DNA of 64,000 bases from Tubiluchus corallicola (Eukaryota; Animalia; Priapulida). How positions within the stretch are numbered: the stretch's first letter is position 1; the number at the start of each line of letters is the position of its first letter. Location: contig JAQGDQ010000171.1 in assembly GCA_030141605.1 (NCBI GenBank), forward strand, positions 62,001 through 126,000, given 5' to 3'. The translations under genes were made by a program, and so were the position numbers. Of the stretch, positions 1-64,000 are shown in pieces. Below the pieces are notes generated by a model. It saw only the letters and a list, made by a program, of their open reading frames with translations, ran no database searches and had not been told where the DNA came from.

Positions 1-670
1 TAAAGTGGTCTGTGCCAGTACCATAGTGAAGCGATCTCTAAAATTTCATTGTAAAGTGGCAATTCCAATACAATGGTGAAATGTCTCTGCCAGTGAAATG
101 GTGAAGCATCGGTACAGTGGTGAAGTGGTATTTAATGGCACAATGATGAAGTGTCTGGGTTATTTCAATGGTGCAATGTTTTTGGCAGTAAAATGGCGTA
201 GCACTTCTGCCAGTACATTGGTAAAGTGGTCTCTGCCATGACATTGGTGAACTGGTCTTTGATAATGCAACGGCGAAGTGTCGTCTGTCTGTCGTTATGT
301 GTCTCATGACGCTATACACTGTCTTCGCATATCGACTGTCCAACGTGACATGAAGTACTCTGCCAATGCAATGGTGCAGTGTTTCTGGCAGTATAATGGT
401 GCAGTGTTTCTGCCAGGACAACGGTGATGTGGTTTCTGCCAGTGCCAATAGCGGGGTGATCTCTTCAGCTTTCACTGTAAAGTAGTTTCTGTCTTTACAA
501 TTGGTAATGTTTCTTGCCAGTACAAAAGCAAAGTATCTATGTGCGTACAGAAATGAAGTGATCTCTACCAGTTTCATTGTAATGTGGTTTTTAGCAATAC
601 CATACTGAAGTATATGTGCTAGTGCAATAGTGCAGTGCTCTGCACCTAGGTAAAGTGGTTTCTGCCATTG
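1..670. repeat. Degenerate minisatellite (AAGTGGTYTCTGCCAGTACAATGGTG-like units)
   Basis: Recurrent TCTGCCAGT and AATGGTG motifs; the direct repeat at 301-350 recurs at 674-723. Confidence 0.6.
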
Positions 671-1427
671 TCTGTCTCATGATATTATACACTGTATTTA
701 CATATCAACTGTCCAACGTGACAAGTAGTCATGAAGCCACATCTAAACGGTTATCATAATCGTCTTGGCAGACTGCAAAATGTTACGTCAAGCTAGTCGG
801 GTGTCGTTTGACCAACTCTGCAATTACTTTGTTGTCGAAGAACTATTGTTACGTAGAATTGTCCAGGATTTCTAGTCACCGACCGACAGTTTGTTCTTGC
901 CTCTCGTAATTTTTCAGACATTTACAGATAAAGAGCAAAAGCTTGAAAATTGAATTTACCCGTTGCAGTTCTCTCTGAATTTCTACTATAAGATTGTTCC
1001 CTTCTTAACCACAACTCCACTACCTCCTTAAAGATGAATCAGCAGAAATCGGCCAGCACTGTCAGATTAGCTATAACGGAAGGTGTTTACAATCCCCACA
1101 CAATTTAAATACCCTAACCCTATCCCTAAAATTAAGCCCAACCCTAACCCCAAACCTAATCCTAACCCTAGCCATAATCCGCTTCACGAATCTTAATTCT
1201 TGTACACGGGAAAAATAAACTTTAGCCGCTATAATAGTTCTGTGTTGGGCCTATATTTCACTTTCCGACTATAACTCCTTATCTCCTAATCATTACAACT
1301 CGTGTTCCATCAAGTTTGAGACTCATAGGCCCTTTAATACATAATGTACGTTTTAAGTCATAAAGACGTGATGAAGAGTTTTTCCCCGTTTTCTCGTAGG
1401 GTTTAGTGGAACTTAAATCAACTGCCA

Positions 1428-1428
<1 letters not shown>

Positions 1429-1495
<67 letters not shown>

Positions 1496-1530
1496 AACGA
1501 CGACGACAACGACGATGATGATGATGATGG
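1429..1530. repeat. (GAT)n microsatellite
   Basis: Directly visible. Confidence 0.95.
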
Positions 1531-2122
1531 TGATGAAGTCGGTGGTACTGGTGGTGGCGATGGTCATGGTGATTGCCTGATTGCGTTGATGTTGATGCTG
1601 CTGGTGCGGCTGATTATGATGATGTTGATGATGTTGATGCTGCTGCTGCTGCTGATGATGATGATAGTGACAACTATAATAATGATGATATTGTCGGCTA
1701 TCAGCGAGCCGGTTTCTCTAAAAGTACAAGGGCAGAGAAAGCAAGCACAAGAATAGATTTGTAAACTATCTAGAATGAATAGTTTTGCCTGACTGTCAAA
1801 GTGGCTTTTAATTAGAAATATAATGAAAATGCCACACACAAAAAAATTACAAAAAAAAACTATGCGCCAAAATTGCTCTCTCGCGTAAAAAGTATTTTAA
1901 ATATAATATTGCATATTACTTACGTTGTAACCACGTCAATACAGTATCTAGGTAGAAATAAGGAAACAATGAGCAACGGGAAATATCTGAATTCTGAGTT
2001 ATTTAAAATAATTAACACGTGCACACGAATAATTCCTACTTGGTCACGCGCAGCAAGCTGTCCTATTTCAGAAGAGTGATTATAAAGCGCCGTAGAAATA
2101 TTAGTAGCATCCTATGTGCAGC

Positions 2123-2136
2123 GTTGCCATGGTAAC
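2123..2136. promoter_or_regulatory. RFX X-box
   Basis: GTTGCCATGGTAAC matches the RFX X-box consensus GTNRCC(N0-3)RGYAAC, extended by GC..GC palindromic flanks; the target gene is unknown. Confidence 0.5.
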
Positions 2137-2766
2137 GCGCAAATGTTTTCAGCCTGGCAGATGACGTACATGGCTTCGATTACAGGATATAAGATTCAAC
2201 AATAGTAACGGATGTAAGATAGGCCAGGTATGATCAGGTATGATTTGCGCTTTAATGGACAGGTATGATAATGGCTAGTGGGTATACAATTATACATGAA
2301 TCATATCATGAACATGCACAATAACTGTTATTCTCTATTATCACCGGTATCTGTAAAAGTGGGTGACAGGTGTACATCAAGATGAATGTGGTCAGGTTGA
2401 CTTGATTACGAAGCTTTTATTTTTCGCATAACCATGGCTAAAATTTGTTTACGAAGCTACCACAATGAAATTAGTGCTATTTAGTAACATGAGTTGATAA
2501 AATAACATAACAAAATAGCATACAATCTTTGATATAACGTCAAATCGAAATTTTGATTTGTCGTTATATCCTGGTGTTTTGTGTGTTTTTATGCGCTGTG
2601 TTTTTTATGTACTTACTTATTATAATTTTATGAAATTTAGTAGGATTACTGTTTAATCTTGTAAACCAATTTTAAATCCGTCATGATGATTTTGGATATC
2701 TTTGTGAAGCGTCTTTGAATATTGCCATTTGTGCTGTCTATAGATTTAGCCACTGTACAAAATAAA

Positions 2767-2783
2767 TATTATTACTATTATTA

Positions 2784-2826
<43 letters not shown>

Positions 2827-2838
2827 TACTACTACTAC

Positions 2839-2868
<30 letters not shown>
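2767..2868. repeat. (TAT)n microsatellite
   Basis: Directly visible. Confidence 0.95.
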
Positions 2869-2871
<3 letters not shown>

Positions 2872-3254
2872 AGTTTGGTCATTTCCCTAAATGTTACAAT
2901 GGAGATCTGATGCAACGTGGAGAACACATCAAAATTATAACTTTTTAAGGAAAGTTCAGCACGTGAGTTCAAACATCTCTCCCCGTTGATGCAAGGTGGT
3001 TTATCTAGGGCTGAAAGTACCCTTCACACTTTTTGTTAGAAAATCACTTTTCTGAATTCTTTGATGAAAATTATCAATACATAAATCTGAGTTCTAAATT
3101 ATGTTTTACATTATCTTGATAATGAATACATGGGTATTTTAGAAATATCTTATATACACTATTTTTGTACTGTTTGTGCATTTATGCATATGTTTAGGTA
3201 TATTTTAATATCATATTGTGATTTTTCTATTACAGGTACTTAAAAACTTTTACA

Positions 3255-3443
3255 GTTAAAACAACACAACTTTATTTAATCTTTTATTTTAAGTAGTTAA
3301 AATCATGCCAAAAGTTTCCACAGACGGTTGTATGTTTGTAAAATTTACCACTGATAATGACAGCAGTAGCTCTATCGAAACGTTTGGCATGATTTTCAAC
3401 TATGTAAAAAGCAGAAGTTTTAATAAAGTTGTGTTGTTTTGAC
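3255..3443 (+). mobile_element. Penelope pLTR remnant, tail-to-tail inverted, with a degenerate hammerhead
   Basis: Inverted pairs AAAACAACACAACTTTATT/AATAAAGTTGTGTTGTTTT and AAAATCATGCCAAA/TTTGGCATGATTTT; the motif CCA CTGATAA T GACAG..CTATC GAAA CG TT TGG at 3348-3387 is similar to the one at 8190. Confidence 0.6.
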
Positions 3444-4800
3444 CACATTGTGATTGTTGTTGCTACTACTGTTGCTGTCATGACCTACGAGAAATATCTT
3501 CAACAGTCCAGTATTCAGTTTCTAAATCTGGTACGTTAAGGTCCGTGGTTTACAGTACAGTTCGACTGTTGTTTCAACTTTGTGACTTAACACTAGTGGT
3601 ATTTCTGCTATGTTTTAACAGAACCACCACCACCTGCCTCACCATCACCACCACAATTAGTACCACGTGTGACGTAACTTTCTTTGGCTTCTAGTAACAT
3701 AATTGCGAGCTGTTTCAGTCACTTCAGTGGCAGTGCTGATGCTTTCAGCAATTTTGGCAACACCAGGGCTAGCAGAAGCAACTGCAAAATAAGTTGGATT
3801 GGACAATGAACAAGCAGGTTCTGAGCAAATTTAAAGGAAGAAACAAGTCTGTTATCACTTAATCTTACAAAAAATCTAACAAAGAAGTTTGCAAAGAACT
3901 GCCTACAAAGCATAAATCTAAAATACACTACCTCTGAATGGAAATTTTCAGGCGTAGAGGTTGCCACCATTCACTTGAAAATCATTATGTAAATGGGAAA
4001 CTTCGTGACTTTTCGTAAGCGCGTAGTGGCTTTCCATAAGCGCGCGCTGCTTAAACTAATTCAAAGTAATGCAGCTTACCTAATATTCACGCAAAAGTAT
4101 TATAAAATTAGCTACCTATTTTTTTTGTAAAAACTTGTTTTACTTTTGATAGAGATTGACACTGCACTACTTTTCTTCAAGAAGAATGACGTCATTGGAA
4201 GAAGAATGGGCATTGAAAATGGGAGCACCCAAGCATGAAGTGATCGCGACTTTAAAGTCGTTTTACTAGTTGCACGAGGTGCTTATTACAGCTTTATTAC
4301 TAAATGCTTCTAACATTCCTCCTTGAAGGCTTGCCCTTTCCTTTAACTCACCGCCCGCGGACTCATTCCGTGTGGCACGTTACCAAACTCAGTCTGACTG
4401 ATACCCATGACACATCAGCACTTACGGACCTGTTTCAGACAGGCCTTATCTACACGGGTAAGAACTTAACTTCTGCATTAGGAACTTTTACAAAATTTAT
4501 GTATAAGCAGCCGCAGAAGCATCAAAGCTTATTAACAGAATAGGATTGTGTGCAAATGTGAGCTTAAAATCGAGCCTAGAAAAGGATTACAATTCAGGGC
4601 ATGAAAATCTTGTTGGTGTGAAGTATGCTGGAATACCGTTACAAACTTCTGCGTGTTAATATTGTCATACACTTTACAGCTCGTTAAAGACCAGCAAAAA
4701 ATTCAAACGGCTGTGCTTCGAGATAACTTTTAGACAGGTAATTTTCCTTTCTTTCTGTATATGAGCATGGGTTATATGCTCATATACCCATACCTCAATA

Positions 4801-4958
4801 AGCCTTTTCACAGTTCCAGCGATTGATGATGATCGTGAAAGGGTCAGGGGTTAAATGTACCAGACAACGAATTTTTGTACCCTTGACAACGCCTCGCAGT
4901 CCATATTATTGTAACAGTAACAGGTTTAACAGCTAGCTAGAACCTTACCTAGTTCATT
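4801..4958 (+). mobile_element. MITE family A, left part
   Basis: Near-identical to 5978-6135. Confidence 0.7.
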
Positions 4959-5977
4959 TCTGTATTGACAAGATACAGTAATTTAAAATTTTACTTAGTT
5001 AGTGACATGTGTGCTACGAATTCTCCAATTATTTTTTCAAACTTCATGTAATGTTATCTAAACTATCTAAATATCACGTATCTAAACTGGTTTCAAACAA
5101 CCTACCAAAAAATGGCTGCGCCTAGCGGTCATCAGGGGATTTTAAATTTACAAATTTTATACAGCGTCACTGGTGACACAAGGTCTGTGTGAAAAAGGCA
5201 TCACGTAAGTGGTATAAAACTTCAAGTCGAATTTTTTAAACTTTATGTAAGTTGAGGGGATTTCTTGTGCTTTAAATGCAGGAGGACAACTGTTCCAAAA
5301 CATTTCAGAATAAGATATTAATGTAGCTAAAATGAATAAATCTAACATTTTCTGTTAACGTAGCCAAAATAAGCCCCCCCCCCATAGTTAGCATAGTTAG
5401 TCTAGTTTTGCATCGGAATGACAATGATTTTTATAAAAAGTTTTACAAAAGGCGCGCTAGTTATAGTTTATTGATTTTATTTAACAGGTTTGTTATCATT
5501 TATTCTTCTAGTACGTCAAACTCAGCTCTCATACAACGTTGTTGCATTTGCTATTACTCTCCGTGTTATTTTTTAATTGGGGTATCTTTTCCTGCATTTA
5601 TTTGACAAAGCCCAGTAAGTAAGACGTCCTCGCAGTCAAGGTAAAAACATTTTACGGATCTTTTAATTTAATAAGTTTAATAATTTAACTTACGTGATTG
5701 TCTTTATACTTGTCATTTTGCAGTGAAGTTTAATAAACTGTAACAAACCGGTTTTTTAATGTAGGATCAAAATGCGAGGAATTTTTATTGAAAGTTTGCA
5801 TGCTCGCAACATTTGTACAAACGAGACAGTTCGATACGTAATCATTACGTGCAATTAAGCGCGAGAATTTTGCTCGCGATGTTTATCCAATTAGTGGAAC
5901 TAAACTATAGCTAAACCAATCCTGCCAATCAGTTTTTATAGCACAGTAACGAAACTTTATACGTACTCCACATAATA

Positions 5978-6366
5978 AGCCTTTTCACACTTCCAGCGAT
6001 TGATGATAATCGTGAAGAGGTCAAAGGTTAATTGTACCCAGACAATGCATTTGTTTACACTTGACAACACTTCGCAGCCTAAGCTATGGTTAATAGTAAC
6101 AGTTTTAACAGCTAGCTAGAACCTTACCTAGTTCACTTTTTCTTGTTCCCAAACAAGATCCTGCTAGTAAATCACTCAACTCACAAACGAATACATAACT
6201 AAGTAAAATCCACGTAAAACAACTGAAGTTACTGAACTGAAGTGGCAGACGGCTTTGCTTTACCCACATGTCTCGTGACGGTTGTAGTTAAGACGCATTG
6301 CTGTGGTACACTTAACCTTTGACCTACAGCAACTGCGCTTCCGCAGTACGAAACTGTGAAAAGGCT
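5978..6366. mobile_element. MITE family A, full copy
   Basis: TIR AGCCTTTTCACACTT ... AACTGTGAAAAGGCT with an internal inverted block AGGTCAAAGGTTAA/TTAACCTTTGACCT; no clear TSD. Confidence 0.75.
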
Positions 6367-7659
6367 CCCTTCCTGGATTAAACGGAACGTATTCAAAACG
6401 AAATGTTACATTGAAGTCAGATCATAACCACGAATTAAATTAGCAGAGAAGACCGAGTTTGATTAAATTGTCTTTGACAAAAGCTGAAACGTTTAGACTG
6501 AAACTACAGTAGCTTGGGTATTTTAAAATTGTCTAGCTGTCTAATTTTTAGACTAACACAAATTACATTTGACCGCTGAAGACTCGCTTCGCTGAGCACC
6601 TGGTTAACTAAAGGCAAGCGTAGAGAAGTTTTTGGTCTGCACAAGTCCAACCCACGTTATAAGTGAAAAGTTGTGACTATTCTTGTATTTTTATGGCTGG
6701 AACCAAAGAAAATCTATTGCATTAATTCTACAGATAGCATAGATAAGGTAAAGATTTAATGCAGTTAATAAATCAGTGCAGAAATCAGCATGCATGTGGC
6801 ACGACCAAGAAATTCAGTTGTGTATAAGAAATATAGCGACGCACCTGTCTCTGTATAAGACCTTGGCAGCCATTTTTCCTGTGTACACATGTATGCAGCA
6901 TGTTTTTAGAAAGTAATATGTCTTCATCGATCAGCTAAATATAACTGGAAACTTGTGTTTGTTAACTTGTAACCTTGCTAAACTTTAAAAAATTTTAGAT
7001 GAGATAAGTTATTATAAATACTTAGTACAAGTTGGTATATCTAAATTTAAGTTTCTGTACCAAAACAAAAGGCTAGTCTTTTATGCACGATCGCATCAGC
7101 CATGTAACTATTATAATGGTATAATGCATTATGTAAAGCACAGGCTTTAAGTATTTACATATATGCAATGGTTTTTGTGCCTGAATTTAAAAGAGTTAAT
7201 GATTTGCAATTGTTTATCATTTTACAGCTTTTAAGTACAGTGAGGATGTCAGACTGTGAATTATCTGGGTAAATTTAGATATTACTATTAGTATAGGTTG
7301 GTAGTAGAACAGCCTAATTCTCATTAGTCTTTTACTCTAGTTCAGTTACTATTGATTTATCGATTTAAACTAGTAATTACAGGTAAATGCCAGCATGACT
7401 GCTTATTAACTTCCTATGGCTATAGAAGTAGCTGTTTGCTAATTAATCAACCCAGTGCGAGGAATTAATTGAAATTTTGTTAAATGCACCGTGTGTGCCT
7501 GACCGAATTATATTTAGAGAGATGTCCCCGCCTATCTTGTGTTTACGTGGTAAGGCTTCAGAAGTTGAAAAAACGTTGCTGCTACTAAATGGCGAGGTAC
7601 CTGCTTTGTACAACTCGCATTTAAATATAGCTTAAACTTGATACAGGCACTTCAAAGCA

Positions 7660-8295
7660 TTTATTATCAAACAGCACAACTTTTACTACAACTTTAATTT
7701 GACACTGATATACAAACAACAACCAGTTTAATTAGGCAGATCCAACAGTATAGGAAATTATGCACTAATTATGTATTTGCAAAAAAGTCAAAGTAATAAA
7801 TAAACAGACCTGTAGAAAAGAAATAGATACAGTGGCAGATAGCTAAGTGTTTGAGAATAAAGTTAATGGAATTGAACTACTTTGCACATTAAAGGAAGGC
7901 TTATTGGGGTATATAGCTAAATTTTCTTTTATTAATAAGTCCCAGTTATTTGTAGCTCTGGTCACAATGCTGAAATCATTAAAATCAGCGTTGTGGCAAT
8001 AGGCACAAATAGGGTCATTAAAGCTAAATTGAGGAGAATTTTTAATCTTGTCAGTTCTAGAAGAAATACCCAGATGTTCGCATATTCTTTCTTTCAAAGG
8101 TCTGGATGTTTTAGTGCACATAATTAGTGCATAATTTTCTATATTGTAGGCTCTGTCTATTTAAACAGGCTTGTCGTTTGTGTAATGTACCACTGATGAC
8201 GACAGCTGATTACTGTCGAAACGCGTAGACATGTTTTTAAACATTTAATAAATTAATTTTTATTTGTAATAAAAGTTGTGATGTTTTAATAATAT
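7660..8295 (-). mobile_element. 5'-truncated Penelope-like retroelement (GIY-YIG C-terminus) with inverted pLTR
   Basis: ORF 7843-8121 KTSRPLKERICEHLG...FNDFSIV...LLIKENLAI..NKPSFNVQSSSIPLTLF is typical of PLE GIY-YIG ends. 7710-7775 is an inverted copy of 8118-8185, and 7660-7690 is an inverted copy of about 8265-8295. Confidence 0.8.
8185..8235 (+). ncRNA. Penelope-type minimal hammerhead ribozyme
   Basis: CTGATGA C GACAG ctgatta CTGTC GAAA CGCG TA (8193-8227): intact core, 5-bp stem II and palindromic helix III ACGCGT; stem I is degenerate. It lies in the inverted pLTR of a Penelope fragment. Confidence 0.7.
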
Positions 8296-9111
8296 AAACT
8301 TGATATCATACTATGTACACAGCCTACATTTTAATAATAATGTCGAAATAACGCAGCAAGCACAAAACGGCACAAGAAATAATCATTGTAAATTGTAAAT
8401 GAGTGGAAGTATTGTACGTATTGTGTTGTTCATTCATAAAAAGCTGTGTTTAATATTAAGGGCTATGCATGCTGGTTTCTATGTTGTTTTGCTACTCTTC
8501 GCATAGCGTTATTGAAATTATTACTTTAATAATTACGACCGTGAATAAACGTTGTTACAATTATCGCGTTAGGCGCAAACGTTCAGTTCAGTAGCGGCAT
8601 TTCTATTTCTATGGCAAAAAAACAGGTATTTCGAGGTCACTAGGATCTTTAGTTTGCACAAGACATGTGGGGAGAGGTATGTGGTAAAACGCAAAGAAAC
8701 AAGAAAGGGCAGTTTGATTTTTATATTTTGACTATTCGTTCTTAACATATGTTCAACAGCAAGCAATTAGTACTGACGGGAAATCTTTCAAATCAGAACT
8801 TTTCTATCGTATCATAAGTAAATACTCTTATTAGCATATGGTATACCTTTAATTACTTAACCAAAAATTGTATAGGCCACAGTATACGCCCATATATTAT
8901 GTTGTCAACATGAGACAAAAAGTAGATTGCTACAGTTGATAACAATAAATCTGAACTGAATTGAAAGAAGTGAGTAGAAATTGAGAAAACTATTAAGCAT
9001 TTGAATTTCGTGGCTGTTGAGAGGGGTAAAATTGGGACAATCCAATTCAGTCTTCTTTGTTTCACTTCCTTTCTTTTGTAAAGCAATTTTTAACGATCCT
9101 TTTATTGCAGC

Positions 9112-12100
9112 ATGCCTCCTCCTATGGGCGGCACGAGAGCAGCTCCCCCGGCGAATGCCACTGTTGTGAAAAAGAACCGTGTTTTGGAGAATCTTTATCG
9201 TGTTCCTGATGAAGAGGACAGCGTGCGCCCCCTGTTCGAATTATCAGAATTCCAACGCAGGAAACTTTCCTTTTATTTTTCTCTTATCGGTAAAAGGTTA
9301 TACGTTATTTTACTTTATTTCTGAGAGGAAAACAGGATGATTTCTCATATACTCTCCCATTTTCAAGTTTGAAAAAATATACATCTTAACACAATTAATA
9401 CTGCAAAAGCGTTTCTGATAATTAAATTATAGATTAAAAACTTAATTAACGGCAGGGGAGCCCAACTAGTGATGACATCGCAAACTAACATAATTTTCAA
9501 CAGCAAAAATATTCCACGTGTGTGTTGCACGTGCTGTGCTTGAAATAAACACTGCAGACAAAAATATAAGCAGTTTAAATTCCCAATATCATGTTCAAAT
9601 CCAAAGACAAACCTGTTACAGTAATTTTACTCACCTTTTGCTAACTGGATTAACAGTGTAGGATTTATTATAGATTATAGGCTACATTACTTGTTTTCAA
9701 CTTCAAGCTAAAAGCACAAATTAAAATTTAGATTTCGGATTTACGTAAAACACGTCGTTGATCTTTTTTTAATCATTGTGCCACTAAAATACTACAGGTA
9801 CTTTAAATCCTCTTGCAATCCTACGCAAATCCTCTTACATCCTACGTTTAACTGATTCATGTTTTCTCAAATTTTCAAAACTGAAAATTCTAAACCCTCC
9901 AATGAGCTTGTAGTTAGATATTGATGTTATTCTTTTCAGATATGGATAACAATTGCGTGATTACTAGTGACGACATCACGTCTTTCACGCAGGTTAGTTT
10001 GGTCAGTAATAATTACCTTGATTATGATTGTTACATCTCACCGTGACCGTGACAAATTTATATATGCGTCATATATAAAAGCAAGGATAACCAATAACCC
10101 TTTTCACAGATTCCTTGTGCCCACGCACAGTTGCTGTAGATCAATGGTTAAGTTTACCACAACACGTCTTAACTACAACAGTCACGTGACATGTGGGTGA
10201 AGCAAATCTGTCTGCGGCATCAGTTCAGTAACTTCAGCTGTTTTACGGGGATTTTAGTTAATTATACATTAGTCTGTGGGTAGACGTGATTTGCTAGCAG
10301 GATCTTGCTTGGAAACAAGAAAAAATGAATTAGGTAAGGTTCTAACTAGCTGTTAAGACTGTTACTATTACAATAGCATGGGCTGCGAGGCGTCGTCAAG
10401 TGTACACAAGTCTGGTACACTTAACCTTTGACCTTTTCACAATCATCATCAATGTTAAGAGCTCTGCAAATAATTTAACTTATTTAAAACAGGACAGAAA
10501 AGAATAATTTTGCCAGTTACCAATCAAATAATACAAACACCAATTTTGGAATGTTAAAGCGTAGTTAGATAGATAGGTAGATAGATGGATTGATGGATGG
10601 ATGGATGGATGGATGGATGGTTGGTTGGCTGGATGGATGGATGGATGGATGGATGGATGGATGGATGGATGGATGGATGGATGGATGGATGGATGGATGG
10701 ATGGATGGATGGATGGATGGATGGATAGATAGATAGATAGATAATTTAGTTCTGAAAACTAAATTGCTTACACGAAAATTACAAAATCAACGTATACCAA
10801 CATATACGTGGTATTTGGCTATTAAAATACATCGAATCGATCTTAAACCAGCCATACTATGGTGTGCAGCACGTAAACAAATATAATCAATTTTAATATT
10901 TCAAAATCAAAATTAAAAAAGTAACAAACAAGAAGATGTATTTAAAAATAAAGAATTGTGGATGTTTTCCAGGAAAGTTCCTTAGATGCATGCCATGCTA
11001 AATGCATAAATTTATAGGTTAAGTAGTTCAGACTGGAAGTAAATTCTAAATGGGTACCTCGCGAAGATAAAGCTGATCTGTGTGCGACTGTCTTTAAGTG
11101 TAATTATAAAAATTTGATGAATAAATATATTTCTTTATTTTAGGCAGATAAACAAAAGCACAATTGATAAAATTGTTGCTTTGCAGTGAATTAAAAGTTC
11201 CTTAGTTGTTATTGTTTGCCAAAAAGTCTTTTCCGTACTCACATTTAGTAAACTAAAACATGTTTTGTCAAATACAGAACTAATTAAATACGAAGTGCCC
11301 AAGGGTCAACCCTGAGACCACTTTTCTCTCTTATTTACGTTAAATTATATTATCTACTGAAACTAGTAATAAAAACTTACTCTGTAGATGATACCAATGC
11401 CCTTTTCAGGTTTCAAAGCTTTGTAAGATGAGGATAAATAATTGTGTTGCCGAATCTCTTAAGAACAAAATAAATAATTTTTAGATCGCGAAACACATCA
11501 GTTCTTACTACTAATAAAATTACACATCACTATTAATACGACATTGGTCAATAAAAACAGACAACAGAACTGAAACTCTTAGATTTAATAATAGTTGAGC
11601 AATTAATTTTTAGTTCTTTAAATCTTATTTTTAATTATTTTCATTACTCTTCATAAACATGTTAATTTCAACCATCCCCCAAATTAATACTTTTTGTTCG
11701 CAATAATTTTTTGTTTAAATTTTTATAAAACATTAGAATTATTAATTCTTCTCTACTTTCATGAAACAGAAAATGTTAAAGTTTGCTGGAACTAGCGAGG
11801 AGTCTGAGCTCTACGATTTGACCTATGACATAAACAATGAGTTCTTCGAAAGCTTGTGTTACAAATGTGGAAAAGCAGGTCAGAAATTAATGTTTTCAAG
11901 TACCATGCGAATGAAAAAATTAACTTGTGTGCATGAAATCTTTCAAAAGGGACGTAGTGTATGTGAGCTGAATGCTGTACAAATGGGAAAGCGCACTTCT
12001 TTGGAAGAGAAATAACATGTAGTCGCTTCTACAGTAGTTATAAGATTATGCGGATGATGTTTCTCAATGTATCCATGTAGAAAAAAATGTAAATTTTAGA

Positions 12101-14938
12101 AAAAAAACGAAAAGCAATTTTAAAATTTGGGCTGTGGCTTATTGGTAGTCGTTAACTGGCTTGCCGTCCAAATAATTATCTCTTTTAAATACCCCAAATT
12201 ATGTATCTACTGTTTTATCATTGTTTTGGCAGTTTTTTGTGACATTAGCCCGGTTGGTTTATTCACCAAAGCCACTGGATGCGGGAGCAATAAGTCATGC
12301 GTGAAACGTATAAAGTCTTTAGATTATAGTTGATGAGATTTCAAAAAATGGGTGGCAAACTGTCTCAAAACTTTGGACTGCAGTTTGTGTGTTTACTCAC
12401 ACCTTCATTGCACTTATATGCTTAATAATAATAATTGCTTGCATAATAATGGCAATCATAAAGCTTAATCTTAGCAACACTATACAACATCGGGCAAATA
12501 CTTATTTACACTTATTCATTATTTTCAGACGTTAGTATAAGTGATTGGCTTGATACATGGGCTACAATTATGAAAGGATGCGCCGCCATCAGAGATTTCC
12601 CATATTGGGTCCAAGTTCACGTCAAACTCTACTTCCAGATAATGGATAAAGACAGTAAGGCCTTATATATTATCTGCTACAACTGTTATGATGACAAAAA
12701 TTCAAACATTATAAGCAAGCAGTTCTGACTTAGACTGTCTTTAATATACTGCTGTTTTACAGTGCAGCATTGATATTTTATTTTCAGGAGATGGACAGTT
12801 AACAAAGAGTGAATTGCGCGATTATTATACCGGGTTTGTCGGAATGGACGAAGAGGTTGCCGATGAACAAGTCAGAAAAGGTTACAAAGCTATGACAGCT
12901 GTAAGTAGAAACGTCTCAGTTTCCTAATGCTTATTTCTGGAAATTTATATGTATATTCATATACGTATATACACATAAATATACGTATATATATATTATA
13001 TGTATATTATATATATATAATGTATAATATGTAATAATATACAATAAAATCACAATCCTCAGTGTTAAAAATATTTTCAATACTAAAACACTGTTAAAGA
13101 CAAATTCATCTTGTACAAAACTATAAACTATTAGTGCATAAAAATTAAAACTAAACGCAATTACATGCATAAATTACAGTAGGTTCACGACACAATACAT
13201 AGGTGCCATGCGATTAGCAAAGTACCTTACAATATGCACATAATAAATAATACGTACACAATACACAAGTACAATATATTAAGTAAAATACATGGTAAAT
13301 GTAAGATAAAATTTTCATCAACTATCACAATATACACAATACATTCGTATATAATACTTAACAAAAATTACTTGTACAGATTGCCGTTTTAATTTTCGAA
13401 TTATGAGTTGTGAATATAAGAATATTAAAGTGCGATAGTCTTCCTGAGATTCTAATATGGGAATTTTCGTTTCTGGAATCATTTTATGATGACGAACTTT
13501 CATTGGATTGTTATGAGCTTATATAAAACTGATCATGCAGACGTAGTAATTTCTTTAAATTAATTTTAATGATTTCGTCATATGTAGTGGTAACAAACTC
13601 GTGATAATGTTCCTGGTGTAGCGAGTGCTGCCATCTGCTGGTTGCCAAATGAATCATCTATGAAATTAAAATTTGGCCAATTTCTTGCAGGATGGTGATC
13701 ATCCATTGAACATGGAGAATTTTTTGATGAACTTTGCTAACTTTATTATTGGGAAAAATATATATGGGCCTGGAGAATACGTATTTGGAACTTTTGATAT
13801 TGATCGTGCTCCAGGTATTTACACTTTATTTAATTTTATTACTAATTTTCTGGTTTCGAGTTTTCTTAGTGGGAGACCAGTTTTTTTCTTTTTAACAAAA
13901 GCCTGTCTGTCGGCTTACCTACCAGTTGACGTGCATTTCTTCTTACTTACTTACCTAATTTAGTTACTCACCTAGTCAACGATTATATACAAGAAACCTT
14001 CCTATCCATGCCTAGTTATATATCTACCTTCTACGTACCTGTACATTACCTGCTTATATGCATTATGTTAAAAGAAAACCGGACGATTGTGTAGACATTA
14101 GTTCAAAATAAAGTATGCTCTGATATATTGAAAACTACAACAGCTTTTAAATCAAAGCTAGGCTAAGTAATAATTACCTCGGATAGTTAAGTTTTGTTAA
14201 ACTTTCAAACCTACACGCGGCTAAGTGAATCCACTGATAATGGCAATGGCGTCTTTTTGTCACATTCGCGTGACTGATAAATAGGTCCGGTACCGTAATA
14301 ACCATATCAGGAACTGCAGTGTTCGTCTGTGACGTCATTGTGAGCTCATTTTCGTCAACGTGTTATAGCAATCCTCGCTTACTTACGCAAACGTGTTTGA
14401 CGCACACGTTTGCATAAGTCACGTTATATCCGCCATTGCACAAACAGTGGTTAGTTTGATCATAAACGATAGCTGTGTTCGGTTGCCGTTAATTAACTTT
14501 CGAAGGTAATTATTCAAATATAAGAAGCAACTGCTAACTTTTGTAGGCAAGAAAATGTATATTTTGGACAGTAAATTAAAATGAGATTGCGTTTAATCAA
14601 TCGTCCGGTTTTCCTTTAAACTGGGTTTTGAAAATTGTCACCATTTGCATAAAAGTTTGATTTTTTTGCCTTAAATCAAACTTCTTTTTAAAATTTCTCC
14701 AGAACCATTCAAGATCTGGTATCCCGTTGAAGCACTGGACTTCAGTGACGAAGAAACGGTTACGGCAATGGGTCGGAAAAAGAGCCGATTTACGCTAAAA
14801 GCAACAGCCAATGCTGTGATCATGGTAGAAAGAATGACCAGTGGTCGATACCAAGCTAGCTTAAATGTTGAGCACAAACCCTCCACCACTCAGATTCCCC
14901 AAGTGCCTAGAAGAAAAAAACTTGTTTTGCGAAACTGA
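9112..14938 (+). CDS. Sarcoplasmic calcium-binding protein (SCP)/calexcitin-like EF-hand protein, 7 coding exons, 312 aa
   Basis: Exons 9112-9289, 9940-9992, 11770-11878, 12529-12654, 12788-12900, 13691-13814, 14703-14938. All introns are GT..AG, phases join, and the total is 939 nt ending in TGA. Motifs: [15 protein letters not shown] loops [12 protein letters not shown] and [18 protein letters not shown], and the SCP-type C-terminal core [39 protein letters not shown]. The ATG lies 1 nt after an acceptor (tttattgcag, ending 9110), implying an upstream non-coding exon. Confidence 0.88.
9325..9530 (+). mobile_element. Family B left-end fragment in SCP intron 1
   Basis: AGGAAAACAGGATGATT... 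matches 38446-38640 and the reverse complement of 40500-40662. Confidence 0.7.
10097..10453 (-). mobile_element. MITE family A, inverted copy in SCP intron 2
   Basis: Reverse-complement similarity to 5998-6366 (TAGGTAAGGTTCTA, CTTAACCTTTGACC). Confidence 0.7.
10565..10742. repeat. (GGAT)n/(AGAT)n microsatellite
   Basis: Directly visible. Confidence 0.95.
11230..11450 (+). mobile_element. Highly degraded LINE RT core fragment in SCP intron 2
   Basis: Frameshifted VP(Q)[13 protein letters not shown] and SVDDTN, corresponding to the GVPQGS.LGP.LF.IY and FADDT motifs. Confidence 0.55.
13627..13641 (-). promoter_or_regulatory. CTCF-like motif
   Basis: The reverse complement CCAGCAGATGGCAGC fits the CCASYAGRKGGCRS consensus (read by eye). 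Confidence 0.35.
14072..14615. mobile_element. Intact MITE with TTAA target duplication (Kolobok/T2-like) in the last SCP intron
   Basis: TTAA (14068-14071) AAGAAAACCGGACGATTG ... CAATCGTCCGGTTTTCCT TTAA (14616-14619): an 18-bp TIR with 1 mismatch. Confidence 0.85.
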
Positions 14939-16862
14939 ACTAAAACCATTAATGACTTTAACTCAGTATTTTTATTACCCTATAGTATCAATCAGAAACG
15001 AGTAGGCCCGTGTTACGCAGAGCAAGCCATAATCTATAATCCGTAAGTCATAAGGCGTCCTCCATCTTCCGTAAGGTTCATGTCGTAATCCACGGTATGC
15101 TCCATGCTCTGTGTAACTGGCAAGGCATTTTGCCATGATCCGTTTTTTGTCTAAGCAGTTAAAATATTAAAATAATTGTTAAAATATTACGTTTTTTATC
15201 TAAGCAGATATATTATGCTTCTAAATACTACTATACTTAATTTGCTCTCAAAGTGCTTTTTTGGTTTTTGTATATTAATACCAGATCAAAATGATTTGGT
15301 AGTTATTAATAGCAGGCTAATGCTTATGAACTTTTCATCTCATTCTTTGCGCTTAACTTAGTTACTTGCCTATAATAGAACACATAAGCTTTTACACCAA
15401 AAAAGGAATGTAATGTAAATTACGCAGATGAATACGTGATTTCTAACTTGAACCCAAAATTTTGTATATAATCTGTACTTCAACTATGTAACCTGTAATA
15501 GTCAAATCAAAACATTTGCGTTTATATTAGTAAAAGTCTATAAAATTCAATCCGTTATGTTGCATCTACATTGCTGGGGTCGGGAAAAATGTTTTCATGG
15601 AGTTTAATGCGGAAAATGTACAATTTCAAATTACACTGTATCTATTTGTTAATTTACATTATAAAATACTTGTTTGTAAAATGATTGTTAAATTTGTCGT
15701 TGTCTTCTAGTATTTGTTAATTCCGTGCGTCTAGATTTCTAATTCTGTTTTTATATTAGATGTTTATTCCATTTTGAAAATGATTTTACATAAAAGATTT
15801 ACTAGTGTATACTTGTATATATATTCTGTTTTTTTTCTGTCGAACCGCTCAACATTTCTATCATTAATTTTGTCATCGTTGTCTAAATTGAAACGTTTTA
15901 TTTTTATTAAGGCGTGTAGTTTGAAAACTTGTTATAATACAAACTTGTTAGAAATAAAAATGGGAAAAATGTAGCTTTTGCTTTACTTTTGGTATAGAAA
16001 GGGATAATAGATTAGTGCAGAAATAATCAAAACTGGCAGATCATATACAAGTCGAACATTTTATTTCGTCAGTTTTAAGTACGTTTTTTAGTTGGCTCTA
16101 TCTATCGTTCATTAGCAAAAATAATTTGCCTGTCGTAAAACGTTTACCTCTGGCATAGATTACGTTTAATATCTAGCAGTCTTTCCTCTGTAAATCGTAA
16201 AGCAGTTACCGATTGATCTGAAATGGTAAAGCAACTAATTAAGAAAACCATCAGGTTGATCTACACATTTAAATTACCTTAACAATTTAAAAATTTATTT
16301 GCACTTTTATTTAAAAGTGTGGTAGGCAGTGGAAAAGCAGGAGAACAGATCCACACACATCTGTTGATTTAAATTACGCACCACCATCTCTACTGGTTTT
16401 CGTTGGTCAGTAGTTGATGAACAAACCAAACGAATTTATACTGGCACTCCAGCTTTTTTGTGAAAAAGACAACTTTATAAAAACATTAAACGATAAAAAG
16501 ATTAAAAGCAGACAGTCGTCTTCAGTGTGAAATTTACAATCAGCAATTAACCAGTTTTTCTTAACTCATTTTGCAAAGTCAAGTTTTGCTTGATGTATCT
16601 ATTACACGTAAACCCCTGTAGTTCGGCAGTTTATTTTTTATATATTTAGAATTACAGGTAAGTGCATCAATGACTATTGAACTTACATTTACAGTTATGC
16701 ATTCTGAAGAAACTAACTTGTACGGTAACACTCGTCGTGGAAAAACGAATAAAGGAAAAAAACTGTTAATGAAAACTAAAATTGTACGACATGAAATACG
16801 AGAGACGAGATAGCTCTCCTGAGACTTGTCATCATTAACAGAGAAAAACATAATGCCCTTTG

Positions 16863-17832
16863 TAGTCCCAAAGATTATAATATTTATTCAGTAGTTTTCA
16901 CCCTAGCGGGCCTCATAAGTTGAATAGAACGTGCTGGTAACTTCATAGTCTCAAAGATTATATTTTTTCAGTAGTTTCCACCCTAGCGGGCCTCATTAGC
17001 TGAAAAGAAAGTACTGGTAACTTCAGAGTCTTCATAGTCTCAAAGATTATAATATTTTTTCAGTAGTTTTCACCCTAGCGGGCCTCATAAGTTGAATAGA
17101 ACGTGCTGGTAACTTCAGAGTCTTCATAGTCTCAAAGATTATAATATTTTTTCAGTAGTTTTCACCCTAGCGGGCCTCATAAGTTGAATAGAAAGTGCTG
17201 GTAACTTCATAGTCTTCATAGTCTCAAAGATTATAATATTTTTTCAGTAGTTTTCACCCTAGCGGGCCTCATTAGCTGAAAAGAAAGTACTGGTAACTTC
17301 AAGGTCTTCATAGCCTCAAAGATTATAATATTTATTGAGTAGTTTTCACCCTAGCGGGCATCATCAGCTGAATAGAAAGTACTGGTAACTTCAGGGTCTT
17401 CATAGTCTCAAAGATTATAATATTTTTTCAGTAGTTTTCACCCTAGCGGGCCTCATCAGCTGAATAGAAAGTACTGGTAACTTCAGGGTCTTCATAGCCT
17501 CAAAGATTATAATATTTATTCAGTAGTTTTCACCCTAGCGGGCCTCATAAGTTGAATAGAACGTGCTGGTAACTTCACAGTCTTCATAGTCTCAAAGATT
17601 ATAATATTTTTCAGTAGTTTTCACCCTAGCGGGCCTCATAAGTTGAATAGAACGTGCTGGTAACTTCACAGTCTTCATAGTCTCAAAGATTATAATATTT
17701 TTTCAGTAGTTTTCACCCTAGCGGGCCTCATAAGTTGAATAGAACGTGCTGGTAACTTCAGGGTCTTCATAGTCTCAAAGATTATAATATTTTTTCCAGT
17801 AGTTTTCGCCCTAGCGGGCCTCATCAGCTGAA
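16863..17832 (-). repeat. Tandem array of 11 units (92-bp period), each with a minimal hammerhead-ribozyme-like motif on the - strand
   Basis: CCCTAGCGGG recurs at 16901, 16981, 17073, 17165, 17257, 17349, 17441, 17533, 17624, 17716 and 17809. The reverse complement of the best unit reads TTCAG CTGATGA G GCCC GCTA GGGC GAAA AC TA CTGGA. Confidence 0.9.
17795..17832 (-). ncRNA. Type I minimal hammerhead ribozyme motif (best-preserved array unit)
   Basis: Core CUGAUGA plus one extra nt, stem II GCCC/GGGC with a GCUA loop, GAAA, a 1-bp helix III (A-AC-U), cleavage at UA, and stem I UUCAG/CUGGA. Confidence 0.65.
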
Positions 17833-19508
17833 AATAATTTAAAAGGCATTACGTTTTTTCCCTACCGTTAATAAATAAAGTATGTCTTAGCAACTCGGGT
17901 TGGAATTGAAACACGTACCTACAAAGCTTTAGCATTCCGATAATCTTGGAAAATTATGTACCACATCATATAATAAAAATTAAATTTAATTAAATTTTAT
18001 ACCTTTGTCTCTATGCATATATGACTATTGTTGTAAACTTCGGGGTGCCAGATTTCTGAATAGATTCCCAGCACCATTGAAATCCAGGCTGAATGACCCA
18101 GACAATTTACTCGAGGCCAAATGGTGTGGTCTAGAGAACTTTGTAAAGAGAAAACTTGTCAAACAGGATTTGCGGCCGGTCGTGAATTTTAAGTATTAGC
18201 TAATTGTATAATGAAAGCAATAAAGCCGGTTCCTGGACTGAACAAAATTTCGTCTAAAATTTTAATACTATTTTGATGTTTGATGCACTAAAAGTCCAGT
18301 TAATTTTATGGAGCTAACAAAATTAGGTTTCGTAACATAATATCAAAAATTATAGACGGATATCTTTATGTAAAAAAATCTTAAAATATGACACATCTTT
18401 ACTACTATTATTATTATTTCTATTATTATTATCAGCATCATCATTATCATCATCGTCACGTATCAATTAACCAATTAACATAAGCTAAAAAGTGAAAAGT
18501 TTGGAGCACAAGTGAAAAGAATCGGCTGTAATGCTTCATGATTAGAAAGACTTTTCTCAAAATTTTATTTCATTAGCATAAAAATGGCAGTGTTAAACGT
18601 CTGCCATCTTCGATAGGGTGCAGAAATGAGGTGAGAAACTTTTATAGTTATCATAAATGATGAACAGTTAGGTTTTGCGATATAATATTAACAATAGGTA
18701 CGTTTTCACAGTAAAACAGTATGAAAGCGAACTGTCGTGAGTTTCTGTATCTGGTAGATCGAACGACTCTAGAACGATAATGGTAGCTTAGTTAAGGTCA
18801 GGGTCGTTTCCACTTTTAATCAGTTTGGATAACCTCAAGACATAATAAAATGAAAACCAAGTTTAACTGTCGTAACGTCTTATACACACTAAATAAAGAT
18901 AATCGTCCTTTGTCGATTATTTAACATAAGACATGAAACCGTCCTTTGTCGAATGTTTAACAACCTTGTTAGGTAGGAGACTCTACGACTATTAAATTTG
19001 TGAAACTGTGGGAGATTTAAACAGAATGCTTAAGATTTTAGAAAAAATGCTTTTACAGAATCATTTTGATCGTAAATTATCTTTCCCGTTAAGTGAAAAA
19101 TTGCCCACTACCATTAACATAACCTACTACTATTGTAATGATAGATGTATGCAAATTCTGCATACGTTTCTTAATCCCTTTGAAAGCTCTTGAAATAATT
19201 TGATATGTTAGAATTAACTAATCGTTTATAATGTCACAGGCCATTTTTTAGGCGTGAATGAACATTTAATCAGATATTACAAATGTAACGTGGGAAGAAG
19301 GTGGTTTAGCACCTAGTGATACAGCTCCAAGGAATAATACGTCACCTCTCAAGCGTAAAACGCTTCTCCTAACGCCTAGTATGAATGTGAGCTAGGGTGT
19401 TGGCCTGCCTGCCTGAGAACATTACTCACTTGCGCTGCTTGCATCTCTGAGATACAGACGCTGTTCTTCATTCTCTGATTGTCCGACAAAACAAATTTAA
19501 AATTGAAA

Positions 19509-22500
19509 ATGTCTGACCGCGAGACCGTCGTTACAAAGCGAGTCACTCGCACTTACAACATGTCTGGTGACGATGACTTTGGAGGACTGACCACGGGCTA
19601 CACCTCCCATATTACCCCCAGGAAGACGCGCATTACCCATGCAGCTCCACCCGGGGGGAACATCAGCTACCAGTACAGCTCCAGAACCTACGGGGGCCTG
19701 CCCGGTGTTGTTGGTGACCTGGATGTGACCACCTCTCCTCACGACGTCGTCAGCCATCGAGAGCAGGAGAAGAAGGACCTGAGAGAGCTGAATGATCGTT
19801 TTGCCACCTACATCGAGCGGGTTCGATTCCTGGAGCAGCAGAACCGTAAACTCATCGAGGAGATCAATGATTATAGAAGCAAATTGGAGAAGCTGTCCAT
19901 AAACATCAAGGTACTTACTTACTTTTTACTTGCTTATAAGTACTTAGTAAGTACTTATTTACTTACTTACTTACTTACTTTACTTACTTACTTTACTCAC
20001 ATTTTAAGCAGTTTGATTATTGTTTGAAACGCTGATAGCATCATTGCTAATAGAAGGGCTAAAAAAACATTTGAGAAACTGACATTTCACTATTTGTCTT
20101 AGCTTCCTCGTATGGACAAAAATTAGAAATATCTTAAAATTTTGAATTCTTTATAAAAAGGCAACATATGTTTAATAAGCAAACAACTATGTAATCAATT
20201 TTGTTAATTTTTTTTAGAAAAATTCAACGTTTCTACTGCACTGTAGCTTCATGTATTTAAATCATTAGAAATGTGTACAGTAGAACAACAGATTTTTCTA
20301 ATAAAAATTTAACAAAATTTATTATGAAACGAAATTAAAAGAATTTTGCCGCAATTTTAAGTTTAGCTTCAGAAATGCTCGCAAAGATGGCGAAATAGAG
20401 GGTGTCAAACCTTGTTCATCTCAATACTACTGATGCCATTGAATCAAAAGTGGCCACTTCATCTAGTGTCAGTTTATGCTATATTAACAGCCGTCTGTCA
20501 CCTTGCATATCCACAAACTGCATCTGATGTTGAATACACCTGTATCGAAACCAATTCGATGGGTACTTCTTCAGGTGAAATTACTGCTATAATGTTACCA
20601 AATATGAGTAAACTTAACTAGCTAATAAGTCTGTGTTGTTGTTGTTAGGCAACCTTTGAAGCCGAATTGAAAGAAGCCAGACGACTGATTGACGACACCA
20701 CCAAGGACAAGGCAAGAGTAGAGATTCGTAATGTGAAACTTGAAGAAGAAGTCGAGGAATTTAAGAAAAAGTGAGTAATGACTTTTTTGGCATCCTACGT
20801 TTTTTCTGTTATACTTCTTTTACTGTTAATATTGGCACGTATTTGGAGATAGTGTTTTAATGTCATTACTTCGAGTGATCTTAGGACCATTAAATATTGT
20901 TGTTAACTGCACCAGCACATTTTTCTTGCCATACATTGAATGATTCACTAGTCTGGGCGTGTTACTCACGGCAAACGCCGGCTACAAACGCCCCAAGCAA
21001 TAGCCACAACCATAAAGAAAATTTAAAGGCCGTGGCGGACCTAGTGAAGATGAGTTTTGTGAAACAAATACCTTGTCTCAACGTTGAGAACATTTTTATT
21101 AGCGCAAAAATAACAGAATGTTAGATTAACGGGTACGAATCTAAAGGCAGGTGTGATTTTTTGTTTTCAATTTTAATCTTACTTGCGTATTGAGGAGTGG
21201 CCCAACACCATGTAAAGACGAGGTTATAACAATAAATGTCGCCAATGAAAGAATGGCTTTCATAAATTCCACAGGATAATGGAGCTGTACACACGGAAAA
21301 TCTGCCCAGGGCGCTGGCCCGAAATCCAGTTTCTGTTTGCGTTCACAACTGACTAAATAGAACTTACCCAGGGAACTTAAACTTTCGACAAGAACTTCTC
21401 TATTTCAATGTAGTAAGGTAGACACTAAAATTCTACCCTCTGCGTCTCATAATAGCGTATATATTATGATAATATTATAAAAACGGTTTCCTTATCCAAT
21501 ATATATCAGATCATAGGCCTACGCTGAATGTGGGTGCATGGTCTGATATATATGTATATATGTATATATGCTTCAGTAAAGCAACACCAGATTAGCAAAT
21601 GCATGGGTGAATGCCCGAATCATTTGTTTATTTTGATTTTAACCGAGACAGCATGGGAAATGCAGCCTCCCCCCTCCCAAAGAAATTTATTGAATTTATC
21701 GTTGTACATCACATTATGTTTTACTTATGGTTGTATTTATTACGCTTAATTATGAAAAAGGTAAATTGATGTACATAAATTACAGTAACTATATGTACTG
21801 CAAGTATGATATCGTTCACAAATGCTTTCGAGCAAATTTAGTGGCTTTGCTATCCGAACGGAGTTATTAATGTAATTTTTCCAATTAGATGTAAATGTAC
21901 AAGATAAAATTTCCTGCGCAAGCCTTATTACCAAACGATTTGAAATATGAAATCTTTCGAATGTGCTATGCTCTTAGAAACCTCCTTTGGCATTTCCAAA
22001 ACTAGAAAACAAAGTCAATGTAAAACACGTAGCATTTTCAAAGACTCCTTGAAAATATTAAAAAATTGCTTTGATGGCAGGGCTTGAAAAGTTATCAAGT
22101 GATTCATGGACAATCATTTGTAATATAAAATGCCGTTCCAAACTACTCTTCTCATAGACTTTCCACTCCAGAAGAAACACAAAAAAATTAAAACATTTCC
22201 GCGCCCTATAAACAATTTTTTTAAACATTTGTCTTAAGCATTTAGAAAACATTTTGCTAACAGGGTCCAATGAAATGAGTTTATCCAAGTTAAAGTATAA
22301 TCAGGGAACATTTTGCAGATTCAATTGAAAGTTACACAGTCACAACCAATTCCAGTCATGTGATTTAATCATGTGATTTAAAGAAACAAAAATATTCTAC
22401 TTTTGCCCCCTCGGACAACAGTGAAAAATTGTTGAAAAGGTGCCAATTTTGAAAAATGTACTGAAGGGGAGGGGAGCATTTGCTGCCCTTGTTCCCTGAA

Positions 22501-25500
22501 ATATATGCTCAAGGGAAGAATTTGCTGCCCTTGTTCCCTGAAAAATGTTCTCAAGGGGAGAATTTGCTTTGGCTTTTGGACTTTATGATTTTTAGCTGAA
22601 AATTCGCATTGCTGATCATTTTCTTCTTCAAGTATTCCAATTTCAAAATGATAATCACAGGTATGACGAGATTAATCGCCTGCGTGGCAATGAGAAGGAT
22701 AAGCTGATGAGATTGGAACTGCTGTTGTCAGAGAGAGACAGCGAGTTGAATGGACTGCAAAAGAAATTCGATGGACTTGATGGTGATCTGGACCGTTACA
22801 GGAAGGAGATTGCCAAGCATACTGCTGATCTGGGAAATCTTCGAGCGGTGAGTTCTAAATTCTCTGAATATTCTCTGAATGTCAAAGATTTCATTGTTTG
22901 ACCATGATACAAAGGTTAGATAAAAGATTTTGTCATAAATTGTTATTTGTTTGTAGACGAATGAGGAAGAAATGCTGCTGAGAGTTGAAATGGAAAACAA
23001 GTTGCAGAGCTTGCAAGAAGAACTCGACTTCATGAACCAATTGCACCAGACTGTAAGAAAGAGCGCTCTAACTATTGTTTTATTATTAAGTCGAAGAGTG
23101 ATTTTTAACGTGGATTATATACCCTTAGATTATATATGCAAATTGTAGTTACTGAATTAGTAAAAGCAAATTCTGCATAATTAAAATTATTTTATGACTG
23201 CAAAGTGTTGCCAAATTATGGGAAGTAATAAGTGACCATAATGGTAGGAATAAGAGTTCTGCGTCTTTTAATTTCCGCTTTCATATAATTTCATGCTATG
23301 TATTATAGTAATAATTATACCATTATAGAACAGGTTTGAAATTGAGGCATAACACCACCAGACCAACTAATACTGTAAAGTGGAATGCTTATTGCTTTTT
23401 GTACCTGTAGGAAATCAAGGAGTTGATGGATCAGCTTACCAGAGACACCGATCAAGATTACAAAAACATGTTCCGCAATGAACTAAGCATGGCTATTAAA
23501 GACATCAGAGCAGAATATGAAAATATCAACGCCATGAATAAACCCGATTCTGAAAATTGGTACAAAGCTAAGGTATGTCAATAAAGCTGAGTTTGTCACT
23601 GTATAAAAACTTGAAATAATTTGGCATATATAATTAGAAATGTTCTTATTTTTGAGACACAGAATAAGTCTTATGCATAAATGTAATCGTTGTTTGCACC
23701 TTTCCTTTAATTTCAGTTACAAGAGTTGCTAGAGATGAACTTCACGTAAAGATTATTTGCATTATTTTTTTATTATTTGTACCTTTGCTTTATTTTCAGT
23801 TGCAAGAGATGCTGGAGGTGACTTCACGTAAAGACAAGGATCAGAGTGCTGCGCAAGATGATGCTCGCAGAGCTCGCAACCGTCTGACGGAAATTAACAA
23901 CGAAATTCTTCGTTTGAAGAATGAGGTAGCTTGAAATACATTTTAAATACGTAGTTTCAGGTATGGTACTTGTTCTTACGTTCCTACATCTCATAAAAAC
24001 CTTTAAATGGTCTAATTTATTGATGACCAAAAATGCAAATTTTAACAAATGGCTGAATGTTTTGTTAAACTGTTCAACTACTATTATTGCGCGTGAAGTG
24101 TTTCGCTAAATTCTGCACTAAAGATCCTATAGATTCGATCATTATTTGTATAATAAGCGATGTACAGTCAATATGCTATGCAGTATGATTCGGGAGGCCT
24201 ACTAAGGTATATGTGATCATGATTTGCGATAGTAACGACCTTGCAATTATGGATATCATTTAAGAAGCGGTTGTCTTTTTGTGCGCAGCGAAGCTTTTTT
24301 GTCAGGGGGTCGTTTATGAGAGAGGGGGATACCCAGCTTCTCTAATCGTTTGAGCAAGTAGGCAGACTTAGAGAGTCTAACTTTCCCTACTAGGCTTAGA
24401 CCATTACAGGAACCCATGATTACTAGACGCCTTCCTTTGGTCAACCAGAGCACGTGTTCTTCTTTTAGAATGGACAATTGGAGCAAAGAGTTCACGAGTT
24501 GGAACTGCTTGTGGAGCAAGAGAATCGTAACTTCCAGGCTATGTTGAACCAGCGCGACGCTGAGCTAGAGGATATGCAACAGAAGATGGCTGCCCAACTG
24601 TTTGAACTGAAAGAGCTGATGGACACCAAGCTGCGTCTGGATGCAGAAATTGCGGCTTACAGACGTCTCCTGGAGGGTGAAGAGAACAGGTATGTGTAGA
24701 GGGTGACCTTTGTAGGCACGTATTGCAAAGTTTGGTGTCTTTCACTACAAAATTGAAAATTTTTGAATTGCGCCACGCTGGCAAAAATACCAGTCTGTGT
24801 TTCATATATACATACCAAAGCTACACATAGCAAAATAATGGTACCTTCTGGAAAGGAAAAGCTGTACGTTATTGCGCCAACGTGTTTCGACGCAATTAAC
24901 CAACTGAACCTATTAACCGATGGATGTAGTATTACAGGTACAGTATGAGTCATCAGCTTACTATACACTGCAAAGGTTTTAATGAATTTTAGATACGATG
25001 AAATCTCTAAATTCGTTTGTGCAGTTAAAAATTAGATAAAATGTTTTAAAATATTAATTTATGTAAGTGAATTAGCAATAAGTTAAAAAATATACTTTTC
25101 TAAATCACAGGCTTTTATAAGTCTGTTTATTTGCAAAAATTACAAAAATTTCTTCAAGGTCGGCTGTACGTAGAAGAACTACCGCGTAAGTTAACGCGGG
25201 AATATCAGGCACATTTGCCATTAATTGCTTAAGCTGCCTTTAAAGCTGCTACTGTCCATAACAAATATAAATGTTTCAGACTTCTTATATGAATAGTTTA
25301 CATGGTTTAGTAGACTTTATGGCAGGGAGTACTGGTGCAGAAATTACAAATTGCGCTTATAACTTAGTTTAGAAATGACGTACACGACATTTAATCATTA
25401 TAACCTTATTTTCAAGATTATTATTAATTATGGTACAAACTATTATAAACCTACTTTTCTACTATCATACACCAAAGTTTCCTAAAGAGGTTTAACGATC

Positions 25501-28500
25501 GTGTTCTTGCTTATGTACATTTATTTATTGAACCTTTAAGGAAGGAAATTACAAAAGACAAAGGAAAACGACTTAAAAACATTATACATCTGAACAAAGA
25601 AACCACATAGAAGTGGTATAATGATTTATTTGTTCAGATGTACATTTTTTTTGTCTTTTGTAATTTCTTTCCTTAATAATGCTTATTTAAACAAGATTAG
25701 ATGAAAACGAGATAAATGAAGTATACAGACAAAGTGTATTAAAATTCTAATTCTAGTCCTACAATAAAAAAATGAAAAGGAAAGAAAACAAAAGAAAAGA
25801 AAAGAAAAAAAGAAAAGTATTAAGCGTCATTGAAGGAAGCACATAAAATATTTACCATTATTAGGGCCTATAATTATATATTTTTGTGTTTATAGACTTG
25901 CGACGACTCCTCAAACCCAGTCTCGTGTCCATTCGAGCTACATTCGTGAACAGCAGACGGTGGAACCAACTTTCAGTGGTATGCGTTCCTCTCCGCGTGG
26001 GGGTAAGTTACTTCCCAGCATGAGAACTCAGCAGAACTAAAACCACCTCTAGCTTTGCACACGCACATTTTGCTGCAGCACAGAGACGTTGAAAAATAGA
26101 CAATACATTTTGTCTGTGTGTAAACTGAAACAAAGTAAATTTCGAAATGAATGCTTGTGTGCTTGTCGTCAAATTTACATATATATATATATCGTATAAC
26201 TTAGCGACAGAACATCGCTGGTCTTGTGATTATGTACATAAACAAAGTCATTGAAGAACCATGGAATGTAAAATGATATTCCAAAACGTAGATTTAACTT
26301 CTGCCAACAATGAAAGCAGTAAAATTAGTGTGTTCAAACTATGCAATCCTGTACGTTGTTTATGTGAACACGAATTAATATTAATGAAACTTATCGAATT
26401 TTCTGGAGCAGAGCTCGCCTTTCTCTCCACAATCTCCGCATCGGAACGTACAGGTGGTCGAGGACACCTAGACAGAACAAGATATGTTTCTGTAATGGCG
26501 TGTGTTCGCCTGCTCAGTCCGAGTTTCATGTAATATGTGAGTGCCCTCTATCGGCAGATGTTCTATTGGATTATCCGTACATCAACTTTAATAGTTTGCA
26601 ATCGGTTTTTAATCACAACAATGTGAATTCTAGCATTGTTGCAGTAGTTAAAATTCTCCGTATAACTGTGATAACGATAGCTTACACGTTATAAATTAGC
26701 AACTGATGAATTAATGATGATCGCGCGTACACTTTTTTAATTGGACTAATATAATCGTGTCGAGTATAATGTGTTAATCCGAGACACATGAATTCTGTAA
26801 TTGCTAATTAAATTATACTGGTCAATAAACTCAATTCAATTCAATTGTTTTAAATCATTTCAAGAGTAAAATAAGGCTCTCCAGAAAATAAACGGAAATA
26901 GGTCTGCTCACTGGTTCATATTGCAACATAGGCCTGATTTGCGCACATTTCTGTAACTGCTAGAAACATTAACACTCCAGTAATTGGTACATTGTTAAAA
27001 GTGTTTTTCGCAATATCATGAAATTATTTTTATAACACTTCGTTTTATTTCATTAACAGAAGCAGCTTAGCTAACAACAAGTTCTTTGCTGGATTCTCGT
27101 GTTTGTGGAAGTGACTTTTGTTTTTGTTTTAACCATACTAATGCACATTAATATCACCAGGTTTGAATCTCATTAAGATATTTCATGCTACACAATTGAT
27201 ATTAATTTCATAAAATATGTAAGTTATATATCGTAATTTAGTAAAACTTTGCTTAAAGTTTATCAACGTATTGGTACTTAATTGTGTAATTTCGTTTAGT
27301 GAGGTTAGTCACTTATTTTTTTCCCGAAACTGAAGTAGTACCTGTGTGAGTCTTTTAATTCATTGTCTTGTCATTAAGAATTAGTTTGTGTTATTATGCC
27401 AGTAGTAATAGTGGTGGCGCCATCTGTTCGTTAAAATGTGTAACAAAAATGTTACGTAACCTGTAAAAGAAATAGGCTCCGTTTATTTAGGCTTTACTCT
27501 TTTGTAGTTTTTTATGTTTATTAATTATCATAGACTATAATTTTTAAAGACTCAGAAAAAGGAACTTTTTAAGCTGTTCGGAACAAGAAAATCGTTGTCT
27601 TATGCATTTAATAAGATAGGATTCGCATTTTCTGAAACTATCATAGGCTCCTACGTTTGTGGAGACCAGTTACAAAGCGGGCTCGGGGAATTAAAAAAAT
27701 CAGAAAGATTATCTCACTATCTGATCTGAGAAATCCTATACCTTTCCTACATCTCTTATAGACGTGTTTTTCAACAATACTGTTTGTGTCGCCCAGATTT
27801 ATACTGTCAGAAAACCGCATTTATGTTTGGTTCACAACTTTATACAGGATCTACTATGAAAGTTGTGTCCAGCGAATCCAGCTCCAAGACATCATTCCAA
27901 CGTTCCAGCAAGGGACCCGTTTCCTTTTCTGATGTCAATCAAGACGGAAAATACATCAGTCTTGAAAATACCAGCAAACTTAAGGTACAGCATTAGAATA
28001 ATGTCCATCTTTTTCAAAGAATACGAACTCAATTGTTCCTAATTTTTTTGCGTGGGACACATTAGCAGTCGGCATTGGACAATCACAATGATTTTTAGCA
28101 GATTATCTCGTATTCGTGTTCTAACTTCTTAACAATAATCTTTTATCTCGAGGTGGAACTTGGTCATGGTTGGTGATCTATTTAAAGACGGTTGGTGTTA
28201 CGCTGCGCCATCTGTTGCGGATTTCTGCCATCAAATATGCGCGTTTCAGTGCAGTCAAAATGTTTTCTTTAATAATTTTTAATGTCACTTTCACTTAAGA
28301 TCCTCGTCAACGTTTTGGTAATAGTTATTAGCCGTTACAACAATAATATAGACTCATTTGGGATTCAAGAAGACCTGCGTTTTCTAGCCATTCTATTGAA
28401 CTTCGTGTTGAAATTACTATTTTGTCGTTCTTTTTCGTTGTCCTAGTCTGATTATTGGTTTTGTTTGTTTATGCTTTGCTTGAAAATTTTTTAAATAATT

Positions 28501-30216
28501 AGCTTGATTGTATATTTTTTGTTATTATATAACCTTTGCTTCTTTATTTGGCTGAACATTGGTTGTGGACTTACAGTTGCATATTTAATTTAGTTAATTA
28601 TGAAAAATAATTGGATTATTTCATTAAATTTAATGGTGCTTAGCTAATCTTCTTTCCTCATTTGTACGCTCATTTGGCACTAATATTTAATGCAGCGCAG
28701 TAATTTTTATTGATTTATGTAAGGATAGGGGTGGTTGACTTGGTGACCTATCTGACCATTGGTATTTTCAACACCCCGTCTCAATTTGTACGTTATTTTT
28801 GTTGTTTTTTTGGGGGGGGGGGGTGAAGAGATTAATAAATATTCTATTCTATTCTATTCTATTCTATTCTATTCTATTCTATTCTATTCTATTCTATTCT
28901 ATTCTATTCTATTCTATTTTATTCTAGGACATTTCCCTTGATGGCTGGAGAATCAGACGCAGAATTGACGGACGAGAAGAAAAGGTCTTCACTTTCCCCC
29001 CAAGATTCACACTGAAAGCTGGGAGAAGTGTAAAGGTTAGCAGTGTCTTGTTGTGTAACTCAACTTACATTTTTTAGAACTGTTGTCTGTCATAGATGCA
29101 CAAACATCTTAGAAAAGCAACAACGTAGTTTCATCTGAATTTAGAATGCCTAAAGTGAAAGCAATAAATTTATTTAGAAAAATTGGGAATTTAAAGGCAG
29201 AACTGTAAAAAATTCACATACTTACTAATCCAACCCACTAATTTGAACTGATTGCCTTTTGATCATTTTGTCAACAATTATAATCCAAAACACCGTAAAA
29301 ATCAAAGTCAGGGATTTTCATGGAAGGCCTTCCCTTCGTTGATTTTAGGTGTGGGCTAGTGGTCAAGGTTCCCATCGTCCACCATTTGAATTGGTTTACT
29401 CCGACAGTAATACCTGGGGAACTGGAATGAATATTAACACAGGATTATACACGGATAAGGATGAGGTATGCATTATTTAGTAATAGCTACATTTTTCATC
29501 AGTTATGGTTCAGCAATAACATGGAACGTAATAACATTTTGATTAAATATAATATCGTTACCATAGCGTGAATTTATGCCTTATTTCGTTACTGGATAAT
29601 AATATTGTGATATTGCAATAACGATATTACTGGGCTTTTATTGCACAAAATATCTTTCAAGATTTTCGTATTTTATTTATACCCAGACTGTCCTTTATAT
29701 ACCCAGTTTATGAGATTCAACGAACAAATGAATGAATTAATGAATGAATGAATGAACGAGTGAATGAATGAGTGAGTGAGTGAGTGAGTGAGTGGGTGAA
29801 TGAGTGAATGAATGAATGAATGAATGAATGAATGAATGAATGAATGAATGAATGAATAAATGAATGAATGAATGCATGAATGAATGAATGAATGAATGAA
29901 TGACTGAATGAATGAATGAATGAATGAATGAATGAATGAATGAATGACTGAATAAATGAATGAATGAATGAATGAATGAATGAATGAATGAATGAATGAA
30001 TGAATGAATGAATGAATGAATGAATGAATGAATGAATGAATGAATGAATGAATGAATGAATGAATGAAAGGAATGAAAAAACGGCCGAAGAAGTGAAAGA
30101 ATAAACAAAAAATTAGGCCGTAAGAAAATTAATGAACAAGCAAAGGTCATGAATTGCTAATTTGAAATTTTTTTGTCTTTCAGGAAAAGGCTACCCACAT
30201 TCAAAAGACGGCTTAA
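19509..30216 (+). CDS. Cytoplasmic intermediate filament protein with long coil 1b and lamin tail (Ig-like) domain, 12 exons, 605 aa
   Basis: Exons 19509-19910, 20649-20770, 22661-22847, 22957-23052, 23411-23572, 23800-23925, 24469-24689, 25896-26002, 27848-27984, 28928-29035, 29349-29465, 30184-30216. All GT..AG, 1818 nt in frame. Helix initiation [26 protein letters not shown], helix termination KLRLDAEIAAYRRLLEGEE, LTD motifs SKGPVSF..DGKYISLEN, LDGWRIRR, FTLKAGRSVKVW, TWGTG, and the end EKATHIQKTA*. No KKRK-type NLS or CaaX box, so not a lamin. Confidence 0.93.
25536..25676. mobile_element. Short foldback/MITE with TTAA ends in IF intron 7
   Basis: TTAAGGAAGGAAATTACAAAAGACAAA / TTTGTCTTTTGTAATTTCTTTCCTTAA and TACATCTGAACAAA / TTTGTTCAGATGTA. 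Confidence 0.7.
26250..26848 (+). mobile_element. Degraded LINE 3' end (C-terminal CCHC-like region) in IF intron 8
   Basis: RARLSLHNLRIGTYRWSRTPRQNKICFC and SEFHVICECP; ends AATAAACTCAATTCAATTCAATT. Confidence 0.65.
28840..28926. repeat. (ATTCT)n microsatellite running into the IF exon 10 acceptor
   Basis: Directly visible; ends ...ATTCTAG|GAC at 28927/28928. Confidence 0.95.
29726..30075. repeat. (GAAT)n microsatellite
   Basis: Directly visible. Confidence 0.95.
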
Positions 30217-32599
30217 TTTTTTTTACGAATAATTATAACAATTTTGCACAAAAATGGCACAAAGCACAAAAATGGCACAGAAACGCTGTAAACTTCCTTT
30301 TTTCTAGTATTTTGGCTTGTACGCGGTTTTTCACTGAATTGTCCAGCTTCACTGTCTTTTAAAATTAACAATTTTTTTGGAAGGTATTTTAGTTTAAATC
30401 TCGCAAGAAGTTCGCATAATGGAAAATTATTTTCTTTAGTTCCTTTAAGCTTTTAAATTTGAATTAAAATAATAAAATTTTATAGCACAGCATTATTACA
30501 GCGGTTTGTGTTTTATATTATTATCTAAATATATTATATTATATTATACAATTATATTATATTATACACCTAATCTAAAAAAATTGTAAAATTTACAAAT
30601 ACTGCTATAATAGACCTTTACAAAATGCGTTTTAAACTTGTAACAGGCTGATATGGTACAAATAGGATATATGCAAACGCATTCCTAAGTAATTAAAATA
30701 ATTAAATTACTTCAAGCTCAAGGGTTATCAAACTCGAGTGATTTATTCCTATAAAACACTCTAGTCTAGATGCTGTGACAGAAACACATTTACTATTTCA
30801 TTCGTGTTCCAAAGTCGTTTATTCTAAAGAAAATAATAAAGAGAATATGAACAAGTAAAAAAATAAAGAGGATAATAAACAGAACCTTAATTAGTAAGAA
30901 GAGGATAAGCTGTTGGTCAAACTGCTTTCACGAATTCACAAATCGAATTTATAAATTCAATTCAATTATTCAAATACAGGTAACTTACATCGTTGGCTCT
31001 TCATCAAGATGCAAAATATGATCAAAGAACAATTTCTTGTAATTACTAAAACGCTGTTGTTAACTAGCATGACAACGATAGAAAAACATTGCTGTGAAAA
31101 AAAGCTGGCCATCATTGTTCTCCTCGCCCGTTGTTTCTCCTCCTAATCACAACCCTGCTCTTAGACGGTAGCACCTTCCAGTAAATAAGCGTCGTTATGA
31201 GTATTGCAATTTCACTAGAGTTTGCCAAATACCAGAGAAATAACGGATTTGAAATTGAAGAAGACAAGTTTCCAATAACTTATTTTATTTTAAATTGAAC
31301 CACGTAATTGAACCTCTTACACAGCAGGTTAATGATACGCTCTTGCGTGCCATTGTTGTGTTTTAAACTAAAACCGATAAAGTTGCGGGTTTTTTTCAGT
31401 GTTTAAGATTATTCTTTTCTTTTTCTGCCATAAACTCTAGTAATTAATTAATTAATTAGGGCAAAACAATAGCAAATAACGAACTGCGCAGTTACACAGT
31501 GTTGTGCCATGCATGTAGACTTCGCTGAAGGTTTCGTGTTTTTTTAATTAGTACTTTTTGATTCAAATAAATGTTTATTGCAACAATATCCTACATACAT
31601 TAAAGCCCATGAACCAGTAAGAAAGCAAATTTAGCTTTGTCTGGAGTTTCAATGAAGCACCAAAAAAAATAATTACAGTAATAAGGTTTGTCTCAATCCA
31701 TTCAATGCTTAGAATGCATAGCGGCAAAGTACGTATAGAAAATGTATAAGTTAATTGCAATTATGCAAGGTTTTGAGGGTATAATTAGCTGCTAATCGGC
31801 TTCGAATGAGTTTAGTAACACAGGCACATCAACAGCCAGCAGCAGGTTGTATAATTCTCCATGAATGCAAATTCTCTTTGCCTCTTTCAACTTTTCCGCA
31901 GCTAAACGCAACGGCAATTATGTAAACTCTCACAAAGGTCTCCATTCCGGAAACTATCTAATTTCGAAACGCCGAGCACGGGTAATCATTTTTAGTTAAG
32001 GTAACGAGTAATTACACGACGAAACCGAGGCAAGAGAAAACGTTTTGGAAGTAATCAAACAACTGGGTAAAATGTAATAGTGAAAATATAGCAGCCATAA
32101 TAGGTTGCACTCTGACAATCATTTAACTTAGTTTTCAGTTTTACATTATTTTGTGCCCTTCCGCGAGAGTTTGTTAAGCTTAGGTATTGTTGCCATTGCA
32201 CTGGCGCCGACTAGGAAGCCACCTCTCCCGGGTCCACTGTGTGTTAAGATTTAATGAAATGATACAGGAAGAGCTGAATACACACAAGCCGGAAAATGCA
32301 AACCTCGTAATGGGTTGATAGGCGCCTTAAATATAAAGAACAAACAAATTACAGCTGCTGATTTGCTCGATAATCATCGAAAACCGGATATGACGTGTAA
32401 TGAGTGCGAATGTAATGCAATAAAAGCCGCGTTTTGGTAGAGAGACTAATCCAAGAAAAAACTTACATAAAGTTGTTGTTCCTTTTGCTAAAAAAATCAA
32501 GATCTTGCGTGCAAAATTTTGTTCAAATTTAAACTTCGGCGCAAAGATATAACCATCAGCACCATCAGCAGTGACATTGGAAGGACTACCGGTATCACC

Positions 32600-32930
32600 T
32601 TTATCATCATTCACATCATCGTTGTCATGATCATGATCATGACCATCATTCATCACCATCACTCATCACCACCACCACCACCACCACCATCATCATCATC
32701 ATTATCATCATTCACATCATCGTTGTCATGATCACGATCATGATCATGATCATCACTCATCACCACCACCACCACCATCATCATCATCATTATCATCATT
32801 CACATCATCGTTGTCATGATCATGAACATGATCATCACTCATCACCACCACCACCAACACCATCATCATCATTGTTATCATCATTCACATCATCGTTGTC
32901 ATGATCATGATCATGATCATCACTCATGTC
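32600..32930. repeat. Compound CAT/CAC repeat with duplicated blocks
   Basis: ATCATCATTCACATCATCGTTGTCATGATC occurs four times, separated by (CAC)n/(CAT)n. Confidence 0.85.
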
Positions 32931-35344
32931 GTGGTGACTTTTGCGACGACAGTAAAACAAAAACGAGAACTTTTCCTTCTGCCATAAAGCTAAATTTATT
33001 CTTTTTACGAAAGCGCAATATACATGTTTTCTCTTCTATCTCAACTCAACAACTCCCTGGTCTCTTTACTAGATTAACTTCTCAAACCAGTTCCTACAGT
33101 TACACATAAATTAATTCACAATGGCTTCTTTACGGCGGGCGAATCGTGAAGCCCAAACTTCACGACAACTCATCACCACCCGTCGACATAAGCATCACCA
33201 CTAATTTAGTAACAAAAAGAGCAAATCTCCGACTTGGACGTTCATCTTTTACGCAATCCGTTTCTAGACACAAACGCGCTGAATTTTCATGAATACCAGA
33301 TTCAACTCTTTCGTTAAATAATGCAGTGCTTTTGTGTGCAGTTAGTAAACTTATCATGCCTTGTCAATGTTTACATAACAAGCTTTGACACATTAAACAA
33401 GTGACGTGAATAACTAAACAGATTTGGCACTTGAGTACATGTATCATTGTTGGGAAGAGAAATGTATCCTTCTTGCGTGAGAAGAAAGTGAACAGAGGTG
33501 GTAAATTGGCAATCAAAAAGATGTAAAGCTTTTTATAGGTAATGAATTAGTAGAAAAGGCGCGGAAATCTTGGCAGTAATTAGACAGCATTAATACTAAG
33601 GCCGCCATTGAGTTTTAGATATAACTGTCGTCAAGCTTTTAGTTTTCTCACTGGGTAATTTTTCAAGGTTACATTCGGTAAGGAAAAGATTGCGTGCAAT
33701 TAGTTATTTCAATGTGATTTTAATGTTGTAAGCCAACACAGAAAGCATAATAGAATATGTAGATAGCTATAATTAATATTAGTAATCAAATATTTAACCT
33801 TAGCAAAAATATAGTTAATTAAAAATTAGCAAGATATGTGACTGTAATAAAACTACATTAGCGTTTTAATACAAGCAAATATCAGTAATAATTTGCAATG
33901 AAAAACGAATAACTGCAACGTATATTCATTAAGCAAAAGTCTAAATCATGATTAGCGTAAAATTCTTGCCTTCAAAATATGGACACTTTGGCGAAGCGAA
34001 ATTGCCGATTGCTTTTACACTTGAGTCTGACTGTGGCGGAACTAAATTGGGACAACTTGAAAATAAAAAATAGCATTCAAAACACGAAAAGATAATAATT
34101 ATGTTACCGGTAACTAAAATTGTGCACAAGTTTAAAGTTTCGAGCGACCGCATGTCTTACCACAGTCCTAAAATCGTAAAATTTTTACTTCACAAATGCC
34201 TCGTACCGACCGCCGACAAAATTCCAGGACGCTATCCTATGAAAACATTTTATCCAAACGCCGCATTTAAAGCACATTCTTCTTGAAATTTTATACCACT
34301 TACATACTGCCTTTTTGCATATTAGACTTGCGTTGCATTAACGCCGTATAAAACATGTAAATTTAAATTCCCGCGATGACCGTTTAGACGCAGCTATTTT
34401 GACGATAAGTCATTTGAAACAAGTTTAGATAACACTGAGTAAAGTTTGAAAAAATAATCAGAGCATTCGTAGCTCACACGTCACTGACCAAGTAAAATTT
34501 AAAATTACTGTACCTTGTCAATAAAATTTAAAATACGTTTTTGGTTAGTGAGTGCCGCACCCTGGAAGGTGTGTCAACGACATTTTACCAATTGATGAAA
34601 ACATTTCAAATAATTAATAATTTCTTTTCAAATTACGTAAGTCTTTCAAGCAGGTAAGCGGAATGCTAAGTAATATAGCTTTGCATGGGGAGTTTTTTGG
34701 GACATAATTTAACATTGCCTTTTCTTTCCCTGATTAACGTTGTGCGTAAGTGACGTCATGTAATGGCGCCGTCGGAACAATATTGCGGAAAATTTAAAAT
34801 GAAAACAAACAAAAAAATCCTTTCAACGATATATGCATAAAATTGCTGTAAAGTAAAATAATTTCTTAAGGCGACTTTTCTGCAACCTACTTTAGGTACC
34901 TCTTTTCTTGTCCTTTAAATTTGTGCCTCGATTGTACTGTAGTCACAGATTGTTTGATACAGCACATACAGTATAATGAGGTAAACTGCATTACGAGAGG
35001 GTGAGTCGCCAATTACTGGGCCACTTTTGCTCAATAATTTGTAATCTAAGGTTTACTAAGGTTTCCACATCAGTTATGCATTTTAATAGTGAATTTAAAG
35101 TTTCGTAAGTGTATTATAGAATTGATTATTATCACTTAGCAACTGCTCTGTGCTAAACCTACCCATTTAACGCGTGCAATAAAAACTACCCGAATTGTGT
35201 CCCCCTCGCTCAATGTCAGGCGTTCACAGACGAGGATGAATTTTGAGTGTTCTGCACAGTATTTTGCATAAATGACCTAGTGGAATTTGATTTCGTTATT
35301 GTTAAAAAGTTCGGTGGTGAAATCTGCATTTCGAATTATATATA

Positions 35345-36420
35345 GAATCTTTATTTGCCATAAAAATCGATATTCATAACTATAAAAGCATAAAAGAACA
35401 TCGCAGCATGAGAATAAAATTCACACAACTGTTAAAGGCAAATGCGACCAGTACAAACTAAAAACTACTGTGCCAAAAATTTTAAAAAAATATACATTAT
35501 AATGTTACATGCAAATTATAATAGCCTATATACAATATATACATACAATTTAAAATGGACGTGGGTAAATAAAATTTGCGGATAAATATATATTATCGTT
35601 TACGTATGTAGGGTTTTCAAAATGATTTAATGTATGTATTTTTAATTTTGATTTGAATTGTTTTGTTTTAAATTTGATGGCAGGGTATTCCAAAGTTGAA
35701 CTCCTTGTTTAATGATAGAATTGTTGCCGTATTTGTTATTAGTGCATATTTGTTTAATATTGTGTGATCTTGGATTTAATGTTGGCTCCAAGCGGAGTGG
35801 AAGCTTGTTTTTGATGAATGGCGTGTTAATGTTGTTGATGTATTTAAATAAGAATAGGATTGTGTAGAAGTCTTTATGTGCTTGTAAAATTGGGATTTTA
35901 AACATTGTTCTTAATTCTATTGCAGAGGTTTGATTTGTGGTGAGAGACGTTTTATTTGAATAGCCAGTGACTAATCTTAATGCATTATTTTGAAGACTAT
36001 TTAGTTTTTTATAGCTGTCTCTTGAAACTTCATGAAAAAGTGTGCATCCGTATAAAAAGTGCGGTAGAATGAGAGTTTTAAAAATTAATAACTTTGTCTG
36101 TTTAGTTAGTTGACCTTTCACCTGTCGTAAGTAGGATGGTCCGCATGCCATTTTATCGTAAATTTTATTAAAATGGTTATCCCAAGAAAGTTTGTTATCT
36201 ACACAGATTCCAATAAAACTTACATTGTTTTTCTGTTTTGTTATGCTATTTTCAACTTTTATTGAAGTATTAGTTATATTGTCATTTGAGAAGGGGGAAA
36301 GGACCATGAAATCTGTCTTGGTGCTATTTCATTTAAGTTTTAAATGGGTAAATGCTATCTTAATGTTTGCGATGTCCTGTTCTAAAAGTCGTTGAGCTGT
36401 TGCTAGATTTTCGTGGCCTA
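35345..36420 (-). mobile_element. 5'-truncated non-LTR retrotransposon (CR1/L2-group) RT C-terminal fragment
   Basis: ORF 35642-36307 contains SFIGICVDNKLSWDNH, KLLIFKTLILPHFLYGCTLF, KKLNSLQNNALRLVTG and GVQLWNTLPS; AATAAA lies near 35350 on the - strand. Confidence 0.85.
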
Positions 36421-36660
36421 AATTTGCCTAAATTACTTTAATTTAAAACAAGATGTGATTGGGAAGATTTTTATCGCCACACCCATCTCGTAAACACTGT
36501 CAAAAACACAACGCATGGAGTCAGTAAGCCAGGGTTTACTTCTACCAATTTCTTGCATCAGCTATTTAGCTTCTGCAGCTATTATTATGACGACATGGAA
36601 TACCTGACATCTGGCAAATGCAGATGATAAATGCAAGCTTCGTGCTAATAATATTGGCAA

Positions 36661-37205
36661 ACTACCCCAATTTCAAGTCCCAAAAAATATACATGTTAAC
36701 ACAATTAATACTACAAAAGCGTTTCTGATAATTAGATTATCGTAGATTAGATAATTAGATAATCGATTATAAATTCCGCAAAAATATTCCACTAAGGTTT
36801 TGCACGTGTTTGCGAAAGCGAAAGCTACTGTAAGATATTCAGTCTGTTGTACTAAAACTAGGCAAGTTTTAAGATAAAAATTCAAATTTCAAATTTACCG
36901 CCATGCTCACGAATGAGCTGTCGAACGTGTGTAGCTCGTCACAAACTAACACATCTGAACTGAGATGTAGAGCACCTGTTTTTTGTGTAATGCGTTTCCG
37001 AAATGCAATTGCTAGTGCCCGTCTAACTAGTGAAAGGCGAAATGCATGTAACAGCGAAGAACTAGAGGCGCGAACGTGAAATTGTGTTTGTCTGGTAATA
37101 GTTTTTTTCACGTAAGTCATTTTTGAAAAAGTAGTATGTTTCGTTTCAATTTCTTAAAGAGTAGATTATTTTGACATATAGCTTAAGATTGGGTTTGATT
37201 TTGCT
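36661..37205 (+). mobile_element. Family B copy
   Basis: Colinear similarity to 38470-39039; ends TTTTGCT TTAA. Confidence 0.75.
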
Positions 37206-38445
37206 TTAAGTCCACTTGTTTTACTTCTATGTGCGCGGCCATTTGATTCCAGGCTGAAATTTGATAGCAGGAAGCAATGCGAATTATTAGATTTCTGGGG
37301 TGCAGCAAGAGCAGTTCTGGCCTTATAATACATGAAAGTACGTGTACCGGCAATCATATCTCTGATTATAATTATATTACTATATAGTAAAGAATTATTA
37401 TTACGTATGGTACCAACATTCAGATCAGTATCACATCGTAAAAGATAACAATAATCGGCGACATTAATTCATGTTTCATTGCTGTTGAATTAATCATTAC
37501 GCACAGTAAGACCTATTTTGTGCTGTTCTGAATACTGAATAGATATAATGCATATTAATAGTATCGATTCTATGCGTAATAAAGACAATGATACTAACAT
37601 TTAGAACTAGATAGAATAAATATTTATAGTTATTTAAATGTGCCATTTTTTTATATATTCTCATTCGAGCACGTTTCTGTTTGAATTACAAAATTAACAA
37701 AGATTTGTGTTAGTGGGTGAATATAGTAGTTAATGTGCTCGAAGATGCTACCCCATCCACCAAATCATCAAAGGTCATTTGTTCTGAAATAATTGGTTGT
37801 GTTTTTAAATTAATGTTTGGGTTTTAGACTCTGTTACTACAAGTGTTTGACATCTGCTAAAATGTTGTATGTTGGATGTCCTTGAAACTCTGTTAACCGC
37901 TTTATTAAATAATAACTACTTTCTATCAATACTAATTTTGCGAGCTAGAATTTTCCTGATTTAGATACCTGAAAGAATAATTGATGAATCCAAAGTTAAA
38001 TAGGCATCAATTATCTCATTCTCTGCACAGTTATCCATGTTTATACATAAAATAAACTGTACAATGTACATGTGCCGACATTTTGTGCAATTATAATGTG
38101 ATTTTGTTTATAGTACAGACAAACAAGCAAACAAATGTTGTTTTATCATAAATTTATTGTTAAAACTTGATTACTGGAGCTGATAATGTGATCAGTCTTA
38201 GTGATTCGTACCCACAATGGCTGTATCACATTACTATGCCATACGGTGTGACATCAGACGTTTGAATTCTTCATGAACGTTTACATGACATTTTCACTTT
38301 TGTGGTATAATTTCTTTAGAAAATATTGACAGACACAAATTAAAATTCTAATTAACTTATTTGTCACGTTCTACAGTTAAAGGGACGTTGACACGCTTGT
38401 AACTAGGTGGTGCCCTAGTGGGGTGTTTAGCTACCCCTTCCTTAA

Positions 38446-39039
38446 AGAAGACGAGATTAAATTTCATATACTACCCCATTTTAACAGTCCGATAAAAAGT
38501 ATACATTTTAACACAATTAACACTGCAAAAGCGTTTCCGATAATTATATAATACATTAAAAACCTAATTAACAGCGGGCGAGCCTAACTATTGATGACAT
38601 CACAAACTAACATAATTTTCAACTGCAAAAATGTTCCACAAGCGAAAGCGAAAATTAAAGTACAGTGCTACTGTAAGATATTCAGCTGTTGTACTAAAAC
38701 CAGGCAAGCTTTAAGATTAAAAATTCAAATTTCAAATTTACCGCTGCGCTTGCGCATGAGCTGTCGAACGTGTGTATTTTGTCAGAAACTAAAACATCTG
38801 AGCTGAGAGGTACAGCACTTGTTTTCTGCGCGATGCGTTTCCAAAATGCAGGCGCTAGTGCCCGTCTAACCAGCGAATGGCGAAATGCATGTAACAGTGA
38901 AGAATTAGTGGCGCGAATGCGATATTGTGTTTGTCTGGTAATAATTCTTTCACGTAAGTCATTTTTGGTATGTTTCCTTTCAATATTTTTAAGCGTAAAT
39001 TGTTTTGACCTACAGTTTAACATTGGGTCTGGTTTTGCT
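38446..39039 (+). mobile_element. Dispersed non-autonomous element family B (TTAA-flanked, Kolobok-like), near full copy
   Basis: TTAA at both ends; shares internal blocks (AACACAATTAAYACTGCAAAAGCGTTT, GATGACATCRCAAACTAACATAATTTTCAAC, GCTAGTGCCCGTCTAAC) with the other copies. Confidence 0.8.
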
Positions 39040-39120
39040 TTAACATAAAGCTGATGCTTACTCATTGAGTGAAGCCACATTAGGCTCTTTTTTCCCATTT
39101 AAAAACAAAATACCCACACT

Positions 39121-39370
39121 TTTACAGTCTTATTTTATTTATAGATTTCAAGTGAGGCAGACCACGGCAAAACGCCCAGACACTTTAAAGTAAGAATATG
39201 TGAACATCTGGGTATTTCGTCTAGAAGTACAAGAAACTAAAAAAAATCATCAATCTAGCTTTAACTATCTTATTTGTGCTGCTTGTCACAAAGCTGATTT
39301 TAATAATATCAGCATTGTCATAAGAGCTACAAATAACTAGGACTTACTAATAAAAGAAAGTTTTGCGAAT
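39121..39370 (+). mobile_element. Penelope-like GIY-YIG fragment (same family as 7843-8121)
   Basis: HGKTPRHFKVRICEHLGISSR and CHKADFNNISIVIRATNN*DLLIKES; the nucleotide sequence resembles the reverse complement of 7920-8110. Confidence 0.75.
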
Positions 39371-39466
39371 TATTACGATTAAGTTAACATTTCAGGTGAA
39401 ACAGTGTAAGTAATTCATGATTGAAAACAGCTTGTTTTTTTAACATTTTATTCAACTGTAATAATA

Positions 39467-39559
<93 letters not shown>

Positions 39560-39812
39560 TTTATTTATTTAAATTTGGTGACTAGCTAAGCAATTAACAT
39601 TAGTTCAAAGAGCTATTATCACCGACTGTAAATAAGAAAACTGCACCTACATAACAGAGACTATTATACCCCATTTTTTGCCCTAAATACCACGCGCCAG
39701 GCAGGGCGGCAGTAGGTACCATTTTTAAAATCTTTGGTATTATCCGGCTGCTGTATCGAACTCACAACCTCCCAGACGAAAAACGGACACGTTACCACTA
39801 GATTTAACCGTC
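39560..39812 (-). mobile_element. tRNA-derived SINE
   Basis: On the - strand: A-box-like CTAGTGGTA, B-box-like GAGTTCGATAC, then ATACCAAAGATTTTAAAAATGGTACCTACTGC (a SINE core-type sequence) and an (ATT)/(ATC) microsatellite tail at 39460-39570. Confidence 0.6.
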
Positions 39813-40171
39813 TGGTCAAACGCTACACTTTATACTAAAGTCTTATTTAGCATTAATGATGCGATCTGAAATACTATTACAACTTCAAACAAATTTTTAA
39901 ACAACTAAATCTAATGTTAGTCGTGTTAGCCGTTAATTTGCTATTAACACTATTTGCAGCACTAGTGTCACCATCTGCTATAATTTTCATTGAACTAACA
40001 TGAGCTAATAAACACCTTTAAGGCTCATACCATGTGAATTTGACTGTGATTTCATCTCCAATCTCGGATAGTAATGGTAAAAATGCGAGCAGTTAGAAAT
40101 CCCTGAGGTTAGACCAAAGCTGGATAGTTACATATCTATAAAATAGTTACTAGTTTTACAGAAAACATTAA

Positions 40172-40662
40172 AGGAAAACCGTACCTAGTTTTAAACAATA
40201 GCTCAAGACAATCTTATCTGTAAAATATTGAAAAAGAAAGTACCGTTTTTTCATTTGTTTGTAATTTCAAGTTCGCGCAACTAGTTCTTCGCTGTTGCAT
40301 ATATTTCGCCATTCGCTGGTTAGATGGGGACAGCGCCTGCATGTCGGAAACGCGTTGCACAAAAAACAGGTGCTGTACCTCTCAGTTCAGAGGTGTTCGT
40401 TATGCCGAAATTTTATTTATCATACTGAATGTTATACAACAACACTTACAAACACCTGCAATACGCTCTTGGAATGTTTGTGCTGTTGCAAATTATGTAA
40501 GTTTGTGACGTCATCAATGGCTAGGCTCGCCTCCCGTTAATTAAGTTTTTAACCTAATATTTAATGATCATAAAAAGCTTGGCATTATTATACGTGTTAA
40601 AATGTATATATTTTACCGTGCTTCAGAATGGGAAAGGATATGAAAAATCATCCTGTTTTCCT
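40172..40662 (-). mobile_element. Family B copy, inverted
   Basis: TTAA AGGAAAACC ... ATCATCCTGTTTTCCT; internal TTTCGCCATTCGCTGGTTAGA is the reverse complement of family B. Confidence 0.75.
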
Positions 40663-41024
40663 TGAATCGGTCTTCTTTTTCTCCGTACCACTTAACTTCT
40701 AAACAGGACAGTTCCTTAAGTCTGTAACGCTACAGGAGACAATAGTTTAGTCGGTTATTGTAAATAATTAATTATCATGATTAAATTAATGGTACGAGAA
40801 AACGGGTGTTTTCTCAGAATAAAGAACACGCCAGAAATTTGTAATTTTCAGTTGTAAACGAGCGTGTAACGTTGGCATTTTTAGAAAGATCAAGGTCGTG
40901 AAAATCAACACAACAAAATCCCACGCCTTTTGCTCTTCACGTTTTTATGTCTGGATAAGAGAAAAATTTTGCGAAATTTACATAATGTTTTTTCCGTTTG
41001 CAGGCGTTTACGGTAGGTGGCAAA

Positions 41025-48217
<7,193 letters not shown>

Positions 48218-49128
48218 GAAAAACAAGGACGTCATCCTGATCGTGTTAGCACCTTATGTGAAACTGAAGAGAGCAAAATGGCTACCGAAGAAACGTTCGA
48301 TTAGTAGGCTGGTTTCTTTACACGAAGGAATTTTTTCTGGCTCAAGACAAAAAAATTGGGTTACTAGTATGTACCGAATGGTAGAAGCATGCTAATGATT
48401 AGTTTCTTCGGCAGCCGAGAGGTTGTTTTTAAGTACCTCTAATCTCATTTGTCTGTATTATTATCATTAATTGTTTTTATAGCTGCATATTGTTTTAACT
48501 TTGAGCTAGTTTGTATGTATTTCTCTGTCTGCACCATGCATGTGTTTGCGCCGTCTAGTGGTGAGTCTCGAAAACTCACGCTCCTACTCTCCTCGAGGCT
48601 GATTTGTACAATTTTCAAGCAGTACCTGTTTCTATTATTGTATTGTTATTATCATTATGTAAATAGTTTAATGTTCTGTGTTGCAAATCAGCCAAATAAA
48701 AAATTATTGAATTGAAAAGATCAAAGGCTAAACATTCGATCCCCCCTCCCCCAGTTCAAAAGGGAAGCTTGCATTTGCTGCTATTGAACAGTATTTGCTG
48801 CAGAGGTTTGGTAACGTACTGTTTTTGGTTTCTGATCAGTTATTAATCGAAATAGCGATTATTTTTAGAAAAATGATGCTGAAGTGTTGCTAACCGTAAA
48901 TGGTGAAACTTCAAGTGGTACTTGTGCAACGCAGAAAAATGTCTGTCACAAAATTTCGCCACTTTTCCAAAAGGAGGTAGCTTATGAGAATGGACTTGCA
49001 CATGACCCTTACCTGAATTTTCTTGAGGAAAGCCACGATGAGCTTGCGAAAACTCGCGAAGTCTACCAGTTAGGTCACAATTTCAAGTGAATTGTGGCAA
49101 TCACCATGCCTGACAACATCTATTATTT

Positions 49129-50300
49129 TCACATAAACTTCTTGTAGGCAAATTCGCCAACAAATGTAAACAGTGCTACGCGAATACCAGATACCAAAAC
49201 CCAGAAAATTACCTCTAGTTGTTCTGCATTAATTGATAATATGTGCCTTAATGCTGCTTGGCAAGTTTATACGTTTTCTTGATGGTTGTATTCTTTTATA
49301 GTGTAGCAAAAGCAAAATTAAGCACTTCTGCATAGTTACTTTTCTTTGGTACAGCAAATGCTAATGGTGCAGAAAAAACTTGATAAAGGAGCGACAGAAA
49401 ATCTGCATTTTCCATGTAATTCATAGTCCTCTATTAAGTATATCTTTGCTTCAATATCATATACAAAAAATGCGTATTTTCCAGTAGATGTCAGCTCCAA
49501 TGCCGTTTCTACTTTGTTGGCAGGTACAGTAGCTCCTACTTTCCTTCTCTCACACAGTTGTCCATATTCCGATCTGTCTTTCATTTGCGTGGTGGAGCGA
49601 ACTGGCCTAATGTAACAAGGATTGCGTTGCTGTCTATTAACTCTTGCAATGCAGTGAATAGAAGAACTTGCTTGCTTGCAAATAGTTTACTAACGAACGC
49701 GTCCGTATATATGGCTCTGGTGATAGAAGCAAAAATCCACCACCATCCAGTAAGCATCCTAACGGGAAAATGCTGTGGTAGGCATGTTCCATCTTGTTGG
49801 AGGTATGACGATAGTGTGTACTGGGTAAAATACGCCTTACTTTCATTCTTTCTCATTTGTTTTTCCAGTATACATTTCACATTTCCTGCGTGCTTTACCA
49901 CCTTTTACTTGTACAGTATGGTTTTACCATAGTCAATGTAAATGTATAGTCAATGTATAGTAAAGTATCGTTATGCCATATATTACCAGAAGTAGTCAGA
50001 CAGGTGTGGAAAGTGGGCATTTTATGCTAAAGCCTTCTAATTGACATCTTTTTGTGATAAACACACGAGAATCATAAGGAAATGGATGAAAAAACGTCAC
50101 ATGTTTTGTTCTTTCTGGTAACATTGTGATTAATCCCAGCAATATGTTGAATTCTCCGAAATCAAATGATCTGTAGCTTCCTTTAGTTTAAGTCGAAATA
50201 TTGTATGAGGAGGTTGCTGCTTCGCTACGCATCATAAGGACCAAAAATGGCTTCGTAGGGTTAGTTGTCCACAATCCCACCCGAGGCGTTGCTCCTTGGA
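49129..50300 (-). pseudogene. Intronless ionotropic glutamate receptor-like / ionotropic receptor (IR) pseudogene
   Basis: Minus-strand fragments in the correct order: S1 GEFNILLGLITMLPERTKHVTFFHPF; M1 PLSTPV*LLLVIY (Trp codon to TGA at 49996-49998); M3 PVRMLTGWWWIFASITRAIYTDAFVSKL; S2 GKYAFF..C and LAFAVPKKSNYAEVLN; M4 EQLEVIFWVLVSGIRVALFTFVGEF, with stop at 49129-49131. Several frameshifts separate the blocks. Confidence 0.8.
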
Positions 50301-50911
50301 GTTAGTAACCCAGTCTGCTGGAGTTCTGGTTATAAAACGTACGAACATTTTCCTGGTTTTACCAGCTGCTGTAATTTTCATCTCTTGTTTTAATTGCTAC
50401 GCAGAGTTTTATCGAAGCAAAAACGCCCAAGGAAATAAAATAATAATGTTTTAAGAAATGACGACATTTTTTAGGGTAGAAGTTTAAGACACAAACATTA
50501 ACTGATTCACACTATGCAGTCGTGACGTGCAGAGGGGATAATCATAAAAACGTTTTCTGCTGATCGTGTTTACCACATTGCCAATGTATAATCGTCTGTT
50601 ATTTCCTGCAATTATATGCAATAAACATAACAGAGTGCATAGTAATCCACTGGGCACCTGCTACATGTTTGTTTGCCTATCAACATTTTCTAATGTTTAA
50701 TTGTCTTTCTCCTGTTGCCAGCTGCGTCAACATTACCGGCTACCTAATGTTACCACAAAAACCCACCTAAAAACATATTGCACAGCAGAATTCCCTGAAG
50801 TACACACCACCGGAAACATTTGCATACATTTAGTCTGTTATGTAATAAAGGATATGTTTTTTTGTACTCAGCGCTGGTGCTGGTACAGGCGGAAGAGAAG
50901 AGGTGAGAAAT

Positions 50912-51170
50912 AAGAGAAGAGGAGAGGAGAGGAGAGGAGAGAAGAGGAGAGAAGAGAAAAGAAGAGAAGAGAAGAGGAGAGGAGAGAAGAGAAGAGAAGA
51001 GAAGAGAAGAGAAGAGAAGAGAAGAGAAGAGGAGAGGAGAGGAGAGGAGAGAAGAGAAGAGAAGAGAAGAGAAGAGAAGAGAAGAGAAGAGAAGAGAAGA
51101 GAAGAGAAGAGAAGAGAAGAGAAGAGAAGAGAAGAGAAGAGAAGAGAAGAGAAGAGAAGAGAAGAGAAGA
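50912..51170. repeat. (GAAGA/GGAGA)n microsatellite
   Basis: Directly visible. Confidence 0.95.
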
Positions 51171-52040
51171 GTCCGGATGAAGCTGTTATACCGTCGCAGA
51201 CTGCCAACCTGAAGAGTTCTTTATAAACGCAGCAGTAAAAATGCAAAATAGAAAAGATAGGGGTATAAACATTTGACATGGAGTTCTCAGTTTTTAACAC
51301 AGAAAATAAACTCCTTTTAATGAATAGTTATGCTATAAGGTATAAAGTGAAAGAAATAGATGTGCTTAAGGATGCCGTGGGCTGGATTTTAGCTTAGCAT
51401 TGTTAGTATTAAAATGAATAGCCGTACACTATTTTGTTCCTGGACCTTTGAGCATCGTGCGTTCGTTGCCAGACAAAGCGACATAGCTTCTTTCTGTTGT
51501 CAAGGTGAGAGCTATTTGTTTAGCTTTAAAAAATCCTTAAACGAACTTCTGCTCTGCTTAGAAAATATAGCTGCAATTTTTCTGAGAGCAGCTTACGTTA
51601 TGACAGTAGTTAATGGTTGCAGAGGAAATGGAGATATTACTTATGATGGCGAATCTGCAGTAATACAATAATACCAGATAATACTAGAGTTGCCGAATGC
51701 AAGTACCAAGGTCGAACCACACAGAATAGCTACAGAACTGACTGCGACGAGCATTGCTATTTTTAAAACTTAACAAAGGACGAGTTTGCGGACAGGATTT
51801 CTCTAATTCGCTGAAGAATATGCCTTTCCTTGCCTTGCCTTTCCTTGAATAAATGCCATTTATAAATGAGGCTTACATAATCGCAAGTTTATGAAATGTG
51901 AGCAATTAGCGTCGGCCAAACCTATAATAAATTTCACGACTACTGATAATAAACTAATCTAATATATCATCCAACGACCTTCAGGCTTTATTAGTGACGG
52001 GAGAAAAAGCAAATTTGTTCTACTTAGTTTGTCGTGTAAG

Positions 52041-52220
52041 CAGGGCCTATTTCAGCCTAGGCGAGGCCCGGGGAAGTGGGGTGTGTGAGGCCCCATCGGG
52101 GGGGGGGGGTGTAGCGCTACCATGGTTACAAAAAAATGTTACCTCGACGCGAGGCCCCCCTGGAGGGTGAGGCCCCGGGGAAGTATCCCCACTTCCCCCG
52201 CCCCCTTGAAATAGGCCCTG
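52041..52220. mobile_element. 180-bp GC-rich hAT-like MITE
   Basis: Perfect 14-bp TIR CAGGGCCTATTTCA/TGAAATAGGCCCTG and a perfect 8-bp TSD CGTGTAAG (52033-52040 and 52221-52228). Confidence 0.9.
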
Positions 52221-54149
52221 CGTGTAAGTGTAACTAAGCAATCAGGATTTCGGCAGTTTTGAATTAGCTGGGTTTCGTATCTGTATACAATTATTATAAC
52301 AATGAACTCATCTTTATGAACTGAAAAATAATATTGTGTCATTACGTCAAATATTTGCTAATTCTTAATCTTTACATTGCAATTAAATCATATACAATGT
52401 AGCAATTTCCTCAGGAATTCATCGATAACAGCGCATCAGTTTTAAATTACGACCAGTTTCAATATACACCCGGGTAAAATCAAAGTAGATTTAGTATACC
52501 CACACACAGAGTAATATGAAACCACAACTTGCGACCACCACCAGTTATATTGGCGGCTAAAATTAGTGGGAGTGTTGCTTCAGAAAATTTTTAGTCATTG
52601 TTTTAATACCGCGTGTAAAACGTAACAAACATATGTAATTTTAAATTTTGTAGTTATATTTGAAGATCGGGTGCTGAACGGCCTCTTAACTGCAACTTTC
52701 TCATGGACAGAGAACTGTGAAGATTTAAGCTGTTGTAGTTCACTTACTGTCACATAACTAATTTCTTGGGGATGCAAGGCGACCATTATTAAATAATTTA
52801 TGTTTTAAGCACACACGCTAAGTTCAGACTATCACATCCAAGAATATGACGGTACACGGCAACCACGTGGTAATTGTTACTGTGCAGCTGTGTTACCTAG
52901 CAGCAGACGCTAGCGTACAGCGTATTATCCTAGACATGTGCGCATGGCCGCATGCACACAACAGCCAAACACCACATTGCTTAGGCTGCGAAGCAAATTG
53001 TACTTCCCTCACTTGCTCCTGTTCTGCACAAGTATTAAAACTAAAGAAAAAAGATTATTATATTGAATATTAGCGACAATAATGAGTGAAAATAGGGGGT
53101 ACTGTACTACTACAGTAGCTATACACGAGCCGCCACTGCAAGTTTCCCGTTACCTCCTCAGTTTCACCTACGATCGTGTACTGCTATTGCATGTAAGAAA
53201 TCGGTTGCCATAACTGCATTGTGGTGTACAAAAAGCACACAGACATAAAAAGCGGCAAATTGCGAACCCATTTTAGCAACATTAGAGCGAGGGTTTACTA
53301 GATATCTAGTTACGTGTTCTGTGTTGCGTCAGTACGAGTACACAGACGTTGTGATGAAAAGTTTTGTAATTCTACACTCTTTGTGAACCGCATGTTTCAC
53401 ATTTTATTTAAAAATTCGTACTCTTAAATCCAATGCCATTAAAGTCTAAAAAATGCAAGTTTTTTGCCAAATTCTCAGTTTTTTTACTGTCAAATATTTA
53501 TTCGTAATAAAGGCATTCGTGAGTGTAAATTGGTTAGTCGGTTAAATGATCGATTACGTTGTTCCTAAATTGAAAATTATTGTATTCACTGTTGTAATCA
53601 GATATAATGGTACATCGAATAAAATAAATAATATTCCGTTAGACAATAAACAACATCAAATACAATAAATAATAATCCTAAAAATCGTCAAAAATGTACG
53701 ACAATTTTAAGTTAAAAGCTTTACTTGGTATTCATTGAACACGATTTTAATTTAGTGCATAAATAAAAATTTGTATGTGACATGCTGAGTTATTAATAAG
53801 GACGTTCCAAATTTTTTACATTTTCACAATAACGTCAGAAGTTATACTATGTATTACAGAACGTGTGTGACAAAGCAACCATTCACTCTAAATAATTTTT
53901 ACTTCTGTAACCGTCGAGAAATTGTACTTTTTTAGTTGCGTTGAGTTTACCTTTCAGGAAACCATTACTATCTAGAACTAAAAATAATTTCACTGGTGTT
54001 GGACTTCGCTCGTGGTGGAGGTAATTTCAGACTAGTGGGGTATTTCTATTCTAGTTTTAAGAAACCCCAGAAGAAACTTTAAACGAAATTTAGACGTACA
54101 CCCGGTAATACAAGTGAGTCTGAATTTTCGGTGGGAGACGGAGGGAAAC

Positions 54150-54190
54150 ATTATTATCATTATTATTATTATTATGATTATTATTATTAC

Positions 54191-54260
<70 letters not shown>

Positions 54261-54278
54261 GTTATTATTATTATTATA
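54150..54278. repeat. (ATT)n microsatellite
   Basis: Directly visible. Confidence 0.95.
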
Positions 54279-55077
54279 AGTCTTTTATTTGCACACAAAT
54301 ACAAATTATAATACAATATGTACAAGTGCTGCCCTCTGTCTATTTGTACGGCAAAACTACTTAATGGTTAGTGCAATCAAACCGGTAGTTAAATTTACAT
54401 ATATAAGTTTATATCACAATAAAGTTATAAATTATTTACAATGTTTTCTCTTTTTTTACATTAATAAAATTATCTAATTTTATCAAACAATTTTCTGAGA
54501 ATGTTTTCACTTGAAACACCATATATTTTTAGTGTACCGTAATACATAAACATGTAGGTATTATCTATATATCTACATACAAAATGGGTATATTGAGAAG
54601 GGGATATAGTCAAATTGTTACACTCGGAAGGCAAAGTGATGAATTCGTGTTGCAATATTGCCTTCGCTCTCATCTAGACGGATCGAGAACAGAATTTCAC
54701 AAACAATCGATATGGCAATTATGTCAACGAAAGGAATGGTATGCGATATCCTTACAAGGAAAGTGCTAAAATGATCTCGCTGGATTAATATTTCACGTTG
54801 TGTAGTCACGCATGGCTATGAAAAATTCATACCCCTTCTGCCCAAACATGTATCACTGGCTGCGCCAGAATACGAAGCAATTCATCATTTTATTGGCTTC
54901 TCTGGGGCACAAAAATAACAAATAATTGCCACCGATTGCTGATTACAGGAAATAATTTCACGGCAGTCGGCCAAGGTAGAGGAATAATAACCATTATCCC
55001 TCCACCCACAGTAACATGGTCCACCACTGCTGCGCTCAAACAGTTTACTCGACCTTTCCGTGGGACGCATACTAATT

Positions 55078-55462
55078 AGCGTCAAGATAGGTCAAGATGC
55101 CTGGAAGAATGTCAAGGAGTAGCAGAAAGGTGCCAAGAAAAAATTAAGGCAGCATCAAGAAGTGTCAAGGAGCGTCAAAGGTAAATAGACTCAAGCGCGT
55201 GCATCAAAGATCATGAGAAAGTTGAATAACGTCAAGTAAGATGACACGGAGCTATAAGAAACAATATAGAAATAAACCAATGTTAAATTAATACAGCTGA
55301 GTGAAAGCCTGGATTTTTTCATCATTGACTGGTTTTAAACTTTTCCTTGACGCTGTCAATGTTTTGATTACTTTCATGAGTTCATTACTTGTTGCTCTTA
55401 ATTCTAGCCTTGACGTTTTTCCTTGACACTTCTTGTGCCTCCTAATACTTCTTGACGTGCCT
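55078..55462. repeat. Foldback element with inverted subrepeat arrays
   Basis: The left part is rich in GTCAAG(GA) and the right part in (TC)CTTGAC, e.g. AAGAAGTGTCAAGGA vs TCCTTGACACTTCTT. Confidence 0.55.
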
Positions 55463-58400
55463 TACATCTTTTAGCAGTAGCGCTTCTCGCTTGCAGGTTT
55501 CATAACAACAAAGTATTGAATGATCCCTTTTCGTGCTCAATTCAATTCAATTAAAATATTTATTTCGGTAACTAAGACCTTGTAAAATACAATGAAATAA
55601 AATTACAAGAGTATATATATAGGGTATGTAAATTAAAAGTTCCAATAAATTTTAGGGGCTAATTATGTAATAATTCGTTCCATTTCACAAAAAGCAAGGC
55701 TGACAAGTCCATGTGAGTTACCATGAGCAGTTATAATACTATTGCCAGTGTAAAGTAGCAACCTATTTCGAACCTATAACATGATCTTCTGCGAGTAAAC
55801 ATTGCAGCAGTAACTGTTAAACAACATGACTTTAACATCATTTGAACACATATACACAAACTTTCTTATAAAAGAGTTAATCGATATATAAAAAAGACTA
55901 ATCTGGCTGTGATTGTCACAATTGGCATTTATATGACTCAATATAGCGCTTCAAGTTTTTTGCTTGGTGTTTTTTTAAAAACGAAACTGCATTACTGTAT
56001 TTCTTCAGGGAAGCTTACAATTTGGCTTTTCCTAAACTTTGAATAAATTTCTTTTTCGTATTGATTTTCCTTTTCACATCGACCTCTTACTGGCACAAAA
56101 AGCTGCCCTTCGGGACATGGGGTTATAAAAATAACATATTTAATATAGTTGGGTCACCTAACCGCCTCAAGTGTAATGAAAAACGGTGCCTTTTTACAAC
56201 TTCTTACCCCTCCCCCTTTTTGCAACCGTGAAAAATAGTGTCCATCTTATATAAAACGGTTGGTTACCTGATAAAATATAGTTGATGAAATAATTTCATG
56301 TTGGCCAAGCAGCGGGCCCAGAAAAATGTTAAAAGTGTCACCCAGGAGACCTGAAAAAGGTTAGCACAGGCTAACATCTCTATTTTACACTTACTTGCCC
56401 TCTCCTTCCCTTCCCTTCCCTTCCTTTCATCCTATCCATCACCTTCTTCTGTACCGTTTCTGCTCCTCTCGGCTCCTCTGCTCTGCTCCCCTCTCTTCTG
56501 CTTTCTTCTTTTCTGCTCTTTCTCCCCTCCTCTATTCGAATGACTATTAGCATCGCCATTCTCGTCATTCTCGTCATTCTCGTCGTGGTCATCGTCAGTG
56601 TCACAATAATCGAAACCAACATTATCATCAGTGTTATCAGTTACGTTAGCCTTTTAGTAATTTAATTAATTTTGATTCATGCAACCGGGGGAAGCCTCAT
56701 TTGTTCTGAACAGTTTTTGAACATGGCTTCAGTGAACCGCCGCTGTCATAATGTATATCCCAGTGAAGCTCAATGTAGCGAATTCCCCGCCTGTTTATTT
56801 ACTTATGGACAAGCAATTAGGCGTCTGATACTGGGAGTAATGCAATTTTCCTTCTCTGCGTCCCCCAAAGCGACAAAACTAAGTTTACTTTATATCAACT
56901 GCAAATCCTGCATCGACCGTCAGGGGGCGGCACCAGCCCATCCAAGGGTCGTAAAGTGACAAAATGAAGCACATTAAAACTGCCGTCAAGCATAAATTTG
57001 TCAACCTTGACAGCGATTTTTCGCCACGAACAGTAAAGTTAAGCTGTGCAAAAGATTTGCCTGAGATCAATAAGGCAGATTCGCACCGTATCGCAACTCA
57101 GCTACTGGAGGAAAAATTTGCACGGCTAAAAATACCTGGCTGAGGATATAATTGAATTGGAATTGATCATTTCTTTGAAGAGAAAGGCAGAGAAAATGTA
57201 GGGAAGCTGACTGACGCAGTCTGGCTTCTTAACGGATGCGCTGAACACTCTTCTATCATCTTCTTTTGGTTTCAAGGTCAAGTACAACTGAAACTTGCAT
57301 GGGCTTTATGTTTCATTCAGATGTGATATGAACATTGAAAAGACGTTGTGTGTTGTGCATAGAAAAATAAGGTGATCAGAAAAAATAAGGCCCTTTTTAA
57401 AAAATTATTAAAAATTTGTTTCTCTTTGTATCGGAATAAAACTTTTTGACATGGAAATAGACGCACATTTTATTAATATTATCGGGTTTTATTAAACAAA
57501 TGCAAAATTTTGGAGATTTGAAAGCGGTTTAAATAAAAAAATGAATTTTTCTAAAGAAACAAAAACATATAATTTATCCTTTAAATTTTGTTTTTACACA
57601 ACTATACTACAAAAACTGTTAATTTTTTCCTGACGCTTCAATTGTTCTTCTCAGTCAGAGAATAAGTTGATAAATACCTTTTCTGACAGTCATACAAATG
57701 TCTGATATAATAAAAACAGTTATACTAAAATCATTTTTTTATTTTTATGGTTTGATGACAGTATCAAGCATAATTTCTTTAACTTTCTTAGCAAAAATTG
57801 GTGAGCAAGTATTCAAATGTTTCAAACTTTCTAGCTTTGCTTCTGCTAAATTTATTCACGAATTGGATAAAAATTTCCGACTCCATGACCTTTTAAAAAG
57901 GGGTTACATGAGTTGACAACGAGCACAGTGAGAGAAGGGAATTCGAAAACATGTTTTGGAAGAAAGTAATGCGACGTTACCAAAGTGATGCTTTCGACGC
58001 TTCGTTATTAGAGAAAAAATTAACAATAATGCACAATTGCATGAGGTCATGGCGAAAGAACTATCTTGTTCAAAAAGCTTTTAAATGGCTATAAGAATTT
58101 CCAATGTGCTCGGGCAGCGATGCGCTGAAGCAGAGCAGATGAGTGGCCGTGTGGCAACTGACTTGGCGATAGTAGTGCCGGCTGCTATTTTAATATTAGT
58201 TTTAATATTGTCCAGTCTCAACGTTTGCCTATGAATTATACTAGTTACCAGACATCTAACTGCAAACTGCAAGTGTGCTACTTAGTAACATTGCAAACCG
58301 TCACAAAGAAACAGCGGCGGCAGCGGCGGCAGTGGCAGCAGCAGCAGCCATGTCCAAGATTAAATGTTATTACGTTATGGAACTTACGTCACCGTATATG

Positions 58401-58487
58401 TGTTTACTGTGTAGGGTATTTAGATTCGTTCATAATTTGTTCAGTTTTTCTACTGGTACTTAGAGTAGCGATAGCCGATTGTTCGTT

Positions 58488-58561
58488 TTGTTGTTGTTGT
58501 TATTGTTGTATTTGTTGTTGTTGCTGCTGCTGCTGCCGTTCTTCTTCTTCTTCTTCTTCTT

Positions 58562-58621
<60 letters not shown>
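58488..58621. repeat. Compound (TGT)/(TGC)/(TCT)/(TAT) microsatellite
   Basis: Directly visible. Confidence 0.9.
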
Positions 58622-60109
58622 GATATCTTTATACATAATAATTACTATCTAGGTCCTCCATGAGGCTTCTGTAAAGAAGGATCTTCAGTGATTTTCTTAA
58701 AGGTCATAAAAGTGTATAACATTTATTGATGTAGAAAATGCTGATTTTTAAACTAATATCTTCTAGTTTTAAATTCTGTATATGTCTTTATTATATTTGT
58801 AGTTCTTATAATAGTGCATGACGTGTAGTCTTTCTTAGTTTTTAGCGTAAATCTTAACTTTTATATAGCTCTTTATATGCTAAAATTAACTTTAAATCAA
58901 AATTAATAAATAAAAATATATTTTTATATCACCAAACTCCAAAAAGTGGAGCTGTACGTGACCAAACGTTCACCATATTCTGAGCCTGTAATCATAGAAT
59001 CCAGAAAGAAACAATTTACGTTCATTCGAACATTCTGTGCATCTAAGCAGCACACTCAACCATTATAAAATGAAAAACATTTACAGTGGAGCCAGATTCC
59101 CCATTATTACAGCCCACTCCTCCAAACAAATTTTAGTGCTTAAACTGCGTAAGATGCTTTCAGAAATAATGGACAACTTATGTATGTACACATTGAGGTA
59201 ACTCAATCGTGCGGTAATGAATGCGATTCAGCCTGAAAGTTAGCCAAACAATTCTGGGACAATCGGGTCTTCCTCATGTTCAGGCTGATTCCAGAAATGG
59301 TGAAACCCATTTCCTTGGCAACGGCACATCCCCAGCGAGAAAGCGAACTTGATTTAGCTTCGCGCATTAACGGAGGCAGCGTGAAGATTATAATCCGACC
59401 CAAATTCCCAACCGATACATTTCTCTTCATCAGAAACAAATGAATGCTCACATGACTTACCAGACACAGCTAACCCACATCAATAGTCATTTATAAATAT
59501 TATAAGCATCGTTCTCTACTCGGACGACATGCAGTGCAAATGCAACAACGATCAACCCCTAACAAGTCGTTTTACTCTGCCCTTCGTATTTAAATACATT
59601 AACAACACCAGTAAACCATTTCAAAATAACAGATTTAGCTTTCTTCCAATTCCTATAGTCAATTGCAGAACGGGTAATCTAAAACAAATTAGGACAATAA
59701 CCGCTAGTGAACAAGTAAGCAACTCTACTTTGGAATTCTCTACCATCACAGGTTAAACAAATCAGGTCCCTATCAGCATTTAAAACAAAATCAGAATCAT
59801 TAATATTAAAAAAACATGAAATATTATCACACTAGTACGACAACATGCACAACAATTCAGAATTTCTCTATTCACGGCCAGATTAATTAAATCGTAATTT
59901 TTAATTTTTGTGATTAGTTGTAAATACGTTTTATTTTTAGTCATTAAGTATTGTTTCTACTCTTTTCGGATTACTGCAAAGTCGTTCAAATTGCACTGAC
60001 GCATTAGCCTTTAGCATTGCAAGTACTAACACTAATTGACAATCTCTGTAAAGTATTTTTTCAATGATTATCAATGTATTTTAATGGCAAATAATGATTA
60101 TATAGATAT

Positions 60110-60127
60110 TTATATATATATATATAT

Positions 60128-60175
<48 letters not shown>

Positions 60176-60270
60176 GCACACGCACAGTGTGTGTGTGTGT
60201 GTGTGTGTGCGTGTTTGCGTGTGTGCGTGTGTGCGTGTGTGCGTGTTTGCGTGTGTGCATGTGTGTATAT
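60110..60270. repeat. (AT)n then (GT/GC)n microsatellite
   Basis: Directly visible. Confidence 0.9.
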
Positions 60271-61372
60271 GTACGTAGAATTGTTGATAGGGCTAGTTGG
60301 TAACTAGCGAGATAGTTCATAATAGTTCGTTATATATTTACGTCATTCCCCATGGTGAGGAAGCGTGAAAACTTTGCAGCCTATCTTGAGTTTTATATAT
60401 AAATGTAGATCTTGAAATCTCAACGACGTCGAGCTAAGCTTCGAACCATTATAAAAGACATTTCTTGAAGGAGCTCTATGTTTATTTTACTGCGACATTT
60501 AAGAGCACTATGAGCACGTGGATCTTCCAGCGTTGTTTGCCAAGCGATCGTCACAGATAATGAAGAACTTGGTTTCATGGTATTTTAATGGCACATGACC
60601 GACGACGATAGCTTGTTAGAAATGCAACCACGCAACTGCTATCAGTGTGCTAAAATAAAAGTGAAAAGCGATCCATGTGGTTGTGAAAGGTTTGGTAATA
60701 CAATGCAGACAAGCGCTGTGCTGCTGCCTGGCTTTGTTTTTGTAAAACTAAAACAAATCCTTACAAAATGTTAATCAACTGATTATCTAGCCTTGATAAT
60801 GACACTAATGGGGGCAAATGTATCAGCTCATTTGGGTTACCGCTATGATGACTGTGGTAATGATGGCTTTAATAAGTTTGATAGAAACGACAACAATGAC
60901 GGCGACGAGGACGACGGTGCACTATTCTTAAATGTGCGTAAAATATAAATAACGAAATTCAATCTTCAAACACGCATAGGAAAATATAATTGTCATTTAT
61001 TCACATGTGTAAATAAAGTGCAAATTCAACTCAATTCAATTCAATTTCATTCAATTCAATTCACTTATATTCTGTTCTATCCTCTTTAATTCAGATGTAG
61101 ATATCTGAAGCGGGAGTGATCGGCCACTCGTTTAAGAGAGCTTTTATTGCTGGTATTGCAACTGATTTTGATTTCTGGTGGACGAACAATACTGCGCTGA
61201 TAGCGGATGATGACAGGACTTATGACGAGTGCGATGTCTTTTTCTTTTTTTCTTCTTCTTCTGCTTTGTCTTCTTCTTCTTGATAAAGGTCGGAATGATG
61301 ATGGTAATTTTTGAGGTGACAACAATGGTTGAATCAACGGTCAGTGGGGGCATCTGAGACCCGGTGAGATGG

Positions 61373-61486
61373 GTGTGTGTTTGCATGCGTATGTGAGGGA
61401 GTGTGTGTGTGTGTGTGCGTCCACGTGTGCGTGTGTGCGTGCGTGTGTGTGTGTGTGTGTGCGTGCGTGCGTGTGTGTGTGCGTGC

Positions 61487-61518
<32 letters not shown>

Positions 61519-61520
61519 GT
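61373..61520. repeat. (GT/GC)n microsatellite
   Basis: Directly visible. Confidence 0.9.
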
Positions 61521-64000
61521 GGTGGTGCTCTTTCAAATTTCAAAATAGCAAAACCGTATTTTCATACTTTTACCTTATTTCGTAACCTTGTTGAAGGTAA
61601 CCAGTGGGTGCAGATTAAGTCTAGAAGCAATTGGACATCTTTGCCTTCAGTTTGGTCTTATTTATCGGGTAACTTCTTTATTGCTGGAATATTGTCCAAG
61701 GAACAATTTAGCACCCAATACAGCTAATATACGCTACTTGAAGAATGAATGAAGCCATCTATCAGGATTTCAATGGCCCCGTCTGTCGAAGAAGCCCACT
61801 GCATTGAGGATTGCGACGTGACGGTTAGCGGCCACTTACTACTAATCTCGAGGACCAATAGACCATAATGACTAATCACGCTTGTTGTGACGAGTTCGAC
61901 ATCTACGTAATTGGAAAGCAACAGCCTCTAGCCGAACAAAACACCATATACGGAATTGTCTCAGTTGCTTAAATTATGTACCGAAGAATGGTGACTGTTA
62001 TAAAGGGAGGATTTCACTTTCAGTGCCTTGAATTTTAACTTGCAAAAGGCATATCTATGTTTTCAGCAAAAACATTTTGCGATCAAGCTGTGTGTTTCAA
62101 ATTATCGAAAACAGTTCAACTAAGCAAGCATTTTAAAGCTACTTACAGATAGTAAATGTTTTAGATTTACCGGCACGGGACCTGGAACAACATATTTCTT
62201 GGGACTTCTGAAAATACAATTCCTAGCATGCAATAACATCATTTGAAATTGTTTAGACACGTAGTTTATTTTTGATAAAATAATATTTTTGGATATCCTA
62301 ACTGGTACGACAAATTAAAACAGATAATGATAATGATGATGTTGATGATGGCGATGATGATAATTAAGTTATTTACCATTATAACTGTACTGTTACTCAG
62401 AAATTTCGAATGTTTGTCAGAGACACAGGTGCCATTTTTAACCTTTCTTAGGTATGACGTCTGGCAGCGAGCGAAGTGACTTTTTTATCACTGAGCTAAC
62501 GTCCACCAATAATAAATAGACTACGAAGACAAAAACTGTTTTAGCCACACAACACTTCTTGGAATTAATTATTAATAAAATGCTAAACGAAAAAGTGTTA
62601 TATTAATACTGGTTTATTCCCCTCAAATGCCAATTCATAAAATTTATCACTCTTGGCATCATGCCAACATAAAATTGCATCGCGACAACAGTGTGATTAT
62701 TACACAAGGATATAAAATTTTAATAGCATGCAAATACAGCACAACAAATACAAATGGTTTACAAGAGGGTAATTAATGCAATAATAAAAGGACTGCGTCA
62801 AAATATAAAATATTAAACTGGAAAACAAGAACGTTAGATGAAGGCAGGAAGAAAAAATAGGTTTGTTCAGCCTGAAAAGAAATATTAAAATACTAATAGC
62901 GCGTTCAGACGTAAAGATTTTTCTCGCAACTTCTCTCGCAACTTGTGGCGCAATTTCTCTCTCACTGAGTTTGCAGCAAGTTGCGACAGAAGTCTCTACG
63001 TCTGAGCGCGCCATAACCTTCCAGAAAAATTCAAAGTGGCGTAATTCTGTAACCACTAATGTATTTAAAGCTCTTATAATTGGTTGATCAAAGGAGCCGA
63101 TCTGTCAGTTGAACAATTGGTAATGGTTTAATGGCTTTTAGTTAATAAACTTTCCGCACTAATCAACCAATCAGTCAACAAAACAGGTGCAAATATACTA
63201 TAGGTTACATTTAGGTGCCTGTATGAAAATCATTAAGGATTAATGCCATTTATCTTAATGTAAAAACGCCTTTACCTAACTGAAAGGCATGCCATTTACT
63301 TTAAAGTAATGTACTAACATTATAAATGCTGGAGCTGGCGATAAGTTTAGGATAGGCTAAGTTTTTTATTTCGGCAATAGCGTGTAATTATACAAGAGTT
63401 ATATTGTAATTAAATTACATTAAATTAAATTAATTGTTGTCCACTGTTATTTCAAAACAAAGTCAATCAGAGCACTAAAAATAAGGGCTAATCCCTTATA
63501 ATAAGCGAAAACATTTCGAAATGGCGAAGCACTTTAAAAGAAAATACAAATTATATAACAAATAGGACAGTTGGTTAAAAACTAAAGTTTAATTGGAAAT
63601 ATTACGAACTATTTTATTGGCTCGGTAGGCATATCGCGTTATAGCCTATAGGTACTGATTGGTAAAGAAAAACACTTGCATAAGAAGTTATAAATCTACC
63701 TCACTATGAGTCTGCATTGTATCTGCTGAGATTTGTAAAGAAAATAAAAGTAAAAAATTCCAATAAATTTCTCTTTACCACTGCCTTTCACCCATCCACT
63801 CACCCCCCCCCTCCAACTACTCACACTCCTGAAATGATTTAATGTGAATTTATAATTACTGTAATCAGACATCATTTAACAAATTTACAAAGCTCTTGAA
63901 ACGACATTTTGTAATTTATTCAAGTTTTCAACTTTTTCCAAAAAGTTTCTCAAATGTACAACACTTCCCATAAGAGACAAAAATGAAATGCTATTCACTA

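Follow-up and report, generated by a model that had tools for sequence, protein, structure and literature searches.

We consider it probable that the hammerhead array described here lies inside a truncated, two-armed copy of what is likely the pLTR of a Penelope-like element (PLE), and that a 92-bp segment of this copy was multiplied in place, at the DNA level and after its ribozyme had been damaged. The array would then probably be ordinary transposon debris and no working source of tiny RNA circles. Short tandem hammerhead units of pLTR origin are already known; new is the decayed member found in the window, i.e. in the whole stretch of 64,000 nucleotides that was analysed. Its assignment to the PLEs is based on nucleotide anatomy. 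Directly observed are the repeat family with its two classes of ends, the inverted arm, the palindrome of the family, the damage within the array and the mosaic of shared mutations.

The hammerhead array and the insertion around it

Eleven hammerhead motifs were located on the minus strand between 16858 and 17837, with spacings of 93, 92, 91, six times 92, and 80 bp, and TRF reports a 92 bp period with 9.7 copies and 94% matches for this region. The array of 11 minus-strand units with a 92-bp period, which had been proposed in the initial annotation, is thereby confirmed. The larger element enclosing it was absent from that annotation. The features of the insertion are listed below, with the units numbered 1 to 11 along the minus strand.

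16786..17872, minus strand: whole insertion, consisting of tail, 3' segment, array and short inverted arm; left edge accurate to about 5 bases in either direction
16786..16833, minus strand: optional tail of about 40 bp, with loose ends of family contigs; the second end class lies at 16834-16838
16834..16862, minus strand: 3' segment of the family end, lying outside the unit that is repeated; counterpart of the inverted arm
16858..17837, minus strand: array of 11 motifs; a unit comprises roughly 37 nt ahead of stem II, then the hammerhead and roughly 34 nt beyond the cut
17793..17837, minus strand: hammerhead of unit 1; intact core, 7 helix I pairs, AACU
17427..17464, minus strand: hammerhead of unit 5; core intact, helix I of 5 pairs, AACU, predicted cut after 17432
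17333..17374, minus strand: hammerhead of unit 6; core intact, one C-C mismatch within helix I, AACU
17840..17872, plus strand: tailless copy of the family end, inverted and truncated, delimited by the arm alignment

Read along the minus strand, each motif starts with one helix I arm and the core; an additional base, a helix II of 4 pairs, GAAA, AC, UA and the second helix I arm follow. The core CTGATGA is intact in units 1, 5 and 6 (17821-17827, 17453-17459 and 17361-17367) and otherwise reads CTTATGA (six units) or CTAATGA (two units), as initially described, and G5 is changed in eight of the 11. All six CTTATGA units have also lost the first helix I pair, unit 6 carries the helix I mismatch listed above, and unit 10 shows an A13G change. 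Units 5 and 6 are the only adjacent pair in which both cores are intact. The minimal hammerhead descriptor is passed by units 1 and 5, and a complete type I hammerhead core (CUGANGA, GAAA, UH and three helices) is likewise found in 2/11 units; no two consecutive units among the 11 both pass the full descriptor. The helix III region reads AACU, which is non-palindromic, throughout the array. Both the occurrence of AATAAA in some units (three in our count) and the cleavage site at 17800/17799, i.e. a predicted cut after 17800 in the hammerhead of unit 1, had been placed correctly.

The descriptor was matched by four of 100,000 shuffled circular 92-mers and nowhere in the remaining 62,970 bases of the window. 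An Rfam search of the window returned nothing at the gathering score; over unit 1 there was one weak match to Hammerhead_HH9 (17 bits, E 1.2), and matches to CRISPR-DR48, snoRNA and miRNA models, all far under the gathering score, were discarded. From the low chance rate of the descriptor and the family evidence given below we conclude that the 11 motifs are real hammerhead motifs of the minimal type I that is known from Penelope pLTRs, in agreement with the initial annotation.

The inverted repeats at 16834-16862 and 17840-17872 are imperfect and about 30 bp long, with a core that is complementary at 16 of 18 positions. Of 2863 random inverted pairs, 16 attained their alignment score, as did two of 3000 shuffles. 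Sequencing depth falls to that of the flanks on the left side of about 16789 and on the right side of about 17866. The tail holds a 7-bp duplication (16798-16811) that is peculiar to the window copy, and at its boundary the sequence ATG ATG (16835-16830) may represent the start of the parent ORF, in line with the ATG that is described as starting an ORF at this boundary in a PLE (PMC3846280). Around the insertion, no target-site duplication was found, and the 64-kb window yielded no further family copy. The flanks of the insertion are AT-rich. Both neighbouring genes lie on the plus strand. Their initial identification as an SCP and an intermediate-filament gene holds for the right neighbour (Pfam Filament, E 1.5e-12), while the left one is weakly SCP/calexcitin-like (EF-hand, E 0.012; PDB 2sas, E 0.11).

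The parent repeat family

Contigs from assemblies of public runs were aligned to each end of the element at 80% likeness; assemblies X1 and X2 derive from one sample, possibly that from which the window itself comes, X3 and X5 from other samples. A further run, X6, presumed to be RNA, gave 0 contigs, which carries no information on expression. At the left end, 287 (X1), 317 (X2), 75 (X3) and 56 (X5) family contigs were recovered, and the summed depth of the family reached up to about 490 times that of the flank in X1, a value that does not represent a copy number. The array thus sits in a high-copy repeat family.

The sequence of this family extends beyond the left inverted repeat. Loose contig ends accumulate at 16805/16807 (at least 35 contigs in X1 and at least 33 in X2) and at 16805 (at least 12 in X5), and the letters past these ends continue the family for about 7-12 further bases, which places the true family end at about 16790 once the local 7-bp duplication is taken into account. 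A second end class at 16834-16838, which is thinly sampled, comprises four contigs among the loose ends listed and four of the 32 pieces listed, and coincides with the stop of the inverted arm in the window. Measured from the ribozyme cut, the two end classes lie about 58 and about 95 nt beyond it, with about 40 bp between them. In addition, eight joints between opposite strands were found in family contigs, at varied positions.

This anatomy suggests that the family is likely the hammerhead-bearing pLTR end of a Penelope-like retrotransposon. An inverted, 5'-truncated copy and a tail of 30-40 bp on one end only are part of the PLE layout as described in bioRxiv 10.1101/2021.04.23.441226 and PMC3846280. 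In an anole element, the tail corresponds to the stretch between two start sites of the reverse transcriptase (RT), one of which lies 85-92 nt past the cut (PMC11167929), compared with about 95 nt for the far end of the present family. Like the truncated EN+ PLE insertions reported in PMC4209133, PMC3846280, PMC11167929 and bioRxiv 10.1101/2021.04.23.441226, the family has a type I hammerhead in which an extra base follows A9 and helix III is small and palindromic; further common traits are two classes of ends separated by about 40 bp, a one-sided tail, an inverted arm and AT-rich flanks. It differs from these insertions in a helix II of 4 bp, where those described have 6-8, in the tenfold repetition of an internal 92-bp pLTR segment, and in that a target duplication was not found. 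Moreover, no RT/GIY-YIG ORF of a parent copy was seen.

The helix III loop had initially been noted to be one change away from AGCT, and indeed the family reads the palindrome AGCU. It was found in 66 (X1), 60 (X2), 25 (X3) and 9 (X5) contigs, which corresponds to 90% (2212/2457), 83% (34340/41248), 42% and 51% of the depth, respectively; the low share in X3 is due to one deep contig class with an unreadable letter and rises to 84% without it. PLE hammerheads act as dimers, and a palindromic helix III is described as one of their features (PMC4209133, PMC6765202). The base at the cleavage site varies mainly among A, C and U, with U or C in 24 contigs versus G in seven (X1) and 35 versus seven (X2), compared with about 85% transitions among the listed variants elsewhere in the family. 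The p-values of a Fisher test on this base are overstated, since related contigs were counted as independent and the listed variants alone were used. The family tables contain single-site counts, from which paired changes are not readable. Taken at the level of sequence, the family hammerhead looks selected and functional, whereas the hammerheads of the window array look as if they were not under selection.

Relatives of the family were sought more widely. Neither the specific nor the relaxed pattern matched any metagenome contig (0 matches each). None of the five matches from a scan of viral contigs had a stem II of 4 pairs or resembled the element, and we took them as chance. Literature searches, which were not organism-specific, returned no title on this repeat family.

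Growth of the array and alternative readings

The junction between units lies at 17765/17764, some 34 nt beyond the cut site and not at it, and family contigs diverge from the array sequence at 17765. The tail and the 3' segment lie outside the monomer, so that neither family end would be present in a 92-nt circle. For a comparison of the repeats, we used the nine full junction-to-junction repeats and excluded the partial units 1 and 11. Their mean distance is 5.9%, their minor alleles comprise ten shared ones and five singletons, and 12 of the 21 site pairs were incompatible in a four-gamete test; the inactivating core changes belong to the shared alleles. This pattern of shared mutations and incompatible site pairs is better matched by stepwise duplication of DNA with exchange between units than by a single read around a circle.

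A second junction in the same register, with other letters and a 91-bp period, is present in X1 (depth 12.4) and X2 (depth 227) and absent from the window. X3 contains the array-type junction and, in addition, a tandem-type piece that has diverged at 14 of 85 bases. The other-letter junction and the divergent piece indicate that a doublet may predate the insertion and may have moved. One X3 contig (record 19) joins the right flank to unit 1 and departs from the array sequence at 17764, which hints at an allele with one hammerhead. Unit 1 differs from units 2-11 in its upstream sequence and in a stem II letter; AACU is common to all units, and because of these differences a simple duplication fails to explain its presence in unit 1. 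The upstream sequence of unit 1 corresponds to a second family variant, which is intron-acceptor-like, and that of units 2-11 to the first. In Drosophila virilis, a pLTR intron ends at helix I (PMC2377424; PMC4209133), and by analogy the two upstream variants may be unspliced and spliced forms of the pLTR.

According to the reading that we favour, a Penelope RT would have started on a linear RNA, within its tail, and come to a halt shortly past the hammerhead, and a second, short inverted copy would have closed the other side of the insertion. A jump or slippage could then have linked the point 34 nt past the cut to upstream pLTR sequence, resulting in a first doublet, which is possibly older than the insertion. 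Finally, unequal crossover or slippage together with exchange between units would have led to the 11 units, with catalysis being unselected.

The initial annotation had regarded the array as a candidate cassette that produces and spreads 92-nt circles, which is not supported, given the lack of the palindrome in all 11 units, the loss of G5 in eight of them, the multiplication of damaged variants and the position of the family ends outside the unit. That the array is active now, with a minus-strand transcript being cut into 92-nt monomers or circles, we accordingly regard as improbable, even though three cores are intact, two of them in adjacent units. We predict that the array cleaves poorly or not at all. 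The AACU duplex has a computed energy of +7.6 kcal/mol compared with -2.5 kcal/mol for AGCU, i.e. it is about 10 kcal/mol less stable, and this value, together with PMC4209133 and PMC6765202, is the basis for the assumed effect of the loop; changes at G5 are reported to reduce hammerhead activity more than 100-fold (PMC4075628, PMC4027429). In all ten neighbour pairs, the double-hammerhead fold lay 21-32 kcal/mol above the best fold, as computed without a known active dimer as a control. Further points against present activity are the helix I mismatch in unit 6, a monomer fold that is not better than that of shuffled sequences (z 0.5), the plus-strand orientation of both adjacent genes, and the failure of eight out of nine predicted Xenopus dimers to cleave in the experiments reported in bioRxiv 10.64898/2026.07.22.740005. 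On the other hand, one PLE hammerhead required its protein for cleavage in vitro (PMC11167929), so that a poor naked fold need not be a bar to activity. It is rather unlikely that a single event produced the array, with a Penelope RT starting on a tail-bearing RNA and then going repeatedly round a 92-nt circle cut from a master with a doubled hammerhead, and that decay followed. The same-register junction with other letters and the divergent tandem-type piece in X3 are consistent with this route, as is the predicted circular fold of the monomer 17432-17523, in which helix I has 7 pairs and the core is intact. However, identical units with later singletons would be expected instead of ten shared alleles versus five, a pattern that later exchange could mimic; the palindrome is missing from every unit, and a template jump would be needed, the family ends being outside the monomer.

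The inverted repeats flanking the array, each of which touches TTAA, would also suit a MITE with terminal inverted repeats of about 30 bp and TTAA target sites that carries the array. In most of the contigs listed, however, the family runs about 45 bases past the left TTAA and inverted repeat, which contradicts a MITE; the inversion joints occur at many places rather than at fixed ends, and the arm beside the hammerhead has about 5-6 times flank depth compared with more than 100 times for the family, so that most copies are without an adjacent arm. We therefore consider a MITE very improbable. To an ordinary minisatellite with a hammerhead-like motif by chance we give practically no credence: the Rfam gathering score was not reached, and covariation within the array was not above that of shuffles (a single pair changes on both sides, a score reached by 146 of 500 shuffles), but the rarity of the descriptor in shuffled sequence, the family palindrome and the pattern at the cleavage base speak against chance. 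We see a small but real possibility that the locus captures a retrozyme at birth, in which a Penelope end doubled its hammerhead at a distance of 91-92 nt, the doublet moved at least once, and the locus segregates one-hammerhead and 11-unit alleles. In this case, intact sister loci would release circles of 91-92 nt, which is roughly half the length of the smallest animal retrozyme RNA that has been validated, and the two variants of the upstream sequence would represent a single pLTR with and without splicing.

Relation to retrozymes and hammerhead satellites

Under the favoured reading of in-place, DNA-level amplification, the locus may serve as an example of how a Penelope end could seed a minisatellite that looks like a retrozyme without ribozyme activity, and it is a warning that tandem hammerhead motifs alone are no proof of a circular-RNA element. 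The route from a pLTR to a tandem array has been proposed in bioRxiv 10.64898/2026.07.22.740005; in the window locus one can read where the units join, where the family ends and in which order damage and amplification occurred. If the one-unit allele or 92-nt circles were confirmed, the step from a transposon end to a retrozyme would become directly testable.

The array resembles a decayed non-LTR retrozyme of pLTR origin and lacks complete hammerheads in consecutive units. With animal non-LTR retrozymes it shares head-to-tail units, a type I hammerhead in each of them, low GC content, an intergenic position and derivation from a pLTR. The initial remark that such monomers are usually larger holds for the validated circles, which are described as 170-400 nt long, highly self-paired and expressed (PMC7229834), but not for retrozymes in general: for these, consensus lengths of 51-972 bp, pLTR origin and local tandem amplification are reported in bioRxiv 10.64898/2026.07.22.740005, so that a unit of 92 bp has precedent, and units 5 and 6 provide two consecutive intact cores. 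In contrast to the retrozymes described there, the array has eight broken cores out of 11 and a monomer without unusual structure; the family ends fall outside this monomer, and upstream of the hammerhead most of the family copies seen have non-array sequence. The hammerheads of satellite 2 of newt and axolotl (PMC7229834) are similar in having a one-pair helix III that needs a dimer. Their units are 330-350 bp long, with a palindromic tetraloop and demonstrated cleavage and circles, whereas the loop of the window array has 2 nt and is non-palindromic.

Upstream variants and tandem junctions of the hammerhead family

The high-copy repeat family carrying the hammerhead end comprises two upstream variants, which share TTCAG immediately before the core as their terminus (window 17833-17837 and loose ends of contigs), and one of which has an intron-acceptor-like appearance. 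The two variants possibly correspond to the unspliced and the spliced form of the pLTR. In addition, family contigs contain a joint from 16940 to 16858, a tandem junction with a 91-bp period, which is in the same register as the array of the window. This junction is not present in the window's own array and may derive from a second locus or else from a divergent allele.

A very deep contig class in run X3

In run X3, which stems from a different sample than runs X1 and X2, one very deep class of family contigs was located on window 17787-17832, with a depth of about 770 compared to 6-12 at single loci. The class spans the hammerhead only and has a U as cleavage base; it may represent a distinct hammerhead repeat that is strongly amplified in the X3 sample.

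Genes, open frames and other repeats in the window

Two plus-strand features lie to the left of the element, a likely Penelope-type pLTR remnant (16786-17872, minus strand):

12530-14940, plus strand, exons of an EF-hand gene (gene model by eye only)
16650-16663, plus strand, site resembling the splice-donor consensus, not attributed to any exon, some 130 bases to the left of the element

The EF-hand gene shows a weak likeness to sarcoplasmic calcium-binding protein or calexcitin. Open frames were found elsewhere in the window:

35642-36328, minus strand, open frame of 228 aa
40986-41666, plus strand, acidic open frame of 226 aa, made of 18-bp repeats
46510-47364, plus strand, collagen-like open frame (Gly-X-Y) of 284 aa

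The 228-aa frame appears similar to the C-terminal portion of a LINE-type reverse transcriptase; a Pfam search at E 0.1 returned no match for it. Other tandem repeats are the following:

206-443 and 1111-1177, close to the window start, tandem repeats with a unit of 25-26 bp, together with a short, degenerate run of telomere-like hexamers
44394-44835, tandem array of a 29-bp unit, about 15 copies, with higher-order periods
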